This document shows positions 1 through 64,000 of a stretch of 64,000 nt of DNA, piece by piece. Origin of the DNA: Phyllobates terribilis (taxonomy: Eukaryota); the NCBI RefSeq assembly GCF_046119375.1, contig NW_027362767.1, positions 284,394,001 through 284,458,000 on the forward strand, in the 5' to 3' direction. The notes beneath the pieces were generated by a model. That model was given only the letters and a program-made list of their open reading frames with translations. It ran no database searches and was not told the DNA's origin. Made by a program: the position numbers and the translations under genes. How positions within the stretch are numbered: position 1 is the first letter of the stretch; each line of letters starts with the position of its first letter.

Positions 1-815
1 GCAGAGCTTTACGGGGAAGTACTCACTTCTGTTCCTGGTGCAATTAGTCCACTCACTAAGTGTGCAGCATGTGTGAAATGGTGCCTGGCATTTTTTTGGC
101 CATCCTAGTCAATTGGATTGCAGATTGTTTGAATTCATGTGGAACCATGGATTCAGTAAATCTGAGTCGAATTCAATCTTCCGAAGGTCAATCCATTCAT
201 CACTAATTTTGACCAAGTCAAGCTTACTACATAGATACAATAACAGAACCAAGCTTACTACATAACAAGATGTATTATGTAGATATGGGAACAGAAACAG
301 AAGTAGTGCAGACATCAAACCACCCCAACTTTTTTAAGGCATTGAAAGAATTTATGGTATTACTCCCCACAATCAACATTTTTTTGTGATATGAAAAATA
401 GATCCACTCTATTAGTTTAAAAAATCCATAAAAAATAACATACAAGTGACATACAATTACATCCCCTTTTTGTATACAGTGCAAGATTTGAACACCTGGT
501 GCAAATCTAGCTTCAGCTACATTACGTACATAAGCCTATACTGTATATACATGCTTATACACAGGAATATTTACATATACATACACTCGGTTTAAACATA
601 CATATACACAGCACACACTTTTACACATAACTAACCATATATATCTACACATACATAGACCTTAGAATATATTCATACATACACATATACTGTACATAGG
701 CATGCAAAGGCATATTTACATATACATAGACATTATGTATACACATATGTAGGCATATTTAAATATATAGATAGTAATACAATCTATTCATATATTGGTG
801 TACTTTTAGACTTAG

Positions 816-1504
816 TGTCATGGCACTGTTGCAGGATATCCTGGGGCTATGGGCTCCTTCTCTATCTCTCAAGCTAGGGGTACACTAGTCTGTCCTGGCT
901 CCTTGGATTACTTCTGATGGTGAAGATGCCAGGGCCACGTGCCTTGCTGAGCTCCTAAATCAGCCCTTATATGTTCCCTCCCCCACCAAGGGAAGTGGGG
1001 AGTTGCAGTGTGTAAGAATACACAAACTAGGCTAACAAGGGAAGATGAACAGGGATAAATGAAAATGCTAATCATACAAATATGCACTCACAAACAACAG
1101 AGTGGAACACTGGGAAGTATAGGTAGGAAAAAACAAGTAGAAGAAGATTAAGATATGCACACAGACAAATCACCAAGCAATAGTCTTCTGAATAACACTC
1201 CAAATACCCTCCTCAAACAACCAACACATCTAATTACAGAAACATGCAGTATGCACTAACACTGATAATCTCTAAGTGCTAGAGGCAAGTATAAATAGCT
1301 GAGGGGATGGCCAACACTGAACAGCTGAGACCGACAAAGCAGGGAAGCTTCAGGAGCTCTCAACTGAACAGATTAATCCCTGCACTACCAGCAAGGAGAA
1401 AACCTGTTTAATATAATGGTGAAGTGCTTCTAACCAGTGCAAGAGTACGTGAAGCCAGACACCGTGGTCTTCTGCCCTCTCGCTGTCACGGAATACCCGT
1501 GACA
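816..1504. mobile_element. Solo LTR (Gypsy/ERV-type), 689 bp
   Basis: Termini TGTCATGG...CCGTGACA (near-perfect inverted); 5-bp TSD CTTAG at 811-815 and 1505-1509; no internal coding region. Confidence 0.8.
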
Positions 1505-2047
1505 CTTAGAATATCTGGCAGCTCAGGCAGGGAGTAGAAGCCATGTCTGGCTCTTGAGAAGCCAGGAGAAAAAGTACAGAAATTGAAAGTGCACACAGCC
1601 GATACTTCTTCGGCAGACATCAGAGTCCTCTGCACACCATAGCCATATGTTAGCGTCAGACATTCTGAGCACTGTAGCTGCTGTATACCACATCCTGATA
1701 CTTGCTTTTGTTAGGTCCTTGTGCAAATGGCCATTAACAATAAGCAATTCATTTATTCTGTAATTTCTAAAAATCCATTTACAAGCTGCTGTGACCTTTA
1801 GAATTATTAGAAATCCAGTATAAATTAATTGCTTAATGTTAATGGCCTTCCTGTCTTTGCACAATAGAGTGGCCATTAAGAATAAGCAAACAATATTCAG
1901 TAAAATTCAAATAATCCATTTAAAAACTGTTAAGACTTTAAAAAGTGTCCATAATGCAGCCATATCTTGGCCATTCCCTGAGCTTGCAATGATCACTACG
2001 AAGGACCCTGCAAAAAGTTTTTTGTTAGGGTTGACTTTGTACTTTAA

Positions 2048-2463
2048 AGCACCACTACAGTGTTTTTTTTATTGCAGCGATGGAGTGGTGCTTCTAATCT
2101 AAGGTCTCTGAATCTACTCTCAGACTTACCTGCTGTGGTCTTCATGTTCCATCGCCACCATTGCGGTCCGTCTCCATCAGTTTGTGAGCTGCCGATTTGC
2201 TCCAATCTTTGCTGTAGCGAGCCAGAGGTCACAACTCAATGCAAGTCCATGAGAACCTAGTTCTGACTCTCATAGACATGCATTGAGAACTTGTCACCAT
2301 TACCTCTGACTTTTGGCCAGTCAGAAGTTGCAGTCATAAAATAGGACCGGAGCAGTGCCGAAAAAAAGGTGAAGGTGGCTGGTGGTGAGTATAAGAGTAG
2401 GGGCAAGGACCTTACTTTAGAAGCACCATTACAGTGCGGAAAAACAAACGCTGGAGTGGTGCT
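2048..2463. mobile_element. TTAA-flanked MITE (T2/Kolobok-like)
   Basis: TTAA at 2044-2047 and 2464-2467; TIR AGCACCACT(A/C)CAG; same family as 30774-31085. Confidence 0.75.
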
Positions 2464-3833
2464 TTAATCACTCAGTGTTGTTAGTGATGGCACATTACAA
2501 AGGTGACAAAATAAAATAAAAAAAAGGTCTCACATTAAGGCATTAAAAAAAAGGTTTCGTGTGATTTAAAAAAATTGGCCATGAGTTGAAAATGCTTCCT
2601 CACTGCCAAGGAGTCTCCTGAGGGACCTGCAATGATGTCATTCCGTCTATTACTCACATGACCACTACAGTCAATTGAAGGTCTCATCGGTGACTTAGAT
2701 GTATAACACATGACTGAGGTCAGGGATCACTTGCAGTGGTCACAAAAAGAATGACCACAACAATATCACCCCATTAGGTGGTAGAGTACTGGGGATTCAG
2801 CAGGTAAATGATAGTTATTTGTTTTATTTATTTATTTGATTGTTGTTTATTTTATTATTTCTTTAGTTATAAAATTCCCTATTCATAAATAAGCATTTTA
2901 AATTACCCGTAAACCTGTTTAAGATAATGTCCAATTATTCTATTACACACGTTATTGGAACCAACAATACATTTCAAGTAACTATTTGGGTGATGCGAAG
3001 GCTTCTCTGAGGCAGTCTTGAGACATCTGCATATACCATGAAACAAAGTCTCTATGTTCTCATTATTTAGCATCTAGAGAGCACTGTCATATTGCTGACA
3101 CTATAATAACTGTGCTGCTCTGTGGCCTATCTAGCATGAAATACTACATCTTTATGTGTGGTCTGATTATTTACCTAGGCAGAAAAAGTGACAGGTAAGC
3201 TCCTTTGTATAATAAATGCAAGCATGATACTAAAAGCACATATCAGGTGTACCATTTGGTCGTACTTGTCAGTCTATATTATGATGTTTTTCAGAGCTAA
3301 TAAGGACAACCTGAAGGTTCAAAAGGATAGGACAATTTATCTGCAACAAATTATTATCAAGTTGTTAGAAAAATATTGTCCACATGGCTCAGCTTTCTTC
3401 ACGATCATCCTTGAAGCAGACTTGGTCCCTAGATGTCAAGGCAGCAACAATGCAAATGCAATATCAGTAAATAGAGCTGAAAATAAACAGCTCAAAAGTC
3501 TCGTTATTTCCCCACAATCAATAATTTGTGCATGTTGTGCTTAACAAATCGATGATTAAATCAGAAACTCTCAATCTTTTTGTTTTGGGGCCTTAACGTC
3601 CAGAACATGATGAGTGAACTTAAAATTAAAAAATTCTGCTTGATGTATCCATTTACCCTTCATAAACATTAAAATAATCCCCCAAAAAGTTAAATTTGTT
3701 GCTAAACCAGAAACTACTGTAGCTAAAGAAAGGCTTGTGCAGCTTATGATTACTTTTCTAAGTACAGCCTCCCCAACTCAGCCTCACCAATAATAGAGGG
3801 GGCCTCACAGATGGAGAAGCACTAGTCTAGACA

Positions 3834-4154
3834 ATATGCAAATTGCCTCTTCAGAGTAGAGGAGGACTTGAACACTAGTACCACCTATTAGAAGTCTCCT
3901 TACCCTGGTATATCAGGCGTGTCCACAAGGATAGATGTTACCTCTTAGACCTCAGTCTGAGGCCTCTCATACAGCCAAAGCAGATATCGTGCTTTGCACT
4001 AATGAAGGGCAACACCCCTAAACACGTGTCTGCAAATTAAGATTGTGGTTTGGCTTTTATCCTAAGGCTCGATATTGACTTTTAGAATTGCTACTTACAA
4101 AAGGTGGCACTAGAGTTCAAGTCTTCTTCCTCTATGAAGAGGCAATTTGCATAT
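3834..4154 (+). mobile_element. Small element with ~53-bp terminal inverted repeats enclosing a hammerhead ribozyme motif
   Basis: ATATGCAAATTGCCTCTTCAGAGTAGAGGAGGACTTGAACACTAGTACCACCT (3834-3886) is an imperfect inverted match to 4102-4154; HHR motif at 3993-4036. Confidence 0.7.
3993..4036 (+). ncRNA. Minimal type I hammerhead ribozyme, degenerate
   Basis: Stem I TTTGCA/TGCAAA; core CTaATGA (G5>A); stem II GGG-CAACA-CCC; tAAAC (G12>T); palindromic stem III ACACGTGT; GTC cleavage triplet. Confidence 0.7.
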
Positions 4155-4584
4155 CTAATTTCCTAAATGAGTAATGCATGGTCTATCAGTCTCCTTACAT
4201 TGACATCTCAGGCACGTTACGCTCCACGAGGAACAACTTTACCCCTTTGACCTTATTTTAGACAAAATTTTAGTCAAAGTACAATATGCAGATTACACTT
4301 TGAAGGAATATTTTTTATAAAATTTGGCTCTATGTCTTCCACACATCAACCTAACATGTTCCTTGGTCCTTCAATTCTACTGCTGCATCACATATGTACA
4401 AGAGATGACATAAATGTCTATTACATATAGATCCCATCAATACTAATCCTGGTGAATTTGGAACTCCCATTAAAGTGAATAGAGAAATCCATGGAGATGC
4501 AGCCACTTCTGCCTTCACACTGGCTCAAGATGGGGCCCTATTCTCACAATAGGCACATGTCCCTGTGGTGGTGGGACGCACATA

Positions 4585-6213
4585 CAGTACAGACCAAAAG
4601 TTTGGACACCCCTTCTCATTTAAAGATTTTTCTGTATTTTCATGACTATGAAAATTGTACATTCACACTGAAGGCATCAAAACTATGAATTAACACATGT
4701 GGAATTATATACTTAACAAAAAAGTGTGAAACAACTGAAAATATGTCTTATATTCTAGGTTCTTCAAAGTAGCCACCTTTTGATTTGATGACTGCTTTGC
4801 ACACTCTTGGCATTCTCCTGATGAGCTTCAAGAGGTAGTCACCGGAAATGGTCTTCCAACAATCTTGAAGCAGTTCCCAGAGATGCTTAGCACTTGTTGG
4901 CCATTTTGCCTTCACTCTGCGGTCCAGCTCATCCCAAACCATCTCGATTGGGTTCAGGTCTGGTGACTGTGGAGGCCAGGTAATCTGGCGTAGCACCCCA
5001 TCACTCTCCTTCTTGGTCAAATAGTTCTTACACAGCCTGAAGGTGTGTTTGGGGTCATTGTCCTGTTGAAAAATAAATGATGGTCCAACTAAATGCAAAC
5101 CGGATGGAATAGCATGCCGCTGCAAGATGCTGTGGTAGCCATGCTGGTTCAGTATGCCTTCAATTTTGAATAAATCCCCAACAGTGTCCCCAGCAAAGCA
5201 CCCCCACACCATCACACCTCCTCCTCCATGCTTCACGGTGGGAACCAAGCATGTAGTGTCCATCCTTCACCTTTTCTGCATCGCACAAAGACACAGTGGT
5301 TGGAACCAAAGATCTCAAATTTGGACTCATCAGACCAAAGCACAGATTTCCACTGGTCTAATGTCCATTATTTGTGTTCTTTAGCCCAAACAAGTCTCTT
5401 CTGCTTGTTGCCTGTCCTTAGCAGTGGTTTCCTATCAGCTATTTTACCATGAAGGCCTGCTGCACAAAGTCTCCTCTTAACAGTTGTTGAAGAGATGTGT
5501 CTGCTGCTAGAACTCTGTGTGGCATTGACCTGGTCTCTAATCTGAGCTGCTGTTAACCTGTGATTTCTGAGGCAGGTGACTCGGATAAACTTATCCTCAG
5601 AAGCAGAGGTGACTCTTGGTCTTCCTTTCCTGGGGCGGTCCTCATGTGAGCCAGTTTCTTTGTAGCGCTTGATGGTTTTTGCAACTGCACTTGGGGACAC
5701 TTTCAAAGTTTTCCCAATTTTTCGCACTGACTGACCTTCATTTCTTAAAGTAATGATGGCCACTCGTTTTTCTTTACTTAGCTGCTTTTTTCTTGCCATA
5801 ATACAAACTCTAACAGTCTATTCAGTAGGACCATCAGCAGTGTATCCACCCGACTGCTGCACAACACAACTGATGGTCCCAACCCCATTTATAAGGCAAG
5901 AAATCCCACTTATTAAACCTGACAGGGCACACCTGTGAAGTGAAAACCATTTCCGGTGACTACTTCTTGAAGCTCATCAAGAGAATGCCAAGAGTGTGCA
6001 AAGCAGTCATCAAAGCAAAAGGTGGCTACTTTGAAGAACCTAGAATATAAGACATATTTTCAGTTGTTTCACACTTTTTTGTTAAGTATATAATTTCACA
6101 TGTGTTAATTCATAGTTTTGATGCCTTCAATGTGAATGTTCAATTTTCATAGTCATGAAAATACAGAAAAATCTTTAAATGAGAAGGTGTGTCCAAACTT
6201 TTGGTCTGTACTG
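4585..6213 (-). mobile_element. Tc1/mariner transposon, DD38E (Intruder-type), full length, defective
   Basis: TA TSD at 4583-4584 and 6214-6215; ~268-bp TIRs (4585-4852, 5946-6213) beginning CAGTACAGACCAAAAGTTTGGACAC; transposase remnants inside. Confidence 0.95.
4748..5799 (-). pseudogene. DD38E transposase pseudogene
   Basis: Paired-like HTH N-terminus with GRPR linker; [14 protein letters not shown] and PDLNPIE motifs with 38 residues between the second D and E; in-frame TAA at 5368-5370 and a frameshift near 5265. Confidence 0.93.
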
Positions 6214-7050
6214 TATGTCAGACATTTATGTTATATCCTTTATGGTTGTGTTCTAAATGTCAGTACGTATAAAATATCAAAACAAAAAATTGCAAACATA
6301 GCTCTTAACATTAACACAACATAAGACACCTGCTTTCTCCATTCCAGGTTTTCCCAGTAAGAGAAAAGTTGTATTAAAATGTTTTATATGATGTTTTTGG
6401 TCTCCGTGGAGTTCTCAGCATTTTCTTAGGATAGCGAAGGAGTTAACACATCTGTACTGATTTATTTCTTCGGACTCCATGAGGAAGAGAGAATCTTCTC
6501 ACAAGCCAGAGACGCCATGAATCCTATTGAGACTCCGTTCACTTGTCAGTAGACTCCACTAATGAAAATAAACAGATGTGAGCTGGATAGGAAAAAATTG
6601 CAAGTCACCGCCACAGGCTCATCTCAGACACCAACACCTGGATACGACAGTCTTATTGGCTTCACTTGGGACCTACTTTCTGTTCAATCTATTGCTTTTA
6701 GGAGCTTGTCACATTTTGCTCCCATTTCCATCTTATATAAAACACACCTTTTTCTTAGAAGATATACGTTATTGTGCTGGTCATTTTTCTACTGTAATAT
6801 GTATATTATGCATTATTAGACTTGAAGTAGATTCGGGGCCTTCAAGTTTTTAGAGTCATGGATGCATTTTACGTTAAAAACCATTGACATCACAGTCCTA
6901 GTAAACTGTTGTACAGCACCATGACGTAACACATCCACTGTATAATTCATGAAATAGAAAAATATTTGTAGATTGCAATACACAACTAAATGAGTCTATG
7001 AATAACTATGATATTTTCCTACATGGTAAGGTGCTACTAGATGTTCACAG

Positions 7051-7500
7051 TAGAGAGGAGCAAATCAGGCAAAATTTGAGTTTGCTTGTGCGTGTGGATT
7101 TCACCGCGAAATTCAATTTGTAGAGACATTATTCCCCGTGAATTTAATGTACCTTATTATGCTTTAAGGGTTTCTCTGAACACCAAAAAATAATAAACAT
7201 AAAAAACTCATACTCATCTAACCACTCACCTCTCCGGCCTCTCCTGATGCTACCTGCCCACTGTCCAGTCCTCTGCGGAGATCTGAACAGTGGTCAGGGA
7301 GCAATGGGGGCGATCAGGTAGGTGAACCTTAAGATGAGTATGTTATTTTTCTTTTTATCCATTTTCCCACCCTCTACTGTTCAGCAAGATGGAAGTCACA
7401 GCTGGCTTCCATTTTGCTTAATTTGCGTGAAACAAATTACCAAAAAAACTGTAAACTTGAAGTAGAATTCAAATTCCCTTGAATAAATTTGCTCATCTCC
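7051..7500. mobile_element. Degenerate hAT-type MITE
   Basis: Inverted ends TAGAGAGGAGCAAAT...ATTTGCTCATCTCC resemble the TAGTGATGAGC MITE family; TSD not recognisable. Confidence 0.45.
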
Positions 7501-9040
7501 TGCGCAGAGTATATAGCAAGTTCCAGTTCTCTGCATTGTGATGTTCTGATCACTGCAGAAAAGCCAATAATAATGGCTTGCAGGGCAGAAAGCTAGTTCT
7601 ATTGGCTGCTATGTACTATTTGGTGAATTTTATGCAGATATTGGAAGAGTGACTGACATCTAGACTGAACTGATTCCTAGCTGATGGTATATGGTGCAAC
7701 CCAGATAAGAGTCCAAGAATTAGGAAAGTCAAACTCACATTTACTTGCAGTGCAATAAATCATCACAGGTACATGGCCTGAGAATTAGCAAAGGAGTTGA
7801 CATCAGAACAGCCGCTGAATATGCAGAGCTCATGTGAATCCCCAAGTGGATGTTTAAGCCAGGATATGGCTGGGGAATGCATCTCTGAGTTCAGAGGAGC
7901 GTTTTTTTTATTTTTGATGTTTTCACTTATTTTATCTTGTGGAAAAAAGATGTGTAGTTGGAAGGCAAAATTGGATTAAATGAAGTTAGAGACAAGGACA
8001 CAGAAGTTCTGCTCTCAATGGTTTTCTCCTGTTCTTTATTGATGAGGTATAAAGTACATGCAAGGTCCTTACATCCAGGCACAAAACACATACAGTATGA
8101 TGCCCTGCTCGGCAAAGCACTAGTGATGGGCAGACCCGTGGATGTTTGGGTCCATCGAGTTTGGCCTAACTTTATTAAAAAGTTTGGTTCAGGGAATAGA
8201 ATAGTACCCCAACTCAATCCCAATCCCGGACAGCATTCAAATGAATGGGGGGCCGAAACATCCTGCGGTTCCCACGCTGTCATCTGTGAGACAGTGCGGG
8301 AAACGCCAGCTTACCGCTGATCACAGCGCTGCGCTTCCCATGCTGTAACACAAAAATGACAGGGTGTGAGCCAGCAGGTGTGACCGGTGGTGAAAAGGTT
8401 ACCTCCGGTCAGGAGTCGACAGATGAATACTACTCTCATCATCGTATGCCTGGTCTCGCTGATAGGAGCGAGAGCTGGTGTACTCTAATGAGAGTAATCG
8501 CAAGCAGGTGCCTGTGCATAGAAAAAGATGTCAGCGAGATATATAATTAGTGCAGTATGTGTGTATTTTACTGTACATTTCTTTACCTAATAAATACATA
8601 AAAGAAAAAAATGGTTTGGGGTCCCCCCTATTTTTTCTAACCAGCTGAAGGAAAGCAGAAAGCAGGGGGCTGGTGTTGTTATTCTGGGAAAGGGACAATA
8701 TCAATGAAGCAATAGAGAACTGAATGTCTAACAAAACCCCTTAGGGATGAGAAATCATTCTAACAAATTACCCAAAAGGTAAATGGACCCAACTTAAGGA
8801 ATAATGTGATTAAAACTTGACTTTCACTGTAATTAATTAATATGGTCTAGCAAAGATTAAAATAGCTCAGGTGGTATTGCTGTGTAGCATTTCTTTGGGA
8901 TTCCTCTATGGGATATCACTCTCCTAAAGCTAATATATCTCCTACCTAGAGATAGTCCACTAACTCGGATAGTTTTTCTAAGGACAAAGAAAAATGTCAG
9001 TTGTAAGACCAATAGAAGTGATTAAAATTCACTAGTAACC

Positions 9041-9079
9041 TCCCCGACATGTTTCTCCATGACTGGCTTCATCAGGGGA
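9041..9079 (-). ncRNA. Minimal type I hammerhead ribozyme, catalytic core intact
   Basis: Minus strand reads TCCC-CTGATGA-A-GCCA-GTCA-TGGA-GAAAC-AT-GTC-GGGGA: stem I, palindromic stem III (ACATGT), GTC triplet; one G.A mismatch at the base of stem II. Confidence 0.75.
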
Positions 9080-9163
9080 CTGAGGCTAGACTAAGTTAAA
9101 AAACAGAGTGAAGGTCTTTTAAGGCTTCTGTTGTGACATCATCAAATTACGTCACCCGGTCAC

Positions 9164-9335
9164 AGGCCAATCACCAAACCAAGATTGCAATGATGTCTAA
9201 GTCACATGTTAAGGTCCTGTAAAACAGAGACCACATTCAGTCCTACATTGATCATAGGCCAATCACCAAACCAGGATTGCGATGATGTCACAGTCACATT
9301 CTAAGGTCCTGTAAAACAGAGACAACATTCAGTCC
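9164..9335. repeat. Tandem duplication, ~92-bp period, two copies
   Basis: AGGCCAATCACCAAACC...GGTCCTGTAAAACAGAGAC..CATTCAGTCC starts at 9164 and again at 9256. Confidence 0.85.
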
Positions 9336-9484
9336 AATTGTATCATTACTATTAAAATGTCCTATTGCATACTGTATATCATTGGACTCTAATCAATTTG
9401 CTCATACTGTTACTCTGCATATCAAGGGATCTTAAAAATCTTTCATTTAACAACCAATATAATTTCTAATAAACTCATATACCA

Positions 9485-9789
9485 ACTATACCGTAGGTTT
9501 GTTCAAGGATCGTCCGGGTCCTTTGAAAGTATGCATCAGACAACATCTTTCTGATGTGATTAATCCACTTGCAGTATCCACATCTGCGGTTTCCAAACAT
9601 TTTGCCAATATACACAAATGGGATGTGAGTGGCTTTAGATCCTGCGGCATAGAAAAGGTGTATCGACCTTATTGAGGAGGGGATTACAAACGTAAATTAC
9701 TAAACAGAGAGTCCTATTGGATTTTCATGTTAGAAACTAGAACTCCCCATGGACTCAACCTTAAGCAGGACCTAATCCTACAATATTGA
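9485..9789 (+). pseudogene. Penelope-like element GIY-YIG endonuclease C-terminal fragment (5'-truncated)
   Basis: Manual translation ...LKVCIRQHLSDVINP...SKHFANIH...GIEKVYRPY*GGDYKRKLLNRESYWIFMLETRTPHGLNLKQDLILQY* fits the HF..H / GIE / RGG / RE..WI..L.T..P.GLN pattern of PLE endonucleases; not in the ORF track because there is no Met. Confidence 0.85.
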
Positions 9790-9960
9790 TCATGTCTTTC
9801 CATTCTAGGCGCACTTTTCTTTGTCTCCACATACTATGTTGTGCTTAGGTACTGCTGTTGTTTTAATTTGATTTTAATGATCCATTTTGTCTAGCCAATC
9901 ACATTGCTGTGAGGTTATGCCCTCAAAGGCATCTAATTTTACTTTCTTGACTAGGAAGTT

Positions 9961-9998
9961 AGACCATGAGTAAGACGCAAGTCAAAACACATAGGTTC
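9961..9998 (+). ncRNA. Heavily decayed hammerhead ribozyme in a PLE 3' pseudo-LTR
   Basis: CCATGAGTAA-GAC-GCAA-GTC-AAAAC-ACAT-AGG fits CTGAGGAA-stemII-GAAAC-GCGT with CpG-type decay; ~170 bp after the endonuclease stop. Confidence 0.5.
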
Positions 9999-10504
9999 TA
10001 TCACTAGTACCTAAATGTACATCTATACTAATGTGCGCTCATAAGTAGATTGAATTTGCTTTTTAAGTGGCTCAATAAAAGCTTTATTTTATAACAAGAT
10101 TCAAAGTCTACATCGCTGGATCTTCTATCTCTACATGTATTATTTAAAACATATACATACATATAAATATCAGAGATAATAATATAGAAGATAAAAGAAA
10201 AACTCTGCCTGAAACTTTATAAAGGATGGATTATTTTGTCTTGTTTTGCTATTTTGCTCTGGGTAGAATTCATCTCAATATGTGCTATGTCAAATCTTCA
10301 AAGAATGACACGACTCAATAAAGCTTGAAGCTGACTTGTGATGGCGTGGGTGGACCAAGGGTAACATGTCCTTTGCTTCAGTGATGCCAGATTTGCCTTC
10401 AGTGTGGTTATCAGTCTATTACAAGCACCAGGCAGATACAGAAGAAGGACAGATGCTGTACATCAGTACTATACCTTCAAGTAATAAGGAAAAAGGGATT
10501 ATTC

Positions 10505-11720
10505 ATGTAATAGCCCCTTTCTGATGTGGAGCGTAATAGTACGCCCCCCGTCAGATCCCCTGATCTATACAGCTGACATGTGCCCACAACAGCCGTGGGT
10601 GGAATCGCGATCCACCCGCGGCTGTTAACTAGTTAAATGCCGCTGTCAATCTCTGACAGCAGCATTTAGCTTGCACAAACCGGATGCGCGTCATTGGCCC
10701 CACCCTTTGGCGACCCCGTCACATGATCGCGGGTCATCCCAGGTTGGTATGACAACCTGGGGTCTACAGCAGACACCTGTGGTTGTCACTGACAGATTGC
10801 TATGAGCGCCGCCCAGCGGTCGACACTCATAACAAGTGAGCTAATCTGCTACATACAGGTGATCTGCTCATCGCCTGTGTGTAGTACAGGAGATCAGACA
10901 ACTGCTGCTTCTAGTCTCCCATGGAGACTATTGAAGCAAGCAAAAAGTGTAAAAAATTGCTTTTAAAAATATTAAAAAAATAAATAATATATAAAAGTTT
11001 AAATCACTCCCATTTTGCCCCATTCAAAATAAAACAATAAAAAAACTCATACATACACATATTTTGGTATCGCCGCATTGAGAATCGCCCGATATACCAA
11101 TATGAAAAAATAATTAATCCGATCGGTAAACGGCGTAATGAAAAAAAAATTCTAAACGCACGAATTATGTTTTTTTTTGTCATCATAACATTGCAATAAA
11201 ATGCAATAACGGGTGATCAAAACATCGGATCTACCCCAAAATGGTATCAATAAAACCATCAGCTCGGCGTGCAAAAAATAAGCCCTCACTCAGCCCCAGA
11301 TCCCAAAAAATGGAGACGCTACGGGTCTCGAAAAATGGAGCAAATTTTTTAAGCAAACTTTGGATTTTTTTTCACCACTTAAAAAAGAACCTATACATGT
11401 TCGGTGTCTACAAACTCGTAATGACCTGGAGAATCATAATGGCAGGTCAGTTTTAGCATTCAGTGAACATGGTAAAAAATAAACAACTGTGGAATTGCCC
11501 TTCTTTTGCAATTTCACCGCACTTTAAAATTTTTTCCCGTTTTCCAGTACACGATATGGTAAAACCAGTGATGTCGTTAATAGGTACAACTTGTCCCGCA
11601 AAAAATAAGCCCTCACACGGCCATATTGACAGAAAAATGAAAAAAAATGATGGCTCTGGGAAGAAGGGGAGCAAAAAACGAAAATGGAAAAAAACGGAAC
11701 ATGGTCCTGTCATGAAGGGG
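10505..11720. mobile_element. Non-autonomous piggyBac-like element, one end preserved
   Basis: Right end ...CATGAAGGGG followed by TTAA at 11721-11724; left end not found, so the start is approximate. Confidence 0.55.
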
Positions 11721-14214
11721 TTAACAAATATGATTAAGATATATGATAGTTTGAATAGGTGGGTTATCTTATTAAGGTATACCATGCTGGACAAATTCTG
11801 AAGACTGATGAAAAAATACAGTTTCAGAAGAATAGCTTCATTGTACAGTATAAGTTATAGAACTTCTGTTCTTGTAGGGATTGATCAGCAGTTTCGCCTG
11901 TCCAATCCTTGTACACATGTGTCACCAGTACAGATTTACTTTGTATATATTTTTTTATATAGCTGTACGCATTATAAATTCATGAAAATTATACAAATTG
12001 TTCCTTTCTCGACCATGAACCATAGCCAATAGGAAAAACAATGGTACGCGTTACTCTGGGTGTTTAGCATGTATGAATAGGTTCTACTCCATATCAAACC
12101 AAAGATAAAGAACTCGACACATCACCATTTATAATGAAAAAAATGTATTACTAGGTGATTCCAAACAAAAATAACGTTTCAGTCCGCTATCTGGACTTTT
12201 GTCTGAGAAACTTAGGCATGAAGAACAAAAAATGCAAAAAAACTGTATATAATACAAAGCAGAAAAATGCTCAATAATCCACAAAATATATTTGAAGCAA
12301 TAATCGCCACAAGTATATGACACACAAAAATGTCTTAATGCAGCTTGTTGTTGCAAAGTTACTGAGTTCTACAAGTCATTGTGCAAAATTCTTAATGGAA
12401 TAATGAAGAAAAGAAAGATGAAAAATATTGCCTCACCGAAGAGCAAAGTACAGAGGAGAAACATATATAATGATACATTGCTAACTACATTTCTTGCATT
12501 ATAGCACTTTTTAAATGTTCCATATAGGTAGGAAAGAAATTGAGGGGCGCCTTCATTTGTGATAAGCAGACAGATAATCCACATCGGAAGAGAGAGGAAG
12601 CAATAAAATGAGAAGCATACAGTATTAGAAAATCTAACATGTTTACCGGATTGTTCAAGAAAACAAGGAAAATGCAATTAATTAGAAGAAGGCCACAAGA
12701 GCAATAATGAGGATGACCTCTGAATCTTCTGAACTTCACAGGTACCCGTGAATTTGAAGGGAATCTGTGACCCCCTTGGACGTACCTAAGATATTAATAT
12801 GGGCATAGAGGTTCTAGAATACTTAAAATAGTCATACCTCTATGCCTTATATCTGCAGTCTTGTTCTTTAGCAATCATCTTTTAATCCTGTGTTCTTCCA
12901 GGTTTTGGGGCGTGTGGTGCCTCGAAGGAAACTTGGCCTCCAGTCTTCATTTGTGTGCCTCTCGCCTCCCCTCAGCATCCCAGGGCCCTGTGACATCATG
13001 TGGTTGTCCCTCATCTGCGCCCCTGCGATTGCTATATTCAACTTTACTTTTCTGCCCTTCTATGGGCATTGGCTTCTTGTTTCTTCTGCGCAGGCAAAAA
13101 TATGAAATACCAAAAAACACGATAAAAACACATGTAAAAAAATACTCAAAAAATCAATGAAAAAAATAAAAGTAACCTAATTTACCTAATCTGCAACATC
13201 AAATACTCACCATATACTCATCCTAGGAACTTTGCTTAATACAGCTGTGTTTGCATTAAAGTGCTCAAAAAGTGTTCAGTACAGTCCTAATGAATCTCAG
13301 AGTGCTATACACATATTTTCCGTGCAGTTAAAGGCTTTTCAGAATTACGATACGTGTCAAATCAAGTTTTTCAGGGAAGAATCGGTGAAGGTGGCGTATT
13401 TGAATTTCAAATGATTCGCTTATCTCTAATCAGAGCTTTTATAAAAAAAGATCCATTTCTTTTTTTATTTGACTGTAGATGGAGGTATATTAGGGTTTAT
13501 TTTTTACATGATGTGATTTGAAATGGTATCATTTTCGGGTACATACAACTTTTTAATAGCTTGGTATTCAATTTTCTGAGCAGGAAAGATGACCAAAAAT
13601 GCTATTCTCTAATTTAGATTTTTTTGCCTCATTTACCATACAGGCTAAATAATTTATTCATTTGAATGACTTGACATTTATGAGGTGCAGCAATGCCAAA
13701 GATGCTTCAAATTTTTAATATTTGTAGTCTAAATTTTTAAATTAAGTAAAGGGACTAATTATTATTAGTTTTTTTACAATTTTTCAATTATTATTTTACC
13801 TTTATTTTCAAATGTTATATCCCTCCCCCCAAGGCTTTTGAACCTCCAATTGTTAGATCAGTTGTAAAATGTAGAATGTATTGTCAGTTTACCAATCTCC
13901 CATGAAGCCCAGCTGCAGGCCACAGGCTGTGCTTCATAGGCACACCAAGTTGATGTTGCATTGTGTCTCTTCACTTAAATGTCATTGTCAGATTTTAACA
14001 GCAGCATCTAAGTATTTAAAGTGAATCTGTCAGTAATATTAACCCACCAAAAATACATGTATGGGCATGAAGGTCTTTGAAAGTTAAATCCATTGCCACC
14101 TTTAGGCTATGTGTGCACGATCAGGATTTGAAGCAGAAATTTCCTGAGCATTTCTGCATCTCTTTGGCAGGAAAAATGCTCTGGGAATAAAGTTATTTGG
14201 TGGGACATTGCTTA

Positions 14215-14850
14215 AACCCTTGGATTACCGTCAGAACTGGGGTGAGTTTATTGGTTAATTTAAATGATTAAATAATGTGTCTGTTGTATTTCAAATAAAG
14301 TGTTTGCTCTGTGTCTGTGTGTTTATTTAACTCTTTACTTTAATTAGGTTTGGTCATGAAAACGTTTGATTGACACCTTTCCATCACCAAATAAAAGAGC
14401 TAGATGTCAGCTAATCCCATTCACACAATCTTCATTAGCATTTTTATTCATGTAATGTAGGCGGCAGTAGTGAGCTGCTATATTTAGCCTGGGAAGGTGC
14501 CATTTGCAAACATGTTCCCTGGCTATAATTAACAGCTCACAGCTGGTTCGTTAGCTGCGTTAGCTGCTTTAGCTGATTAGCACTCTTGGATTACCATAAG
14601 AACTGGGGTGAGTATATTGGTTCATTTAAATGATCAAAGAATGGGTCTGTTGTATTTCAAATAAAGTGTTTACACTGTGTCTGTGTGCTTCTTTACTTTG
14701 TTTGGTCATGAAAAGGTCTGATTGACACCTTGACATAACCAAACAAAAGAGCTGGGTGTCAGCTATTCCCATTCATCCAATCTTCATTAGCATTTCTATT
14801 CATGTAATTTATGCTTCACAGCTGGTTCGTTAGCTGCTTTGTCCCCCCGA
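14215..14850. repeat. Diverged tandem duplication (~365-bp period) within an unclassified repeat
   Basis: TTGGATTACC...GAACTGGGGTGAGT...TCAAATAAAGTGTTT...GGTCATGAAAA...CTTCATTAGCATT occurs twice. Confidence 0.75.
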
Positions 14851-16191
14851 TTAGCACTCAGCAGCGCTTTGGATGCAGCGTATTTTTGTTGCGTCCAAAA
14901 CGCTGTGTTCTAATGCCCCACTTTTGTTGTCGGTAAATGTGAATCCATCGCATATAATGACACTTCAATTGGTCAAAATCTGCAGTGGAGACTAGCGTGT
15001 CCGCTACAGAAATTGACATGCTGCGGGTGAGTTTGGGTATGTGGCCAAGGTCAGGAGCCGCTGCATGTTTCACACTGCGTGTTTATACAGCATCAAACCC
15101 GCAGCGTCCAGATGTTACAGCATAGTGGATGGGATCTCAAGAAATCCCATGTCCACTATGCATGCATCAGAGGCTGCAAATCACCCGTGGACATTGAAAA
15201 GTGGCGTGTCTTTCAGGACCACAGCATGTCAAATTCTCTTGCGGAGTTGCTAGTCTCCACAACAGAAATTTGACCACTAGAATGTATTGAATGCGGTAAA
15301 TCTGCATGGTTCAGAGAACACATATGGATTTACCTGCGCTCAATAGAACGCAGCGTTTTGGATACAGCAAAAATAAGCATCCAAAGCGCTGCTAAGTCTA
15401 AGTCTAAAATAAAAAAAAAATGGAGTGGGCTCCCATGTCATTTTTATAACCAGCAGAGGGAAAGCCGACCACTGGGGGCTGATATTAGAAGGCGGGGAAA
15501 GCGGCCATTAGGCAACAATGTTTCTTGGCTATTAATATCAGCCCCTAACTGTTTGTTTAGACTTTACTGGCTACATTACAGGGGGACTCCATAAAAAAAC
15601 TTTACATGGGGTCCCCCATAAAATCTAACCAGAAATGGCTAAACAGACAGCTGCGGGCTGATATTAATAGCCAGGGAAGGGGCCATGAATACTAGCCCCC
15701 TCCACGGCTATTAATATCACCCCTCAGCAGTCCCAGAAATGGTGCATCCATAAGATGCGCCAAATCTGGTGCTTAGCCTCCCCTTTTCCCACTGCCCTGT
15801 AGTGGTGGCGAGTGGGGAACTGTGGTTGGGGTTCACGTCAGCCTTGTATTGGCTGGTGACGTGAAGCCCAGGTTACTAATGGAGGGAGTCTATAAGACGC
15901 CCCCATTACTAACTGCGTAGTAAAATGGTCGCCGCTTTTTCAATAACTACACGGCCAGAATAAAGTATTTTAAAAAACACCCGTTTTTTTTTATTTTTTT
16001 TATTGTACTGGGGGAAGCCAATGATCTTCTGAAAAAAAAAGTAAAAAAAACAAACAACCTTATTCCTCACCTGTCCGCCATCATGACGCAGTCCACGCAC
16101 CACCAACACTTGTCCCACGGCGATCCAGGTCACTTATACAGCAGTGACATTACCAATCACTGATGTCACTGCTGTAGAAGACAGCAATGTA

Positions 16192-16399
16192 CACACGTGG
16201 TCAAAATTGTTGGTACCCCCCGTTTAATGAATGAAAAACCCACAATAATCACAGAAATAACTTGAATCTGACAAAAAAAATAATATATTAAAAATCTATG
16301 AAAATGAACAAATGAAAGTCAGACATTGCTTTTCAAAGCGGCTTCCACAGAATTTAAAAAAAAATTAAACTCATGAAATAGGCCTGGACAGAAATGATG
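16192..16399. mobile_element. Truncated Tc1-type terminal repeat
   Basis: TA followed by CACACGTGGTCAAAATTGTTGGTACCCC; no partner end visible. Confidence 0.55.
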
Positions 16400-16543
16400 T
16401 GACAAAAGGGTCATGTGAAATCCTTTGAAAACCATCCTTTGTCCGGCTTTCTTTCTTATTTTAATAAATAAATGAAAAAAAAAGATTTTTCTGGATTTGG
16501 GTTAGGTTGTGCATATATGCATACATGCATGCATTTGCATGTA

Positions 16544-18121
<1,578 letters not shown>

Positions 18122-18591
18122 TATGTGTTGCACAATTAAGGTCTTGGTGCTTTGGTTTTATTGAGCATTTATCATTTCAGTTCAGCTGCCCAATTTTTCA
18201 CTATCATTATATCCATACAATATTATTTAATGGTTGGTGCATTATCAGTCTCATTATTTATTTTTTCATTCATTTATTTTATCTTTTTCATTAATTTTTC
18301 ATCTTTTATTATTTTTGATTTCTAATTATTTTTATTTTTTAATTTAATTTATTTTTCATTATTATTTTTTCAATATATTGGTATATGTACAGGTTCACTA
18401 TTTACATATATATGCAACTGCACTATTACACACTACGCGGCATATGCATGTGTATATTCATGTATGCATATGTATATGCATAATGTTTTGCATGTTAGCA
18501 TCAATCACACCCAATTTTTATTATTTATTTATGTTTTCTCCCATCACACATTCTATATATTTAAGTATATATGTATGTGTATATTTTATAT

Positions 18592-18595
<4 letters not shown>

Positions 18596-18635
<40 letters not shown>
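18596..18635. repeat. (TA)n microsatellite
   Basis: ~20 TA units. Confidence 0.95.
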
Positions 18636-18638
<3 letters not shown>

Positions 18639-19467
18639 TGTATATATTTCATATATACTAACAAAAAAAAAAATCTTGTCCTTCACACTTTTCATATTCA
18701 TCTCACACTCATTTTATTTATTCCACCAACACATTTTTTATTTTTTTCATTTTTTACTATTTCATTACATTTCATTCTCACTTTTTATTTCACATTTCTT
18801 ATATTCATATATTTTTTCAATTATTTTTTATATTGTATCTCACTGAGTGCATATATTTATATATTAAATTATTTTTTCACTCACCTTTCACTTTTGCATA
18901 TATATTTTTCACATATATGTGTGTGTACACACCTCACCATATATATTTTTTTTTTCACTCCCCCCCTTTTTTTGTTTTTCATGTCGTTTTCCTTATTTCA
19001 TTCTCCCTTTTTTCACTTTCCACTCCTCTTATTTTTCATTCTATCTCATACTTTCCTCTTTTCATGCTTTTTATCATCACTTTCTTTATGGTTTTCCTAA
19101 TCCTTATGTTCTCTATGGGCAATTCCTCCCTTTTCCAATATGGCTGTTATAATACTGTGCCGCTTTGAATTTGGGGCTTCTCTTTATACTTATTGGCATC
19201 CACCTTTTTTCCCCTTCTTAACATGGCTGTGGCAGTGTTGAGCGCCGCTCTGCGCATGCGCTCTGCCGTCCAGCATCTTGGTTGACCTGGATACCACGTC
19301 GCCAACTGTGAGCAGCGCCACACTTGGTGATGTGTTTCCCGGACTTCCGGTACACGGACTGGCGGCGCTTGCGGTAGTTGCGTGCCATGTAACTATAGTG
19401 TTGCCTAATTGCAAAGTATGTTCAGCTGTGTGGGGCCTTTATATTCCTTCCCAGATCCCCTCCACTT

Positions 19468-19507
19468 CACTCCCTGACGAAGCGAGAGCAAAACGCACGT
19501 TGGAGTG
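19468..19507 (+). ncRNA. Minimal type I hammerhead ribozyme with G12>A
   Basis: Stem I CACTCC/GGAGTG; CTGACGA; A-GC-GAGA-GC; aAAAC in place of GAAAC; AC-GCAC-GT stem III; GTT triplet. Confidence 0.7.
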
Positions 19508-22270
19508 GTGTGAGGGGATCTGCGGTGGGTCCAGTTTTGGGGAATTTTGTACCCTTCATTATTCTTTTGATTGGCCATCATCTCTACGTGCAATTTTGGT
19601 ATAAATTCCACTTGGAATATATCTATATATTTTATTGTTGACCACATACACCCATTTATTATATATCTATGGTCCATAAACTTATTTATAGTTACATAAA
19701 GCACTTTGCACTTTCTAGCAATTTGTTATAATATTACGCATTTATATTTATTTATGGTTTATAGACCTACCTTGGTTGCTAAAGCACTTTGCACTTTTTG
19801 ATTATATTATCTATTATCATGATTTATTAAATTGATGTATTATAAGATCATGCATTGTGTATAGATATTTATATTGCAACTATTTTAGCACAAATAATTA
19901 ATTAATTATTTTTGCACATTGCACTTCAACAAGGACTTATGTAATATTATTATGTGCTGTTTTTTTTGCATGTTGGCCTATATTTATGACATTCATGGAT
20001 ACACCCAGATCTCCTCCATTTTTATATCTTGTGTTTTTATCATTGTGGTTTTATTTTGTGCTGTGTAGTCTTGTATTAATAAATTGATTTTTTCATCTAT
20101 TCTGGTCTCAGAATGCATTTTTTGGTGTTCCTTTGATTTTTGCATTCTTTGACAATTATATATGGTTTATTTGTGGTATTTCCTTTTTGTATGGGTTTTT
20201 TCTTTTATGTAGGTATTAACTGATAACTTTCGGTAAGAAATCCTGGCAATGGAGGAAAACTCTCAAATAATTTTTCACTTTTAATCAGGCATGGAAATAT
20301 TTTTGCTGGATTGTCAAAATGTTGAGCCCAAATAACAATTACTGTAATATTAGTACATTTAAAATTCAAATCATACATATTATTCATATCCAGTTTTTTA
20401 TATAAAATGGTCAAGATATCATAGAAGAAGATAAGAAATGTTCCGATACTGTAATACATTGAGTATATAGTACATGCAGTACAAACGTATAGTAGATGCT
20501 TTTAAGAAAAACAGAGATATGGTCATGTACACATCCTAGGAAATCATAGAAAGATAGTGATTGTGACTCCACAGAGTGTCTTGCAATTTAGCTGAGCCAT
20601 CAGTTTTTGCAGATTAATTGCCCGCAACCATAACAGGAAGGTGCCCATGTGAATATGGCCTTAGGTGCTGCCTGCTGATACTGCTTGACTGAATTACACA
20701 ACAAATGCAGGATTCTGAAATCACCTGACTATAGAAGTCACGGCCAATAACTGTGTGCAGCAGGTGTATTAAGGAGCATCGTGGAGGCAGCAACTGTCCT
20801 ACTGCACCACATGGAGCGTCGGCTCAAGAAATGACTCCGTAAGCAGAACTGCAATTTCTAGAAAAATTAAACCTGTGTTACTGTTTTAAAGTAAAGCCAT
20901 TTACAAATGTAATTATGTGACATGCAATAGGATAGTCGGAAACATAGTGGAATGTAAAAGTTGAGAAGAATTGTAAGAACTACTATTCATTCCCAACAAT
21001 TTAAAGGAGTCAGACTATAAATGCACGTTATCACCTATCTACAGGATATCCCAGCTCTCTGACTCCCAGCAATCAGCAAGTTTTCCTATGATGCTTAATT
21101 TTATGGCCAAACCCCTTTAAAACTATAATCTTTAAACATTACATATATACATTATGTGTTTCTTTATTCCAGGTTTATTTGTTAGCTCAACATTTTAATC
21201 AGTTGTTTCTAAGAAAGTTCTACAAGCTCTCTGCTATTTGATTAATTTCATGTCTTTTTTCATAGGTATCCTAATCATATCATTCATAACCTTAAACATA
21301 AGTCTAAAAGATTTCTATGATCTTTCAAAGATATGTGATTGATTTATTATACAACTTTGTGCAAACAGTGGAAAATGGAGAAATTGGTTTCAATTTTTTG
21401 GTTGCCTCTATGTATGTTATATACATTTTGCTGTGGTTATTTTGCTGTAACTAATTTTTTTTTATTTTTTTTATTTTTTACATTTGTCTCACAAAATTCT
21501 TTTTATTGTGTAGTTTTTACTGTAATTGGATAACCCATAGTAAGCCCAATAATGGTCGGAGGTGGGGAAGGAGACAGATGCTTAGGATATGTGCTCATAA
21601 AGTTTTTTTTGAGCAATCAAAAATGACTAGCTTTTCCAGCAGACATTGCTTCAAGAAACACTCCTTCCAGGCAATTTTTATTCCTGAATTTTTTTGTTAC
21701 CGTTTTGTTAATGTGTTTCTGGAGCATTTTCCGTAAATATTTTGTAATCTTTTTTTTAATTGTGTTTTTAAGTAATTTTTTTGTGGACAATTTTCTCATG
21801 GTTTTGGAAATATATCCCAGTGGAGGATGGACTATCCAACATCGCTATATAAACTCCACCCAAATACCAATTCATTTTCTGCAGAATTTGGAGCACATTG
21901 TCTTTATTTTTTGGGGCTTTTTGGGTGGCAGTAATCTGTCTGAGAATTGTGCTCCTTATCTGCCTTTGGTGCAGGATCATCAGGGAAACACATCAGGGCT
22001 GGAAGAGTGTCGTCACCTCAGATTAGTATAAGGTTTTTTATAAACCTTGAGTATAAAGGGTCTATTTGAAAAATGTGTAAAAAACAACTTGAAGAGCCTG
22101 AAGGGACATGTATTTTCCTAGTAGCGGGTCTGTGACAAGTGACTCAGAGTTCCAGTTTAAGGCTGCTCTGATACTGGGAAAGATAAATCAGCATGGGGGC
22201 AGTAATTCTGTTCCTCATATTAGTTTGCATTAATACTATTTTTCTAAAAATAATAAAAAAAAGAACTTAA

Positions 22271-22728
22271 AGGGAAACCGTCACCAGAAAAAACGCTATT
22301 AACCTGCAGATATGATGGGATTAATCGGCGGGTTAATAGTGTTAATAACCTGCCCGGCACCTGCACTTAGCCGAACGTTAGCGTTCGTGTTTCATTCACT
22401 GGGGTGACAGCGGTGCCGGTCCAGTCACTGTTCTGAGTATAGACAGTGGAGGCTGTAACTGCGCCCCTGGCCATGATTGACACTCGCTTTGTATTGGGGA
22501 CGACTGTCAGTCAGTGCCGGGGGCACGGTTACAGTCGCCCTTCTGTATTCTCAGAGAAGTGACTTTGACTTAACCCGCACCAGCTCCGCCCCCATGACTG
22601 AATCCGAAACGCTGCCGGGGAGAATAAAGTTCACTTTCTCCCTGCAGCGTTCGGCTACCTGCAGGCGCCGGGCAGGTTAGTAATGCTATAACCTGCAGAT
22701 TAACCCCATATCTGGTGATAGGTTGCCT
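22271..22728. mobile_element. TTAA-flanked MITE (T2/Kolobok-like)
   Basis: TTAA at 22267-22270 and 22729-22732; TIR AGGGAAACCGTCACCAGA / TCTGGTGATAGGTTGCCT; further internal inverted blocks. Confidence 0.8.
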
Positions 22729-23505
22729 TTAAATTAAATCATTTCCTAAACTTTGAGGTGAAAGTAAGTACTCTGTAAAAGAATTAGAAAGTTTAAATAT
22801 ACATAAAAGATGTAACATGCTGCTACCTGTTTAACATCCTATGCAATGCTTCATAGTAATGCCATTAACTTGCGAATTTAGCACTACCTGATAAGGTAAC
22901 AAATGTGGCAAAATTTTAACAAAGTATCAAAATTTTATTAGCGATGCAAAAAATAAACAGTTGTGATCCTTGCTCTTCTGCGCAACAAAAATATTATTTG
23001 TAACTTGCAAAATAAGCATTTTAATCTGTGTTTAACTCGGCGTCTGCCTGCACCTCCTCTCCAGACTGTTTTCCAGAATTGTGCAGTCAGCAATGGAAAA
23101 CATCAGCAGGATTAAGTGTCATAGTAAAGCTTTGTGAAACCACAACAGATGAATGCGTGGTGCTGTGAAATGATTCGGGACTTAAACAGTCCAGCCAAGA
23201 GACAAGCAGGAAAATGGGATTTAACAGTGAGACGCTCTGCTGCCGGCATCCAGGCTCCTTATTGCTTATACATTTTTTATAAACATGAAGTTATTATTTT
23301 TAATGAACAAACATAAACAAAACGAGCTTCAGTTAATGCATACAATACATTGCAGATAGTTCATGGCGTGATACCACTGATTCCTATACTGTGGTAATGA
23401 TGCTGACGGTCTCTACTCCAGACCCAGTTGGTATATTTACTGCATAAATCCTATAGAATTTATTATGATCTGAAGCCATCAATTGTTTCCTATAGCTCTC
23501 CTTAA

Positions 23506-23970
23506 AGAATAAACGTAATTTTAATTATTATTTCATAAATGAATACTACACGTGGAAATAAGTAAATTTGCAATATATCTTATCAGAGAAATCTGCTTCT
23601 TTTTCCGCCTGGATTGATCTTTCATTCCCCATTTAAGGGTAAAATCTGTAAAATTTGTATTCAGTGAAGACAGATTTTCCCATTACTGAGATAGGAGATG
23701 CTAGTTGGATCCAAAGGCAGTCACAGACATTCTGCTACACATTTCCCTGTACATTTCTCCATAGAACTTTATGAGCACCAACTATCATCTCCTATCTCAG
23801 TAATGGAAAAGACTTTATTCACTGAAGACAACCTGTGAATTGAGAATTTTGACAATGAATTATCAGTCCAGGAGGAGAAAAAAGCAGATTTCTCTAATGA
23901 GATATATAATGTTTCTTATTTTTATGTGTAGTATTGATTTATGAAATAAAAATTAAAATTACTTTACTCT
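23506..23970. mobile_element. Near-fully palindromic TTAA MITE
   Basis: TTAA at 23502-23505 and 23971-23974; arms are inverted over most of their length (e.g. AAATCTGCTTCTTTT / AAAAAAGCAGATTT). Confidence 0.8.
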
Positions 23971-24782
23971 TTAAGAATTATTAAACAGTAGTAATGATGT
24001 AGCACTAAAATGCTTGAGTGCTCGTTTCTCGAATCAAGCAGGTCAGATTCTCGGACCCGCTCTAGTTGAATAATAAGTATAATGAAAGAGTGTTTTTCCG
24101 GCACAACCGAGCAGGAGGGCTGGGAAGGGGGGCAGGAAAATCGCTGAAATGGATGGAAACAGCATGGTAAAGATGCCTGGATGCATCTTTTGACTCCCAG
24201 GTCGCTACTGGGAAGTAAATAAATAAATAATCTAAAATAATGATGTGGATCTCCCCTATTTTTGATAACCAGCCAAGGTAAAGCAGACAGCTGGGGGCTG
24301 ATATTATCAGGCTGGGAAGGTCCCTTCACAGCCTAAAAATACTAGCCTGCAGCCACCCAAGAATTGGTGCATCCATTAGATCCCAGTTCTAATCCCAGCT
24401 CAATCAATTCATGATCCCAATTAGGATAAAAACAATGGAAACTCACCTCCTGCAGCGGCACTACTGTTCTTCGATAGTGGCGTGACTAAAGTCACATGCA
24501 GCCAATGAACAGCTGTGAATTGGCTGCAGCTCATCAATATTCTATTGGGGGAATATCCGCCTTGAAGAAGCAAATGCTGTTGCTGCTGAGAGACCACCCA
24601 TTGGCTGCAGCCGGCACCTGACACAACAAGTCATGTCACTCTCCGGCAACAGCGGCTCCAATATTGCTGGAACAGTGCCAACGCAAGAGGTGAGAATCTA
24701 TTGCTTTTATTTTAGAGTCATGAATTTAATAAACTAGGATTGTCCAATAGTGGACAACCCTTAGAATGACTTTAATAGTCAT

Positions 24783-25077
24783 TAGTGTTGAGCGAGTATG
24801 TTCTGTTAACCCTTTCGCCAAGTATGCTCGGGGCGAGCTCCGAGTATTTACAGCTGCTCGGTGATATGGTTGAATCACTCCCGTGTGCATGATTTGCAAT
24901 TGTTTGACAGCTTTATTACATGTGAGGAATGTGCAAGAAATAGACATTCCTCACATGTAGTAAAACTGTCAAACAGTCGCAAATCATGCACGGGAGCGAT
25001 TCAACCATATCACCGAGCAGCTGTAAATACTCAGAGCTCGGCCCGAGCATACTCGGACAGAACAACGCTCAACCCTA
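24783..25077. mobile_element. hAT-type palindromic MITE
   Basis: TIR TAGTGTTGAGCG / CGCTCAACCCTA; 8-bp TSD ATAGTCAT on both sides. Confidence 0.9.
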
Positions 25078-25681
25078 ATAGTCATTCTAAGATGCCATAT
25101 GCATAATCAGGGTCAAAGTTAGAGTTTATGCTGCTCTTTTTTGTGCTCACAATCTCTTTTGGTGAGTCAGACCCAGGGCTGGTTTTAGAAAGAGTGAGGC
25201 TATGGGCAAAAGTTAAAAGTGAGGCCTCAAATGCTAACATATTGCACCATCCCACACAAACATTGTTGCATTTATACAAGCTGATCTCAAACTCTTGAAT
25301 GACTGGCAATCGTCTATATTCGAGTCGTTCTGTACTTGTTTACAAGCCTCTTTACACAAACTGAGAAAGAATAGGTCATTTTGTACTAAAACAGTACCAT
25401 GTTATCGGCAGCACATGTCTTCTTTACACCAGGCGATGTGCTGCCAAGAACAATGATTTTTGTTCCAGCCAAATACAGCCAATTTCCTGATGAATGAGCA
25501 GCATTTTGCTTGTTCGCTGGGTAATTGACAGCTATGAACTCTTGTCTGCACTGCCAATATATATAAATGTAGATGCAACATATACACAGTCACTCCTTGT
25601 TACACAAACTGTATTTTACACACACATCAGTATATAACACACACATCATAAATAACCCATACATCAATATATAAAGTACAT

Positions 25682-25790
25682 GACTCCAAAGACATATTGG
25701 TAGAGAATATAGATTGTGAGCCCCATTGTGGACAGTGATGACGTCTCTAAAGCACTGTGGAAGTAATGGTGCTGCATAAGTGAGTAATAC
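25682..25790 (+). mobile_element. SINE 3' half (V-SINE-like family)
   Basis: TCCAAAGACATA...GATTGTGAGCCCCATTG.GGACAGTGATG matches the other SINE copies in the window. Confidence 0.65.
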
Positions 25791-25862
25791 AGTATACTGT
25801 ATATACTTATGACACAAATCAGTATATAACACACACCAGTATATCCAGTTGGAGCCATTGGG

Positions 25863-26378
25863 TGTAACATATGTACTGGTTTCTGCTTCGGCCACTAGAC
25901 GACACCGACACTTTTTTGCAGATGATGCTTGACAGCTTTAATCCCAGATTATTCCTGGGATTTATGGCTCTGGCTAGTCCAAAATTTACAGGGTTAATCC
26001 TCTTCGTTTGGGTTTCTATCTGTTGTCAGCACTGGGTGAGGCTGTTAGTATTTTAACACCTGAGAGCAAGTTCCCACTGCCAGTCAGTGTTTGTCCTTCC
26101 TGGCTTTACCGGTGTGCTGGGCATCTGGTGTTTCATCCTAATTTATTCCGTTTACTGACTAGCTATTTTATTGATGCTTCTCCTGTGTGAACCTGACCCG
26201 CTACCCGACTGTCCTTCTTGCCAGCCTGTGCCACCAAACAACAGCTGACTCTGTGTAAGTCTAGATGCCTATTCAGAGGTTAAGGGGTGAAACTGGGTTC
26301 TCAAGTAGCTTGCCCCAAGAGTGTTAGCGGTAGCCATTATGGAGCTGGAAGATGACTACGAACAGTGCTCACATGACA
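25863..26378. mobile_element. Solo LTR-like insertion within a SINE
   Basis: TGTAACA...CATGACA termini; imperfect 5-bp TSD TTGGG/ATGGG; splits the SINE motif CCATTGGGGCTCACAAT. Confidence 0.6.
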
Positions 26379-26548
26379 ATGGGGCTCACAATTTAAAATG
26401 TAAGTGTGTATTTGGAAACTAGCGCAAACATGAAAACATGGAAAGAACATACAAATTCCTTACAAATGTTGTCCTTAGTGTTACTGGAGACCAGAACCCC
26501 AGCGCTGCAAGGCTACAATGCTTAAGACTAAGCCACCATGCTGCCCAC
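26379..26548 (-). mobile_element. SINE 5' portion (V-SINE-like)
   Basis: GGGGCTCACAAT...GAACATACAAA.TCCTT..AAATGTTGTCCTT...AGCCACCATGCTGCCC. Confidence 0.65.
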
Positions 26549-28683
26549 CAGTATATAACACACACATCAGCATATAAGCATATAGTACACATAACATATA
26601 CACACAACACTATCCAACACACACATTAGATTATAACACACATTAGTATATAACACACATCAGTATATAACACTTAGGCACAGCAGTATTTTTCAGTGAC
26701 AGTTTTACCCAGTGTTTTACAATTTAGTACATAATTATACATTTTATTTCCTCTGCCCCAATGTTTGAGCATTTATCTACATTAAACTTAAATTGCTATT
26801 TTTCAGCCTAAGCCTCAAGCTTACATAAATCTCTCTGTAATATTAAATTATCATACTCTGTGTTAATTACCTTGCAGAGTTTAGAATAATCTGAAAATAT
26901 TGAAATTCTTCTGTGTATATCCTTCATTTATTTATTATTATTTATTAGGTCATTAATAAATATGTTTAAAAGAAGAGGGCCCAATACTGACCCTTTTTAC
27001 TCCTCATTGTTAAGTAGGACCCAATTCAAGTGTTCTCCATTAATAATACGTGCCTATTTGCAAATAGAGGGCTGTGTATAGTCCACAATTTTGCATGTCC
27101 AATTAAACAATATATGGAAGAATTACATAAAGTATTAAGATACACAGTAGTTTGATATTAAACTTGTTAACAATGCACTGACATTTTAATAAATAAATTT
27201 AATAGATCTTGGAATAAAAATAAGCTCCACAATTGGAAGCGTTAGAAAAAAATGTTCCCGTGCTGAGATAATCTTAGAAATATGCCCTTGCTATTTACTG
27301 TTTAATGGAGCTGTGGTATGATCAGACCATGTTCCTGTACAGTCAGACACAGCCATTACACAGTACACAGCAGGGGCACATTTATAAGATTATCTCAGCA
27401 CAGGAACATTTTATTTAAACACATCCAATTGTGGAACTTATTATTATTCAAATATCTATTGATTAAAATGTTAATTCAAATTAACTTTGTACATGGGAAA
27501 ACCTTTATATTGAAGGATTAATGGTATAATCACTGTGAAATCTGCGAGGGGACTTTGACTACTAAAAGAAGCAGTCAATTAGCATGTTTAACAAATGCTT
27601 GTTGTTAACATATCACATACCCTTAGCACTTGCTGCCTCATTCCCTCCAGAGGTATAGGGAGCATATTTCTGTAATTGTGTCATTCTATAATGATGTAAT
27701 GCAGTCACTCCATTTTTCAGGACATTTTACATGTCCTTAAAATTTCAAGAATTATGATTTGCACTGTGAGGTTTTGTTTCCACTAGTGTTTTAGCTTTAC
27801 CTTGATTATTCAAGGGATTTTTAGAGTTAATTTTTAAAGAGAAACTATCACACATTCATGCTGCCCTTTCGGAGTTATAAACCAGCAACTTGAAGGGTTT
27901 TTCTAGAGCCAAAAAGAAAGGAGTGACATAACCCATATTGTCATGGAGTCATGGGGGTGCTGCTATCAATGCATTACAAACTGCACAAGTAATCAATTGC
28001 TAAAGGGCAAAGCACACAACAAATAATGAAGAATAAATCAAGATATTGACACATCTTTGTTGCAAAAAGAATAATGTACATTAAGGACAAAGCTTAAAAT
28101 CACTTAAAAAGCACCATATTTGGATGAAATATAGACTCTGTGGTAATGGTAATAGTAAACCCACCACATCCACAAAACGTCTCCAATATACAAATATGTA
28201 TAATATAGTGACACCCTGATACAAAGTAAAAGCCCAAATACAGACTATTATTATTATTATTATTATTATTAGCATTAGAGTATATACAGTACCAAATTAA
28301 TAACACATAATTAAAGTTACCAAAAAATAACCAAAAGATTAAATAATATAGACAAGTATTAAAAATAGGAAAGATGAGTACAAAAGTTCGGTTGCACCCC
28401 CTACATTTTAACTTTATAGTTCTTTATTGTATAGCAAATACAAAAACCTAGACAAGACAAATAAAAACAATTTAAAATGTGCATATTGTGCCAGAACCTC
28501 TTTCCTAGACTAAAAGCTGGCACAGGGATACAACCCATACGTCTGACATGATAACCAATAGAGCCATGGAAATATAATGATAGCTGAACTCCGTATAAAT
28601 AGACACTACCCCTAAAGTGAGGTCAAATAGTATTCAGTAGTGATGAGAGGTGCAATGCACTCATACAGATACCAATGTTCATG

Positions 28684-29360
28684 TGTAAGGGTGGTGGACT
28701 GTACTATTGCGTTCCTTCCTCTGAAGATACCAATTGTGTTGTATTGTAGTGTAAACTATATTTAAGGTATATATTGTGTAGTTATTTGATTTTATGTGAC
28801 TTGCAATGTATTGTGATATAGAGTGTGATATGGTAATGCATAGTGTATAGTTAATGTAAAGATAATGTTAAATGTAATAGTGTAAAGCATAGTATAGCCC
28901 AGGTATATAGTATAGGGCTTAGGACAAATAATAGGCTGATTAAAGTAGCTGACAGTAGTTAGACATTGACTTTAGGGAAAGGTAAGAGTTAATGTTGGGA
29001 ACTAGCCCACAGTGGGAGGGGCTAGGTAGGAAGGCAGTAAGGAACTTCCTGATAGTTAGATAGGGCCAAGGTCAAGTTGGTGTAGGAAGCAAGAGCTGGA
29101 CAGCAAGGAAACTACATGGTGTTCAGGTCAGTACGAGTCCTTACTATTATTCCCTGGGCGAATATACTCTTGTAACATCTGGAGCTCAAAGTTCGATTAT
29201 AGTGCTATGGAGAGCATTTTAACCCCTTCCTTACATAAGAAGATTGACGTGGAAACGAGTGTAGAAGAAGTAATGGACTTTGGACCTACTGTGGGACTGT
29301 GCTGGGAATCCCTGGGACTGACAAAAGCAGGGCCGGCAGGGATAGTCCAGGTAAAATGGA
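28684..29360. mobile_element. LTR fragment related to the solo LTR at 42066-43074
   Basis: Shares start TGTAAGG.TGGTGGACTGT and internal AGAGTTAATGTT.GG.ACTAGCCCA.AGTGGGAGG; right end and TSD not found. Confidence 0.55.
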
Positions 29361-30183
29361 AGCAGAAAACACAGAATTTTATTAAAAAGTGCTCCAGCAT
29401 TGGTATTTTATGGAAACTGCAGATATTATCTAAATGAGAGATGTCATATGAGATAATAGATGCTTTTTGTTAACTCATTCATCCATCTATAATTGAAAGC
29501 CCAGGAAATCTATTGTACAATGCCAGGTTTGAGAAGATAAGTCTAGTAGACTGCTCCTCTGTGACTTTCTTTGCCATGCTCAGTGTGAAGTGTCACCTTC
29601 CTTATTACTAACTTTATTGTTAACTTTTTCTCCCACAGACAAGGCAGCATGAACATTAACTTTAATCCATAACATATTTCTGAAAACATTGAATCGCATA
29701 AGACCTCTAAATATTAGGAGACATTTTAACGTTCATTGTCCTCTTGATAGTTTCATGGTTTATGGATGAAATTTGGGGTATTTAGATGGGGTTCAGAGGT
29801 AGCAATTGCACAAGAACGCTGGTGACTGAGGAGACCCAATAGTCCCTTTGTCAATCCAGTAGCTATGAGGTCCTTGTACAGATGTTACAATGGGCACCAG
29901 GAGTTTTATGTTCTGCCTATGACTGCAATTAACTAGGCCTTGTTCACATCATGTTATTAGCCTATATATGAGGTCTATGTCAGAGTAGAAATACTGATAT
30001 AAACCTCTTCACAAAAGATTGTCTACTGCAATAATTCCTACATTTTTGGGAAGATAATGAAGTACACAGGCCAGTTGGACGTTAAAAGGAAACTCTTTTG
30101 GCTTCTGTCTGGCGATGGAAGCCTATTGACACATTTAGTGTGTAGATTGGAGGCATTCCAAACCAAATGGATTTTAATTTTTA

Positions 30184-30546
30184 TGGTCCGTTTACATGGA
30201 TCGGCCAGTGGCACATAACAACTGACGATCGGTAAACGTTTACCGATTGGCGGTCTCTCAATGCATGTTTACACAGATAGACCAAAGTAAACAAAGCACA
30301 CTGAGCAATCTGTAACAGATCGCTCTTTGCCCATGGTCTGCCATGGCTCTCGGCAGTGTGAGTCTTGTTTAGATAGACCACTGAGAACGATGATGTTTTA
30401 TGCTGCATTATAGATCATTTCACCAGGTGAAAGAGCATTTTGGTCATTCATCGGGTGATCAGCAGCCTGTTTACATGGCAAGATAATTGTGAAACAAGAG
30501 TTTTTAACATCGCTCATTCACGATTATCTTCCAGTGTAAATGACCC
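30184..30546. mobile_element. PIF/Harbinger-type MITE
   Basis: TTA at both ends; imperfect TIR TGGTCCGTTTACA / TGTAAATGACCC. Confidence 0.55.
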
Positions 30547-30549
30547 TTA

Positions 30550-30769
30550 GGCCACGGCCCCACTATCAGTATTTGATCAGTATTCGGTCAGTTTTTTTTC
30601 TCAGGAGTGGGATCCAAATCCAGGAGTGGGTGATAAATGCAGAATTTGTGCACTTGTTTCTTTTCTTTTATACCTTTTCTCTGATTCTTTCTCACCTGGT
30701 TTTGGCTACCACTCCTGTGAAAAAATACTGACCTAATACTGGCCAAATACTGATAGTGGGGCCAAGGCC
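30550..30769. mobile_element. PIF/Harbinger-type palindromic MITE
   Basis: TTA TSD; TIR GGCCACGGCCCCACTATCAGTATTTG; second copy at 43657-43859. Confidence 0.8.
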
Positions 30770-30773
30770 TTAA

Positions 30774-31085
30774 AGCACCACTCCAGCATTTTTTGTTTTT
30801 TTTCAGCACTGGAGTGATGCTTAAGGTCTCCTACTTTCAAGGCCGCAAGACCAGAGCATCTTGTGACTGCAGCTTCTGACTGTCCGGAAGCCAGAAATTA
30901 CGTGACAAGCACTCAGTGCAAGTCTATGAGAGCCAGAGCAAGGCTCTTATAGACTTGTATTGAGTTGTGTCCTACAGCTCACTCCATCAAATGGAGGCAG
31001 GTGATTATAGGAGTAGTGTCAGGGACCTTAGATTAGAAGCGCCACTCCAGTGGTAAAATTAAAAAAAAAACACTGGAGTGGTGCT
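30774..31085. mobile_element. TTAA-flanked MITE, same family as 2048-2463
   Basis: TTAA at 30770-30773 and 31086-31089; TIR AGCACCACTCCAG. Confidence 0.8.
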
Positions 31086-31699
31086 TTAAGAGGTGACATC
31101 ACTGTAGCTATTCATTTATTTTAGTGCATTCCACTTATTACCCGCTATGCATTTTCCATTTATTTTCCCACACTGAAAAATAAAGACTTTCTTTACTTTA
31201 AGACAGCAGACAAGTTAACTTTTAGGCAGAGCTCTCATTACACAGCCCTTTTCCTTCCAGAAAGATTTACAGTAATTTGCAAAGTCTCCTTTCCCTGGAG
31301 ATTTCCAAAGCCTTTACTTAGCTCAGTGGCTGCGCAATCATCAGCCTGTGAATAAGTAGCCCCTAGCTCCGTCTCACACCGTGCATGAAATAAAATGTTA
31401 TTTTATTTCATTACTACATGGTTTGGAGCTCAGTGCTTATCTTACAGACCACAACCTGACACCGAGGAGCGATGCCCTGAACATGGAAACACACTACTGT
31501 CTATAGTGATTATGGTTATCATGAAAGTCACTGTCAAGTTAGGAAGACCTTAGGCAAATCGCAAGCATTGTGACCTGGAGCTTCAGGTAGCAATAAGTAC
31601 GAAAGGTGGAGGATAGCCATCTTCTCTGGTGAAATAACAAGTTATGCAATAATTGAAGCCTGTGGGGCATGGTGCAAGCTGAGCAGTGGGTTAAATCTA

Positions 31700-32000
31700 T
31701 CACAATGTGTGGATTAAACACGCACAATTCACAAAGGTATTAATCAGGCATGGACTAAGTAGGTTAATTAGTTGTTATCAGATTTCCTTTTTTGATCGTA
31801 AGCTTCTTGGGCTAGGAATTAATTGCATGTGATTATATGGAAATGAAAGTGTGTTATTCTAATCAGGTTACCATCAGATAATCCATGACTGCAGTGGGTT
31901 TTCTTCTCCCGATCTTAAATTAGAGTTATCTATTAATAAACCTTCTCCTGAAATAATCCTTAGCTCAAGCTCCCTGGGAGGGGGAGTTATTAAAAGGCAG
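31700..32000 (+). promoter_or_regulatory. Candidate promoter with clustered K50-homeodomain (Otx/Crx-type) sites and a TATA-like box
   Basis: GGATTA 31711, TAATCA 31741 and 31860, TAATCC 31879 and 31954, TATTAAAA ~31988; repeat-free sequence followed by a CpG-retaining segment. Confidence 0.4.
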
Positions 32001-32009
32001 ACATAGCAG

Positions 32010-32239
32010 ACAGCAGCCGCGGGCTAATAACCCCCGTGTCACTACGGCCGCTGTGCTGAATTCAACCCATAACAGACTGTCTGACTTTGAGAAGCCGCTG
32101 ATACTGCTGGAAATAATGGGGTTATTTTTCCTCCGTCACTGTCCCTGCGGCCAGTTTAGATGGTAGAGAGAAAACTGATCAGGATGCTGCAGTGATATAG
32201 TATCGCACGTCAGGCTCTATTGTTACACAGGCATTGAAG
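32010..32239 (+). other. Candidate non-coding first exon
   Basis: Follows the TATA-like box; only short uORFs; ends at consensus donor AAG|GTAAGT (intron starts 32240); start approximate. Confidence 0.35.
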
Positions 32240-33807
32240 GTAAGTAAGGCTCCATTAATGTGTTAAATAGCCTAGCCACGTACACAGAAATCCACACTGG
32301 ACCAGAAGAGTGAATGGAACAAAACACTTCAGGGACATTTTAATCAAAGAAAAAAATCTTCACTATATACTGATAAGACAGAAAGCTAGACATAAAAGTA
32401 GCAGACGTAATCCCTGTCCCAGAGAGCCTACAATTCTACTTATATTTTATAATCCAATTATAAGGCAATAGGGAGGAACAAAAAGAAGAGAGAGTTAACT
32501 CTTCAAATTTCCCATTCTTGAAGCTCAATAATACAGCTCCGTGAAAGGGGGTTGTCGATAGCTAGAACCAATTAATGGGGTAAAATAACATTTATCCCAA
32601 ACTTTAAAGAGTGATTCTTATTGAGCTATTAATTATTTCTGATATGAACATTGTAGATGCAGACCATGCAGGTCTGAAACATGTTGCCTGGGAGTACAGA
32701 GGATATTTCTTTTCTGTCTTTTTAATTTTTGTGCTGTTGTGTTCAACCATTTTTTGTGCCCTTTATACTACTGGATCAATAAAGGAATTCTTTTAAGAAG
32801 ATGTGAGTGCCGGCTATTTGTTTGGACTGTTGAATATTTACATTGTAGATTGCCAAACTATTCCATGTAACCCCATAAGGACACGGCCTATCGTACCCCA
32901 AAGTACTTATCTTTTATATCTTGGCACTATAGAGATGATATCATTTTACTTTTGTAGCTGTAAGAGGTCACATTTTGGTAAAACCTTATTTTTAGAAGAA
33001 TTTTAACTTTTAATTTATTTGATTTTGAAAATGTAGAAATAAATGAAATAGATGAAAAATAGTAAATTTCACAAATGAATAAGTTGTTAAAACTAATTTA
33101 AGTTTCATAGCAGATATTGAGATTCTGAATTTATGTATGTAATTTATTGAATGTGACCTATACTTAATAAACTTATACATACATTTCTACGTATGATTTG
33201 TGGTGGTACCAATTAGGGTTTGAGAAAAGTCCAAGTGGAACACAACATGAGAATTGTCTGACATATAGTAAAATCTTCACTGATTCATTTTCAAGCCTGT
33301 GTCCAAAGTTCTTCTTTATACTACGAGTTTTGGGATCCTACTTTTGCAGCTGCAAACACAAAAGGTCTGAAGAGCAAGTGACCACCTAGAAAGTCAGGCC
33401 CCAGAAAAATCATGTTCGAAGTACAATGCCGCAAGAAAACTCTTGACGTCCTCTTGTTTTATTTTAACGTGCTCTGTAACTTTTACCCACTCTTACTTTA
33501 ACCTACTTTTCTTGCACTAAAGCAAATTCGCCATCGACACTTGAAAGGACAATCATAGTATGTACAGATTCAGTAAGAATTACAGAAAGACCTAAAATTC
33601 TTACATTCTTTTTATGAACTATTTTTTATATATGTTGTTCATGTCTCAGATTCCTAGAGCTGCTCACCAGTGCATTAAGTGGTGTTTGTCACTGTGTAGA
33701 GAGGTGATTCCTTTGCCAAGGTTTGGGATTGTCCATTTGTCTATTTATTTATTATTATGTCATGCTAATATAGTGCTATCATATTCTTTGGGACTTTAAA
33801 GACATTA

Positions 33808-33997
33808 TCAGCACTGTCCCCATTGGAGCTCACAATCTACACTCCCTATCAATATGTCTTTGGAGTGTGCGAAGAAACCCACGCAAACATGGGGAGAACA
33901 TACAAACTCCTTGCAGATGTTGTCCTTAGTGGGATTTGAACCCATGAGCCCAGCGCTGCAAAGCTGCTGTGCTAACCACTGAGCCACCAAGCTGCCC
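33808..33997 (-). mobile_element. tRNA-derived SINE (V-SINE-like)
   Basis: Minus-strand A box GGTGGCTCAGTGGTTAG, B box GGGTTCAAATCCC, core GAGTTTGTATGTTCTCCCC. Confidence 0.85.
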
Positions 33998-34000
33998 ATG

Positions 34001-34002
34001 TA

Positions 34003-34036
<34 letters not shown>

Positions 34037-34290
34037 GTGCCATGAAATTCCATGGTGCTTTACATGTGAGAAGGGGTATACATAATAAATACAAGTTCAA
34101 TAATCTTGAACAATACAAGTCGCCGACTGGTACAGGAGAAGAGAGGACCCTGCCGGCGAGGGTTCACAGTCTACAATGGATGAGTGAGGGTAAACATGGG
34201 GAGAACATACAAACTCCTTGGAGTGGGATTTGAACCCAGGACCCCAGTGCTGCACAGCAACAGTGCTAACTACTGAGAATCCATGATGCC
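34001..34290 (-). mobile_element. tRNA-derived SINE with (ATA)n tail
   Basis: (TAT)n tail at 34001-34035; B box GGGTTCAAATCCC; partially deleted core. Confidence 0.75.
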
Positions 34291-35815
34291 ATCTTTTGTA
34301 GTTACAGAGACAAGGCTTAGGTGTTACAAGTCACATTATATACTATGATCCGGAACACATATCAGATCTATAAACTGTCCACTTCAAATAGATTGTTTTC
34401 CAACGAAACAATTAACCCTGTTCTGCTCTGTTTTGAGGCTCCGTTGCAGAACAGACAACTATACAGAGCAAAATAAAGTATAAGTATCATACTGTGTTAT
34501 TTTGTCTGGTAAAAGAATGGACACCATAACGGAAACCCTACTCAACCCATTATCGTTAATGAGGTCTACCGAGTGCTGCTGGTGTCCATCATGTAACAAA
34601 TCTATCACTTCTGCTACTTATGTTCTTGTTCTCATATACTAGAGCAGAACTTAGAGATGAGGCATTGAGCAGAGCCTATATTATGATCACTGAAATTAAC
34701 CCCATGCCATAATTCTATATGATGTGCGACACTGCAGACTTTATTCGAGCCCCGCAGGTTTGCTTCTTCCTTTTTACACACCACAAGCTGTCTGTAAAAG
34801 ATCCAACAAAGTGGAGATCATTGCTGCTGACACATCTTGGGGCCATGGTTTTAATTGGAACCTGGGGAATGCCATACTGCACAAAATGTACCATGATCAT
34901 TAACCCCCTGGTTTCCTCAAAGGTCTTGGGGTTCTTTATATACAAATCAGACATTCAGAGAAGGGGTTCACAGGAGACAAAGAAATTAAGTCAATGTTTT
35001 GCAGCACTGAAAGGGTGACAGCATATAAGCATGCCTTGATATATTCTTACTCAAACCCGCTCCTTATACATCTGGCTATGTCCCAGTTTGTCTCAGACCG
35101 CCTGCTCCGGAGCTTTTCTGAGCTGCATTGATTTACATGTCTTTTGCATTCTAACATCTCTTCTGTCCCTCCTTACGGCACCACAAAACCACCCAGCAGA
35201 AACACAAACGATATCCAAGAAGTGAAAGTAAGTGATGCTTAGCCAGCTTGTGCCACTTTCCAACCTCATGCCACACTATGTCCTTGTTTCCTCAGGAAAA
35301 ATCATTTTTCACTCAGTCTTTTTGGCCTAAGGGGAACTCACGTTCTGTCATAGTAACCTTCTGCTTCACCTTCCTGTCCCTTCCAAGCACATCACTAAAT
35401 CCCGCTAGTTATTTGCTGGATTCTAAAAATCTAAATGTATTATCATTTTTCTTGGGTTAAAGCGGTTGTGGGTATTTCTGTAATGTATGCCCGGCTTAAG
35501 AATAGAAAGTCACAGTCACCGTCTTTTTTTGCAGAAATATAATTCTTCAATCTACAGTCAAACTAAAATCCAAAGCACATTACACAACAGTAATTGAAAG
35601 TGCTGATAATTTATGATCACATGCGCCGACAAAAAGATGTTCTTAATGAAATACGATTTTAGAATAGCCTGAAAGGATATGAAATCTATGTCTTCTCTGA
35701 GGAAACAGATTTGCACCAATAATCTGCAATTTTCTGGTTTTTAGAGCTCATGCAGAGGAGCATGTAAATCGGATGTGTGCTATCCGATTTTTAATTTGAC
35801 ATTACACTGACCCAT

Positions 35816-36498
35816 TGTTAGTAATCATGGTTCTGCGCTCCCACTTGGGAATGGAACAGGTTCAGTGCTACACTTCGGTCACAGATGCTGCCATTGTCCT
35901 GACCCAAGAAGCGTCCGAATCTTATGAAGCATCACGTTCTGGTGTTGTATGATGTGTGAGGATGCGTGACGCAGTGTCTCTCACTGATTTCCCCGGTTGC
36001 CAGGCAATGCTGGACGCTGCTTTGTCTGGCACTAAGCAGTGGTGGAATTATATTCATTCTGCTGTGCAAGCTAGCAGGGATTGGCTATCTGGAGATGATC
36101 ATTAGACGGGCTATTTAATCCTGCTCCCTGCTCAGTGCTTTGCTGTTTATTGCAGTTCCTATGTGCTGTGGTGGTGAGTGGTGCTAGCATTAGTGTTGCT
36201 ATCTTTTCAGGGATTTTCTCATTTTCTCTTCTGGTTACACTTCCTGGGGCTCTTGCAGAGGTACTCACCTGGATCTTGACTAGGTATCGACCGCGTCACC
36301 AGATGCCAGCTGTCCAGCAACAGAGGCTTGGGAATGGCTCTGCCAAAGTCCCCTTTCCATTTACTGGGAGCTGGGTGAAGAGTATTCCTGGCCCTCAAGG
36401 GCTTGCCTAGCTGGGCAGCTCGTGCCAAGTGCGTCTGTGGCTGTGCCTTTGCTGGTTTGGTGCCAGTTTTGCTGAGTCCCTCTGCAAAGTGCATAACA
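35816..36498 (+). mobile_element. Solo LTR, 683 bp
   Basis: TGTTA...TAACA termini; 5-bp TSD CCCAT (35811-35815, 36499-36503); CTATTTAA TATA-like motif near 36110. Confidence 0.8.
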
Positions 36499-38268
36499 CC
36501 CATGTTATTCAATAGGGCTGGTCAGATAAATTATTTTTTTCTCAGTCCGAGTGTCCAAGAGAAAAAAAATCACAGCATTCACTTTTTTCATCCGAGTCTC
36601 CAGTCTATGGATGCAAGAAATAAATCAGATGCCACATGAATCATCAGCGCAGCATCCGATTTTTATGGATAGATTTTTATTTTAAATCTAGGAAACTGTG
36701 TGTGATCATGTACATGTTTTAATGTAGTTGTATGAAAATGAATCGCATATGGATGGCACATGGATGTAAAAAAAAATGGACACACAGATAACACATGGAT
36801 GAGAATAAGAAAACAATTGTCCGAGTTTTCTGGATGAAACTCAGATGATTTTTCATACATACGTCTGCAGGCATCCTTCGTTTAATAAATTTGCGTAGTC
36901 ACTTTTTCCATATTGTCTTCAAATCCTAACTGTTGAAATGACATTTTGGAGCTAATTATGGTTCACAAGATGATTTACATAATTTAGAGTAGTCACAGTA
37001 TTGAGCTTAGTGTCACTCAATAAAGGCTGCAGATTTGGACTCGTCATCAGCATCATCATTTAAGAAAAGGTTTAATGGCTGACGCTTTTCAAGTATTCTT
37101 TGTGTACCCTAATATGTGATATACTACCCCCCCTTTTTAATGCATGATTTCTGAAGACATTTGTTCTTCATAACAATAGTTTCTATATTAAAAGTCCTAT
37201 CATCAGTATTCTTAGACCTTCTAACACAATCCTGGAGCACAGCTAGAGAAGACTGGCCCCCATAGTGAACTTTAGAAGGTCACTCCGTCATTCTCACCCC
37301 TGCCCAGATCAAACTCCAGACTAGACCACTAATCTCTTTACACTAAAGACCCCTAAATTATCAGACCCTCAACTGCAAAGATGGAAATGTCTGTTAATTC
37401 CTATACAAAACATAAAAAGAGGGAACTTTCTCCGTTGATTTTTTTAAGCCTTTACCGACATTGGACATACTTGTAGATGCAATGTTGGGACCCTGTCATT
37501 GATGTGGACTCAGGAGCTGTGCTTGCATCTTTCCTGGCAGATGATGTGTCATTCAGCTTCATCTGTTTGGAACATCCGCAGGTAGAGCCAAGCTCTGCTT
37601 GTTGCTGTTAACCTGTTATAAACCACTCTCAGTCCTTCACAGCAGCATTTTACACTGCTCAGCTTGAGGAAAGGTGCGGTTCTAAGCAGCCATCACTCAC
37701 CCCTCTCCTGTGATGTAATTGTGCGTTGCCAATGGATTGCCATAACATCCGGGGGGCTGCTGAACCCACCAGACCTGTAAAGATGGGACTTCTATGAAGT
37801 TTAGCCTGTGGCTGGTATCTGATCTCGGACCTCCTGACTACCCTGTCTGACTGCTTGCCCACTAAGAAGTGACTCAGACTCACAACAGCCCCGTAATTAT
37901 AGGCCCCCTTTCCCACAATGTTTTGATATAGGCCAATATCCGAACTTACGTTGTATGCCCTACGCTCCAAAAGTCATTGAACCTTATCTTCCATTTTTTA
38001 CTAGCTTCCTCACAGCTAGCACATTGAATATTTGGGTAAGTAGCAGCTACTTTGTCAGAATATTAACAAATTGTTAACAGTATGTGCCATCAAAGAATAG
38101 AGTATGTACTTTTCTCATCTTCTCTATGTCTGGCTTAATTAATTTAACTTTATTAGAAGGTAACGTTGACTGTAACTAAAGTTAGTTTCCATTCAAAAAG
38201 GTTATAGAAGAAGACATCATGGAGTAAAGACAACATATAATGTTTCTTTCTTTGAAACATTTCTTTAA

Positions 38269-38621
38269 AGAAGCACCCCCGTCAAAACTTTACCCTGCTA
38301 ATATATTGCAACCATCATATTATATAGCACTGTGTACTTACAATGGCTCATTTTGCCTTTCTACCAAGTTAATTATTTTTTTTCAATTAAGTCTATGATA
38401 TCACGTGATTAAATCTGACTAGCTGAGTCCTTCTAAGCTCTATGAAACAGGAAGTCTCTTTTCCCTGAATGAGTCATGAGTCACTGCAAAAGTCCCTGGC
38501 AGGGGAGAGCAGGGAGCAGCTGGGTCAGGAGTTGAAGAGGGGTATGAGTTATACAGTGCCATATAATATGATGACTGCAATATATTAAGAGGATAAAATC
38601 TTTGATGGGAGGAGTGCTTCT
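38269..38621. mobile_element. TTAA-flanked MITE
   Basis: TTAA at 38265-38268 and 38622-38625; TIR AGAAGCAC.CC. Confidence 0.75.
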
Positions 38622-41356
38622 TTAAATGTGACAATGTGGAAGAATCGGAACACTTTTGTTTTTAAATATACAGTATCTATAACTTTCATGCGCTAGAGAA
38701 AGATATGTGAAACATATGAACGCAGGCAACACATTTACAATGACAGAACATATGGTGAAGAGGTAAGATGCCTCAAATTGATGAAGGGCAGAATCATTTC
38801 GGATACAGAGGCAAAAGGTTATACAGCATGAGAATGGTAGAGTAAAGATATACAGTGTTAAAGGGCCAACATTGAATCACATAGTTGTGTCGGAATCCGA
38901 ATTCTTAGAATGTCAAACTTATGATGATGATCCTGAGCAGAAACGAGTTGAACATTTAAGTACATTTTTGCTGTATTGTAACTCATGAGACCTCATTTGA
39001 CTGTTAGCTAAATGAAGAACACCTGGGTACAATTTTTATGTCATAACAACTAAAGTAGGCAAAAAATTCCCATCCAACTTACAAGGAAATTTCATAAGTG
39101 ATACAGAATTTGGAATAAATTTGGTAAGCCAATTTGAATTGCAAAGGGGAATGTTGACAAGTTGGGTTTAAACCAAGGTAACGCTGACGAAACCGGATTT
39201 TTGTCCAGGCAGCTTATCGAAATGTAACCCAAGCATATCAATTGAGGAAACTTGTAGAAAGTTCATTTTGTATTAAAGGGCGAGAAATAACATTGTAATA
39301 AGTCTTAACAAAGCCTCCATAGCTGTCAGTTCTTATGTAGGGTACACTTCCCTACAGCTAATGAAATTCTGGCACTGGTTAAAGTGCATTTTGAAAGCAA
39401 GATACTTGGACGGAGAAGAGGGAAAATGTTTTTCTTGGAGATGTTATCAGAAAAGTCTGGTCCAGGCTATTTCTTTGTTAATGAAGGTTTAGAGGTCATT
39501 CACCTGTGCATTACATCATTTTTTAGGATGTTCCAGAATCCTTAGCTCCACCTTGTTCTCATTTCGTTTTGGTTTTGGAGTTAACCCTATGGTCTGTGGG
39601 TTTGGAAGTATGGCTTATGTCTTCTATACCCTGACTAAATACTAGAAAACTGTCAAGTGTCTCCATGGTTACATACAACTAACAAACCATGTGAAAATTA
39701 CACAGAAGTGAAAGGAGAAATAGAATGGAGTTGATCTACAAGATCAAATTATACAAGTTTGATTTGTGGTCTGTATCCATGGAGACACATAGGTCTGCAT
39801 TGACACTGTAGACAATGAATGGTAGGATATATTTCTCCTTTCACGACTTAGGAGCCCCATAAATAATAGATAGATGTCGGCCGAACAATGATTTGACCAA
39901 TTGTTCTTCTAGCAGCTATCTTTTCCACCTGCTGCATGCCAATCATTCCTCTGTGCTCTACAAGAGAGTTGCTGCCAGACTTATTTGGCATAGACTTGTC
40001 TCGCCGAGAACAAAAGGATTCAACAGGTTAAAATGAAACCTGCCGGAGCCTTATCTGATGAACATCATCTGTCAAAGGAGATTCAGGAGGCCACATAAAC
40101 ATCAGACTGTTAGCCCAGCCCACCGTTAGACATTAGTCTAATCTATACGAGTGCCTTCACACTGGTTTATGCTTAAATCTAATCTCCTGGTATTTCTATA
40201 AAACATTACATGTGCGATGTTACTTAGAATTTTGTGTTAAATCATTATTTATATCAGACTGCAGAGATCCAAAAGCAAACATACCCAATGTGCTCCACCA
40301 CCCCACCAATTCTGCAGAAATAAGAGACAGGTCACACAACTTGATGAGTAAAGACCAGTCACATCTTCTAACTATTGTATGCAAACAATACCAAGGAATG
40401 CACTTCATTTAACAAAATGATAAAGTTAAGTGTCACATAGCCAAATGCTAACTGTTGAACTTCAACAGGCAAGTCAACCTAGGTAGCCAATCTCCAAGCT
40501 TTCTTTCTTTTTCTCTGTCCATCGCTGTGACTTGAATTTGTACGTAGGAATAACAATATAACAACATACAAAGAAGAAGGGAGATCAGGACGAGTACCTC
40601 CAGGACCCAGAGAGGGGAAGAGGTGAAGCCAAGAAAATGAAAAGGTAGGTTAACAGGGAAAAATATAATCAGGGGTATAATGATCGCGGTCACAGTTGGT
40701 GCGATCAAGACTGGGCCCATACAGGAGGGGGGCCGCCAATGCCAGCACCCATTCCAGTTGGATATACATTGGAGAATGCACATTCAGCTGAAATGTATTG
40801 GGGCACAGGGACCTCCCATGTCCCTACACCCCAATCCACGCCACCGGCCAATCAGAGACCGGCACCTGCTGTCAGCAGGTGACACATGGTAGTGATCTCA
40901 TACATTGCCCATAGCAGGCATGTCAATTTCAGCTGCCGGCCTCAGCACTGGCTATAGAAGAGGACATCGTGTGTCATGGGAGCAGGGGAGGGTAAGAAGA
41001 ATTTTTTTTTAATGAGTTAGAGATCAGCGGCAGAATGGGGGAGAGATATATACCAGAAAGGAACCCAGGATGAAGAGTGTATATACCAGGATGGGGGACA
41101 TATATAGTAGGATGGGGACATATTTACCAGGAATGAGCTAAGGGGCCAACAATTACACAGAGATATCCAACAGCTAAAATGTAGGACTGCACTCAGATTA
41201 CAGGGTGCAAAATTGTGTACGACTTTTAGAATGTCACTCAGGAGTAGCAGCAGCAATGTTTCGGACAGTGATAAAGCTGATGGATGCTGGTCCATGCTCT
41301 CCATTAGCTTAATGAAGGAAACTACCTTCTGAAAATATTGCTACTCTAATCTTTAA

Positions 41357-41663
41357 TAGTGATGAGCGAGTAAGTTCTGTTAATCCATTCAGCGAGCATG
41401 CTCGGGTGCTCGCTGAGCATCTTCAGCATGCTCGGGTGTTATGTTTGAGACATGCCGTATGCATGATTTGCGACTGTTTGACAGCTTTAATACATGTGAG
41501 GAATGCCTAAGAAACAGGCATTCCTCACATGTATTAAAGCTGTCAAACATTTGCAAATCATGCACACAGAATGACTCAAACATAACACCCAAGCACGCTG
41601 AAGATACTCGGAAAACACCCGAGCATGCTCGTAAATCTCAAGTAATGAGCATGCTCATCACTA
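41357..41663. mobile_element. hAT-type palindromic MITE, same family as 24783-25077
   Basis: TIR TAGTGATGAGC / GCTCATCACTA; 8-bp TSD ATCTTTAA; shared core ACATGTGAGGAATG...CATTCCTCACATGT. Confidence 0.9.
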
Positions 41664-42065
41664 ATCTTTAAGTGACACTGGAGCTTCTATAAAATTTGCA
41701 CACGTTTAGGCACTGCTCAGTCTGTGTGCTGCACTACCATTTTGTTATTGTGCTATTATTCTGGACTTGTGACAGTAGGCTCAAAAGGGACATGCACCAT
41801 TTTTCATTAAGCATGCTACTAGTGTGTATGCTGCTCTACAAAAACACTAAACCTGAAACAGTTAATCTTATGGAAATGCTGCGAAGAACACAGCAATTAA
41901 TCTGCTGATCAGTTTCATTTAAGGTTTAGCAATTCTATCGTGCATGTAGACATGCCTATTTCATCCCATCAATGCACCTTCACAAACGCAGATCGACTTT
42001 ATACAAGTCCATGGTGTTGCTTTACTGTCTTGTTTATACCAGCTAACTAATACTGATGGAAGCAG

Positions 42066-43074
42066 TGTAAGGATGGTGGACTGTGCTGCAATATTTCAAC
42101 CATTGAAGACAACAATCGCATTGTGTGGGAATAATGTCCTACATCTTTGTATATGTTGTGTCATGTCAATTGTGTTGTAATGTATAATGTAAGATAAGTA
42201 ATGTCAGTAATGTACAGTATAGGGTGTATAGTATAGGACATAGTGTATGAGATAGGTAGTCTAGGCATAGATACTTGATGGTAGTTTAGGTAATGACAGA
42301 AGGGCAAGATAGAGTTAATGTTTGGGACTAGCCCATAGTGGGAGGAGCTAATTGGTAGGGCAAGTGACTGCTTCCTGTAGTTAGTTCGAGTTTGGAGTTT
42401 CAGGTGCTGCCAAAAAAAGGGTGATCCATAGATTAAGGAGACTTAAGGCCAGGGATAGCAAGATCCTAAAGAAGAAGTCACTGACTAGTTATAGTGGCCT
42501 GCCAGAGGAGGCATCCATGGATAGGATGCTGAGTCACAAACCCCTGAGCTTGCTACGATGAAGATGATGGACCTAAACAGGACTGAATTCATGGGACTGG
42601 TGGGGTTCCTGAGTGGTAGATCCGGGGTGACAGTGGTGGTAGAAATAGGATGCAGAACCGCTGAGCGAGTAGAGAGACATACTGATCAGGACTGGGTTGT
42701 GGCAACGTAGGACGAAATAGTGTGTTTTCAAAGCCCTGGAGTAGAATTACTTAGGAAGGATACGCTATGAGGGGAAAATGCTTTGTACTGTAGAGGAAAC
42801 ATCTATAAGACGTTGTACCTGCTATCCCTTGTACATAAGCTTTGCCAAGTTATCGTTCAGTAAAGACTCTATGTTTGAACGACGGTCTCCTTCATTGAAC
42901 CATAGAATCAATGGTCCTGGCCACATTACCACCTGCTACACACAGCCTGCACACCGTGATGCCCTCATAGCACAAGTCCACACACCCAGACAGTACCCAC
43001 ACTTTCATGTAGTGTGTCACGGCTTTAAAGGAGATGAGCGCCTCACCCGCGGTACCGCCCTGCGCCGTCCTACA
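42066..43074 (+). mobile_element. Solo LTR, 1009 bp
   Basis: TGTAAGGA...TCCTACA termini; 4-bp TSD GCAG (42062-42065, 43075-43078). Confidence 0.8.
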
Positions 43075-43656
43075 GCAGAACAATCATTAAATGGGTTGTC
43101 TTCTTTAAGAAACTTTTTGCTGTAAGCAAATTAAAAACATATTATGTATTACTTACCCTTCCTGGGTCTAGTGCTAGCTCTATGGCGGTATCTGGTATTT
43201 GTTGTTAGTCTGTAGTACTGAAGTCATGTTGACAGCGCAACAACCAATCAATGAGCTCAATGGCTCGCGCCTTCTACACGTGGACATGGCTGCTGAGCTT
43301 AATGATAGGCTGCAGCGTGGTCAATGTGACATAAGCAATGCAGACAAACAACAGACTAGGGCAGTGGCGGAGAGCCTGCACTGGACCCATGGATGGTAAA
43401 TAACATCTTGTATTTATTAATTATGACAGCTTTTAGATAAATTCTTCTGAAAGTGGACAACCCCTTTAATATTATTGCTTTGCTCAGACACAGAATCATG
43501 TAATTGGAAGCAAATTCATTTTTTACATGGGATGATGTGTTGCTTTTATCCCAGTTTAAAAGATCCGACCACCCCAGAAGGGAACATTTGTCGGATGATT
43601 GCAGCCTTTTTACACAGAGGGATAGTCATGATTGAACATTCATACAACACTCGTTA

Positions 43657-43859
43657 GGCCACAGCCCCACTACCAGTATTTGGTCAGTATTTGGTCAGTA
43701 TTTTTTCTCAGGAGTGGGAGCCAAAACCAGGATTGGAACAATCAGATAAAAGGTATAATAGAAACAAGTCACCAATTCTGCATTTATCACTCACTCCTGG
43801 TTTTGGCTCCCACTCCTGAGAAAAAATACTGACCAAATACTAGTAGTGGGGCCGTGGCC
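43657..43859. mobile_element. PIF/Harbinger-type MITE, reversed copy of 30550-30769
   Basis: GGCCACAGCCCCACTA...TAGTGGGGCCGTGGCC; TTA/TCA flanks. Confidence 0.8.
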
Positions 43860-44330
43860 TCAGTCAAACATTAGCCACCTAAATGCACCTTAAGCTCCCC
43901 AAAAACACTTAGAAGATTTTTTTAAAATATTCAGTGTTTTTGCTTTAATACGAGACAAATTAGGGTCAAAGAAAAGGAAGAGATTTAGGAAATGTGCATA
44001 GTTTAAATATTTGCTGCAGATATTTCTGCACGAAAACGTGACTCTTGGCAGCACAAATGCCGCATCAAAAAAAACAGCATGTATGCATGTGTTTTTGATG
44101 CAATTTTTTATGCTTTTTTCCCCATTCATTTGAATAGGTAAAAACACTGCAAAAACTGTGAAAGAAATGACATGCTGCAGATGTGAAACGGCGTCAAATC
44201 TGTAAGAAAAAACAAGCAGCGTGTGCACGAGATTTCATAAACACACGGGAAAAAAACTGGGAAAAACAAGGCAAAAACGCAAGATGTGAACATGCCCTAA
44301 GAAAGGAATTACTGGGGTAATAATAATCTT

Positions 44331-44600
44331 TTTATTTATATAGCTCCAACATATTCCACAGTGCTTTACAATTCCAACAATTTACAAACATTATTGGCAC
44401 TGTCCCCTTTGGGGCTCACAATCTACATTCCCTATCAGTTTGTCTTTGGAATGTGGGAGGAAACCGGAGAACCCGGAGGAAACCCACACAAACACGGGGA
44501 GAACATACAAACTCCTTGCAAATGTTGTCCTTGGTGGGATTTGAACCCAGGACGCCAGCTCTGTAAGGCTGCAGTGTTCACAAATGAGCCATCGTGCCAC
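44331..44600 (-). mobile_element. Near full-length tRNA-derived SINE (V-SINE-like)
   Basis: B box GGGTTCAAATCCC; core TTTGTATGTTCTCCCCGTGTTTGTGTGGGTTTCCTCCGGGTTCTCCGGTTTCCTCCCACATTCCAAAGAC; A-rich tail. Confidence 0.85.
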
Positions 44601-44746
44601 CTTATTATTTTTTCCTTTTTCTTTTTTGTGTTTAGTGTTAAAGAAAACATATTAGCTAACACAGAAATAAACTGGGTGTCTTAGTGATAGAACAAGAGGA
44701 GAACTTATCAGTTACAGTTTACATTTTGGGAAAATAATAGTATATA

Positions 44747-46271
44747 CAGTTGTGCTCGAAAGTTTACATACCCCAGCAGAATTTTTCCATTCTTGGCCTT
44801 GTTTCAGAGAATATGAATGATAACAAAAAAACTTTTACTCCATTCATGGTTATTGGTTGGCTGACGTCATTTATTGTCAAACTACTGTGTTTTCTCTTTT
44901 TAAATCTTGATGACAACCAAAAACATCCAAATGACCCTGATCAACAGTTTACATACCCTGGTGATTTTGGCCTGATATAACATGCACAGAATTTGACACA
45001 AATGGGTTTGAATGGTTAGTAAAGGTAACATCCTCACCTGTGACCTGTTTGCTTGTAATCAGTGTGTGTGCATAAAAGCTGAGTGAGTTTCTAGGATCCA
45101 GACAGACTTTTGCATCTTTCATCCAGCCACTGACATTTCTGGATTGTGAGATCTATGGGAAAAGGTAGTTGAACTGTATAACACAGGAAAGAGATACAAA
45201 AAAATCTAAGGAATTGATAATGCCAGTCAGCAGTGTTCAAGCTGTGATTAACAGTCAGGTAGACCAAAAAAATTTCGGCCACAACTGCCAGGAAAATTGT
45301 TCAAGATGCAAAGAAAAACCCACAAATAACATGCACAATAAGGAGGCACTTGAAAAAAAATGGGCTGCATGGTCGAGTCGCCAGAAGAAAGCCATTACTG
45401 CGCAAATGCCACAAAGTATCTTCCCTACAATATGCCAAACAGCACAGAGACAAGCCTCAAAACTTCTGGAACAAGGTAATTTGGAGTGATGAGACCAAAA
45501 TTGAACTTTTTGGCCACAACCATAAACGTTACATTTGGAGAGAGGTCAACAAGGCCTCTGATGAAAGGAATACCATTCCCACAGTAAAGCACGGAGGTGG
45601 ATCGCTGATGTTTTGGGGATGTGTAAGCTACAAACACACAGGAAACTTGGTAAAAGTTGAAGTAAAGATGAATGCAACACATTATAAGCAAATACTGAAG
45701 GCAAATTTGCACTCATCAGCTTGGAAGCTGAGCATGGGACGTACTTGGACATTCCAACATGACAATGATCCAAAACACCAGGCTAAGTTGATCTGTCATT
45801 GGTTACAGCAGAACAAAGTGAAGGCTCTGGAGTGGCCATTTCAGTCTCCTGACCTCAATATCATTGAGCCATCCTGGGAGATCTCAAGCGCGCAGTTCAT
45901 GCTAGACAGCCCAGGAATTTACAGGAACTGGAGGCTTTTTGCCTAGAAGAAAGAGCAGTTTTACCATCTGAGAAAATAAAGAACTTCATCCACAACTACC
46001 ACAAAAAAATTCAAGCTGTCATTGATGTTAGAGGGGGCAATACACAGTATTAAGAACTGGGGTATGTGAACATTTGATCAGGGTCATTTGGATGTTTTTG
46101 GTTGTCAATAAGATTTAAAAATAGAAAACACAGTAGTTTAACAATAAATGGCTTCACCCAACCAATAACCATGAGTGGAGAAAAAGTTTTTTTGTTATCA
46201 TTCATATTCTTTGAAACAAGGCCAAGAAAACAAAAATTCTGCCGGGGTATGTAAACCTTTGAGCACAACTG
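44747..46271 (+). mobile_element. Tc1/mariner DD34E transposon (IR/DR type), defective
   Basis: TA TSD at 44745-44746 and 46272-46273; ~212-bp TIRs beginning CAGTTGTGCTC.AA.GTTTACATACCCC with inner direct repeats. Confidence 0.95.
45150..46053 (+). pseudogene. DD34E transposase pseudogene
   Basis: [22 protein letters not shown]...PDLNIIE (34-residue spacing), terminal GGNTQY*; N-terminal deletions and frameshifts. Confidence 0.9.
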
Positions 46272-48910
46272 TATAAGTGTTGACTTGTGTGACAGGTTTA
46301 GTAATCACTCACTATCAGATTCATAAATCTCCCTCACTATGGATTCTTCAAAAGGAAATTAGAGACTATGATTTATGACGTTTAATTAAAGGACAACGAT
46401 GATGGTTTCTGTCCAGACTTTTGTAACTTCTTATGATTGCTTTATTTGTGAAACGAGGATACCTGAAATAACACAAGCCATTATAGTTCTCTGTGGCTGA
46501 AAGCTAGACAGCCCATTGTCTTGTAATTTGCGGTATAACGAAGTCCATTTAAGCTGCATGTATACACACAATATGCATTATGATGCATTAGATGTAAAGT
46601 ATACTGCTAAAAGGCATGTAAGACACACTAGGCCATCAATATCTCTGGTATCATGCTAATGTGTCATAATGGGTTAAAAGCACTTAAATGACTTAGATCA
46701 GTTAATATTTCACAACTGATATTTGTATATTCCGACATCCATATGGGTCCTTTTTCTAAACAATTATTGTCTTTGGGTCATTAGATGAAACCTCTTATAT
46801 ACACATGGTCAAAGTGGTTTTAATAAGCCGTATAAATAGTCATAAAGCAATTCTACTTTTTTTTTGCAGTTTTCAGCTTGGACTATGAGGGAACAACCAT
46901 TTCATGGATCCATGTTGTACAGATAATAAAAGTGCACCCATGCACCCATAGAGACCCATATACGTACTTCTGTGGGATTTTGATGCTATATCGAGTTACT
47001 GTTTAAGAAATGTGCAAAAGTAAAGTATAGCAACACACAAAGTCAGAAACGTTCCAAATTGTGGCATACTGTTAGACACCGTACAAGGATATTGATGAGA
47101 CCCTGCATTCTCCTTCTAGAAGTAATGCATAAAATTGTATTCCCATCGGCGAAATCCTACCCTAATGTGTAGTAAGTATAATAATAATAATAATATTAGC
47201 AAATACCTACAATTAGAAATGTAGTATAGTTCTTCTGATTTACTGTGTCGCTTACCCCATGTGCAGGGCATTGCGATAACTTAGGTATCCATGGTTACGA
47301 CCACTCAAAGTGACAGCTGTTAATAGTCGTAATAATGGATTCCTAAGCTGCTGCAATGCCCTGCACATTGTATAAGAGACATGGCTAATCAGAACTATGC
47401 TACATTTCAAATTGGAGGTATTTGCTAATATTTTTACTAGGGATGAGTGAACCCATGGAAGTTCGAGTTTATCGGGTTCGACCGAACTTTAGTTTGGGTT
47501 CCAGAACTGTACCTGAACTTGAACCTGAACACGAACCCCATAGAAATCAATGCAGACCCGGACTTTGGAGCAGGAAAAACTCTCTCTCTAATGGGAATAC
47601 CCCTTTAATGAAGACCCCTTACACATAAGCAGAAATAATTTCATACTATGAAACCTTAAAAATTGTGTTATTGCTTGTGATATCACAAACTGAATTTTTC
47701 TAAATTGGGAAATATTGTGGCTCGGAACAACAGCAATCATAATGTAATCCAATGACACTGACTCTTTAATGTGCAGCACTGGTTATTAAAAGTCATATTC
47801 AAAAGTAAAAGAACCAACTTTTGATCATCTTCCTAATTCCATTGCTTTTTCCTATGGCGTGATCTCCAACCTTGACTCTCCGACTGTTGCGTAACAACTC
47901 CCAACATGTTCTGACATCTGCTGTCATAGGTTTATAACAGTTAAGAACTATCTACTGATCTTGATTCTCGTGTTATATTGCCCTTTCCTGTGCCAATTTC
48001 TAATAAGAGGCAACTTAATATCTAGGTGGTATTCATGGTGAACTAATCTTAGAAAAACAATAGTTGGCATTGCTTGTAATCCATCGTACAAAATCTATAA
48101 CTGCTATGCAGGTAAGAACGAGGAGTTCCCCAAAATGTAAATGATCTTTGAAAAATTGGAGTTTTCTCTAACACAAATAGCCGTGCCTTTCTGGATTGCT
48201 TCCTGAAAGATAAATTGCATTGAGTCACTCAGAAGCCGTGCTGTGGGAAACGAGGCCGATGCCGAGAAGTAAACATTTATGTAGGCTGAAATCTTTCATT
48301 ATTCCCTAGCAGAAAGAGATGTAGCAGAACTTGAGCAAGACTGATCATCAGCAGGGTAAAATTTGTAATAAACATCGCAATGGAAGGAGCGGAAAATCTC
48401 TGTCGCAAATGAATAATATAAAAAGATATGAGATTTTCTAGAGTTAGTTCTAATTCTCTATTTGTAGATATAGTAAGAACTTATAAAACGCCCCGTTATT
48501 GTCTCAGCAAACCTGACATTGTTCTAACCGGATGTTATAGGTTTATACATGTGGTGGTTTCTTTAAAATGAATCTGACAGATGATGCATGGCCCCAATCC
48601 ATAGACAATATGTATCAGGCACTGGCTGGATGATCTCAGCCAGGTATGTTTGACTCTGAAATGCTGCGGTGTTTCAGAGAACAACATACTTTAATAGCTA
48701 CTGGGGACTAAACCTTGCTGGAGACTAGTTGGACAGGCGGGTCCTGGGCAGCTTCTCCCCACCTGCTGGCCTGGATACACATGTAGACAGAGAACTTTCA
48801 TCGCACAGAAGACCAGGCGGGAGAAGCCACCGGGGACCGGCCTGTCCAACTATTCTCCAGCTCTTAAAGGAAGAGGAAGCAGTGTGGCACATCTACTGGG
48901 TAAAATGAAC

Positions 48911-49097
48911 AATCTTTATTGGAACATCTTTAAAACATGTGGATCTATACAAAAAAACATTAAAAAACCTGACGTGTTTCTGGCAGAGCAAAAGCCCTTA
49001 GGCACCTTATGACTAAGGGCATATGTTGTGGCCAGAAATGTTAATTTTTGGAACATGTTTTTTGTTTAGATCCACTTAGAGATGTTCCAATAAAGAT
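48911..49097. repeat. Inverted duplication resembling a tail-to-tail Penelope pseudo-LTR remnant
   Basis: AATCTTTATTGGAACATCT...GTGGATCTA...TTTCTGGC mirrored by GCCAGAAA...TAGATCCAC...AGATGTTCCAATAAAGATT; eroded HHR-like halves (TAAGGGC...GCCAGAAA). Confidence 0.55.
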
Positions 49098-50672
49098 TTT
49101 TAATTTTACCCAGTGGAAGTGCTGCACTTCTTCTTCTTTCTCTACATGTTTTGCTCTTCTCCACAAGCAGGATTCGGCACCCAACCGCTTTGGCTTTGGT
49201 CCTCTCAGCTCTCTATCGTCAAACAAATGTGGTGAGCTTGAAATTCTTTGCTTCTAGTCTCCAGAGCGGGTCGGTATGTTCTTCTCATGTGGATTGGCAC
49301 ATACTGTCAGGTTCACTTGAAACATCAAGCTCCATAAAATAATCAATACAATAATCACCAAACAATATGTTGAACCTAAGAATAGGTCATTAATATTAAA
49401 GTCCATTAAACACAATAATATCCTCATCTGTGGATCCTGGTACTATCAGTGCCTCTATAAAATATCTATTTTTATTAGGGATCATCATCACATTTAAATG
49501 ATCAGCCAAGACTTTTTTAACAGCGTTTAATTTTTTTTTACTATATTTTCCTGCTTGGTTGACCATCAGGAGTCTATAATACTTCTTAAAACACCCTCTT
49601 GTAAAGGCTTTAACATCCATAACACACAAACAGAAACTGATGTGTATAGCATCAGACCGTAAAACTGCGGCCAAAAAAAACTCCAGCTGGCAATGTCAAC
49701 AGGGCCTGTTGGTGATGCTGATACAGTCATCAAAAGGGTTAAACTGGCAGGAAATTTAGACAGTGAAGGCGGCAGCTTTCAGGAGAAATGTGGAGATTGA
49801 TTGCGCTGACATGAAGAGCAGCTGTGGGTTTGGGACATCGCCCAGTCTCACAATATTTAGCCAATTAACTCAGCGTTAACTGGCCTTGCACTGGCTCTTT
49901 CAGCTTTGCCTTGTAAAGGAATCATCATCTTGTCAGAGAAAGAAAGTCCTGCTAAATAAGGTGTACAATGAAGGGGAAAATTGGAAGCATTAAACATTCT
50001 TATTTGCTGCAAGGTAAGTTAATGCATTTTATTGTCACATGTCCTGAAATTTTAACACTCACATATCTGGTCTGTCCATGTTCTAGATTCATCAAGTTGG
50101 CTGAAATCCCGTTTACACTGGGTATTTGACGTTATGGCTCATTTCTGGACAATAGTTTCTATGATTGCCAATGTAAATTCATAAGAATATAAAATGATAA
50201 AATGATTATCATTCAACACGATTCATGGTGCATATCTACACAAAGTCATCAGTGGCGGCATCGGTTGATGTCACTTATTGCAGCTCTTACAATCTCTTGT
50301 GCATGGCTCTTAGGAGAGTCAGTGCTACTTAATAATTAAAAATGTTCTCTACAATGATTGTAAATTGAAATCTTTTCAAGATTTTTTTACTTAAGGTTTT
50401 GAAACTACGGGGTCTTTGAACCTTTCTAAGAAACTATTTTTTATATCTGATTTCATGGAATTTAGTAGTCTTAAACTCTCCTGAAAAGTCCAATCATTAA
50501 TTTTCTCATCTTATCGCTCAGGCATGCTCAAAGGTATAATTTGAAGTTTCTGAGCCCCAATACATAACCTGAAACAGGACCCCCTTATGACTTTGAACCA
50601 TTTATAATTAGGCACATATTCGTGGCCACAATGTGGGTCATAATTCTACTGGAATTTATTGTCTTTATAATA

Positions 50673-51765
50673 TGTGGTGCCCTGCTGCGCATCGGTGCCA
50701 CAGAACCCAGAAGGGTGCATGGATGGACTTCTCCACAAGAGGCCCTCACACATTCACACACCTCCACCCTACCACCTCAGACCAGCAGAGTGAGCCCATT
50801 AGGGAGATATATAGGGAGGGTGGAACCAGGCAGCTCAGTTTAGTGTTCAGAGACAGAGAGGAACACAGGTCAGAGTTGATCAGAGAGCGTGCTGATGCTC
50901 AGAGAGCAGTGAAGAGCAGCAAGCTGGCTGCAGTGCTTAGGCGAGCCAAGGCCTACAGCACGTGTGAAAGCCTAGTGAGGGCCTTGAGTGGGCCGAAGGC
51001 GAGAGGAGAAAGAAGAAGTAGCAAGGGGGCAGAGGAGCATACCAGGCTCACCCCGATATATATACCGGACACCGGGTCCGCGCCTACAGGGACTCCTTAT
51101 ACCCAGTAGGAACCACCAGAACCCCAGGAGGACTACAGGTCCCAGGTTTGCCAAATGTTGATTACAGTACCAGAGCTAGGAGTCACGGAGGTCCCAGCGT
51201 CCAGGGAGAGTGATCTCCAAAGAGTAGGCCCAACCACCAGGTCAGCAGGTGCAAAGAGAGATAGTAACCAAGCTAGGCCTAGCTCCAGGCAGGTCAGAAG
51301 CTTAGAGAGTAAAGCAACGAATCAGGAGGCCCTATACCCGCTCACTGGGGAGAGTCCAAAAGTGTGCCCTTCACCTGAAGTACCCTGGACCGTGCCTGCA
51401 GCATCACCAGTAAAGGTACTGAAGCTTACCCCTGTGTGAGTGTCTGTCTTTCCTCTGGGACCGTCCTGCCGTCTCTCCCCTGCACCACCATCCAGTATAC
51501 CCCATGCTGCCCTGAGGCCTGCTCCACCTGTGGGGAGCCATTCCATCACAAGCTGCCCTACCATCAGCCTCAGAGGACTGCTCCGCAGCGGCGGCACCCC
51601 TTAGCCGCATTCCACAGGTGGCGTCACGAACTTTCCAAATCCCCTATATAATCCCCCTTTTACTGACCGCCCTGGGTCACGGACCGAGCCAGCCACCGTG
51701 ATATTCCCTATACCGGCATCCAGAGGCCCGGCTGCCGAGTACCCCATGGCCCAGGGGGCGCGTCA
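50673..51765 (+). repeat. Element A 5' LTR
   Basis: TGTGG...GCGCGTCA; TATATA at 50808; AGTAAA at 51409; roughly 95% identical to the 3' LTR (estimated from the first ~165 bp). Confidence 0.95.
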
Positions 51766-51769
51766 GCTT

Positions 51770-51789
51770 TGGCGTCACGAACAGGATTC
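51770..51789 (+). promoter_or_regulatory. Primer-binding site, tRNA-Ser(CGA)
   Basis: TGGCGTCACGAACAGGATTC is complementary to the 3' end of the vertebrate tRNA-Ser(CGA) isodecoder (...GAATCCTGTTCGTGACG-CCA; tRNA sequence recalled, not looked up). Confidence 0.85.
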
Positions 51790-52157
51790 CGTGCCCGTTG
51801 CCACCGGGTACTGTGCGTCTTAAGAGACTGTGATACTCACTGAGGTGAAGTTTTCCCGCCATTCCCGAGATTTCCTGCCATTGTCCCCCATCTTCCTGTC
51901 GCCGTGCGGGAAGAAGAGGGGCGTAACCGTGGGAATCGGAGAGGCGTAACCGCTGGAAGCGCACGAAGTTGAGGACACGCCCCGCCCCTGACGTCGAACC
52001 AGGAAACGTCAGTTCCTGGAAGGAGCCAGAGGACGCTCTGATGTCAGACGCAAGCGACGCAAGGTCCTGGAAGAAGACCGTCGCCCGCGGAGCTGCGGCC
52101 TACCTGGTAAAGATAGTGAAGAAGGAAGGCTCCGGTTCACTAGAGGGGAGCAACAAT

Positions 52158-53254
52158 GGCCGACGACCAGCAAGCCGCCGGAGCATCGGTTAACGCAACT
52201 GATGCCGAACCTGTGCCCGGCGCTGCACAGGCCGGAGCGGCCACTCCACCAACAGGGGTCATGACCCCGTTATAACCTATGGCCCTGCCGTATATCCCTG
52301 TAGCGAAGTGGCTCCCCCAGTATAACGGCAAACCGAACACCCTGTCCGGATTCAAGAGAAGAAATGCGGTGTGCTAGACATGTATTCTATGACCGGTAAA
52401 CAGAGAGCCGCTGTTGTGCTGGGACAATTGACTGGTGCCGCAAAGCGGGAAGTTGAAACCTGGCCAGCTGCAGACCAGGAATCAGTATCCATCATCTTTA
52501 AGAGACTGCAGACTGTGTTTGAAAACCGCACCGAGACGGATCTCCCGAAGAGGTTCTACCACTGTTATGAACTGCTACAAACACTAAGGAAAGATAGGAA
52601 AACTGTCCCTACAATAGGACTAAGCTGATTCCCTATGATGCAGCGGGGGACCTGTTCCTTGTGAACAGACCCGCCTAAGTCCTCGGCTAGTCTGAACGCA
52701 GACCTATAGATATAAGGGAGGGGTCCCTACAAGAACTAGGGACTGGGATATAGTTGGACACCTCCTAGCAGAAATTGTAGCAGAGCAAAGACAAACAAAC
52801 AAACAGAAGTACTAGTGGTCAAAAGACCAAGCAAACTACAAAGTTAGGTACAAGGCACCTGGCTAGCTTAAGAGTAAAAGTAACACTGAAGTCCAGCAAG
52901 GCCAGGAGGGCGGAGCTGGATTATATAGGCAAAAAGTCAAGTGACCTGCAAAATAGAAAAAACTAACAGGAGGGTACTAACAACCACTGTGTCCAGAAAA
53001 CTGAGGACAGTATCCGGGACTACGCCTGGCATTTACAAGAGGCACTGCGGGCCCTGAAACAGGTTAGTCCAGCCAGCATACAAGATGAAAATAAAATGCT
53101 GACGGAACAGTTCATCCGGGGGTTAAGGTCCCAGGAGGAGAGCAGAACTGTACGGTGGTGGGCCTTAGATCATCCAGATGCCACCTTTGACACCCTTAAG
53201 GACATGGCTATAAAGGGTCTGCAGCCCCTGGAACCATCAGATACTGCTGTCTGA
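52158..53254 (+). pseudogene. Gypsy gag (capsid region), disrupted
   Basis: LPYIP..WLPQY.G...VVLGQLTGAAKREV...RFYHC|VQKTEDSIRDYA...EQFIRGL; split by a nested solo LTR; no CCHC knuckle seen. Confidence 0.8.
52563..52982 (-). mobile_element. Nested solo LTR (420 bp) inside gag
   Basis: TGTTA...TAACA termini; 5-bp TSD ACCAC (52558-52562, 52983-52987); removing it restores the gag frame FYHCVQKTEDSIRDY; minus-strand CCTATATAA. Confidence 0.9.
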
Positions 53255-53259
53255 GTCCT

Positions 53260-56200
53260 TAACCTCACCAGATGAAGTGGAGGATAATGACCCGGGAACC
53301 CAGGTGGAGGATTGGTGTCAACAGCTCCATGTTGGGACAGACACCACTCCTGCCCATCAGAAACAGGGTGTACACCGGTTGGTTCAGGAATACGAGCGGG
53401 TATTCAGTAAACACTGACTTGATTTCAGGAGGATTAAAGGGGTACAACACTATATACCCACAGGTGACCACCCACCCATCAAAGAATGTTACAGGCCAAT
53501 CCCACCAGCACACTACCAGAAAGCGAAGGAAATGTTGCATGACATGAGGAAGGCAGGGGTAATAAGAGATAGCTGTAGCCCCTGGGCAGCTTCCCTGGTG
53601 CTAGTCAGGAAAAAGGATGGAAGCATGAGAATGTGTGTAGATTACAGACAAGTAAATCGCATAACACACAAAGATGCATTCCCTTTGCCCTGTATAGAGG
53701 AATCCCTGGCTGCATTAAAGTCTGCAAATTACTTCTCCACCCTTGACCTCACTAGTGCGTACTGGCAAGTCGCTGTTGCTGAGGAGGATCGGGAGAAGAC
53801 GGCCTTTACTACCCCGATGGGACTCTGCGAGTTCAACAGTATGCCGTTCAGACTCTGCAACGCCCCCGGAACGTTCCAGAGATTAATGGCGTGCTGCCTG
53901 GGACATCGAAACTTCGAGACTGTACTGCTATACCTGGATGACATGATAGTGTACTCCAAAACGTACCATGACGATTTGAAGCACCTGGCAGAGGTATTTG
54001 AGTCTCTGTCCCGGTGTGGGATGAAGCTGAAGCCCTCCAAGTGCCACCTGCTCAAGCGAAATGTACAGTACCTGGGGCACATCGTCAGTCCAGAAGGAGT
54101 AGCACCGTACCCGGAGAAGGTCACTGCCATCCAGAAATGGCCGGAGCCGAAGAGCCTCAAGGAGGTACGTCAGTTCCTGGGACTAGTCAGGTATTACCAG
54201 AGGTTTGTGAAGGACTACACCAAGAAAGCGGCACCTTTGCAAGATCTCCTGGTAGGACAGTCCGGGAAAGGCAGAAACCCCCCGTTCCAGTGGGGTAAGG
54301 AGCAAGCTGAATCCTTTGAGGTGATGAAGGAGATCCTGACCGGCAAAGAGATCCTAGCCTACCCTGACTACAGCCAACTGTTCCTGCTGTACACTAATGC
54401 CAGCAACGAGGGATTAGGAGCTGTGTTAATTCAGAAGCAGAATGGCCGAGAGAAGGTGATCGCCTATGCAAGCAGGAAGCTCTGCCCGACCGAGAGGAAC
54501 CCGGAGAACTATAGCAGCTTCAAGTTGGAGTTCCTAGCCCTGGTCTGGGCCTTCACCGAGCGGTTCAAGCACTACCTAGCCTCCAGTAAGTTCACTGCCT
54601 ACACTGATAATAACCCCTTGACTTATCTGGAAACAGCCAAGTTAGGAGCCATGGAACAATGAAGGATGGCTCGGCGGTCAAACTACCAGTTCACCATTAA
54701 GTACCGGGCAGGCGGTAAGAATGCCAACGCCGATGCCCTGTCCAGGATGCCGCACAATTCGGATACTGAAGAAGTGGATGACCTGGAGGAGATTGAGCTA
54801 CCTGCCTTCCACCGTAATGGAATGGTCCACGAGCAACGAGCCTCCTGGAGGCATCGCGGTATGACGTTAAACCCTTTGCCTCACCACAGCTGGAAGGAGA
54901 CCCAGGACAGCGACCCGGTTGTCAGCCATATCAAAGAATTGATAACCCAGGAAGGTTCCTCCCTGGAGAAGGACGCGTCTCCACAAGCCAAGTAACTGTG
55001 GAATGAGAGAAGCCGGCTGTTCATCTATAGGGAGAAGCTGTGCTGAAGGTACGTCAACCCGAGGACCCATGAGATGGTATGGCAGATCGTAGTGCCTAGG
55101 ACGGACATCCAGATGGTGTTGGAGGCCTACCACGATCAAGCAGGGCACTTTGGCTGGAAAAAGCTAGAAACCCTCCTGAAGAGTCGGTTTTACTGGGTTG
55201 GAATGCGGAGTTCCAAAGAGAGATGGTGCCGGGATTGTGGACCCTGTAGCCTCAGAAGAAAGGACTACGGCTGCCAGGAGGCACCCCTGCAGTCCATCAA
55301 GACAACCCAGCCCCTGGAGATCGTCGCTCTAGACCACGTCAAGCTGTCACCCAGCAGGTCAGGCTACTCGTATGCCCTGACCATGGTGGATCACAACTCC
55401 CGGTTCCTGGTGGTAGCCCCCGTCAAGGATCTGACGGCAGAAACTGCAGCAAGGACGTTTCAAGCCTACTTCTGCAGGCCCCATGGATACCGGGATGAGG
55501 TGCTGACGGACGAAGGCCCTGCCTTTGAAGCCGAATTATTCAAGGAGTTCTGCCATCTGTACGGGTGTAAGAAAATCCGGACTACACCGTACCACCCCCA
55601 AACCAATGGGTTATGTGAAAAGATGAATAACATCGTCATCGACCTGTTGAAGACCTTACCACTAGAAGAAAGAAACCAGTGGCCAGACAAGCTATCTGAT
55701 CTGGTAGATCTGTACAACCACATACCTGTGAGTTCCACCAATTGTACTCCAGCATATCTCATGTGAGCAAGACCCAGAAAGTTGCCCATGGACCTGGAGC
55801 TTGGTGTAGTAGAACCCGAAGCAGATATGTCCACTGAAGGCTGGGACATGACGCGACAGGAACAGTACAGGAGAGTACAAGCCTGTGTCGAAGACAGTTT
55901 GAATAGGGTAAGAGACAAGCAGGAAGCACAGTACAACAAGAGTGCACCAGCAGAACCCTTTTCACCTGGAGAAGTTGTGCTAAAGAGAAAAAGAAGAAAC
56001 CACAAACTTGATGACCAGTGTGAGAGGGAACCCTACACTGTGTTAAATTCAAGATTTGATAACAGGAAGGCCTGTTTAATTACCAAGGACGGAGGAAGAA
56101 CGACTGCAACAGTATCTAGAAACCATCTGAAGTTGTGTCCAGGTCTGCTAAAGCCCCAGGAAGAAGTGCCTCTCATCGTACCGGAGGAGCCTAAAAAAGC

Positions 56201-56573
56201 AGTAATACATACTGAATTAGGAGATTTCCCGGCAGATTGGCCCCAACTAGGAGGAGCAGTGATAATACCTGTGATCCACTTCTACCAACAGCCAGAAGAC
56301 CCTCCACAGCAAGTAGAACCTCTAGGTGCCCCAGAAGAGCCTGCTCAGGAACAATCCCCGGAAGAAGGATCACCAGTAGAAGCAGAGCAAGAAAGCCCAG
56401 CCAATGGTACACTTGCCAGTCCCGTATGGAGGTTAAGACAGTCTTGCAGTCCCTCCACACCTAGAACTGACAGAATGGGAGGTAGTACAAACACCAGTAC
56501 CACACGCATCCCAGTACTACGTAGGTCAACACGTAGCACGCAAGGTCAGACCCCTGTCAGATACAGAGAGTAG
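53260..56573 (+). pseudogene. Gypsy pol: RT, RNase H, integrase
   Basis: CVDYR, LDLTSAYWQ, YLDD; TNAS (catalytic D>N), NYSSFKLE, TDNNPL; HHCC zinc finger, LDHV / TDEG / GLCEKMN; all four ORF pieces share one frame and are broken only by stops; no protease motif found. Confidence 0.95.
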
Positions 56574-57150
56574 AAAGAGAAACTCTGATAGTATAAATAG
56601 TTGCCCCTTGGGGTATGTTATTCTTGTGTAATTTTCATGTATGTATTGACTTATTTTTGCCTTACAATGGACAATTTAGGTGACATGGACACTTTTCTTG
56701 TTGCATTTAGTTACCCGTAAGGGTATATATAAAGGATTCGGTGGCTGAGGACTGTGTGCAGCCCAAAAACTGTTTACTTGTACATAATTGCACTCCCTGG
56801 AGTGCCCCTTTTAGGTAACCACTGAACAAAAACCTGTTTAGCGTGGCGGAAGACGTGGTCCAACTCCGGATCACCTATGCCCTGCAGCCACGCCAAGGGC
56901 CTACGTGGAGGGTTTACGGACAGGTCCCTCAAGCTCCCTTGTACTTTGCAGTGAAATGGACACCCTGTTAGGGGACTCCCTGACAATTGCTCAAAAACTC
57001 TAACTATTGTACATATATTTATTATTTATTACGTTTTTGTTACCTGTAATGTTCAAGCAAAGTGCCTCCCATAAAGGGAAGAAAAGTTGTTATTGTTAAC
57101 GAACCTGTTTTTGAGAAAAATGCTTCAGTTCAGGAGTACTGAGTTTTACT

Positions 57151-57158
57151 AGGGGGAA
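57151..57158 (+). promoter_or_regulatory. Polypurine tract of element A
   Basis: AGGGGGAA directly before the 3' LTR TG. Confidence 0.85.
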
Positions 57159-58251
57159 TGTGGCGCCCTGCTGCGCATCGATGCCACAGAACCCAGAAGG
57201 GTGCATGGATGGACTTCTCCACAAGAGGCCTTCACACATTCACACACCTCCACCCTACCACCTCAGACCAGCAGAGGGAGCTTGTTAGGGAGATATATAG
57301 GGAGGGTGGAGCCAGGCAGCTCAGTTTAGTGTTCAGAGACAGAGAGGAACACAGCTCAGAGTTGAGCAGAGAGTGTGCTGACGCTCAGAGAGCAGTGAAG
57401 AGCAGCAAGCTGGCTGCAGTGCTTAGGCGAGCCAAGGCCTACAGCACGTGTGAAAGCCTAGTGAGGGCCTTGAGTGGGCCGAAGGCGAGAGGAGAAAGAA
57501 GAAGTAGCAAGGGGGCAGAGGAGCATACCAGGCTCACCCCGATATATATACCGGACACCGGGTCCGCGCCTACAGGGACTCCTTATACCCAGTAGGAACC
57601 ACCGGAACCCCTGGAGGACTACAGGTCCCATGTTTGCCAAACGCTGATTACAGTACCAGGGCTAGGAGTCACGGAAGTCCCAGCGTCCAGGGAGAGTGAT
57701 CTCCAAAGAGAAGGCCCTACCACAAGGTCAGCAGGTGCAAAGAGAGACAGTAACCAAGCTAGGCCTAGCTCCAGGCAGGTCAGAAGCTTAGAGAGTAAAG
57801 CAACGAATCAGGAGGCCCTATACCCGCTCACTGGGGAGAGTCCAAAAGTGTGCCCTTCACCTGGAGTACCCTGGACCGTGCCTGCAGCATCACCAGTAAA
57901 GGTACTGAAGCTTACCCCCGTGTGAGTGTCCGTCTTTCCTCCGGGACCGTCCTGCCGTCTCTCCCCTGCACCACCATCCAGTATACCCTACGCTGCCCTG
58001 AGGCCCGCTCCACCTGTGGGGAGCCATTCCATCACAAGCTGCCCTACCATCTGCCTCAGAGGACTGCTCCGCAGCGGCGGCACCCCTTAGCCGCATTCCA
58101 CAGGTGGTGTCACAAACTTTCCAAATCCCCTATATAATCCCCCTTTTACTGACCGCCCTGGGTCATGGACCGGGCCAGCCACCGTGATATCCCCTATACC
58201 GGCAACGAGAGGCCCGGCTGCCGAGTACCCCACAGCCCAGGGGGCGCGTCA
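57159..58251 (+). repeat. Element A 3' LTR
   Basis: Direct repeat of 50673-51765, same length. Confidence 0.95.
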
Positions 58252-59017
58252 CATACACTCATTTATAACCATCACATATACTGTTGCTACAAACAGCTTT
58301 GTAACTTAAAAAAAATAAAATAGTTTTGATGGACCTTATGCCTGTGTAACACTTGCATTACCATCTAGTTCCCTCAGCTAATAAAAGGTAGAAGAGTAAA
58401 CTTTGCGTTTGCTGTGATCAAACATGTAAAATCTGTCTGAGACAACCAGCTTAGGAAGGCTGCCTTGGTTGGATAGACTTGGCCTTAGCCACTCTATCTA
58501 CCAGTTCGCAGAGAAACTCTGGCATTTACTCTCTAAACCCTGCACAGGGACTTAGTGCTGAGTTTCCTGGGTTGCAACCACAAGAGTGACTGCTGGATGG
58601 AGGAGTGATCCCGAGACAAGAGTAATCTTCTTTGCCAAGTCAGTAATTGGAAGGACAAACTTGGGATAGAATCAGGAGACAAAATTATAGTCAATAAAAT
58701 AGCTTCGTTCAGATACCAGGTGATCAGTCAAAGCATAATTAGAAAGGCCAAGGTCAGGGTCAGGGGGCATCATAGAGGCAGGCGTAGTCAGACTACAAGC
58801 CAGGTTAAGATCTGGATACACAAAACAAAAAAAAAACAAGAGTCCAGAGGGTAATTAAGGAATAATAACTGGCAACTCACAGCTTGAAGCCTAACCGGGT
58901 ATGGTGCTGCCTCATTGACCACAGCAAGGAGCAGATGATTCCTGCTGAGTTGCTGGACAGGAATAATTAGCCTGGCTAGGTGGCACCGCAGGTTCCAGAC
59001 ATACTAATATATGTATG

Positions 59018-60080
59018 TGTGGCACCCCAGGGGTCTGGTTTCCACAGTAACAGCAATGTTATGTCTGAGAGCAGGTGGGAGGTCTCTTGGTCAGGAATCC
59101 TATGCATGCCACACCTCCTGCCCAGTCCTGGGAGGGGAAGAACTTCCCCTATATAAACCTGGGGCTGAGGCAGGGTTAGAGAGTTCAGAGGGAGAGTGCA
59201 GCCAGGAGGGCTGACAGGGAGCTGTGGCTCCGGCTGGGCCCAGCTCCTGGGCCATGCCAGAAGTAGAGAAGAGAAGCAGCATAGGAAGAAACAACAGGAG
59301 CTCTGTGGGAGCAGTGCTACAAGGAGTCAGGGGCTGGCAGTGCAGAGCTCGCCCTGACTGAGAAGATTTCTTACCGGACCCGGAGTCCGAGGCTGTGGGG
59401 ACTAACTCCTACCCAGCAGCAGAATCCGTCAGGCAGGGGATTTCAGGTCCTCTGGCCAAGAAACCCGAAGGCACGGTCACACGCATGGGACCAGCACCGC
59501 CGTCATGGAGCGGAAGCTACTAGAAGGCCCCGAGTCACCGGCCATACAGGTGAGCACCACACGGTACACTCAGGGACGTGGGCTACTTATACCCGCCTCT
59601 AGCAAGGTAGCCAGAAGAGTACAGTCAGTTTGGGAGGCCTACAACTCCGCCTGGCCAGGGGAGATCCCATCTGCTCAAGGACTGACCAGGCCCCGATCGC
59701 TAGCCAGTACTCCGGGAGGGTCTATCTTTGTCACCAGTAAAGACCCTGAATCACACCGCATCGTCTCTGAGTGATTCCTGCTACCCCCATCATCCACGTC
59801 GGCTGCCCTGAGGCCATACCCCTCCCGTTGGGGGTTATACCATCTACGCTGCACTATCCTACCACCGGCCTCAGCGGTCTGCCCTGCAGCGGCAGCTCCA
59901 TAGCTGCATTCAACAGGTGGCGTAGTCGTTCCAACATCTACCGCTGATACAGCGCCACTTAGTCTGACTCCCTGGGCACGGACCGGATCACCGCCATGAG
60001 ATTACAACCCTCAACAGATCCGGCTCCGGGTAAGCTCCCGCGTGCGCAACGCTGCGCGACACAGGCCCAGGGGCGCGTCA
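59018..60080 (+). repeat. Element B 5' LTR
   Basis: TGTGGCACCCC...GGGCGCGTCA; TATATAAA at 59150; AGTAAA at 59736. Confidence 0.95.
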
Positions 60081-60085
60081 ACTTT

Positions 60086-60104
60086 TGGCGTAGTCGGCAG
60101 GATT
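60086..60104 (+). promoter_or_regulatory. Primer-binding site, tRNA-Ser(AGA/TGA)
   Basis: TGGCGTAGTCGGCAGGATT is complementary to ...AATCCTGCCGACTACG-CCA (tRNA sequence recalled, not looked up). Confidence 0.88.
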
Positions 60105-60470
60105 TCGTGCCCGCAACCACCGGGTACTGCGTGCCTGAAAAAGACTGTTCAAACTTACCAGTGGTGAAGATTCCCGCCATCCGGCGCCATCTTCTGCCTT
60201 CTTCCCGCCATCCGTGGAGTTTTCCCGCCGTTGGACGCCATCTTGAAGACGCCGCGCGGGAAGAAGAGGGGCGTGGACTCCGAAAGCGCGCGAGAACTGA
60301 AGCCCCGCCTCACGTCCGGACGTTGCGTAAGGTCCTGGAAGGAGCCCAGCAGACGCCGACGTCACAGGAACGCGACGGAAGGTCCTCAACCCTGACGATC
60401 CACTGCGGAGCCGCGGCCTACGGAAGAGGATCATCGCAAGGTAGGCCACGGTCCACTAGGGGGGAGAAGG

Positions 60471-60872
60471 ATGTCGGATACGGAGGAGAGCTTCACCGCT
60501 TCAACCCCCGCCAGCGCCACCGCTGTTGCGGTCATGCCTTTCACCATGCCCTATATCCCGGGGGCAGCCTGGCTACCCCAGTACTCAGGGGAGTCACATA
60601 CCCTGCATGACTTTAGAGAAAAGCTGGATAGCCTCTTCCAGGTGTACCCCCTCACAGAGGAGCAAAAAGTGAGCATCCTGGTGGCCCAATTAACCGGGGC
60701 AGCCCAAAGGGAGGTAAAGTCCTGGCCACCTGGGAGGAGGACTGTCGCAGAGATACTAACCCAGCTAACCGAGGAAGAGCTGCAGTACTACCAATACGAG
60801 GAAAGCCAAGAGGACCCGGATGGGTCTGAGGACTACCCTCAGGAGGGAGCACAAAGAGGACATAGCTACTGA
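60471..60872 (+). CDS. Truncated Gag-derived ORF with acidic tail (133 aa)
   Basis: MPYIPGAAWLPQYSG...ILVAQLTGAAQREVKSWP aligns to element A gag (LPYIPVAKWLPQYNG...VVLGQLTGAAKREVETWP); open frame ending EEELQYYQYEESQEDPDGSEDY. Confidence 0.65.
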   Translation: MSDTEESFTASTPASATAVAVMPFTMPYIPGAAWLPQYSGESHTLHDFREKLDSLFQVYPLTEEQKVSILVAQLTGAAQREVKSWPPGRRTVAEILTQLTEEELQYYQYEESQEDPDGSEDYPQEGAQRGHSY

Positions 60873-61000
60873 AGGGAAGTAGCGTGAATAAAGAGCTGTA
60901 AATAGTTACCCGTAAGGGTACAAGGACTGCTGCTAATTAAAATATGGTCCCCGTTGGGATTAGTGAATTGTTCCCCATGTGCCCCTATCTTAAACCAGCT

Positions 61001-61100
61001 TGAGGACTGTGAGCAGCCATTCCTTATCCCCACAGGCTGAGGACAGTGAGCAGCCGTTCCTTATCCCCACTGGCCGAGGACTGAGAGCGGCCATATCCTG
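61001..61100 (+). repeat. 37-bp tandem repeat, three copies, in the element B 3'UTR
   Basis: (T/C)GAGGAC(T/A)G(T/A)GAGC(A/G)GCC units start at 61001, 61038 and 61075. Confidence 0.85.
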
Positions 61101-61407
61101 TAAATAATTATGTGTTTCTAGTAATTTATGGGAGTCTTTGGTGGATTTACCGGGAATCCTTTGTACATGGTTGGAGCGTAACCCAGGAATGGACTAAAGA
61201 CTGTTAAGGACTCGGGGCAGGACAGACCCCTACCTGGTTACGTCTCCCTGTTTTGGTGAAATGGACACCTTACTTTTCTTCAAAGACTGCACCCGGTTGC
61301 GGACACGCCGTAACCATCTTTATGTGTTTTTCTTATTGTATTATTATTGTTTATACCTTGTTATGTTTTTCTAAAAATATGTTTAGTCCCGGAGTACTAA
61401 ATTTCAC

Positions 61408-61417
61408 TAGGGGGGAA
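61408..61417 (+). promoter_or_regulatory. Polypurine tract of element B
   Basis: TAGGGGGGAA directly before the 3' LTR. Confidence 0.85.
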
Positions 61418-62481
61418 TGTGGCACCCCAGGGGTCTGGTTTCCACAGTAACAGCAATGTTATGTCTGAGAGCAGGTGGGAGGTCTCTTGGTCAGGAATCC
61501 TATGCATGCCACACCTCCTGCCCAGTCCTGGGAGGGGAAGAACTTCCCCTATATAAACCTGGGGCTGAGGCAGGGTTAGAGAGTTCAGAGGGAGAGTGCA
61601 GCCAGGAGGGCTGACAGGGAGCTGTGGCTCCGGCTGGGCCCAGCTCCTGGGCCATGCCAGAAGTAGAGAAGAGAAGCAGCATAGGAAGAAACAACAGGAG
61701 CTCTGTGGGAGCAGTGCTACAAGGAGTCAGGGGCTGGCAACTGCAGAGCTCGCCCTGACTGAGAAGATTTCTTACCGGACCCGGAGTCCGAGGCTGTGGG
61801 GACTAACTCCTACCCAGCAGCAGAATCCGTCAGGCAGGGGATTTCAGGTCCTCTGGCCAAGAAACCCGAAGGCACGGTCACACGCATGGGACCAGCACCG
61901 CCGTCATGGAGCGGAAGCTACTAGAAGGCCCCGAGTCACCGGCCATACGGGTGAGCACCACACGGTACACTCAGGGACGTGGGCTACTTATACCCGCCTC
62001 TAGCAAGGTAGCCAGAAGAGTACAGTCAGTTTGGGAGGCCTACAACTCCGCCTGGCCAGGGGAGATCCCATCTGCTCAAGGACTGACCAGGCCCCGATCG
62101 CTAGCCAGTACTCCAGGAGGGTCTATCTTTGTCACCAGTAAAGACCCTGAATCACACCGCATCGTCTCTGAGTGATTCCTGCTACCCCCATCATCCACGT
62201 CGGCTGCCCTGAGGCCATACCCCTCCCGTTGGGGGTTATACCATCTACGCTGCACTATCCTACCACCGGCCTCAGCGGTCTGCCCTGCAGCGGCAGCTCC
62301 ATAGCTGCATTCAACGGGTGGCGTAGTCGTTCCAACATCTACCGCTGATACAGCGCCACTTAGTCTGACTCCCTGGGCACGGACCGGATCACCGCCACGA
62401 GACTACAACCCTCAACAGATCCGGCTCCGGGTAAGCTCCCGCGTGCGCAACGCTGCGCGACACAGGCCCAGGGGCGCGTCA
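61418..62481 (+). repeat. Element B 3' LTR
   Basis: About 99.3% identical to 59018-60080 by manual comparison. Confidence 0.95.
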
Positions 62482-63303
62482 TATGTACTGCGTCTGCACC
62501 ACCCAGAAATACTCCCCATGATGTCTCCTCCATCACCAGCGCTGCTAGTAGAGCAAATACTGCAGCACCTGGTGACATAAGTAGACCACTGAAGCAGGTC
62601 TAGGTAGAGATGTAAAAAAATGCATGTAGTTCTCCTGCCAATAGTAGTCTTTAAACCACCAAAAAGCCGAAGCTTGGGTCCTATCTTTTACATTAAATCA
62701 GATAGAAAATAAACCACAATATAGATCAGGGGTATTGATTATTATATTTAAAAATAAGGATTTAAAAATCCTTAAACTCTATTACCTCAGCTTACTAGGT
62801 CTCTTTGTAGACAGTTTTAAAGGGATTATCTAGGATGATAAAAATTGTTTAATTAATTTACATTTTCAAAGCATCCAAACAATATTTTTTGTCACCAGAT
62901 AACCCCTTTAACTTGTTATATTAACACCATTGCAGTTTAAAAATAGCCCTCACAATGCCAACCTAAGTAATACCAACAAAAACAACTTTATACGTATAAA
63001 TGTCCAAACTCTCTGCCTGAAATGGAAAAATCCCTTTATATGAAGCTACTTAGAGTCCTATAAAGTAGGATATACAGTAAATATGAAATAAAAGTGACCT
63101 TCTCCTGCTCATACACTTTAAAGGACAGTCACTGTCATGCAAAGATTAAATTTCAGAAGGACTGGCCAACAATCTTATGGGGCATCCCAATACTACCATA
63201 AGAGCAGTTGTTAGGGGAAAGAGGGGTGAAGTATGTTGTTCTGTAGGGCTGTTGTGTTACACTGTCAGACCCTTACACATTCTAACCATATACAGTGGTT
63301 TTA

Positions 63304-63736
63304 ATTAGCGATGGGAAAACAGATTGCAGGACTCTGGTTCAATGGCCGGGTCAGTGATCTGTAACTCCTGGACTGGAGACCTGTGATCTTCATACTCCTG
63401 GACGGGAGGCCTGTGAATCTCCATACTCCTGGACGGAAGGCCTGTGAATATCCATACTCCTGGACGGAAGGCCTGTGAATCTCCATACTCCTGGACGGGA
63501 GGCTTGTGACTCTCCTTACCTCCCTGTATTCCCGGCTCCTCTTTTGATTAGCTGGGCTGGTGTGATGTCATCATTGGAGCATGATACACTCATGACATCG
63601 CATCAGCCCAGCTAATCCAAAGATGAGTCGGTAATAGCGGAAGTTAAGGAGAGCCACAGGCCCCCAGTCAAGGGGGTACAGATTGCTGACCTGGCCAATA
63701 GACCGGAGTCCTGTGAATTGATTCTCCCAACTCTAG
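63304..63736. mobile_element. hAT-type MITE with an internal 31-bp tandem array
   Basis: Imperfect inverted arms (CAGGACTCTGGTTCAATGGCCGGGTCAG / CTGACCTGGCCAATAGACCGGAGTCCTG); ~5 copies of ATACTCCTGGACGG(A/G)AGGCCTGTGAATCTCC at 63361-63520. Confidence 0.7.
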
Positions 63737-64000
63737 TCCCAATTCATTATAATATTTTTGTCTTTTTTGATGAGTATTTGGTGTTCGTAGCCTGTTTTTT
63801 CTATGTCCTAAATTCTTCTTTGAATTTTTTGTTGTCATTTTTTCATGTTCATTTTTTTATGTCCATCAGTATGGGCATGCTTTTTGTTCTCTATATGTTT
63901 ATAGCTAATTAATCAATTGTGACTTTATGAAAAATTGCAAAATTGCTTCACAAATGTACTCCATTTATGTATGCCTGGAATTTTTAGGCAAATTTTGCGA

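What the first reader, a model, noticed from the sequence alone, without database searches (positions are those of the whole stretch)
51619..51631. Second primer-binding-site copy inside the LTR that tracks the primer tRNA (element A)
Seen: 134 nt before the LTR end, TGGCGTCACGAAC is identical to the first 13 nt of this element's own PBS (tRNA-Ser CGA); the 3' LTR copy at ~58105 has two CpG-type changes. At the equivalent position in element B, after the same GCATTC.ACAGG context, the motif is TGGCGTAGTCG, matching B's different PBS. The two LTR families are otherwise highly diverged, so the matched change argues for selection on tRNA complementarity. Both motifs lie downstream of the AGTAAA signal, in presumptive U5. 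Inference: this may be an undescribed dual-PBS mechanism (second tRNA docking site, alternative short strong-stop priming, dimer/packaging aid, or a decoy for 3' tRNA fragments, which are known to silence LTR elements through the PBS).
Basis: partly seen in the sequence, partly recalled or inferred. Interest (0 to 1): 0.85.

Follow-up and report, generated by a model that had tools for sequence, protein, structure and literature searches.

The report
Second tRNA-Ser primer site inside LTR
Two related frog-type Gypsy retrotransposons each carry, inside the repeat at their ends, a short extra copy of the site where their own serine tRNA primer binds. The extra copy differs between the two elements exactly as the main site does, which points to a second, so far undescribed, start site for copying the element.

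Summary
In element A, the first 13 nt of the 18-nt PBS (51770) recur at 51619-51631, 134 nt before the LTR end. In element B, the first 11 nt of a different PBS (60086) recur at the aligned U5 position (59918 and 62319). Shuffles never reach these lengths. Each motif matches its own PBS and shares only TGGCGT with the other's.

Papers identify the primers as tRNA-Ser(CGA) for A and tRNA-Ser(AGA/TGA) for B. The flanks of motif and PBS are not homologous, so this is not a recent segmental duplication. The upstream site has the anatomy of an LTR-end/PBS junction: CA, two bases, then TGG.

Seven relatives (RT 56-68% identical, six of them with tRNA-Ser-type PBSs) have no such copy. The feature is therefore confined to the A/B lineage, and the "tracking" rests on one co-switch.

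My best reading (confidence 0.4) is a nested short second PBS, usable as an alternative start for minus-strand DNA and rewritten from the tRNA when used. Rivals are a non-priming tRNA docking site, or a relic. The other copies of these families could not be reached, so the function is untested.

The parts
50673..51765 (+). Element A, 5' LTR (TG...CA, 1093 nt)
   Evidence: 96.3% identical and gap-free against 57159-58251. Starts TGTGG and ends GCGTCA.
51409..51414 (+). AGTAAA, the presumed poly(A) signal of A. It is conserved in B (59736-59741) and in relative C.
   Evidence: Invariant block CAGTAAAG in the A/B/C alignments. Its function is inferred.
51506..51618 (+). U5a: conserved block directly upstream of the motif, holding a long predicted hairpin
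   Evidence: It lies within the only LTR stretch that BLAST aligns between A and B (A 51506-51624, 75% identity). Local alignment z = 24, against 5.6 for U5b. Predicted helix with two double changes in its inner stem.
51619..51631 (+). The finding: 13-nt copy of the start of A's PBS inside U5, preceded by CCACA GG
   Evidence: Exact match to 51770-51782. No shuffle of 2000 reaches 13 nt.
51632..51765 (+). U5b: 134 nt between the motif and the LTR end, weakly conserved between A and B
51770..51787 (+). Main 18-nt PBS of A, complementary to the 3' end of tRNA-Ser(CGA). A 4-nt spacer GCTT separates it from the LTR.
   Evidence: The complement of its first 17 nt equals the published tRF-Ser-CGA-013 primer (PMC9659620).
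52276..53242 (+). A gag remnant (broken: two frame changes; only about half of a relative's Gag is matched)
   Evidence: tblastn with the Gag of relative C; counts and outer bounds only.
53310..56570 (+). A pol (RT, RNase H, integrase). Broken: five in-frame stops. The protease part is not detected.
   Evidence: tblastn with Pol of relative C (P0131), one frame, five stops. Pfam RVT_1, RT_RNaseH, Integrase_H2C2 and rve on the open pieces.
57151..57158 (+). Polypurine tract of A (AGGGGGAA), directly before the 3' LTR
57159..58251 (+). Element A, 3' LTR. The motif copy at 58105-58117 carries two CpG transitions.
59018..60080 (+). Element B, 5' LTR (1063 nt)
   Evidence: 99.3% identical to 61418-62481. 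TSD TATG on both sides.
59918..59928 (+). B: 11-nt copy of the start of B's PBS inside U5, preceded by CAACA GG, 152 nt before the LTR end
60086..60103 (+). Main 18-nt PBS of B, complementary to the 3' end of tRNA-Ser(AGA/TGA). A 5-nt spacer separates it from the LTR.
   Evidence: Its complement equals the 3' end of tRNA-Ser-AGA-1-1 / TGA-2-1 as printed in PMC10359600.
60471..60872 (+). B: open N-terminal gag fragment. The rest of the internal region is deleted (the internal part is only 1337 nt).
   Evidence: 47% identical to residues 3-130 of the Gag of relative C. ORF list.
61409..61417 (+). Polypurine tract of B
61418..62481 (+). Element B, 3' LTR, with an intact motif copy at 62319-62329

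Best explanation
The motif is a short (11-13 nt) second primer-binding site for the same tRNA-Ser that the main 18-nt PBS uses. It is nested in U5, 151 nt (A) or 168 nt (B) upstream of the main site.

Proposed working (inferred): the genomic RNA carries both sites downstream of R.
- When the tRNA primes at the main site, the progeny get the long LTR seen in A and B.
- When it primes at the upstream site, strong-stop DNA is shorter. The progeny would then have LTRs ending at the upstream CA (...CCACA in A, ...CAACA in B), with GG, the motif, U5b and the main PBS as the start of the internal region.
- Both forms would give the same RNA, so the two forms could interconvert.

A site that is used for priming is rewritten from the tRNA copy at the end of plus-strand strong-stop DNA. 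When the lineage changed its serine tRNA, both sites would therefore be replaced as blocks.

Shown: the sequence match, its anatomy, the co-change, and the absence in relatives. Inferred: that priming happens or happened at the upstream site, and everything about its use or benefit.
For: - Each motif matches its own PBS from the TGG end, which pairs with the tRNA's CCA 3' end. This is the part a primer needs.
- The length of 11-13 nt covers CCA, the discriminator base and the acceptor strand. A working PBS can be that short: 11 nt in Drosophila Gypsy (PMC1635307).
- The site is preceded by CA plus 2 nt, like a normal LTR-end/PBS junction. Relatives G and I have CA TT TGG, H has a 3-nt spacer, and E and F have 5-nt spacers. 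In A, CCACA is a perfect inverted copy of the LTR start TGTGG.
- Between A and B the site differs as a block with a length change. Before the shared TTCCAA, A has the 13-nt match plus T, and B has 11 nt. The conserved flank ends exactly at TGGCGT. This pattern is expected from templated replacement.
- PBSs are known to be rewritten by whichever tRNA primes, and virus variants with multiple PBSs arose spontaneously in culture (PMC1084362).
- It is not a segmental duplication, because the flanks are unrelated.
Against: - Both copies in the window are of the long-LTR form. No short-LTR copy has been seen, and none could be looked for.
- None of 7 relatives has the site, so it is dispensable for this group and the co-change was observed only once.
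- The match stops sharply at 13 or 11 nt, whereas an 18-nt tRNA copy might be expected. This needs the extra assumption that the unmatched tail is not fixed.
- Direct repeats 150 nt apart are prone to deletion during reverse transcription.
- The consensus fold puts the first three bases of the motif in a predicted helix (weak, two sequences only).
Confidence: 0.4

Rival explanations
1. A tRNA docking site that does not prime. The motif holds a second tRNA-Ser molecule, or captures the tRNA before it is placed on the main PBS. Selection keeps it complementary to whichever tRNA the element uses.
For: The co-change with the PBS. The motif sits at the end of the best-conserved block of the LTR. 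Auxiliary U5-tRNA contacts that must match the primer are known in HIV-1 (PMC1084362), and second tRNA sites are known in Gypsy and Ty3 (PMC1635307).
Against: Known auxiliary contacts pair with other parts of the tRNA, so one molecule can make both contacts. Here both sites need the same 3' end, so one tRNA cannot make both. A multi-base change plus an indel is hard to reach by point mutation under selection. The site is absent from 7 relatives.
Confidence: 0.2
2. A relic without present function: an old LTR-end/PBS junction, or the product of an aberrant reverse-transcription event, that became part of U5. The own-PBS match in A and B would then reflect how and when it was written, not maintenance.
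For: The junction-like anatomy (CA GG TGG). The lineage restriction. The poor conservation of U5b.
Against: U5b and the main PBS with its leader are homologous in A and B, and the leader is weakly homologous in C. The architecture therefore predates the A/B split, yet both sites differ in the same way afterwards. That needs either two parallel events at the same spot, or the upstream site being written from a tRNA after the split, which amounts to the main explanation. U5b shows no similarity to the leaders of relatives.
Confidence: 0.25
3. A decoy or sponge for 3' tRNA fragments that would otherwise block the main PBS.
For: 3'-tRFs repress LTR elements through the PBS, and repression can be seed-independent (PMC12853362). 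The motif is complementary to the 3' end of the tRF.
Against: Only 11-13 of the 18-22 nt are matched. One extra site per RNA is a poor sponge for abundant small RNAs. A matched site on the same RNA would add a target rather than remove one.
Confidence: 0.05
4. The motif is unrelated to tRNA: a strand of an RNA helix or a protein-binding DNA motif that resembles the PBS by chance or convergence.
For: The consensus fold pairs CAGGUGG with a downstream CCACC/CCGCC segment.
Against: The own-PBS match of the variable bases in two families has a naive probability of about 4^-12, and shuffles never reach it. No complement of the motif is present in the element. Predicted folding energies of the region are no better than shuffles. 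No Rfam family matches.
Confidence: 0.03

Closest known systems
Two-site tRNA binding of Drosophila Gypsy and yeast Ty3 (5' PBS plus a 3'-terminal site), and the multipartite PBS of Ty1
   Same: A Ty3/Gypsy-type element with a short (11 nt in Gypsy) acceptor-end PBS and a second sequence complementary to the same primer tRNA (PMC1635307).
   Different: There, the second site pairs with a different part of the tRNA (anticodon or T-arm stems) and lies near the 3' end of the RNA, so one tRNA bridges the two ends. Here, the second site pairs with the same 3'-terminal bases and lies about 150 nt upstream in U5, so two tRNA molecules or alternative use are required.
HIV-1 U5 contacts with the primer tRNA (A-rich loop with the anticodon; the PAS contact is recalled from my own knowledge), and laboratory variants with multiple PBSs
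   Same: A U5 sequence upstream of the PBS has to match the primer tRNA for an altered primer to be kept stably. Variants with several PBSs arose during culture (PMC1084362).
   Different: The natural U5 contacts pair with the anticodon or T arm, not the 3' end. The multi-PBS genomes were transient laboratory products, not a fixed feature of two families.
Self-priming of fission-yeast Tf1 (from my own knowledge; not tested against a Tf1 sequence)
   Same: A second sequence in the 5' untranslated region is related to the PBS and decides where minus-strand synthesis begins.
   Different: In Tf1 the upstream sequence is complementary to the PBS and acts as the primer itself. Here it is identical to the PBS, and no complement exists in the element.
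PBS targeting by 3' tRNA fragments
   Same: Complementarity to the tRNA 3' end in the 5' untranslated region of an LTR element (PMC12853362).
   Different: Described targets are the PBS itself or its remnants downstream of the LTR, usually with a longer match. A second site inside U5 that follows the primer has not been described in the papers I could find.

Membership tests
Ty3/Gypsy (Metaviridae) LTR retrotransposon | Long terminal direct repeats starting TG and ending CA, flanked by a short target-site duplication | tested here: met
   A: 1093-nt LTRs, with flanks AATA and CATA (3 of 4 bases). B: 1063-nt LTRs, with an exact TSD of TATG.
Ty3/Gypsy (Metaviridae) LTR retrotransposon | pol domain order RT, RNase H, integrase (integrase after RT) | tested here: met
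   Pfam RVT_1 and RT_RNaseH on one open piece, Integrase_H2C2 and rve on a later one. One-frame alignment to the Pol of relative C. The protease was not detected in A.
Ty3/Gypsy (Metaviridae) LTR retrotransposon | PBS complementary to a tRNA 3' end just after the 5' LTR, and a polypurine tract just before the 3' LTR | tested here: met
   The complements of the PBSs equal published tRNA-Ser 3' ends. Polypurine tracts are seen.
Bipartite or multipartite PBS (Ty3, Drosophila Gypsy, Ty1) | The second site is complementary to a different part of the same tRNA, so that one tRNA molecule binds both sites | tested here: not met
   The motif is identical to PBS positions 1-13 (A) or 1-11 (B). It therefore needs the same tRNA bases.
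Bipartite or multipartite PBS (Ty3, Drosophila Gypsy, Ty1) | The second site lies near the 3' end of the genomic RNA (Ty3, Gypsy) | tested here: inconclusive
   The motif lies 205 nt (A) or 177 nt (B) downstream of AGTAAA. It should therefore be absent from the RNA 3' end, but the real poly(A) site was not mapped.
Retroviral U5 auxiliary tRNA contact (HIV-1 A-loop/PAS type) | A U5 sequence upstream of the PBS that matches the primer tRNA | tested here: met
Retroviral U5 auxiliary tRNA contact (HIV-1 A-loop/PAS type) | It pairs with the anticodon loop or T arm while the 3' end is on the PBS | tested here: not met
   It pairs with the 3' end itself. Complementarity of the surrounding U5 to other tRNA parts was not tested (see Tried and rejected).
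Tf1-type self-priming | An upstream sequence complementary to the PBS | tested here: not met
   The relation is identity, not complementarity. The only reverse-strand match with up to 2 mismatches lies far away, at 1445.
Working primer-binding site (minimal definition) | At least about 8-11 nt complementary to the tRNA 3' end including CCA, placed a few bases after a CA that could end an LTR | tested here: met
   13 nt and 11 nt, each preceded by CA GG.
Working primer-binding site (minimal definition) | Minus-strand DNA actually starts there (copies whose LTRs end at that CA, or tRNA-cDNA junctions) | not testable with these tools
   The window holds no other copy. The source genome is not in the searchable collections.

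The most novel reading that the evidence does not exclude
A natural two-PBS retrotransposon lineage. One genomic RNA offers the same tRNA two start sites, so the element switches between two LTR lengths. Both sites are rewritten from the tRNA, which lets the whole initiation region follow a change of primer. Alternatively, the upstream site is a selected second docking place for the primer tRNA's 3' end, a kind of tRNA-genome contact not described so far.
Probability: 0.3. Interest if true: 0.75.

Novelty: new variant of a known kind. Interest (0 to 1): 0.55.

Why it matters
Primer choice and placement are the first committed step in copying LTR elements and retroviruses. All known auxiliary tRNA contacts use parts of the tRNA other than its 3' end.

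A fixed second site for the same 3' end, which changed together with the PBS when the lineage changed its serine tRNA, would show three things:
- that initiation sites can be duplicated and kept in nature;
- that LTR boundaries need not be unique for one RNA;
- that tRNA-templated rewriting can move a whole initiation region to a new primer.

It would also matter for annotation: LTR-boundary and PBS callers assume one PBS just outside the LTR. And it bears on ideas about host defences aimed at the PBS.

If it is only a relic, it is a neat but minor footprint of an unusual reverse-transcription event.

Tried and rejected
Searches that gave nothing usable:
- A protein search with B's gag fragment found nothing.
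- A search with the open frame that runs through U5a and the motif found nothing.
- The longest open piece of A's pol is not on record in the gene-position index, so other copies from the source genome could not be fetched.
- Pattern scans: the conserved leader pattern gave no hit in viral contigs and two bacterial chance hits in metagenomes. A 14-base U5 pattern gave only chance phage hits (those fetched loci, numbered below L121, are noise). A protein-based scan of viral contigs found nothing.
- Large frog genomes (Phyllobates, GCA_905171775.1) returned no DNA.
- L123 has no LTR pair and was not used. L124 stops 72 nt upstream of its PBS.

Ideas rejected:
- A recent segmental duplication of PBS plus flank: the flanks are unrelated.
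- 'U5b is a former leader' (LTR extension): U5b shows no similarity to the leaders of C or E.
- A tRNA gene, SINE or known RNA family in the LTR: ARAGORN and Rfam found none.
- Special thermodynamic stability of the region: z-scores were -0.1 and -1.3.

Not done: I did not test U5 for complementarity to other parts of tRNA-Ser. That would have required typing an 85-nt sequence into a script.

Slips I declare:
- I did not repeat them in this report.

Full report
WHAT IS THERE. The last 14 kb of the window hold two LTR retrotransposons of one Ty3/Gypsy group.

Element A (50673-58251) has 1093-nt LTRs that are 96.3% identical without gaps. Its polypurine tract lies at 57151-58. It is a decayed copy. 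A relative's Pol aligns in one frame with five in-frame stops and no detectable protease part. The Gag remnant shows two frame changes. Pfam finds RT, RNase H and integrase on the open pieces.

Element B (59018-62481) has LTRs that are 99.3% identical, an exact TATG target-site duplication, and only 1337 nt between the LTRs. It keeps the first ~130 codons of gag and the polypurine tract. The window holds no other copy of either LTR.

THE OBSERVATION. A's LTR ends in CA at 51765. After GCTT comes an 18-nt PBS (51770-51787). Its first 13 nt recur at 51619-51631, 134 nt before the LTR end. The 3' LTR copy (58105) differs by two CpG transitions. That is ordinary decay: 13 of the 40 differences between the LTRs are of this type.

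B's PBS starts at 60086, after a 5-nt spacer. Its first 11 nt recur at 59918 and 62319. In the A/B alignment the two motifs occupy the same columns, after GCATTC(C/A)ACAGG.

In both elements the PBS prefix is the longest word shared between the LTR and the 300 nt that follow it. LTR shuffles essentially never reach these lengths: 0 of 2000 for A and for B's 5' LTR, 1 of 2000 for B's 3' LTR. Each motif shares only TGGCGT with the other element's PBS.

THE PRIMERS. A full-text search for the complements of the two PBSs returned two useful papers. One lists A's as tRF-Ser-CGA-013 (PMC9659620). The other prints tRNA-Ser-AGA-1-1 and TGA-2-1, which end in B's (PMC10359600). These are human sequences, so their presence in the host is an inference. 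Counted on the tRNA, B's 11 nt are CCA, the discriminator base and the seven acceptor-stem bases. A's 13 nt add two T-stem bases.

WHAT IT IS NOT. The 60-100 nt on either side of the motif and of the PBS are unrelated (z below 1.3), so it is not a recent duplication of a PBS-bearing segment. There is no tRNA gene and no Rfam family. No complement of the motif exists in the element, so it is not a Tf1-like self-primer. The region does not fold better than shuffles.

ANATOMY OF THE UPSTREAM SITE. It reads CCACA GG TGG... in A and CAACA GG TGG... in B. That is a CA, two bases and a TGG-anchored tRNA match, which is the layout of an LTR-end/PBS junction. In A, CCACA is a perfect inverted copy of the LTR start TGTGG. 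Both spacings occur at true junctions in this group. Relatives G and I have CA TT TGG, H has 3 nt, and E and F have 5 nt, like the 4-5 nt at the main junctions of A and B.

Between A and B, the block upstream of the motif (U5a) and the leader after the PBS are well conserved (z = 24 each). The 134-152 nt between the motif and the LTR end (U5b) are much less so (z = 5.6). BLAST similarity stops exactly at TGGCGT and resumes after the variable part of the PBS.

The two motifs differ as a block with a length change. A has the 13-nt match plus T, and B has 11 nt, before a shared TTCCAA.

RELATIVES. Close relatives were hard to reach. The source genome is not in the searchable collections and several frog genomes return no DNA. 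I obtained seven elements with a readable LTR and PBS:
- C: Logan contig L125, RT 68% identical to A. Its LTR starts TGTGGTACCCC like A and B. Its PBS equals A's plus one base.
- D: a marine scaffold.
- E: Brienomyrus.
- F.
- G.
- H and I: both from the frog Pristimantis.

Six of the seven have tRNA-Ser-type PBSs. E, H and I carry B's 18-mer exactly; C, F and G carry variants differing by one or two bases. None has an anchored PBS prefix of 7 nt or more anywhere in its LTR.

E has TGGCGT 139 nt before its LTR end. Six bases are expected by chance about once in four such LTRs.

The leaders of A and B are weakly similar to C's leader (z = 3-4), and U5b is not. The main PBS is therefore the ancestral one. 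The upstream motif was either gained in the A/B lineage or lost in C. The 'tracking' thus rests on one co-switch between two families.

HOW IT MOST LIKELY WORKS. A PBS is rewritten in each cycle from the tRNA that primed, because plus-strand strong-stop DNA ends with a copy of the tRNA's 3' part. This is established retrovirology. PBS reversion and spontaneous multi-PBS variants in HIV-1 illustrate it (PMC1084362).

Priming is the only simple way I see to replace a 5-7-base block, with an indel, by the matching bases of a new tRNA at a second site. I therefore read the motif as a short second PBS that has been used for priming at least since the A/B split.

Since both sites lie downstream of R in the same RNA, priming at the upstream one would give progeny with shorter LTRs ending at the upstream CA. 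Priming at the main one restores the long form. This is inference. Both copies here are long, and I could not look for short ones.

The sharp end of the match at 11-13 nt fits a short PBS of the Drosophila Gypsy kind (11 nt; PMC1635307). It does require that the unmatched tail of the tRNA copy is not fixed.

The rivals are: a docking site that never primes (0.2); a relic (0.25); a 3'-tRF decoy (0.05; only 11-13 nt matched, although seed rules are not strict, PMC12853362); and a tRNA-unrelated motif (0.03).

COMPARISON WITH WHAT IS KNOWN. Second tRNA contacts are known in Ty3, Drosophila Gypsy, Ty1 and HIV-1. In all of them the second contact uses another part of the tRNA, so that one molecule makes both. 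Here both sites need the same 3' end, so the feature fails that defining test. It works, at most, like an alternative PBS.

In four targeted searches, plus two that came back as noise, I found no paper describing a natural LTR element with a second same-end PBS inside U5. The library lacks most subscription journals, so this absence is weak evidence.

VERDICT. This is a real, non-random, lineage-restricted feature. It is a new variant among tRNA-genome contacts. The mechanism is plausible but untested, and the comparative support is thin (one co-switch; absent in seven relatives).

Noticed in passing
window 63386-63540: Tandem repeat of a 31-nt unit, about 4-5 copies, downstream of element B.
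   Followed up: no
window 59018-62481: Element B is a 3.46-kb internally deleted derivative with near-identical LTRs and an exact TATG duplication. It is a young, non-autonomous copy that still keeps the motif, PBS, leader, gag start and polypurine tract.
   Followed up: partly
window 51506-51600 and 59802-59905: A long predicted hairpin (GCTGCCCTGAGGCC ... GGCCTCAG.GG.CTGC) lies in the conserved U5a block. Its inner helix keeps pairing through two double changes between A and B. Its function is unknown.
   Followed up: partly
window 51790-51810 and 60107-60127: A conserved small hairpin, GTGCCCG ... CGGGTAC, lies 3-4 nt 3' of the 18-nt PBS in both elements.
   Followed up: no
window 51643-51652: A TATATAA word lies in A's U5b, just downstream of the motif. 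It is absent at the aligned place in B.
   Followed up: no
L125:1007-1025 and L131:814-832: The PBSs of relatives C and G equal those of A and B with one extra base each. This could be a bulged PBS or a host tRNA variant.
   Followed up: no
L128:9330-9340: The fish element E has GCTT followed by TGGCGT 139 nt before its LTR end. That is the distance of the motif in A and B, but only 6 nt match its PBS, which is about chance level.
   Followed up: partly
L126:100-9338: A marine metagenome scaffold carries two head-to-tail elements sharing one LTR. The repeat of 3792 nt is 100% identical.
   Followed up: no
L133:7826-7979: The Pristimantis relative I has LTRs of only 154 nt, with a CA TT junction to a tRNA-Ser PBS. 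This shows how widely U5 length varies in this group.
   Followed up: no

Follow-up and report, generated by a model that had tools for sequence, protein, structure and literature searches.

A U5 module of Gypsy-type LTR elements in Phyllobates terribilis that may clasp the two acceptor-stem strands of the primer tRNA

The window analyzed here, a stretch of 64,000 nt from Phyllobates terribilis (GCF_046119375.1, NW_027362767.1:284,394,001-284,458,000, forward strand), contains two neighbouring Gypsy-type LTR elements, A and B, whose features all lie on the forward strand. Element B shows the features expected of Ty3/Gypsy elements, namely a 4-bp target site duplication and TG..CA LTRs of 1063 bp (59018-60080 and 61418-62481, 99.3% identical), a TATA-like box in the 5' LTR (59150-59155), a true 18-nt primer binding site (PBS) complementary to tRNA-Ser(AGA/TGA) (60086-60103) and a polypurine tract just before the 3' LTR (61409-61417). 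B itself has no pol and carries a short gag-like frame (60396-60872) without a Pfam match, which is 75% identical to the gag of a B-type copy bearing reverse transcriptase. The Ty3/Gypsy order of reverse transcriptase, RNase H and integrase is found in the B-type copy L130 and in element A, where it is broken by stops. The true PBS of A (51770-51787) is complementary to tRNA-Ser(CGA), and tRNA genes for both primers are present in the genome (L044, L359-L361). The gag of A is split at ~52600-52965 by an unrelated repeat, and a like sequence is found upstream in L204.

The 11-mer that opens the PBS of B (60086-60096) occurs again within both of its LTRs, at 59918-59928 and at 62319-62329, each time ending 152 nt before the LTR end. 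Positions and distance are as the original prediction had given them, and its assignment of the primer to tRNA-Ser(AGA/TGA) is supported by such tRNA genes of the same genome, which match the PBS (L359-L361). With up to one mismatch the 11-mer has three matches in the window compared with 0.22 expected, and none of 100 shuffles reaches three. As the LTRs are 99.3% identical, the copies in the 5' and 3' LTR have to be counted as one datum, not as two. According to duplex computation, the 11 nt cover the CCA end, the discriminator base and the 7-nt 3' strand of the acceptor stem. Element A has its own internal copy at the homologous place, a 13-nt match to its tRNA-Ser(CGA) PBS at 51619-51631 (3' LTR copy at 58105-58117, with two transitions). 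A conserved AGTAAA at 59736-59741, which lies 140-260 nt upstream of the internal PBS copy (iPBS) in 86 of 87 copies, is a putative poly(A) signal and suggests that the iPBS and its surroundings belong to U5. Contigs of four runs (two studies) over 58900-60500 showed no substitution within 59918-59928 among 40 of 64 listed, and one contig in this comparison is without base 59928. Family B was also found in a second organism (runs X5-X8).

The original prediction was right about the motif but missed an abutting helix and a box complementary to the tRNA 5' end. RNAalifold, applied to 38 diverse copies, recovered unprompted a 7-bp long-range helix that ends at the base directly 5' of the iPBS, and left both iPBS and box unpaired. 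In B the strands of this helix are 59824-59830 and 59911-59917 (62225-62231 and 62312-62318 in the 3' LTR), with one mismatch in the 5' LTR copy; in A the helix spans 51527-51618, with strands at 51527-51533 and 51612-51618. Altogether 96.9% of the helix cells are paired, and three of the seven pairs change on both sides in a compensatory manner. The helix is flush with the iPBS in 84 of 88 copies, compared with 0-1 of 88 at offsets of -3 to -12 and 1 of 88 before the true PBS.

The box is complementary to tRNA nt 1-11 and lies ~65-75 nt downstream of the iPBS in the loop of a conserved stem. In B it is found at 59993-60005 (62394-62406 in the 3' LTR), its match to tRNA-Ser nt 1-11 containing a bulge of 2 nt, and the stem extends over 59978-60028 (arms ~59978-59985 and ~60020-60028; helix 8, 89% of cells paired). 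The box of A, complementary to the 5' end of tRNA-Ser(CGA), is at 51692-51701 (58178-58187 in the 3' LTR). The family's own tRNA 5' end is favoured in 15 of 16 A-type and 66 of 71 B-type copies, and the box score lies above nearly all shuffles in 64 of the 88 copies. Three further covarying helices are located upstream of the iPBS. The region 59800-59917 (columns 30-153 of alignment A1), between the putative poly(A) signal and the iPBS, is multi-helical and apparently pseudoknotted, with many compensatory changes, and has no match in Rfam. Single-sequence folding, by a method without pseudoknots, gave unpaired probabilities of 0.24 (B) and 0.30 (A) for the iPBS and probabilities of 0.23 (B) and 0.02 (A) for the flush helix. 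An outer U5 stem as drawn was poorly supported (39.5% and 69.5%), and a fixed tRNA-length spacing was rejected, since the span varies between families.

The two PBS 18-mers of A and B type occur 81,569 times genome-wide. The copy sample consisted of the first 90 of 100 listed places out of these 81,569, chosen on the PBS alone. An internal copy was present at the homologous U5 site in 88 of the 90, and without exception its tRNA-Ser type agreed with that of the PBS; it is not special to element B. The two copies without the site have truncated LTRs. The copy's own PBS 11-mer was matched with at most one mismatch in 83 of the 90 (A 13/17, B 70/73) compared with 2 of 1800 shuffles, and the 11-mer of the other type, at the same threshold, in none of the 90. 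An A-type iPBS before a B-type PBS, the only direction of this pairing that was searched, was found at one place genome-wide, a recombinant. Over the 88 copies the match extends over positions 1-13 in the A type and 1-11 in the B type, with losses mainly at CpG, and positions 15-16 match in 0 of 71 B copies. Identity over the 300 nt upstream of the PBS ranges from 56% to 100%, with a median of 74%, and past the motif the bases of different families cannot be aligned. In one A-type copy (L177) the iPBS lies just 38 nt before the PBS, a U5 deletion having taken out the box. Among 30 loci of other Ser-PBS families, two were A-type bodies and four were not PBS sites, and on inspection the remaining 24 had no internal copy within 230 nt; a pattern search downstream of the LTR end of A and B for one more tRNA-Ser PBS gave no match.

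This survey of 90 PBS-selected places bears out a conserved motif that varies together with the primer tRNA and appears to be under selection. Conservation among closely related B copies, which had been put forward as a check, was also found: in copies picked for their similarity there was one departure in 317 motif cells versus 22 in 1046 linker cells. The motif is indeed retained in the young, non-autonomous element B, but such retention is weak evidence when taken alone. To call B an independent second observation was an overstatement, because A and B have homologous U5 regions (66% identity); the evidence is instead the concerted switch. On a tree of 330 nt of upstream sequence (motifs excluded, 42 rows, L177 left out) the A/B type changes four times, three of these changes being forced, and the three to four switches may reflect LTR recombination. 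A tree of the downstream stems (motifs excluded, 35 rows, L177, L163, L047 and L043 left out) shows two A/B changes, and one origin is not rejected (p-AU 0.18). Independent tRNA switches are few, probably two.

Elements with a tRNA-Leu PBS (4,461 places), several of which have integrase before reverse transcriptase (Gmr1 order), carry a similar arrangement. Among the 30 loci read, which include two copies of one tandem array (15 further copies of it were left out), 19 have a 9-11-nt internal copy and 11 have none. A box matching the tRNA-Leu 5' end precedes the iPBS by 40-70 nt, at a long distance from the true PBS, in 16 of the 19, and there is a flush helix of at least 6 bp in 17 of the 19; such helices also occur at some non-iPBS anchors in the Leu loci. 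Metagenome contigs with the same PBS comprise at least 115 stretches with 110 usable hits. Among the matches listed, 44 of the 110 look like LTR ends, in 22 clusters, of which four contain an internal copy of 10-12 nt that in each case abuts a helix of 6-8 bp; the gag of these lineages is just 24-26% identical to that of the B type. The other 18 of the 22 clusters among these matches have no internal copy, including ones with a closer gag. Because of this patchy distribution (absent from 18 of the 22 metagenome lineages listed and from 11 of 30 Leu loci), the module is not needed for Gypsy replication in general.

The two acceptor strands of a tRNA are complementary to each other, and iPBS and box can therefore also pair mutually. 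Element B alone cannot separate tRNA pairing from self-pairing, because the acceptor stem of its tRNA is without wobble. In A-type elements, position 11 of the iPBS is A in 32 of 32 copies, which fits U66 of the tRNA and mismatches the C of the box. Of 16 good boxes in Leu elements, 15 have A opposite U3 of the tRNA and none has G, and position 7 of the iPBS is C, opposite G70, in 18 of 19. These positions show that both motifs track the strands of the tRNA and not each other. Pointing the other way, folding of single sequences predicts a mostly paired iPBS and a weak flush helix, and the B-type linkers contain a stretch able to pair with the iPBS.

The notion of a dual PBS, if it is taken to mean two priming sites, did not hold up: the would-be priming records number three, compared with 81,569 PBS sites, and an LTR ending at the iPBS was not demonstrated. 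In detail, the iPBS context followed by a full 18-mer is found at three places genome-wide, one in-register conversion and two U5 deletions. In the conversion (L101/L130), the iPBS of the 5' LTR was replaced in register by the tRNA 18-mer and the 3' LTR is unconverted and of full length, which fits rare priming at the iPBS. Five places have a U5 break at the site; small internal deletions account for four of these, and at none was an integrated end demonstrated. A functional PBS marks where the LTR ends and is renewed by copying 18 nt of the tRNA; neither was found to hold for the iPBS. Host tRNA primes at the terminal PBS, as 19 of 20 loci read are element ends at which the tRNA was copied past nt 18. 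The 20 loci (L031-L050) had been matched with a tRNA-Ser T-loop pattern, and in the 19 the PBS is extended as a tRNA copy by up to ~55 nt, which is a fossil read-through of the A58 stop; in L034 and L046 the tRNA copy is followed by an inverted copy of the element's own U5. All ten copies with a PBS from another tRNA-Ser, scattered single copies of which none was seen amplified, keep the A-type iPBS and box, and therefore the primer rewrites the PBS but not the iPBS.

Traces of mis-directed strand transfer are found as well. Two full PBS lie 100-200 nt apart at 91 places, 88 of which were judged by eye to be a PBS plus post-iPBS U5. Twenty-five such places were read. Comparison with the place's own LTR was possible in 23, of which 11 join in register 18-19 of the iPBS; the other 12 have no exact 12-mer for placing the junction. 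An LTR end followed by native iPBS and repeated U5 was seen in nine of 30 places read (out of 50). In the two clearest mixed cases (L404 and L406) the extra piece comes from the strong-stop DNA of a second family and the leader agrees with the upstream LTR, consistent with the plus strand having jumped to another strong-stop DNA in the same particle. These two and L129/L136 are chimeras between subfamilies and A/B types, suggesting co-packaged heterologous RNAs. Transfer errors linked to the iPBS concern ~0.1% of elements. The predicted duplex energies in B are -20 kcal/mol for the iPBS and -36 kcal/mol for the true PBS. Since the error-causing site was kept while bases that would raise the error rate were lost, selection would seem to act on a short, weak site, and the sequence pattern argues for an iPBS under selection.

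The reading we favour, with a probability of roughly 0.5, is that the three-part module of iPBS, flush helix and box grips the primer tRNA by both strands of the acceptor stem, normally without starting DNA synthesis; that some tRNA binds to the iPBS at all seems quite probable. A more specific version, which is possible but can be offered only tentatively, is a T-box-like U5 clamp in several Gypsy lineages that would unzip the acceptor stem, select uncharged, priming-competent tRNA by stacking its free CCA end on a helix, and hand it to the PBS. In the favoured reading itself, the CCA end of the tRNA would likewise stack on the flush helix, and reverse transcriptase would be blocked at the iPBS, where the template base that follows is already in a pair. 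Once opened, the tRNA could shift its 3' end onto the PBS of 18 nt (from -20 to -36 kcal/mol by prediction in B), its 5' end staying on the box. As an alternative to this hand-off, the tRNA might bridge the two packaged RNAs. In this way the module would catch the right primer, open it in advance and bind each family to a single tRNA. With regard to its origin, we tentatively suggest an old duplication of LTR end and PBS that was trimmed by selection.

Other explanations have to be weighed against this. The iPBS might serve as an intramolecular guard or switch. It would pair with the box or the linker, which by their design can pair with the PBS too, so that the true PBS stays open for the incoming tRNA, and the iPBS itself would never bind a tRNA. 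Predicted energies allow for this (iPBS:box -10.6 kcal/mol in A and -12.0 in B; iPBS:linker -12.9 in B, where ensemble folding pairs the two at 0.46), and the linkers of most B-type families, at 59950-59958 in element B, carry a partial complement of the iPBS (median -12.9 kcal/mol). The A-type linkers, however, are without such a complement (-3.4), the A-type match extends two bases into the T stem, and at the G·U positions of the tRNA iPBS and box mismatch each other although each fits the tRNA (32/32; 15/16; 18/19). We therefore regard a guard as unlikely; it may rather describe the tRNA-free state of the module, for which a folded form is plausible. Next to no credence is left for the idea that the opposite strand mimics a tRNA, with two acceptor strands and CCA ~85 nt apart, and encodes its own primer: the distance from the iPBS to the end of the box is 83-88 nt in the window, near the length of tRNA-Ser, but the span varies among families, the order of the parts is reversed in Leu elements, neither ARAGORN nor Rfam finds a tRNA, and the read-through copies come from host tRNA. 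Splice-donor and transcription-factor readings were dropped, as they leave the co-variation with the tRNA unexplained, and a decoy for 3' tRNA fragments was judged unlikely, the internal copy being without the bases that presumably pair with the fragment seed.

A role at the DNA level, in strand transfer, where the helix pauses minus-strand synthesis at the iPBS and the iPBS is a back-up landing pad for the plus-strand PBS tail, would account for the 91 double-PBS places, the 11 of 23 in-register junctions and the nine of 30 repeated U5 pieces. It is nevertheless distinctly improbable, because these are aberrant products in ~0.1% of elements, the extra piece from a second family in L404 and L406 points to an error, positions 12-18, which would help transfer, have been lost, and the box stays unexplained. 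That both sites routinely start minus-strand DNA is very improbable. Priming in Drosophila Gypsy needs no more than 11 nt (PMC1635307), the converted 5' LTR of L101/L130 is what rare priming would leave, and products without an integrase end would be under-counted; but the three places stand against 81,569, the five U5 breaks comprise four small deletions and no demonstrated integrated end, and the helix is flush with the site. Hardly any probability attaches to the reading, already largely refuted, that a PBS was once duplicated and left a neutral remnant, which tRNA copies overwrite now and then and so keep in step with the PBS. A CA does precede the iPBS by 4-5 nt, like the CA of a true LTR end, PBS duplications do arise and overwriting was seen once (L130). 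Overwriting would, however, copy 18 nt whereas positions 15-16 match in 0 of 71 copies, its rate is ~1 in 10^5, it can write neither box nor helix, the motif was kept while its flanks became unalignable, and the ten mis-primed copies were not overwritten.

In FIV, the tRNA's 5' end pairs with a loop of U5. According to PMC3185550 and PMC11181671, extended U5-tRNA contacts fix primer choice in HIV-1, HIV-2, ASLV and FIV; the box in its U5 stem loop resembles these contacts, none of which, among those compared there, pairs the CCA end at a second site. In Drosophila Gypsy (mdg4), a second 11-nt site for tRNA-Lys2 binds the tRNA without priming, and the tRNA can bridge two RNA pieces (PMC1635307). 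The iPBS of B would likewise be a second tRNA site of 11 nt in a Gypsy element, but that of mdg4 lies near the RNA 3' end and binds the anticodon and T stems, whereas the present one lies in U5, matches the same 3' acceptor end as the PBS and abuts a helix. The bipartite PBS of Ty3 and Ty1 consists of parts that bind different tRNA segments and together make up one PBS (PMC5371799); the template likewise contacts the tRNA outside the PBS and the tRNA is opened on the element RNA (here proposed), but here the PBS is a full 18 nt and the 3'-end site is duplicated. Of the features of a multipartite PBS, the box (tRNA nt 1-11) provides an additional template site that matches the tRNA away from its 3' end. 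The parts do not match separate tRNA segments, since the iPBS overlaps the PBS target, and the second part would not be at the RNA 3' end as in Ty3 and Gypsy, since the iPBS lies downstream of the AGTAAA. The module is best read as acting in the manner of the multipartite contacts that Ty1, Ty3, Drosophila Gypsy and retroviruses make with their tRNA, and as breaking the pattern by duplicating the 3'-end site (PMC5371799, PMC1635307, PMC3185550).

A tRNA-Lys3-like sequence in U3-R of HIV-1 (Piekna-Przybylska 2010) aids the first strand transfer (cited in PMC6468702). It is likewise a tRNA-complementary motif embedded in the LTR; the present module, however, lies downstream of the putative poly(A) signal. 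In the T-box riboswitch, UGGN pairs with the NCCA end of the tRNA beside a helix on which the tRNA end stacks (PMC7583486). A UGGN site flush with a helix is also seen here, in sequence geometry alone and as an analogy only; the T-box is bacterial, forms 4 bp and needs a stem that reads the anticodon, whereas 10-13 bp that would unzip the acceptor stem are proposed here. A T-box covariance model gave no match, and an Rfam scan of 50600-62600 gave only two chance hits. Helenus TRIMs also have tRNA-related sequence inside animal LTRs, a Pol III promoter relic which has no PBS complementarity (PMC10886601); in contrast, two short primer-tied motifs without a tRNA fold are found here. Identity with a Helenus-type TRIM was rejected in view of the 1063-bp LTR, the lack of a tRNA by ARAGORN or Rfam and a motif that equals the PBS start. 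No description of the module was found in the literature searched, outside of subscription journals and Repbase Reports.

What is known of how LTR elements select and open one tRNA, and of the reasons for which they seldom switch primers, comes mostly from HIV, MLV and yeast Ty. The module is compact, exists in natural compensatory variants for three tRNAs and tens of thousands of copies, and its error products are recorded in the genome. It offers a ready small in vitro system for tRNA capture, hand-off and the sensing of uncharged ends. If true, the T-box-like clamp would be an RNA-encoded step of primer selection and loading ahead of reverse transcription, locking families to one tRNA. The internal copy can mislead the annotation of PBS and LTR boundaries, and it would be a second target for 3' tRNA fragments.

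Some further repeats were observed. Leu-primed elements of Gmr1 order (L141, L147, L148, L200) have tandem 52-53-nt repeats of LTR end, PBS and leader start, and such repeats are frequent, with up to four or more copies. At G000:C1 ~19.88-19.97 Mb (L113-L128) a tandem array of Leu-PBS elements has a period of ~4.2 kb and more than 20 units. Within the window, long inverted-repeat pairs 1.1-1.5 kb apart at 4580-6218, 16542-18123 and 44743-46275 are probably DNA transposons, and a 31-bp tandem repeat beside a 92-nt palindrome at 63386-63673 is probably a MITE-like repeat.
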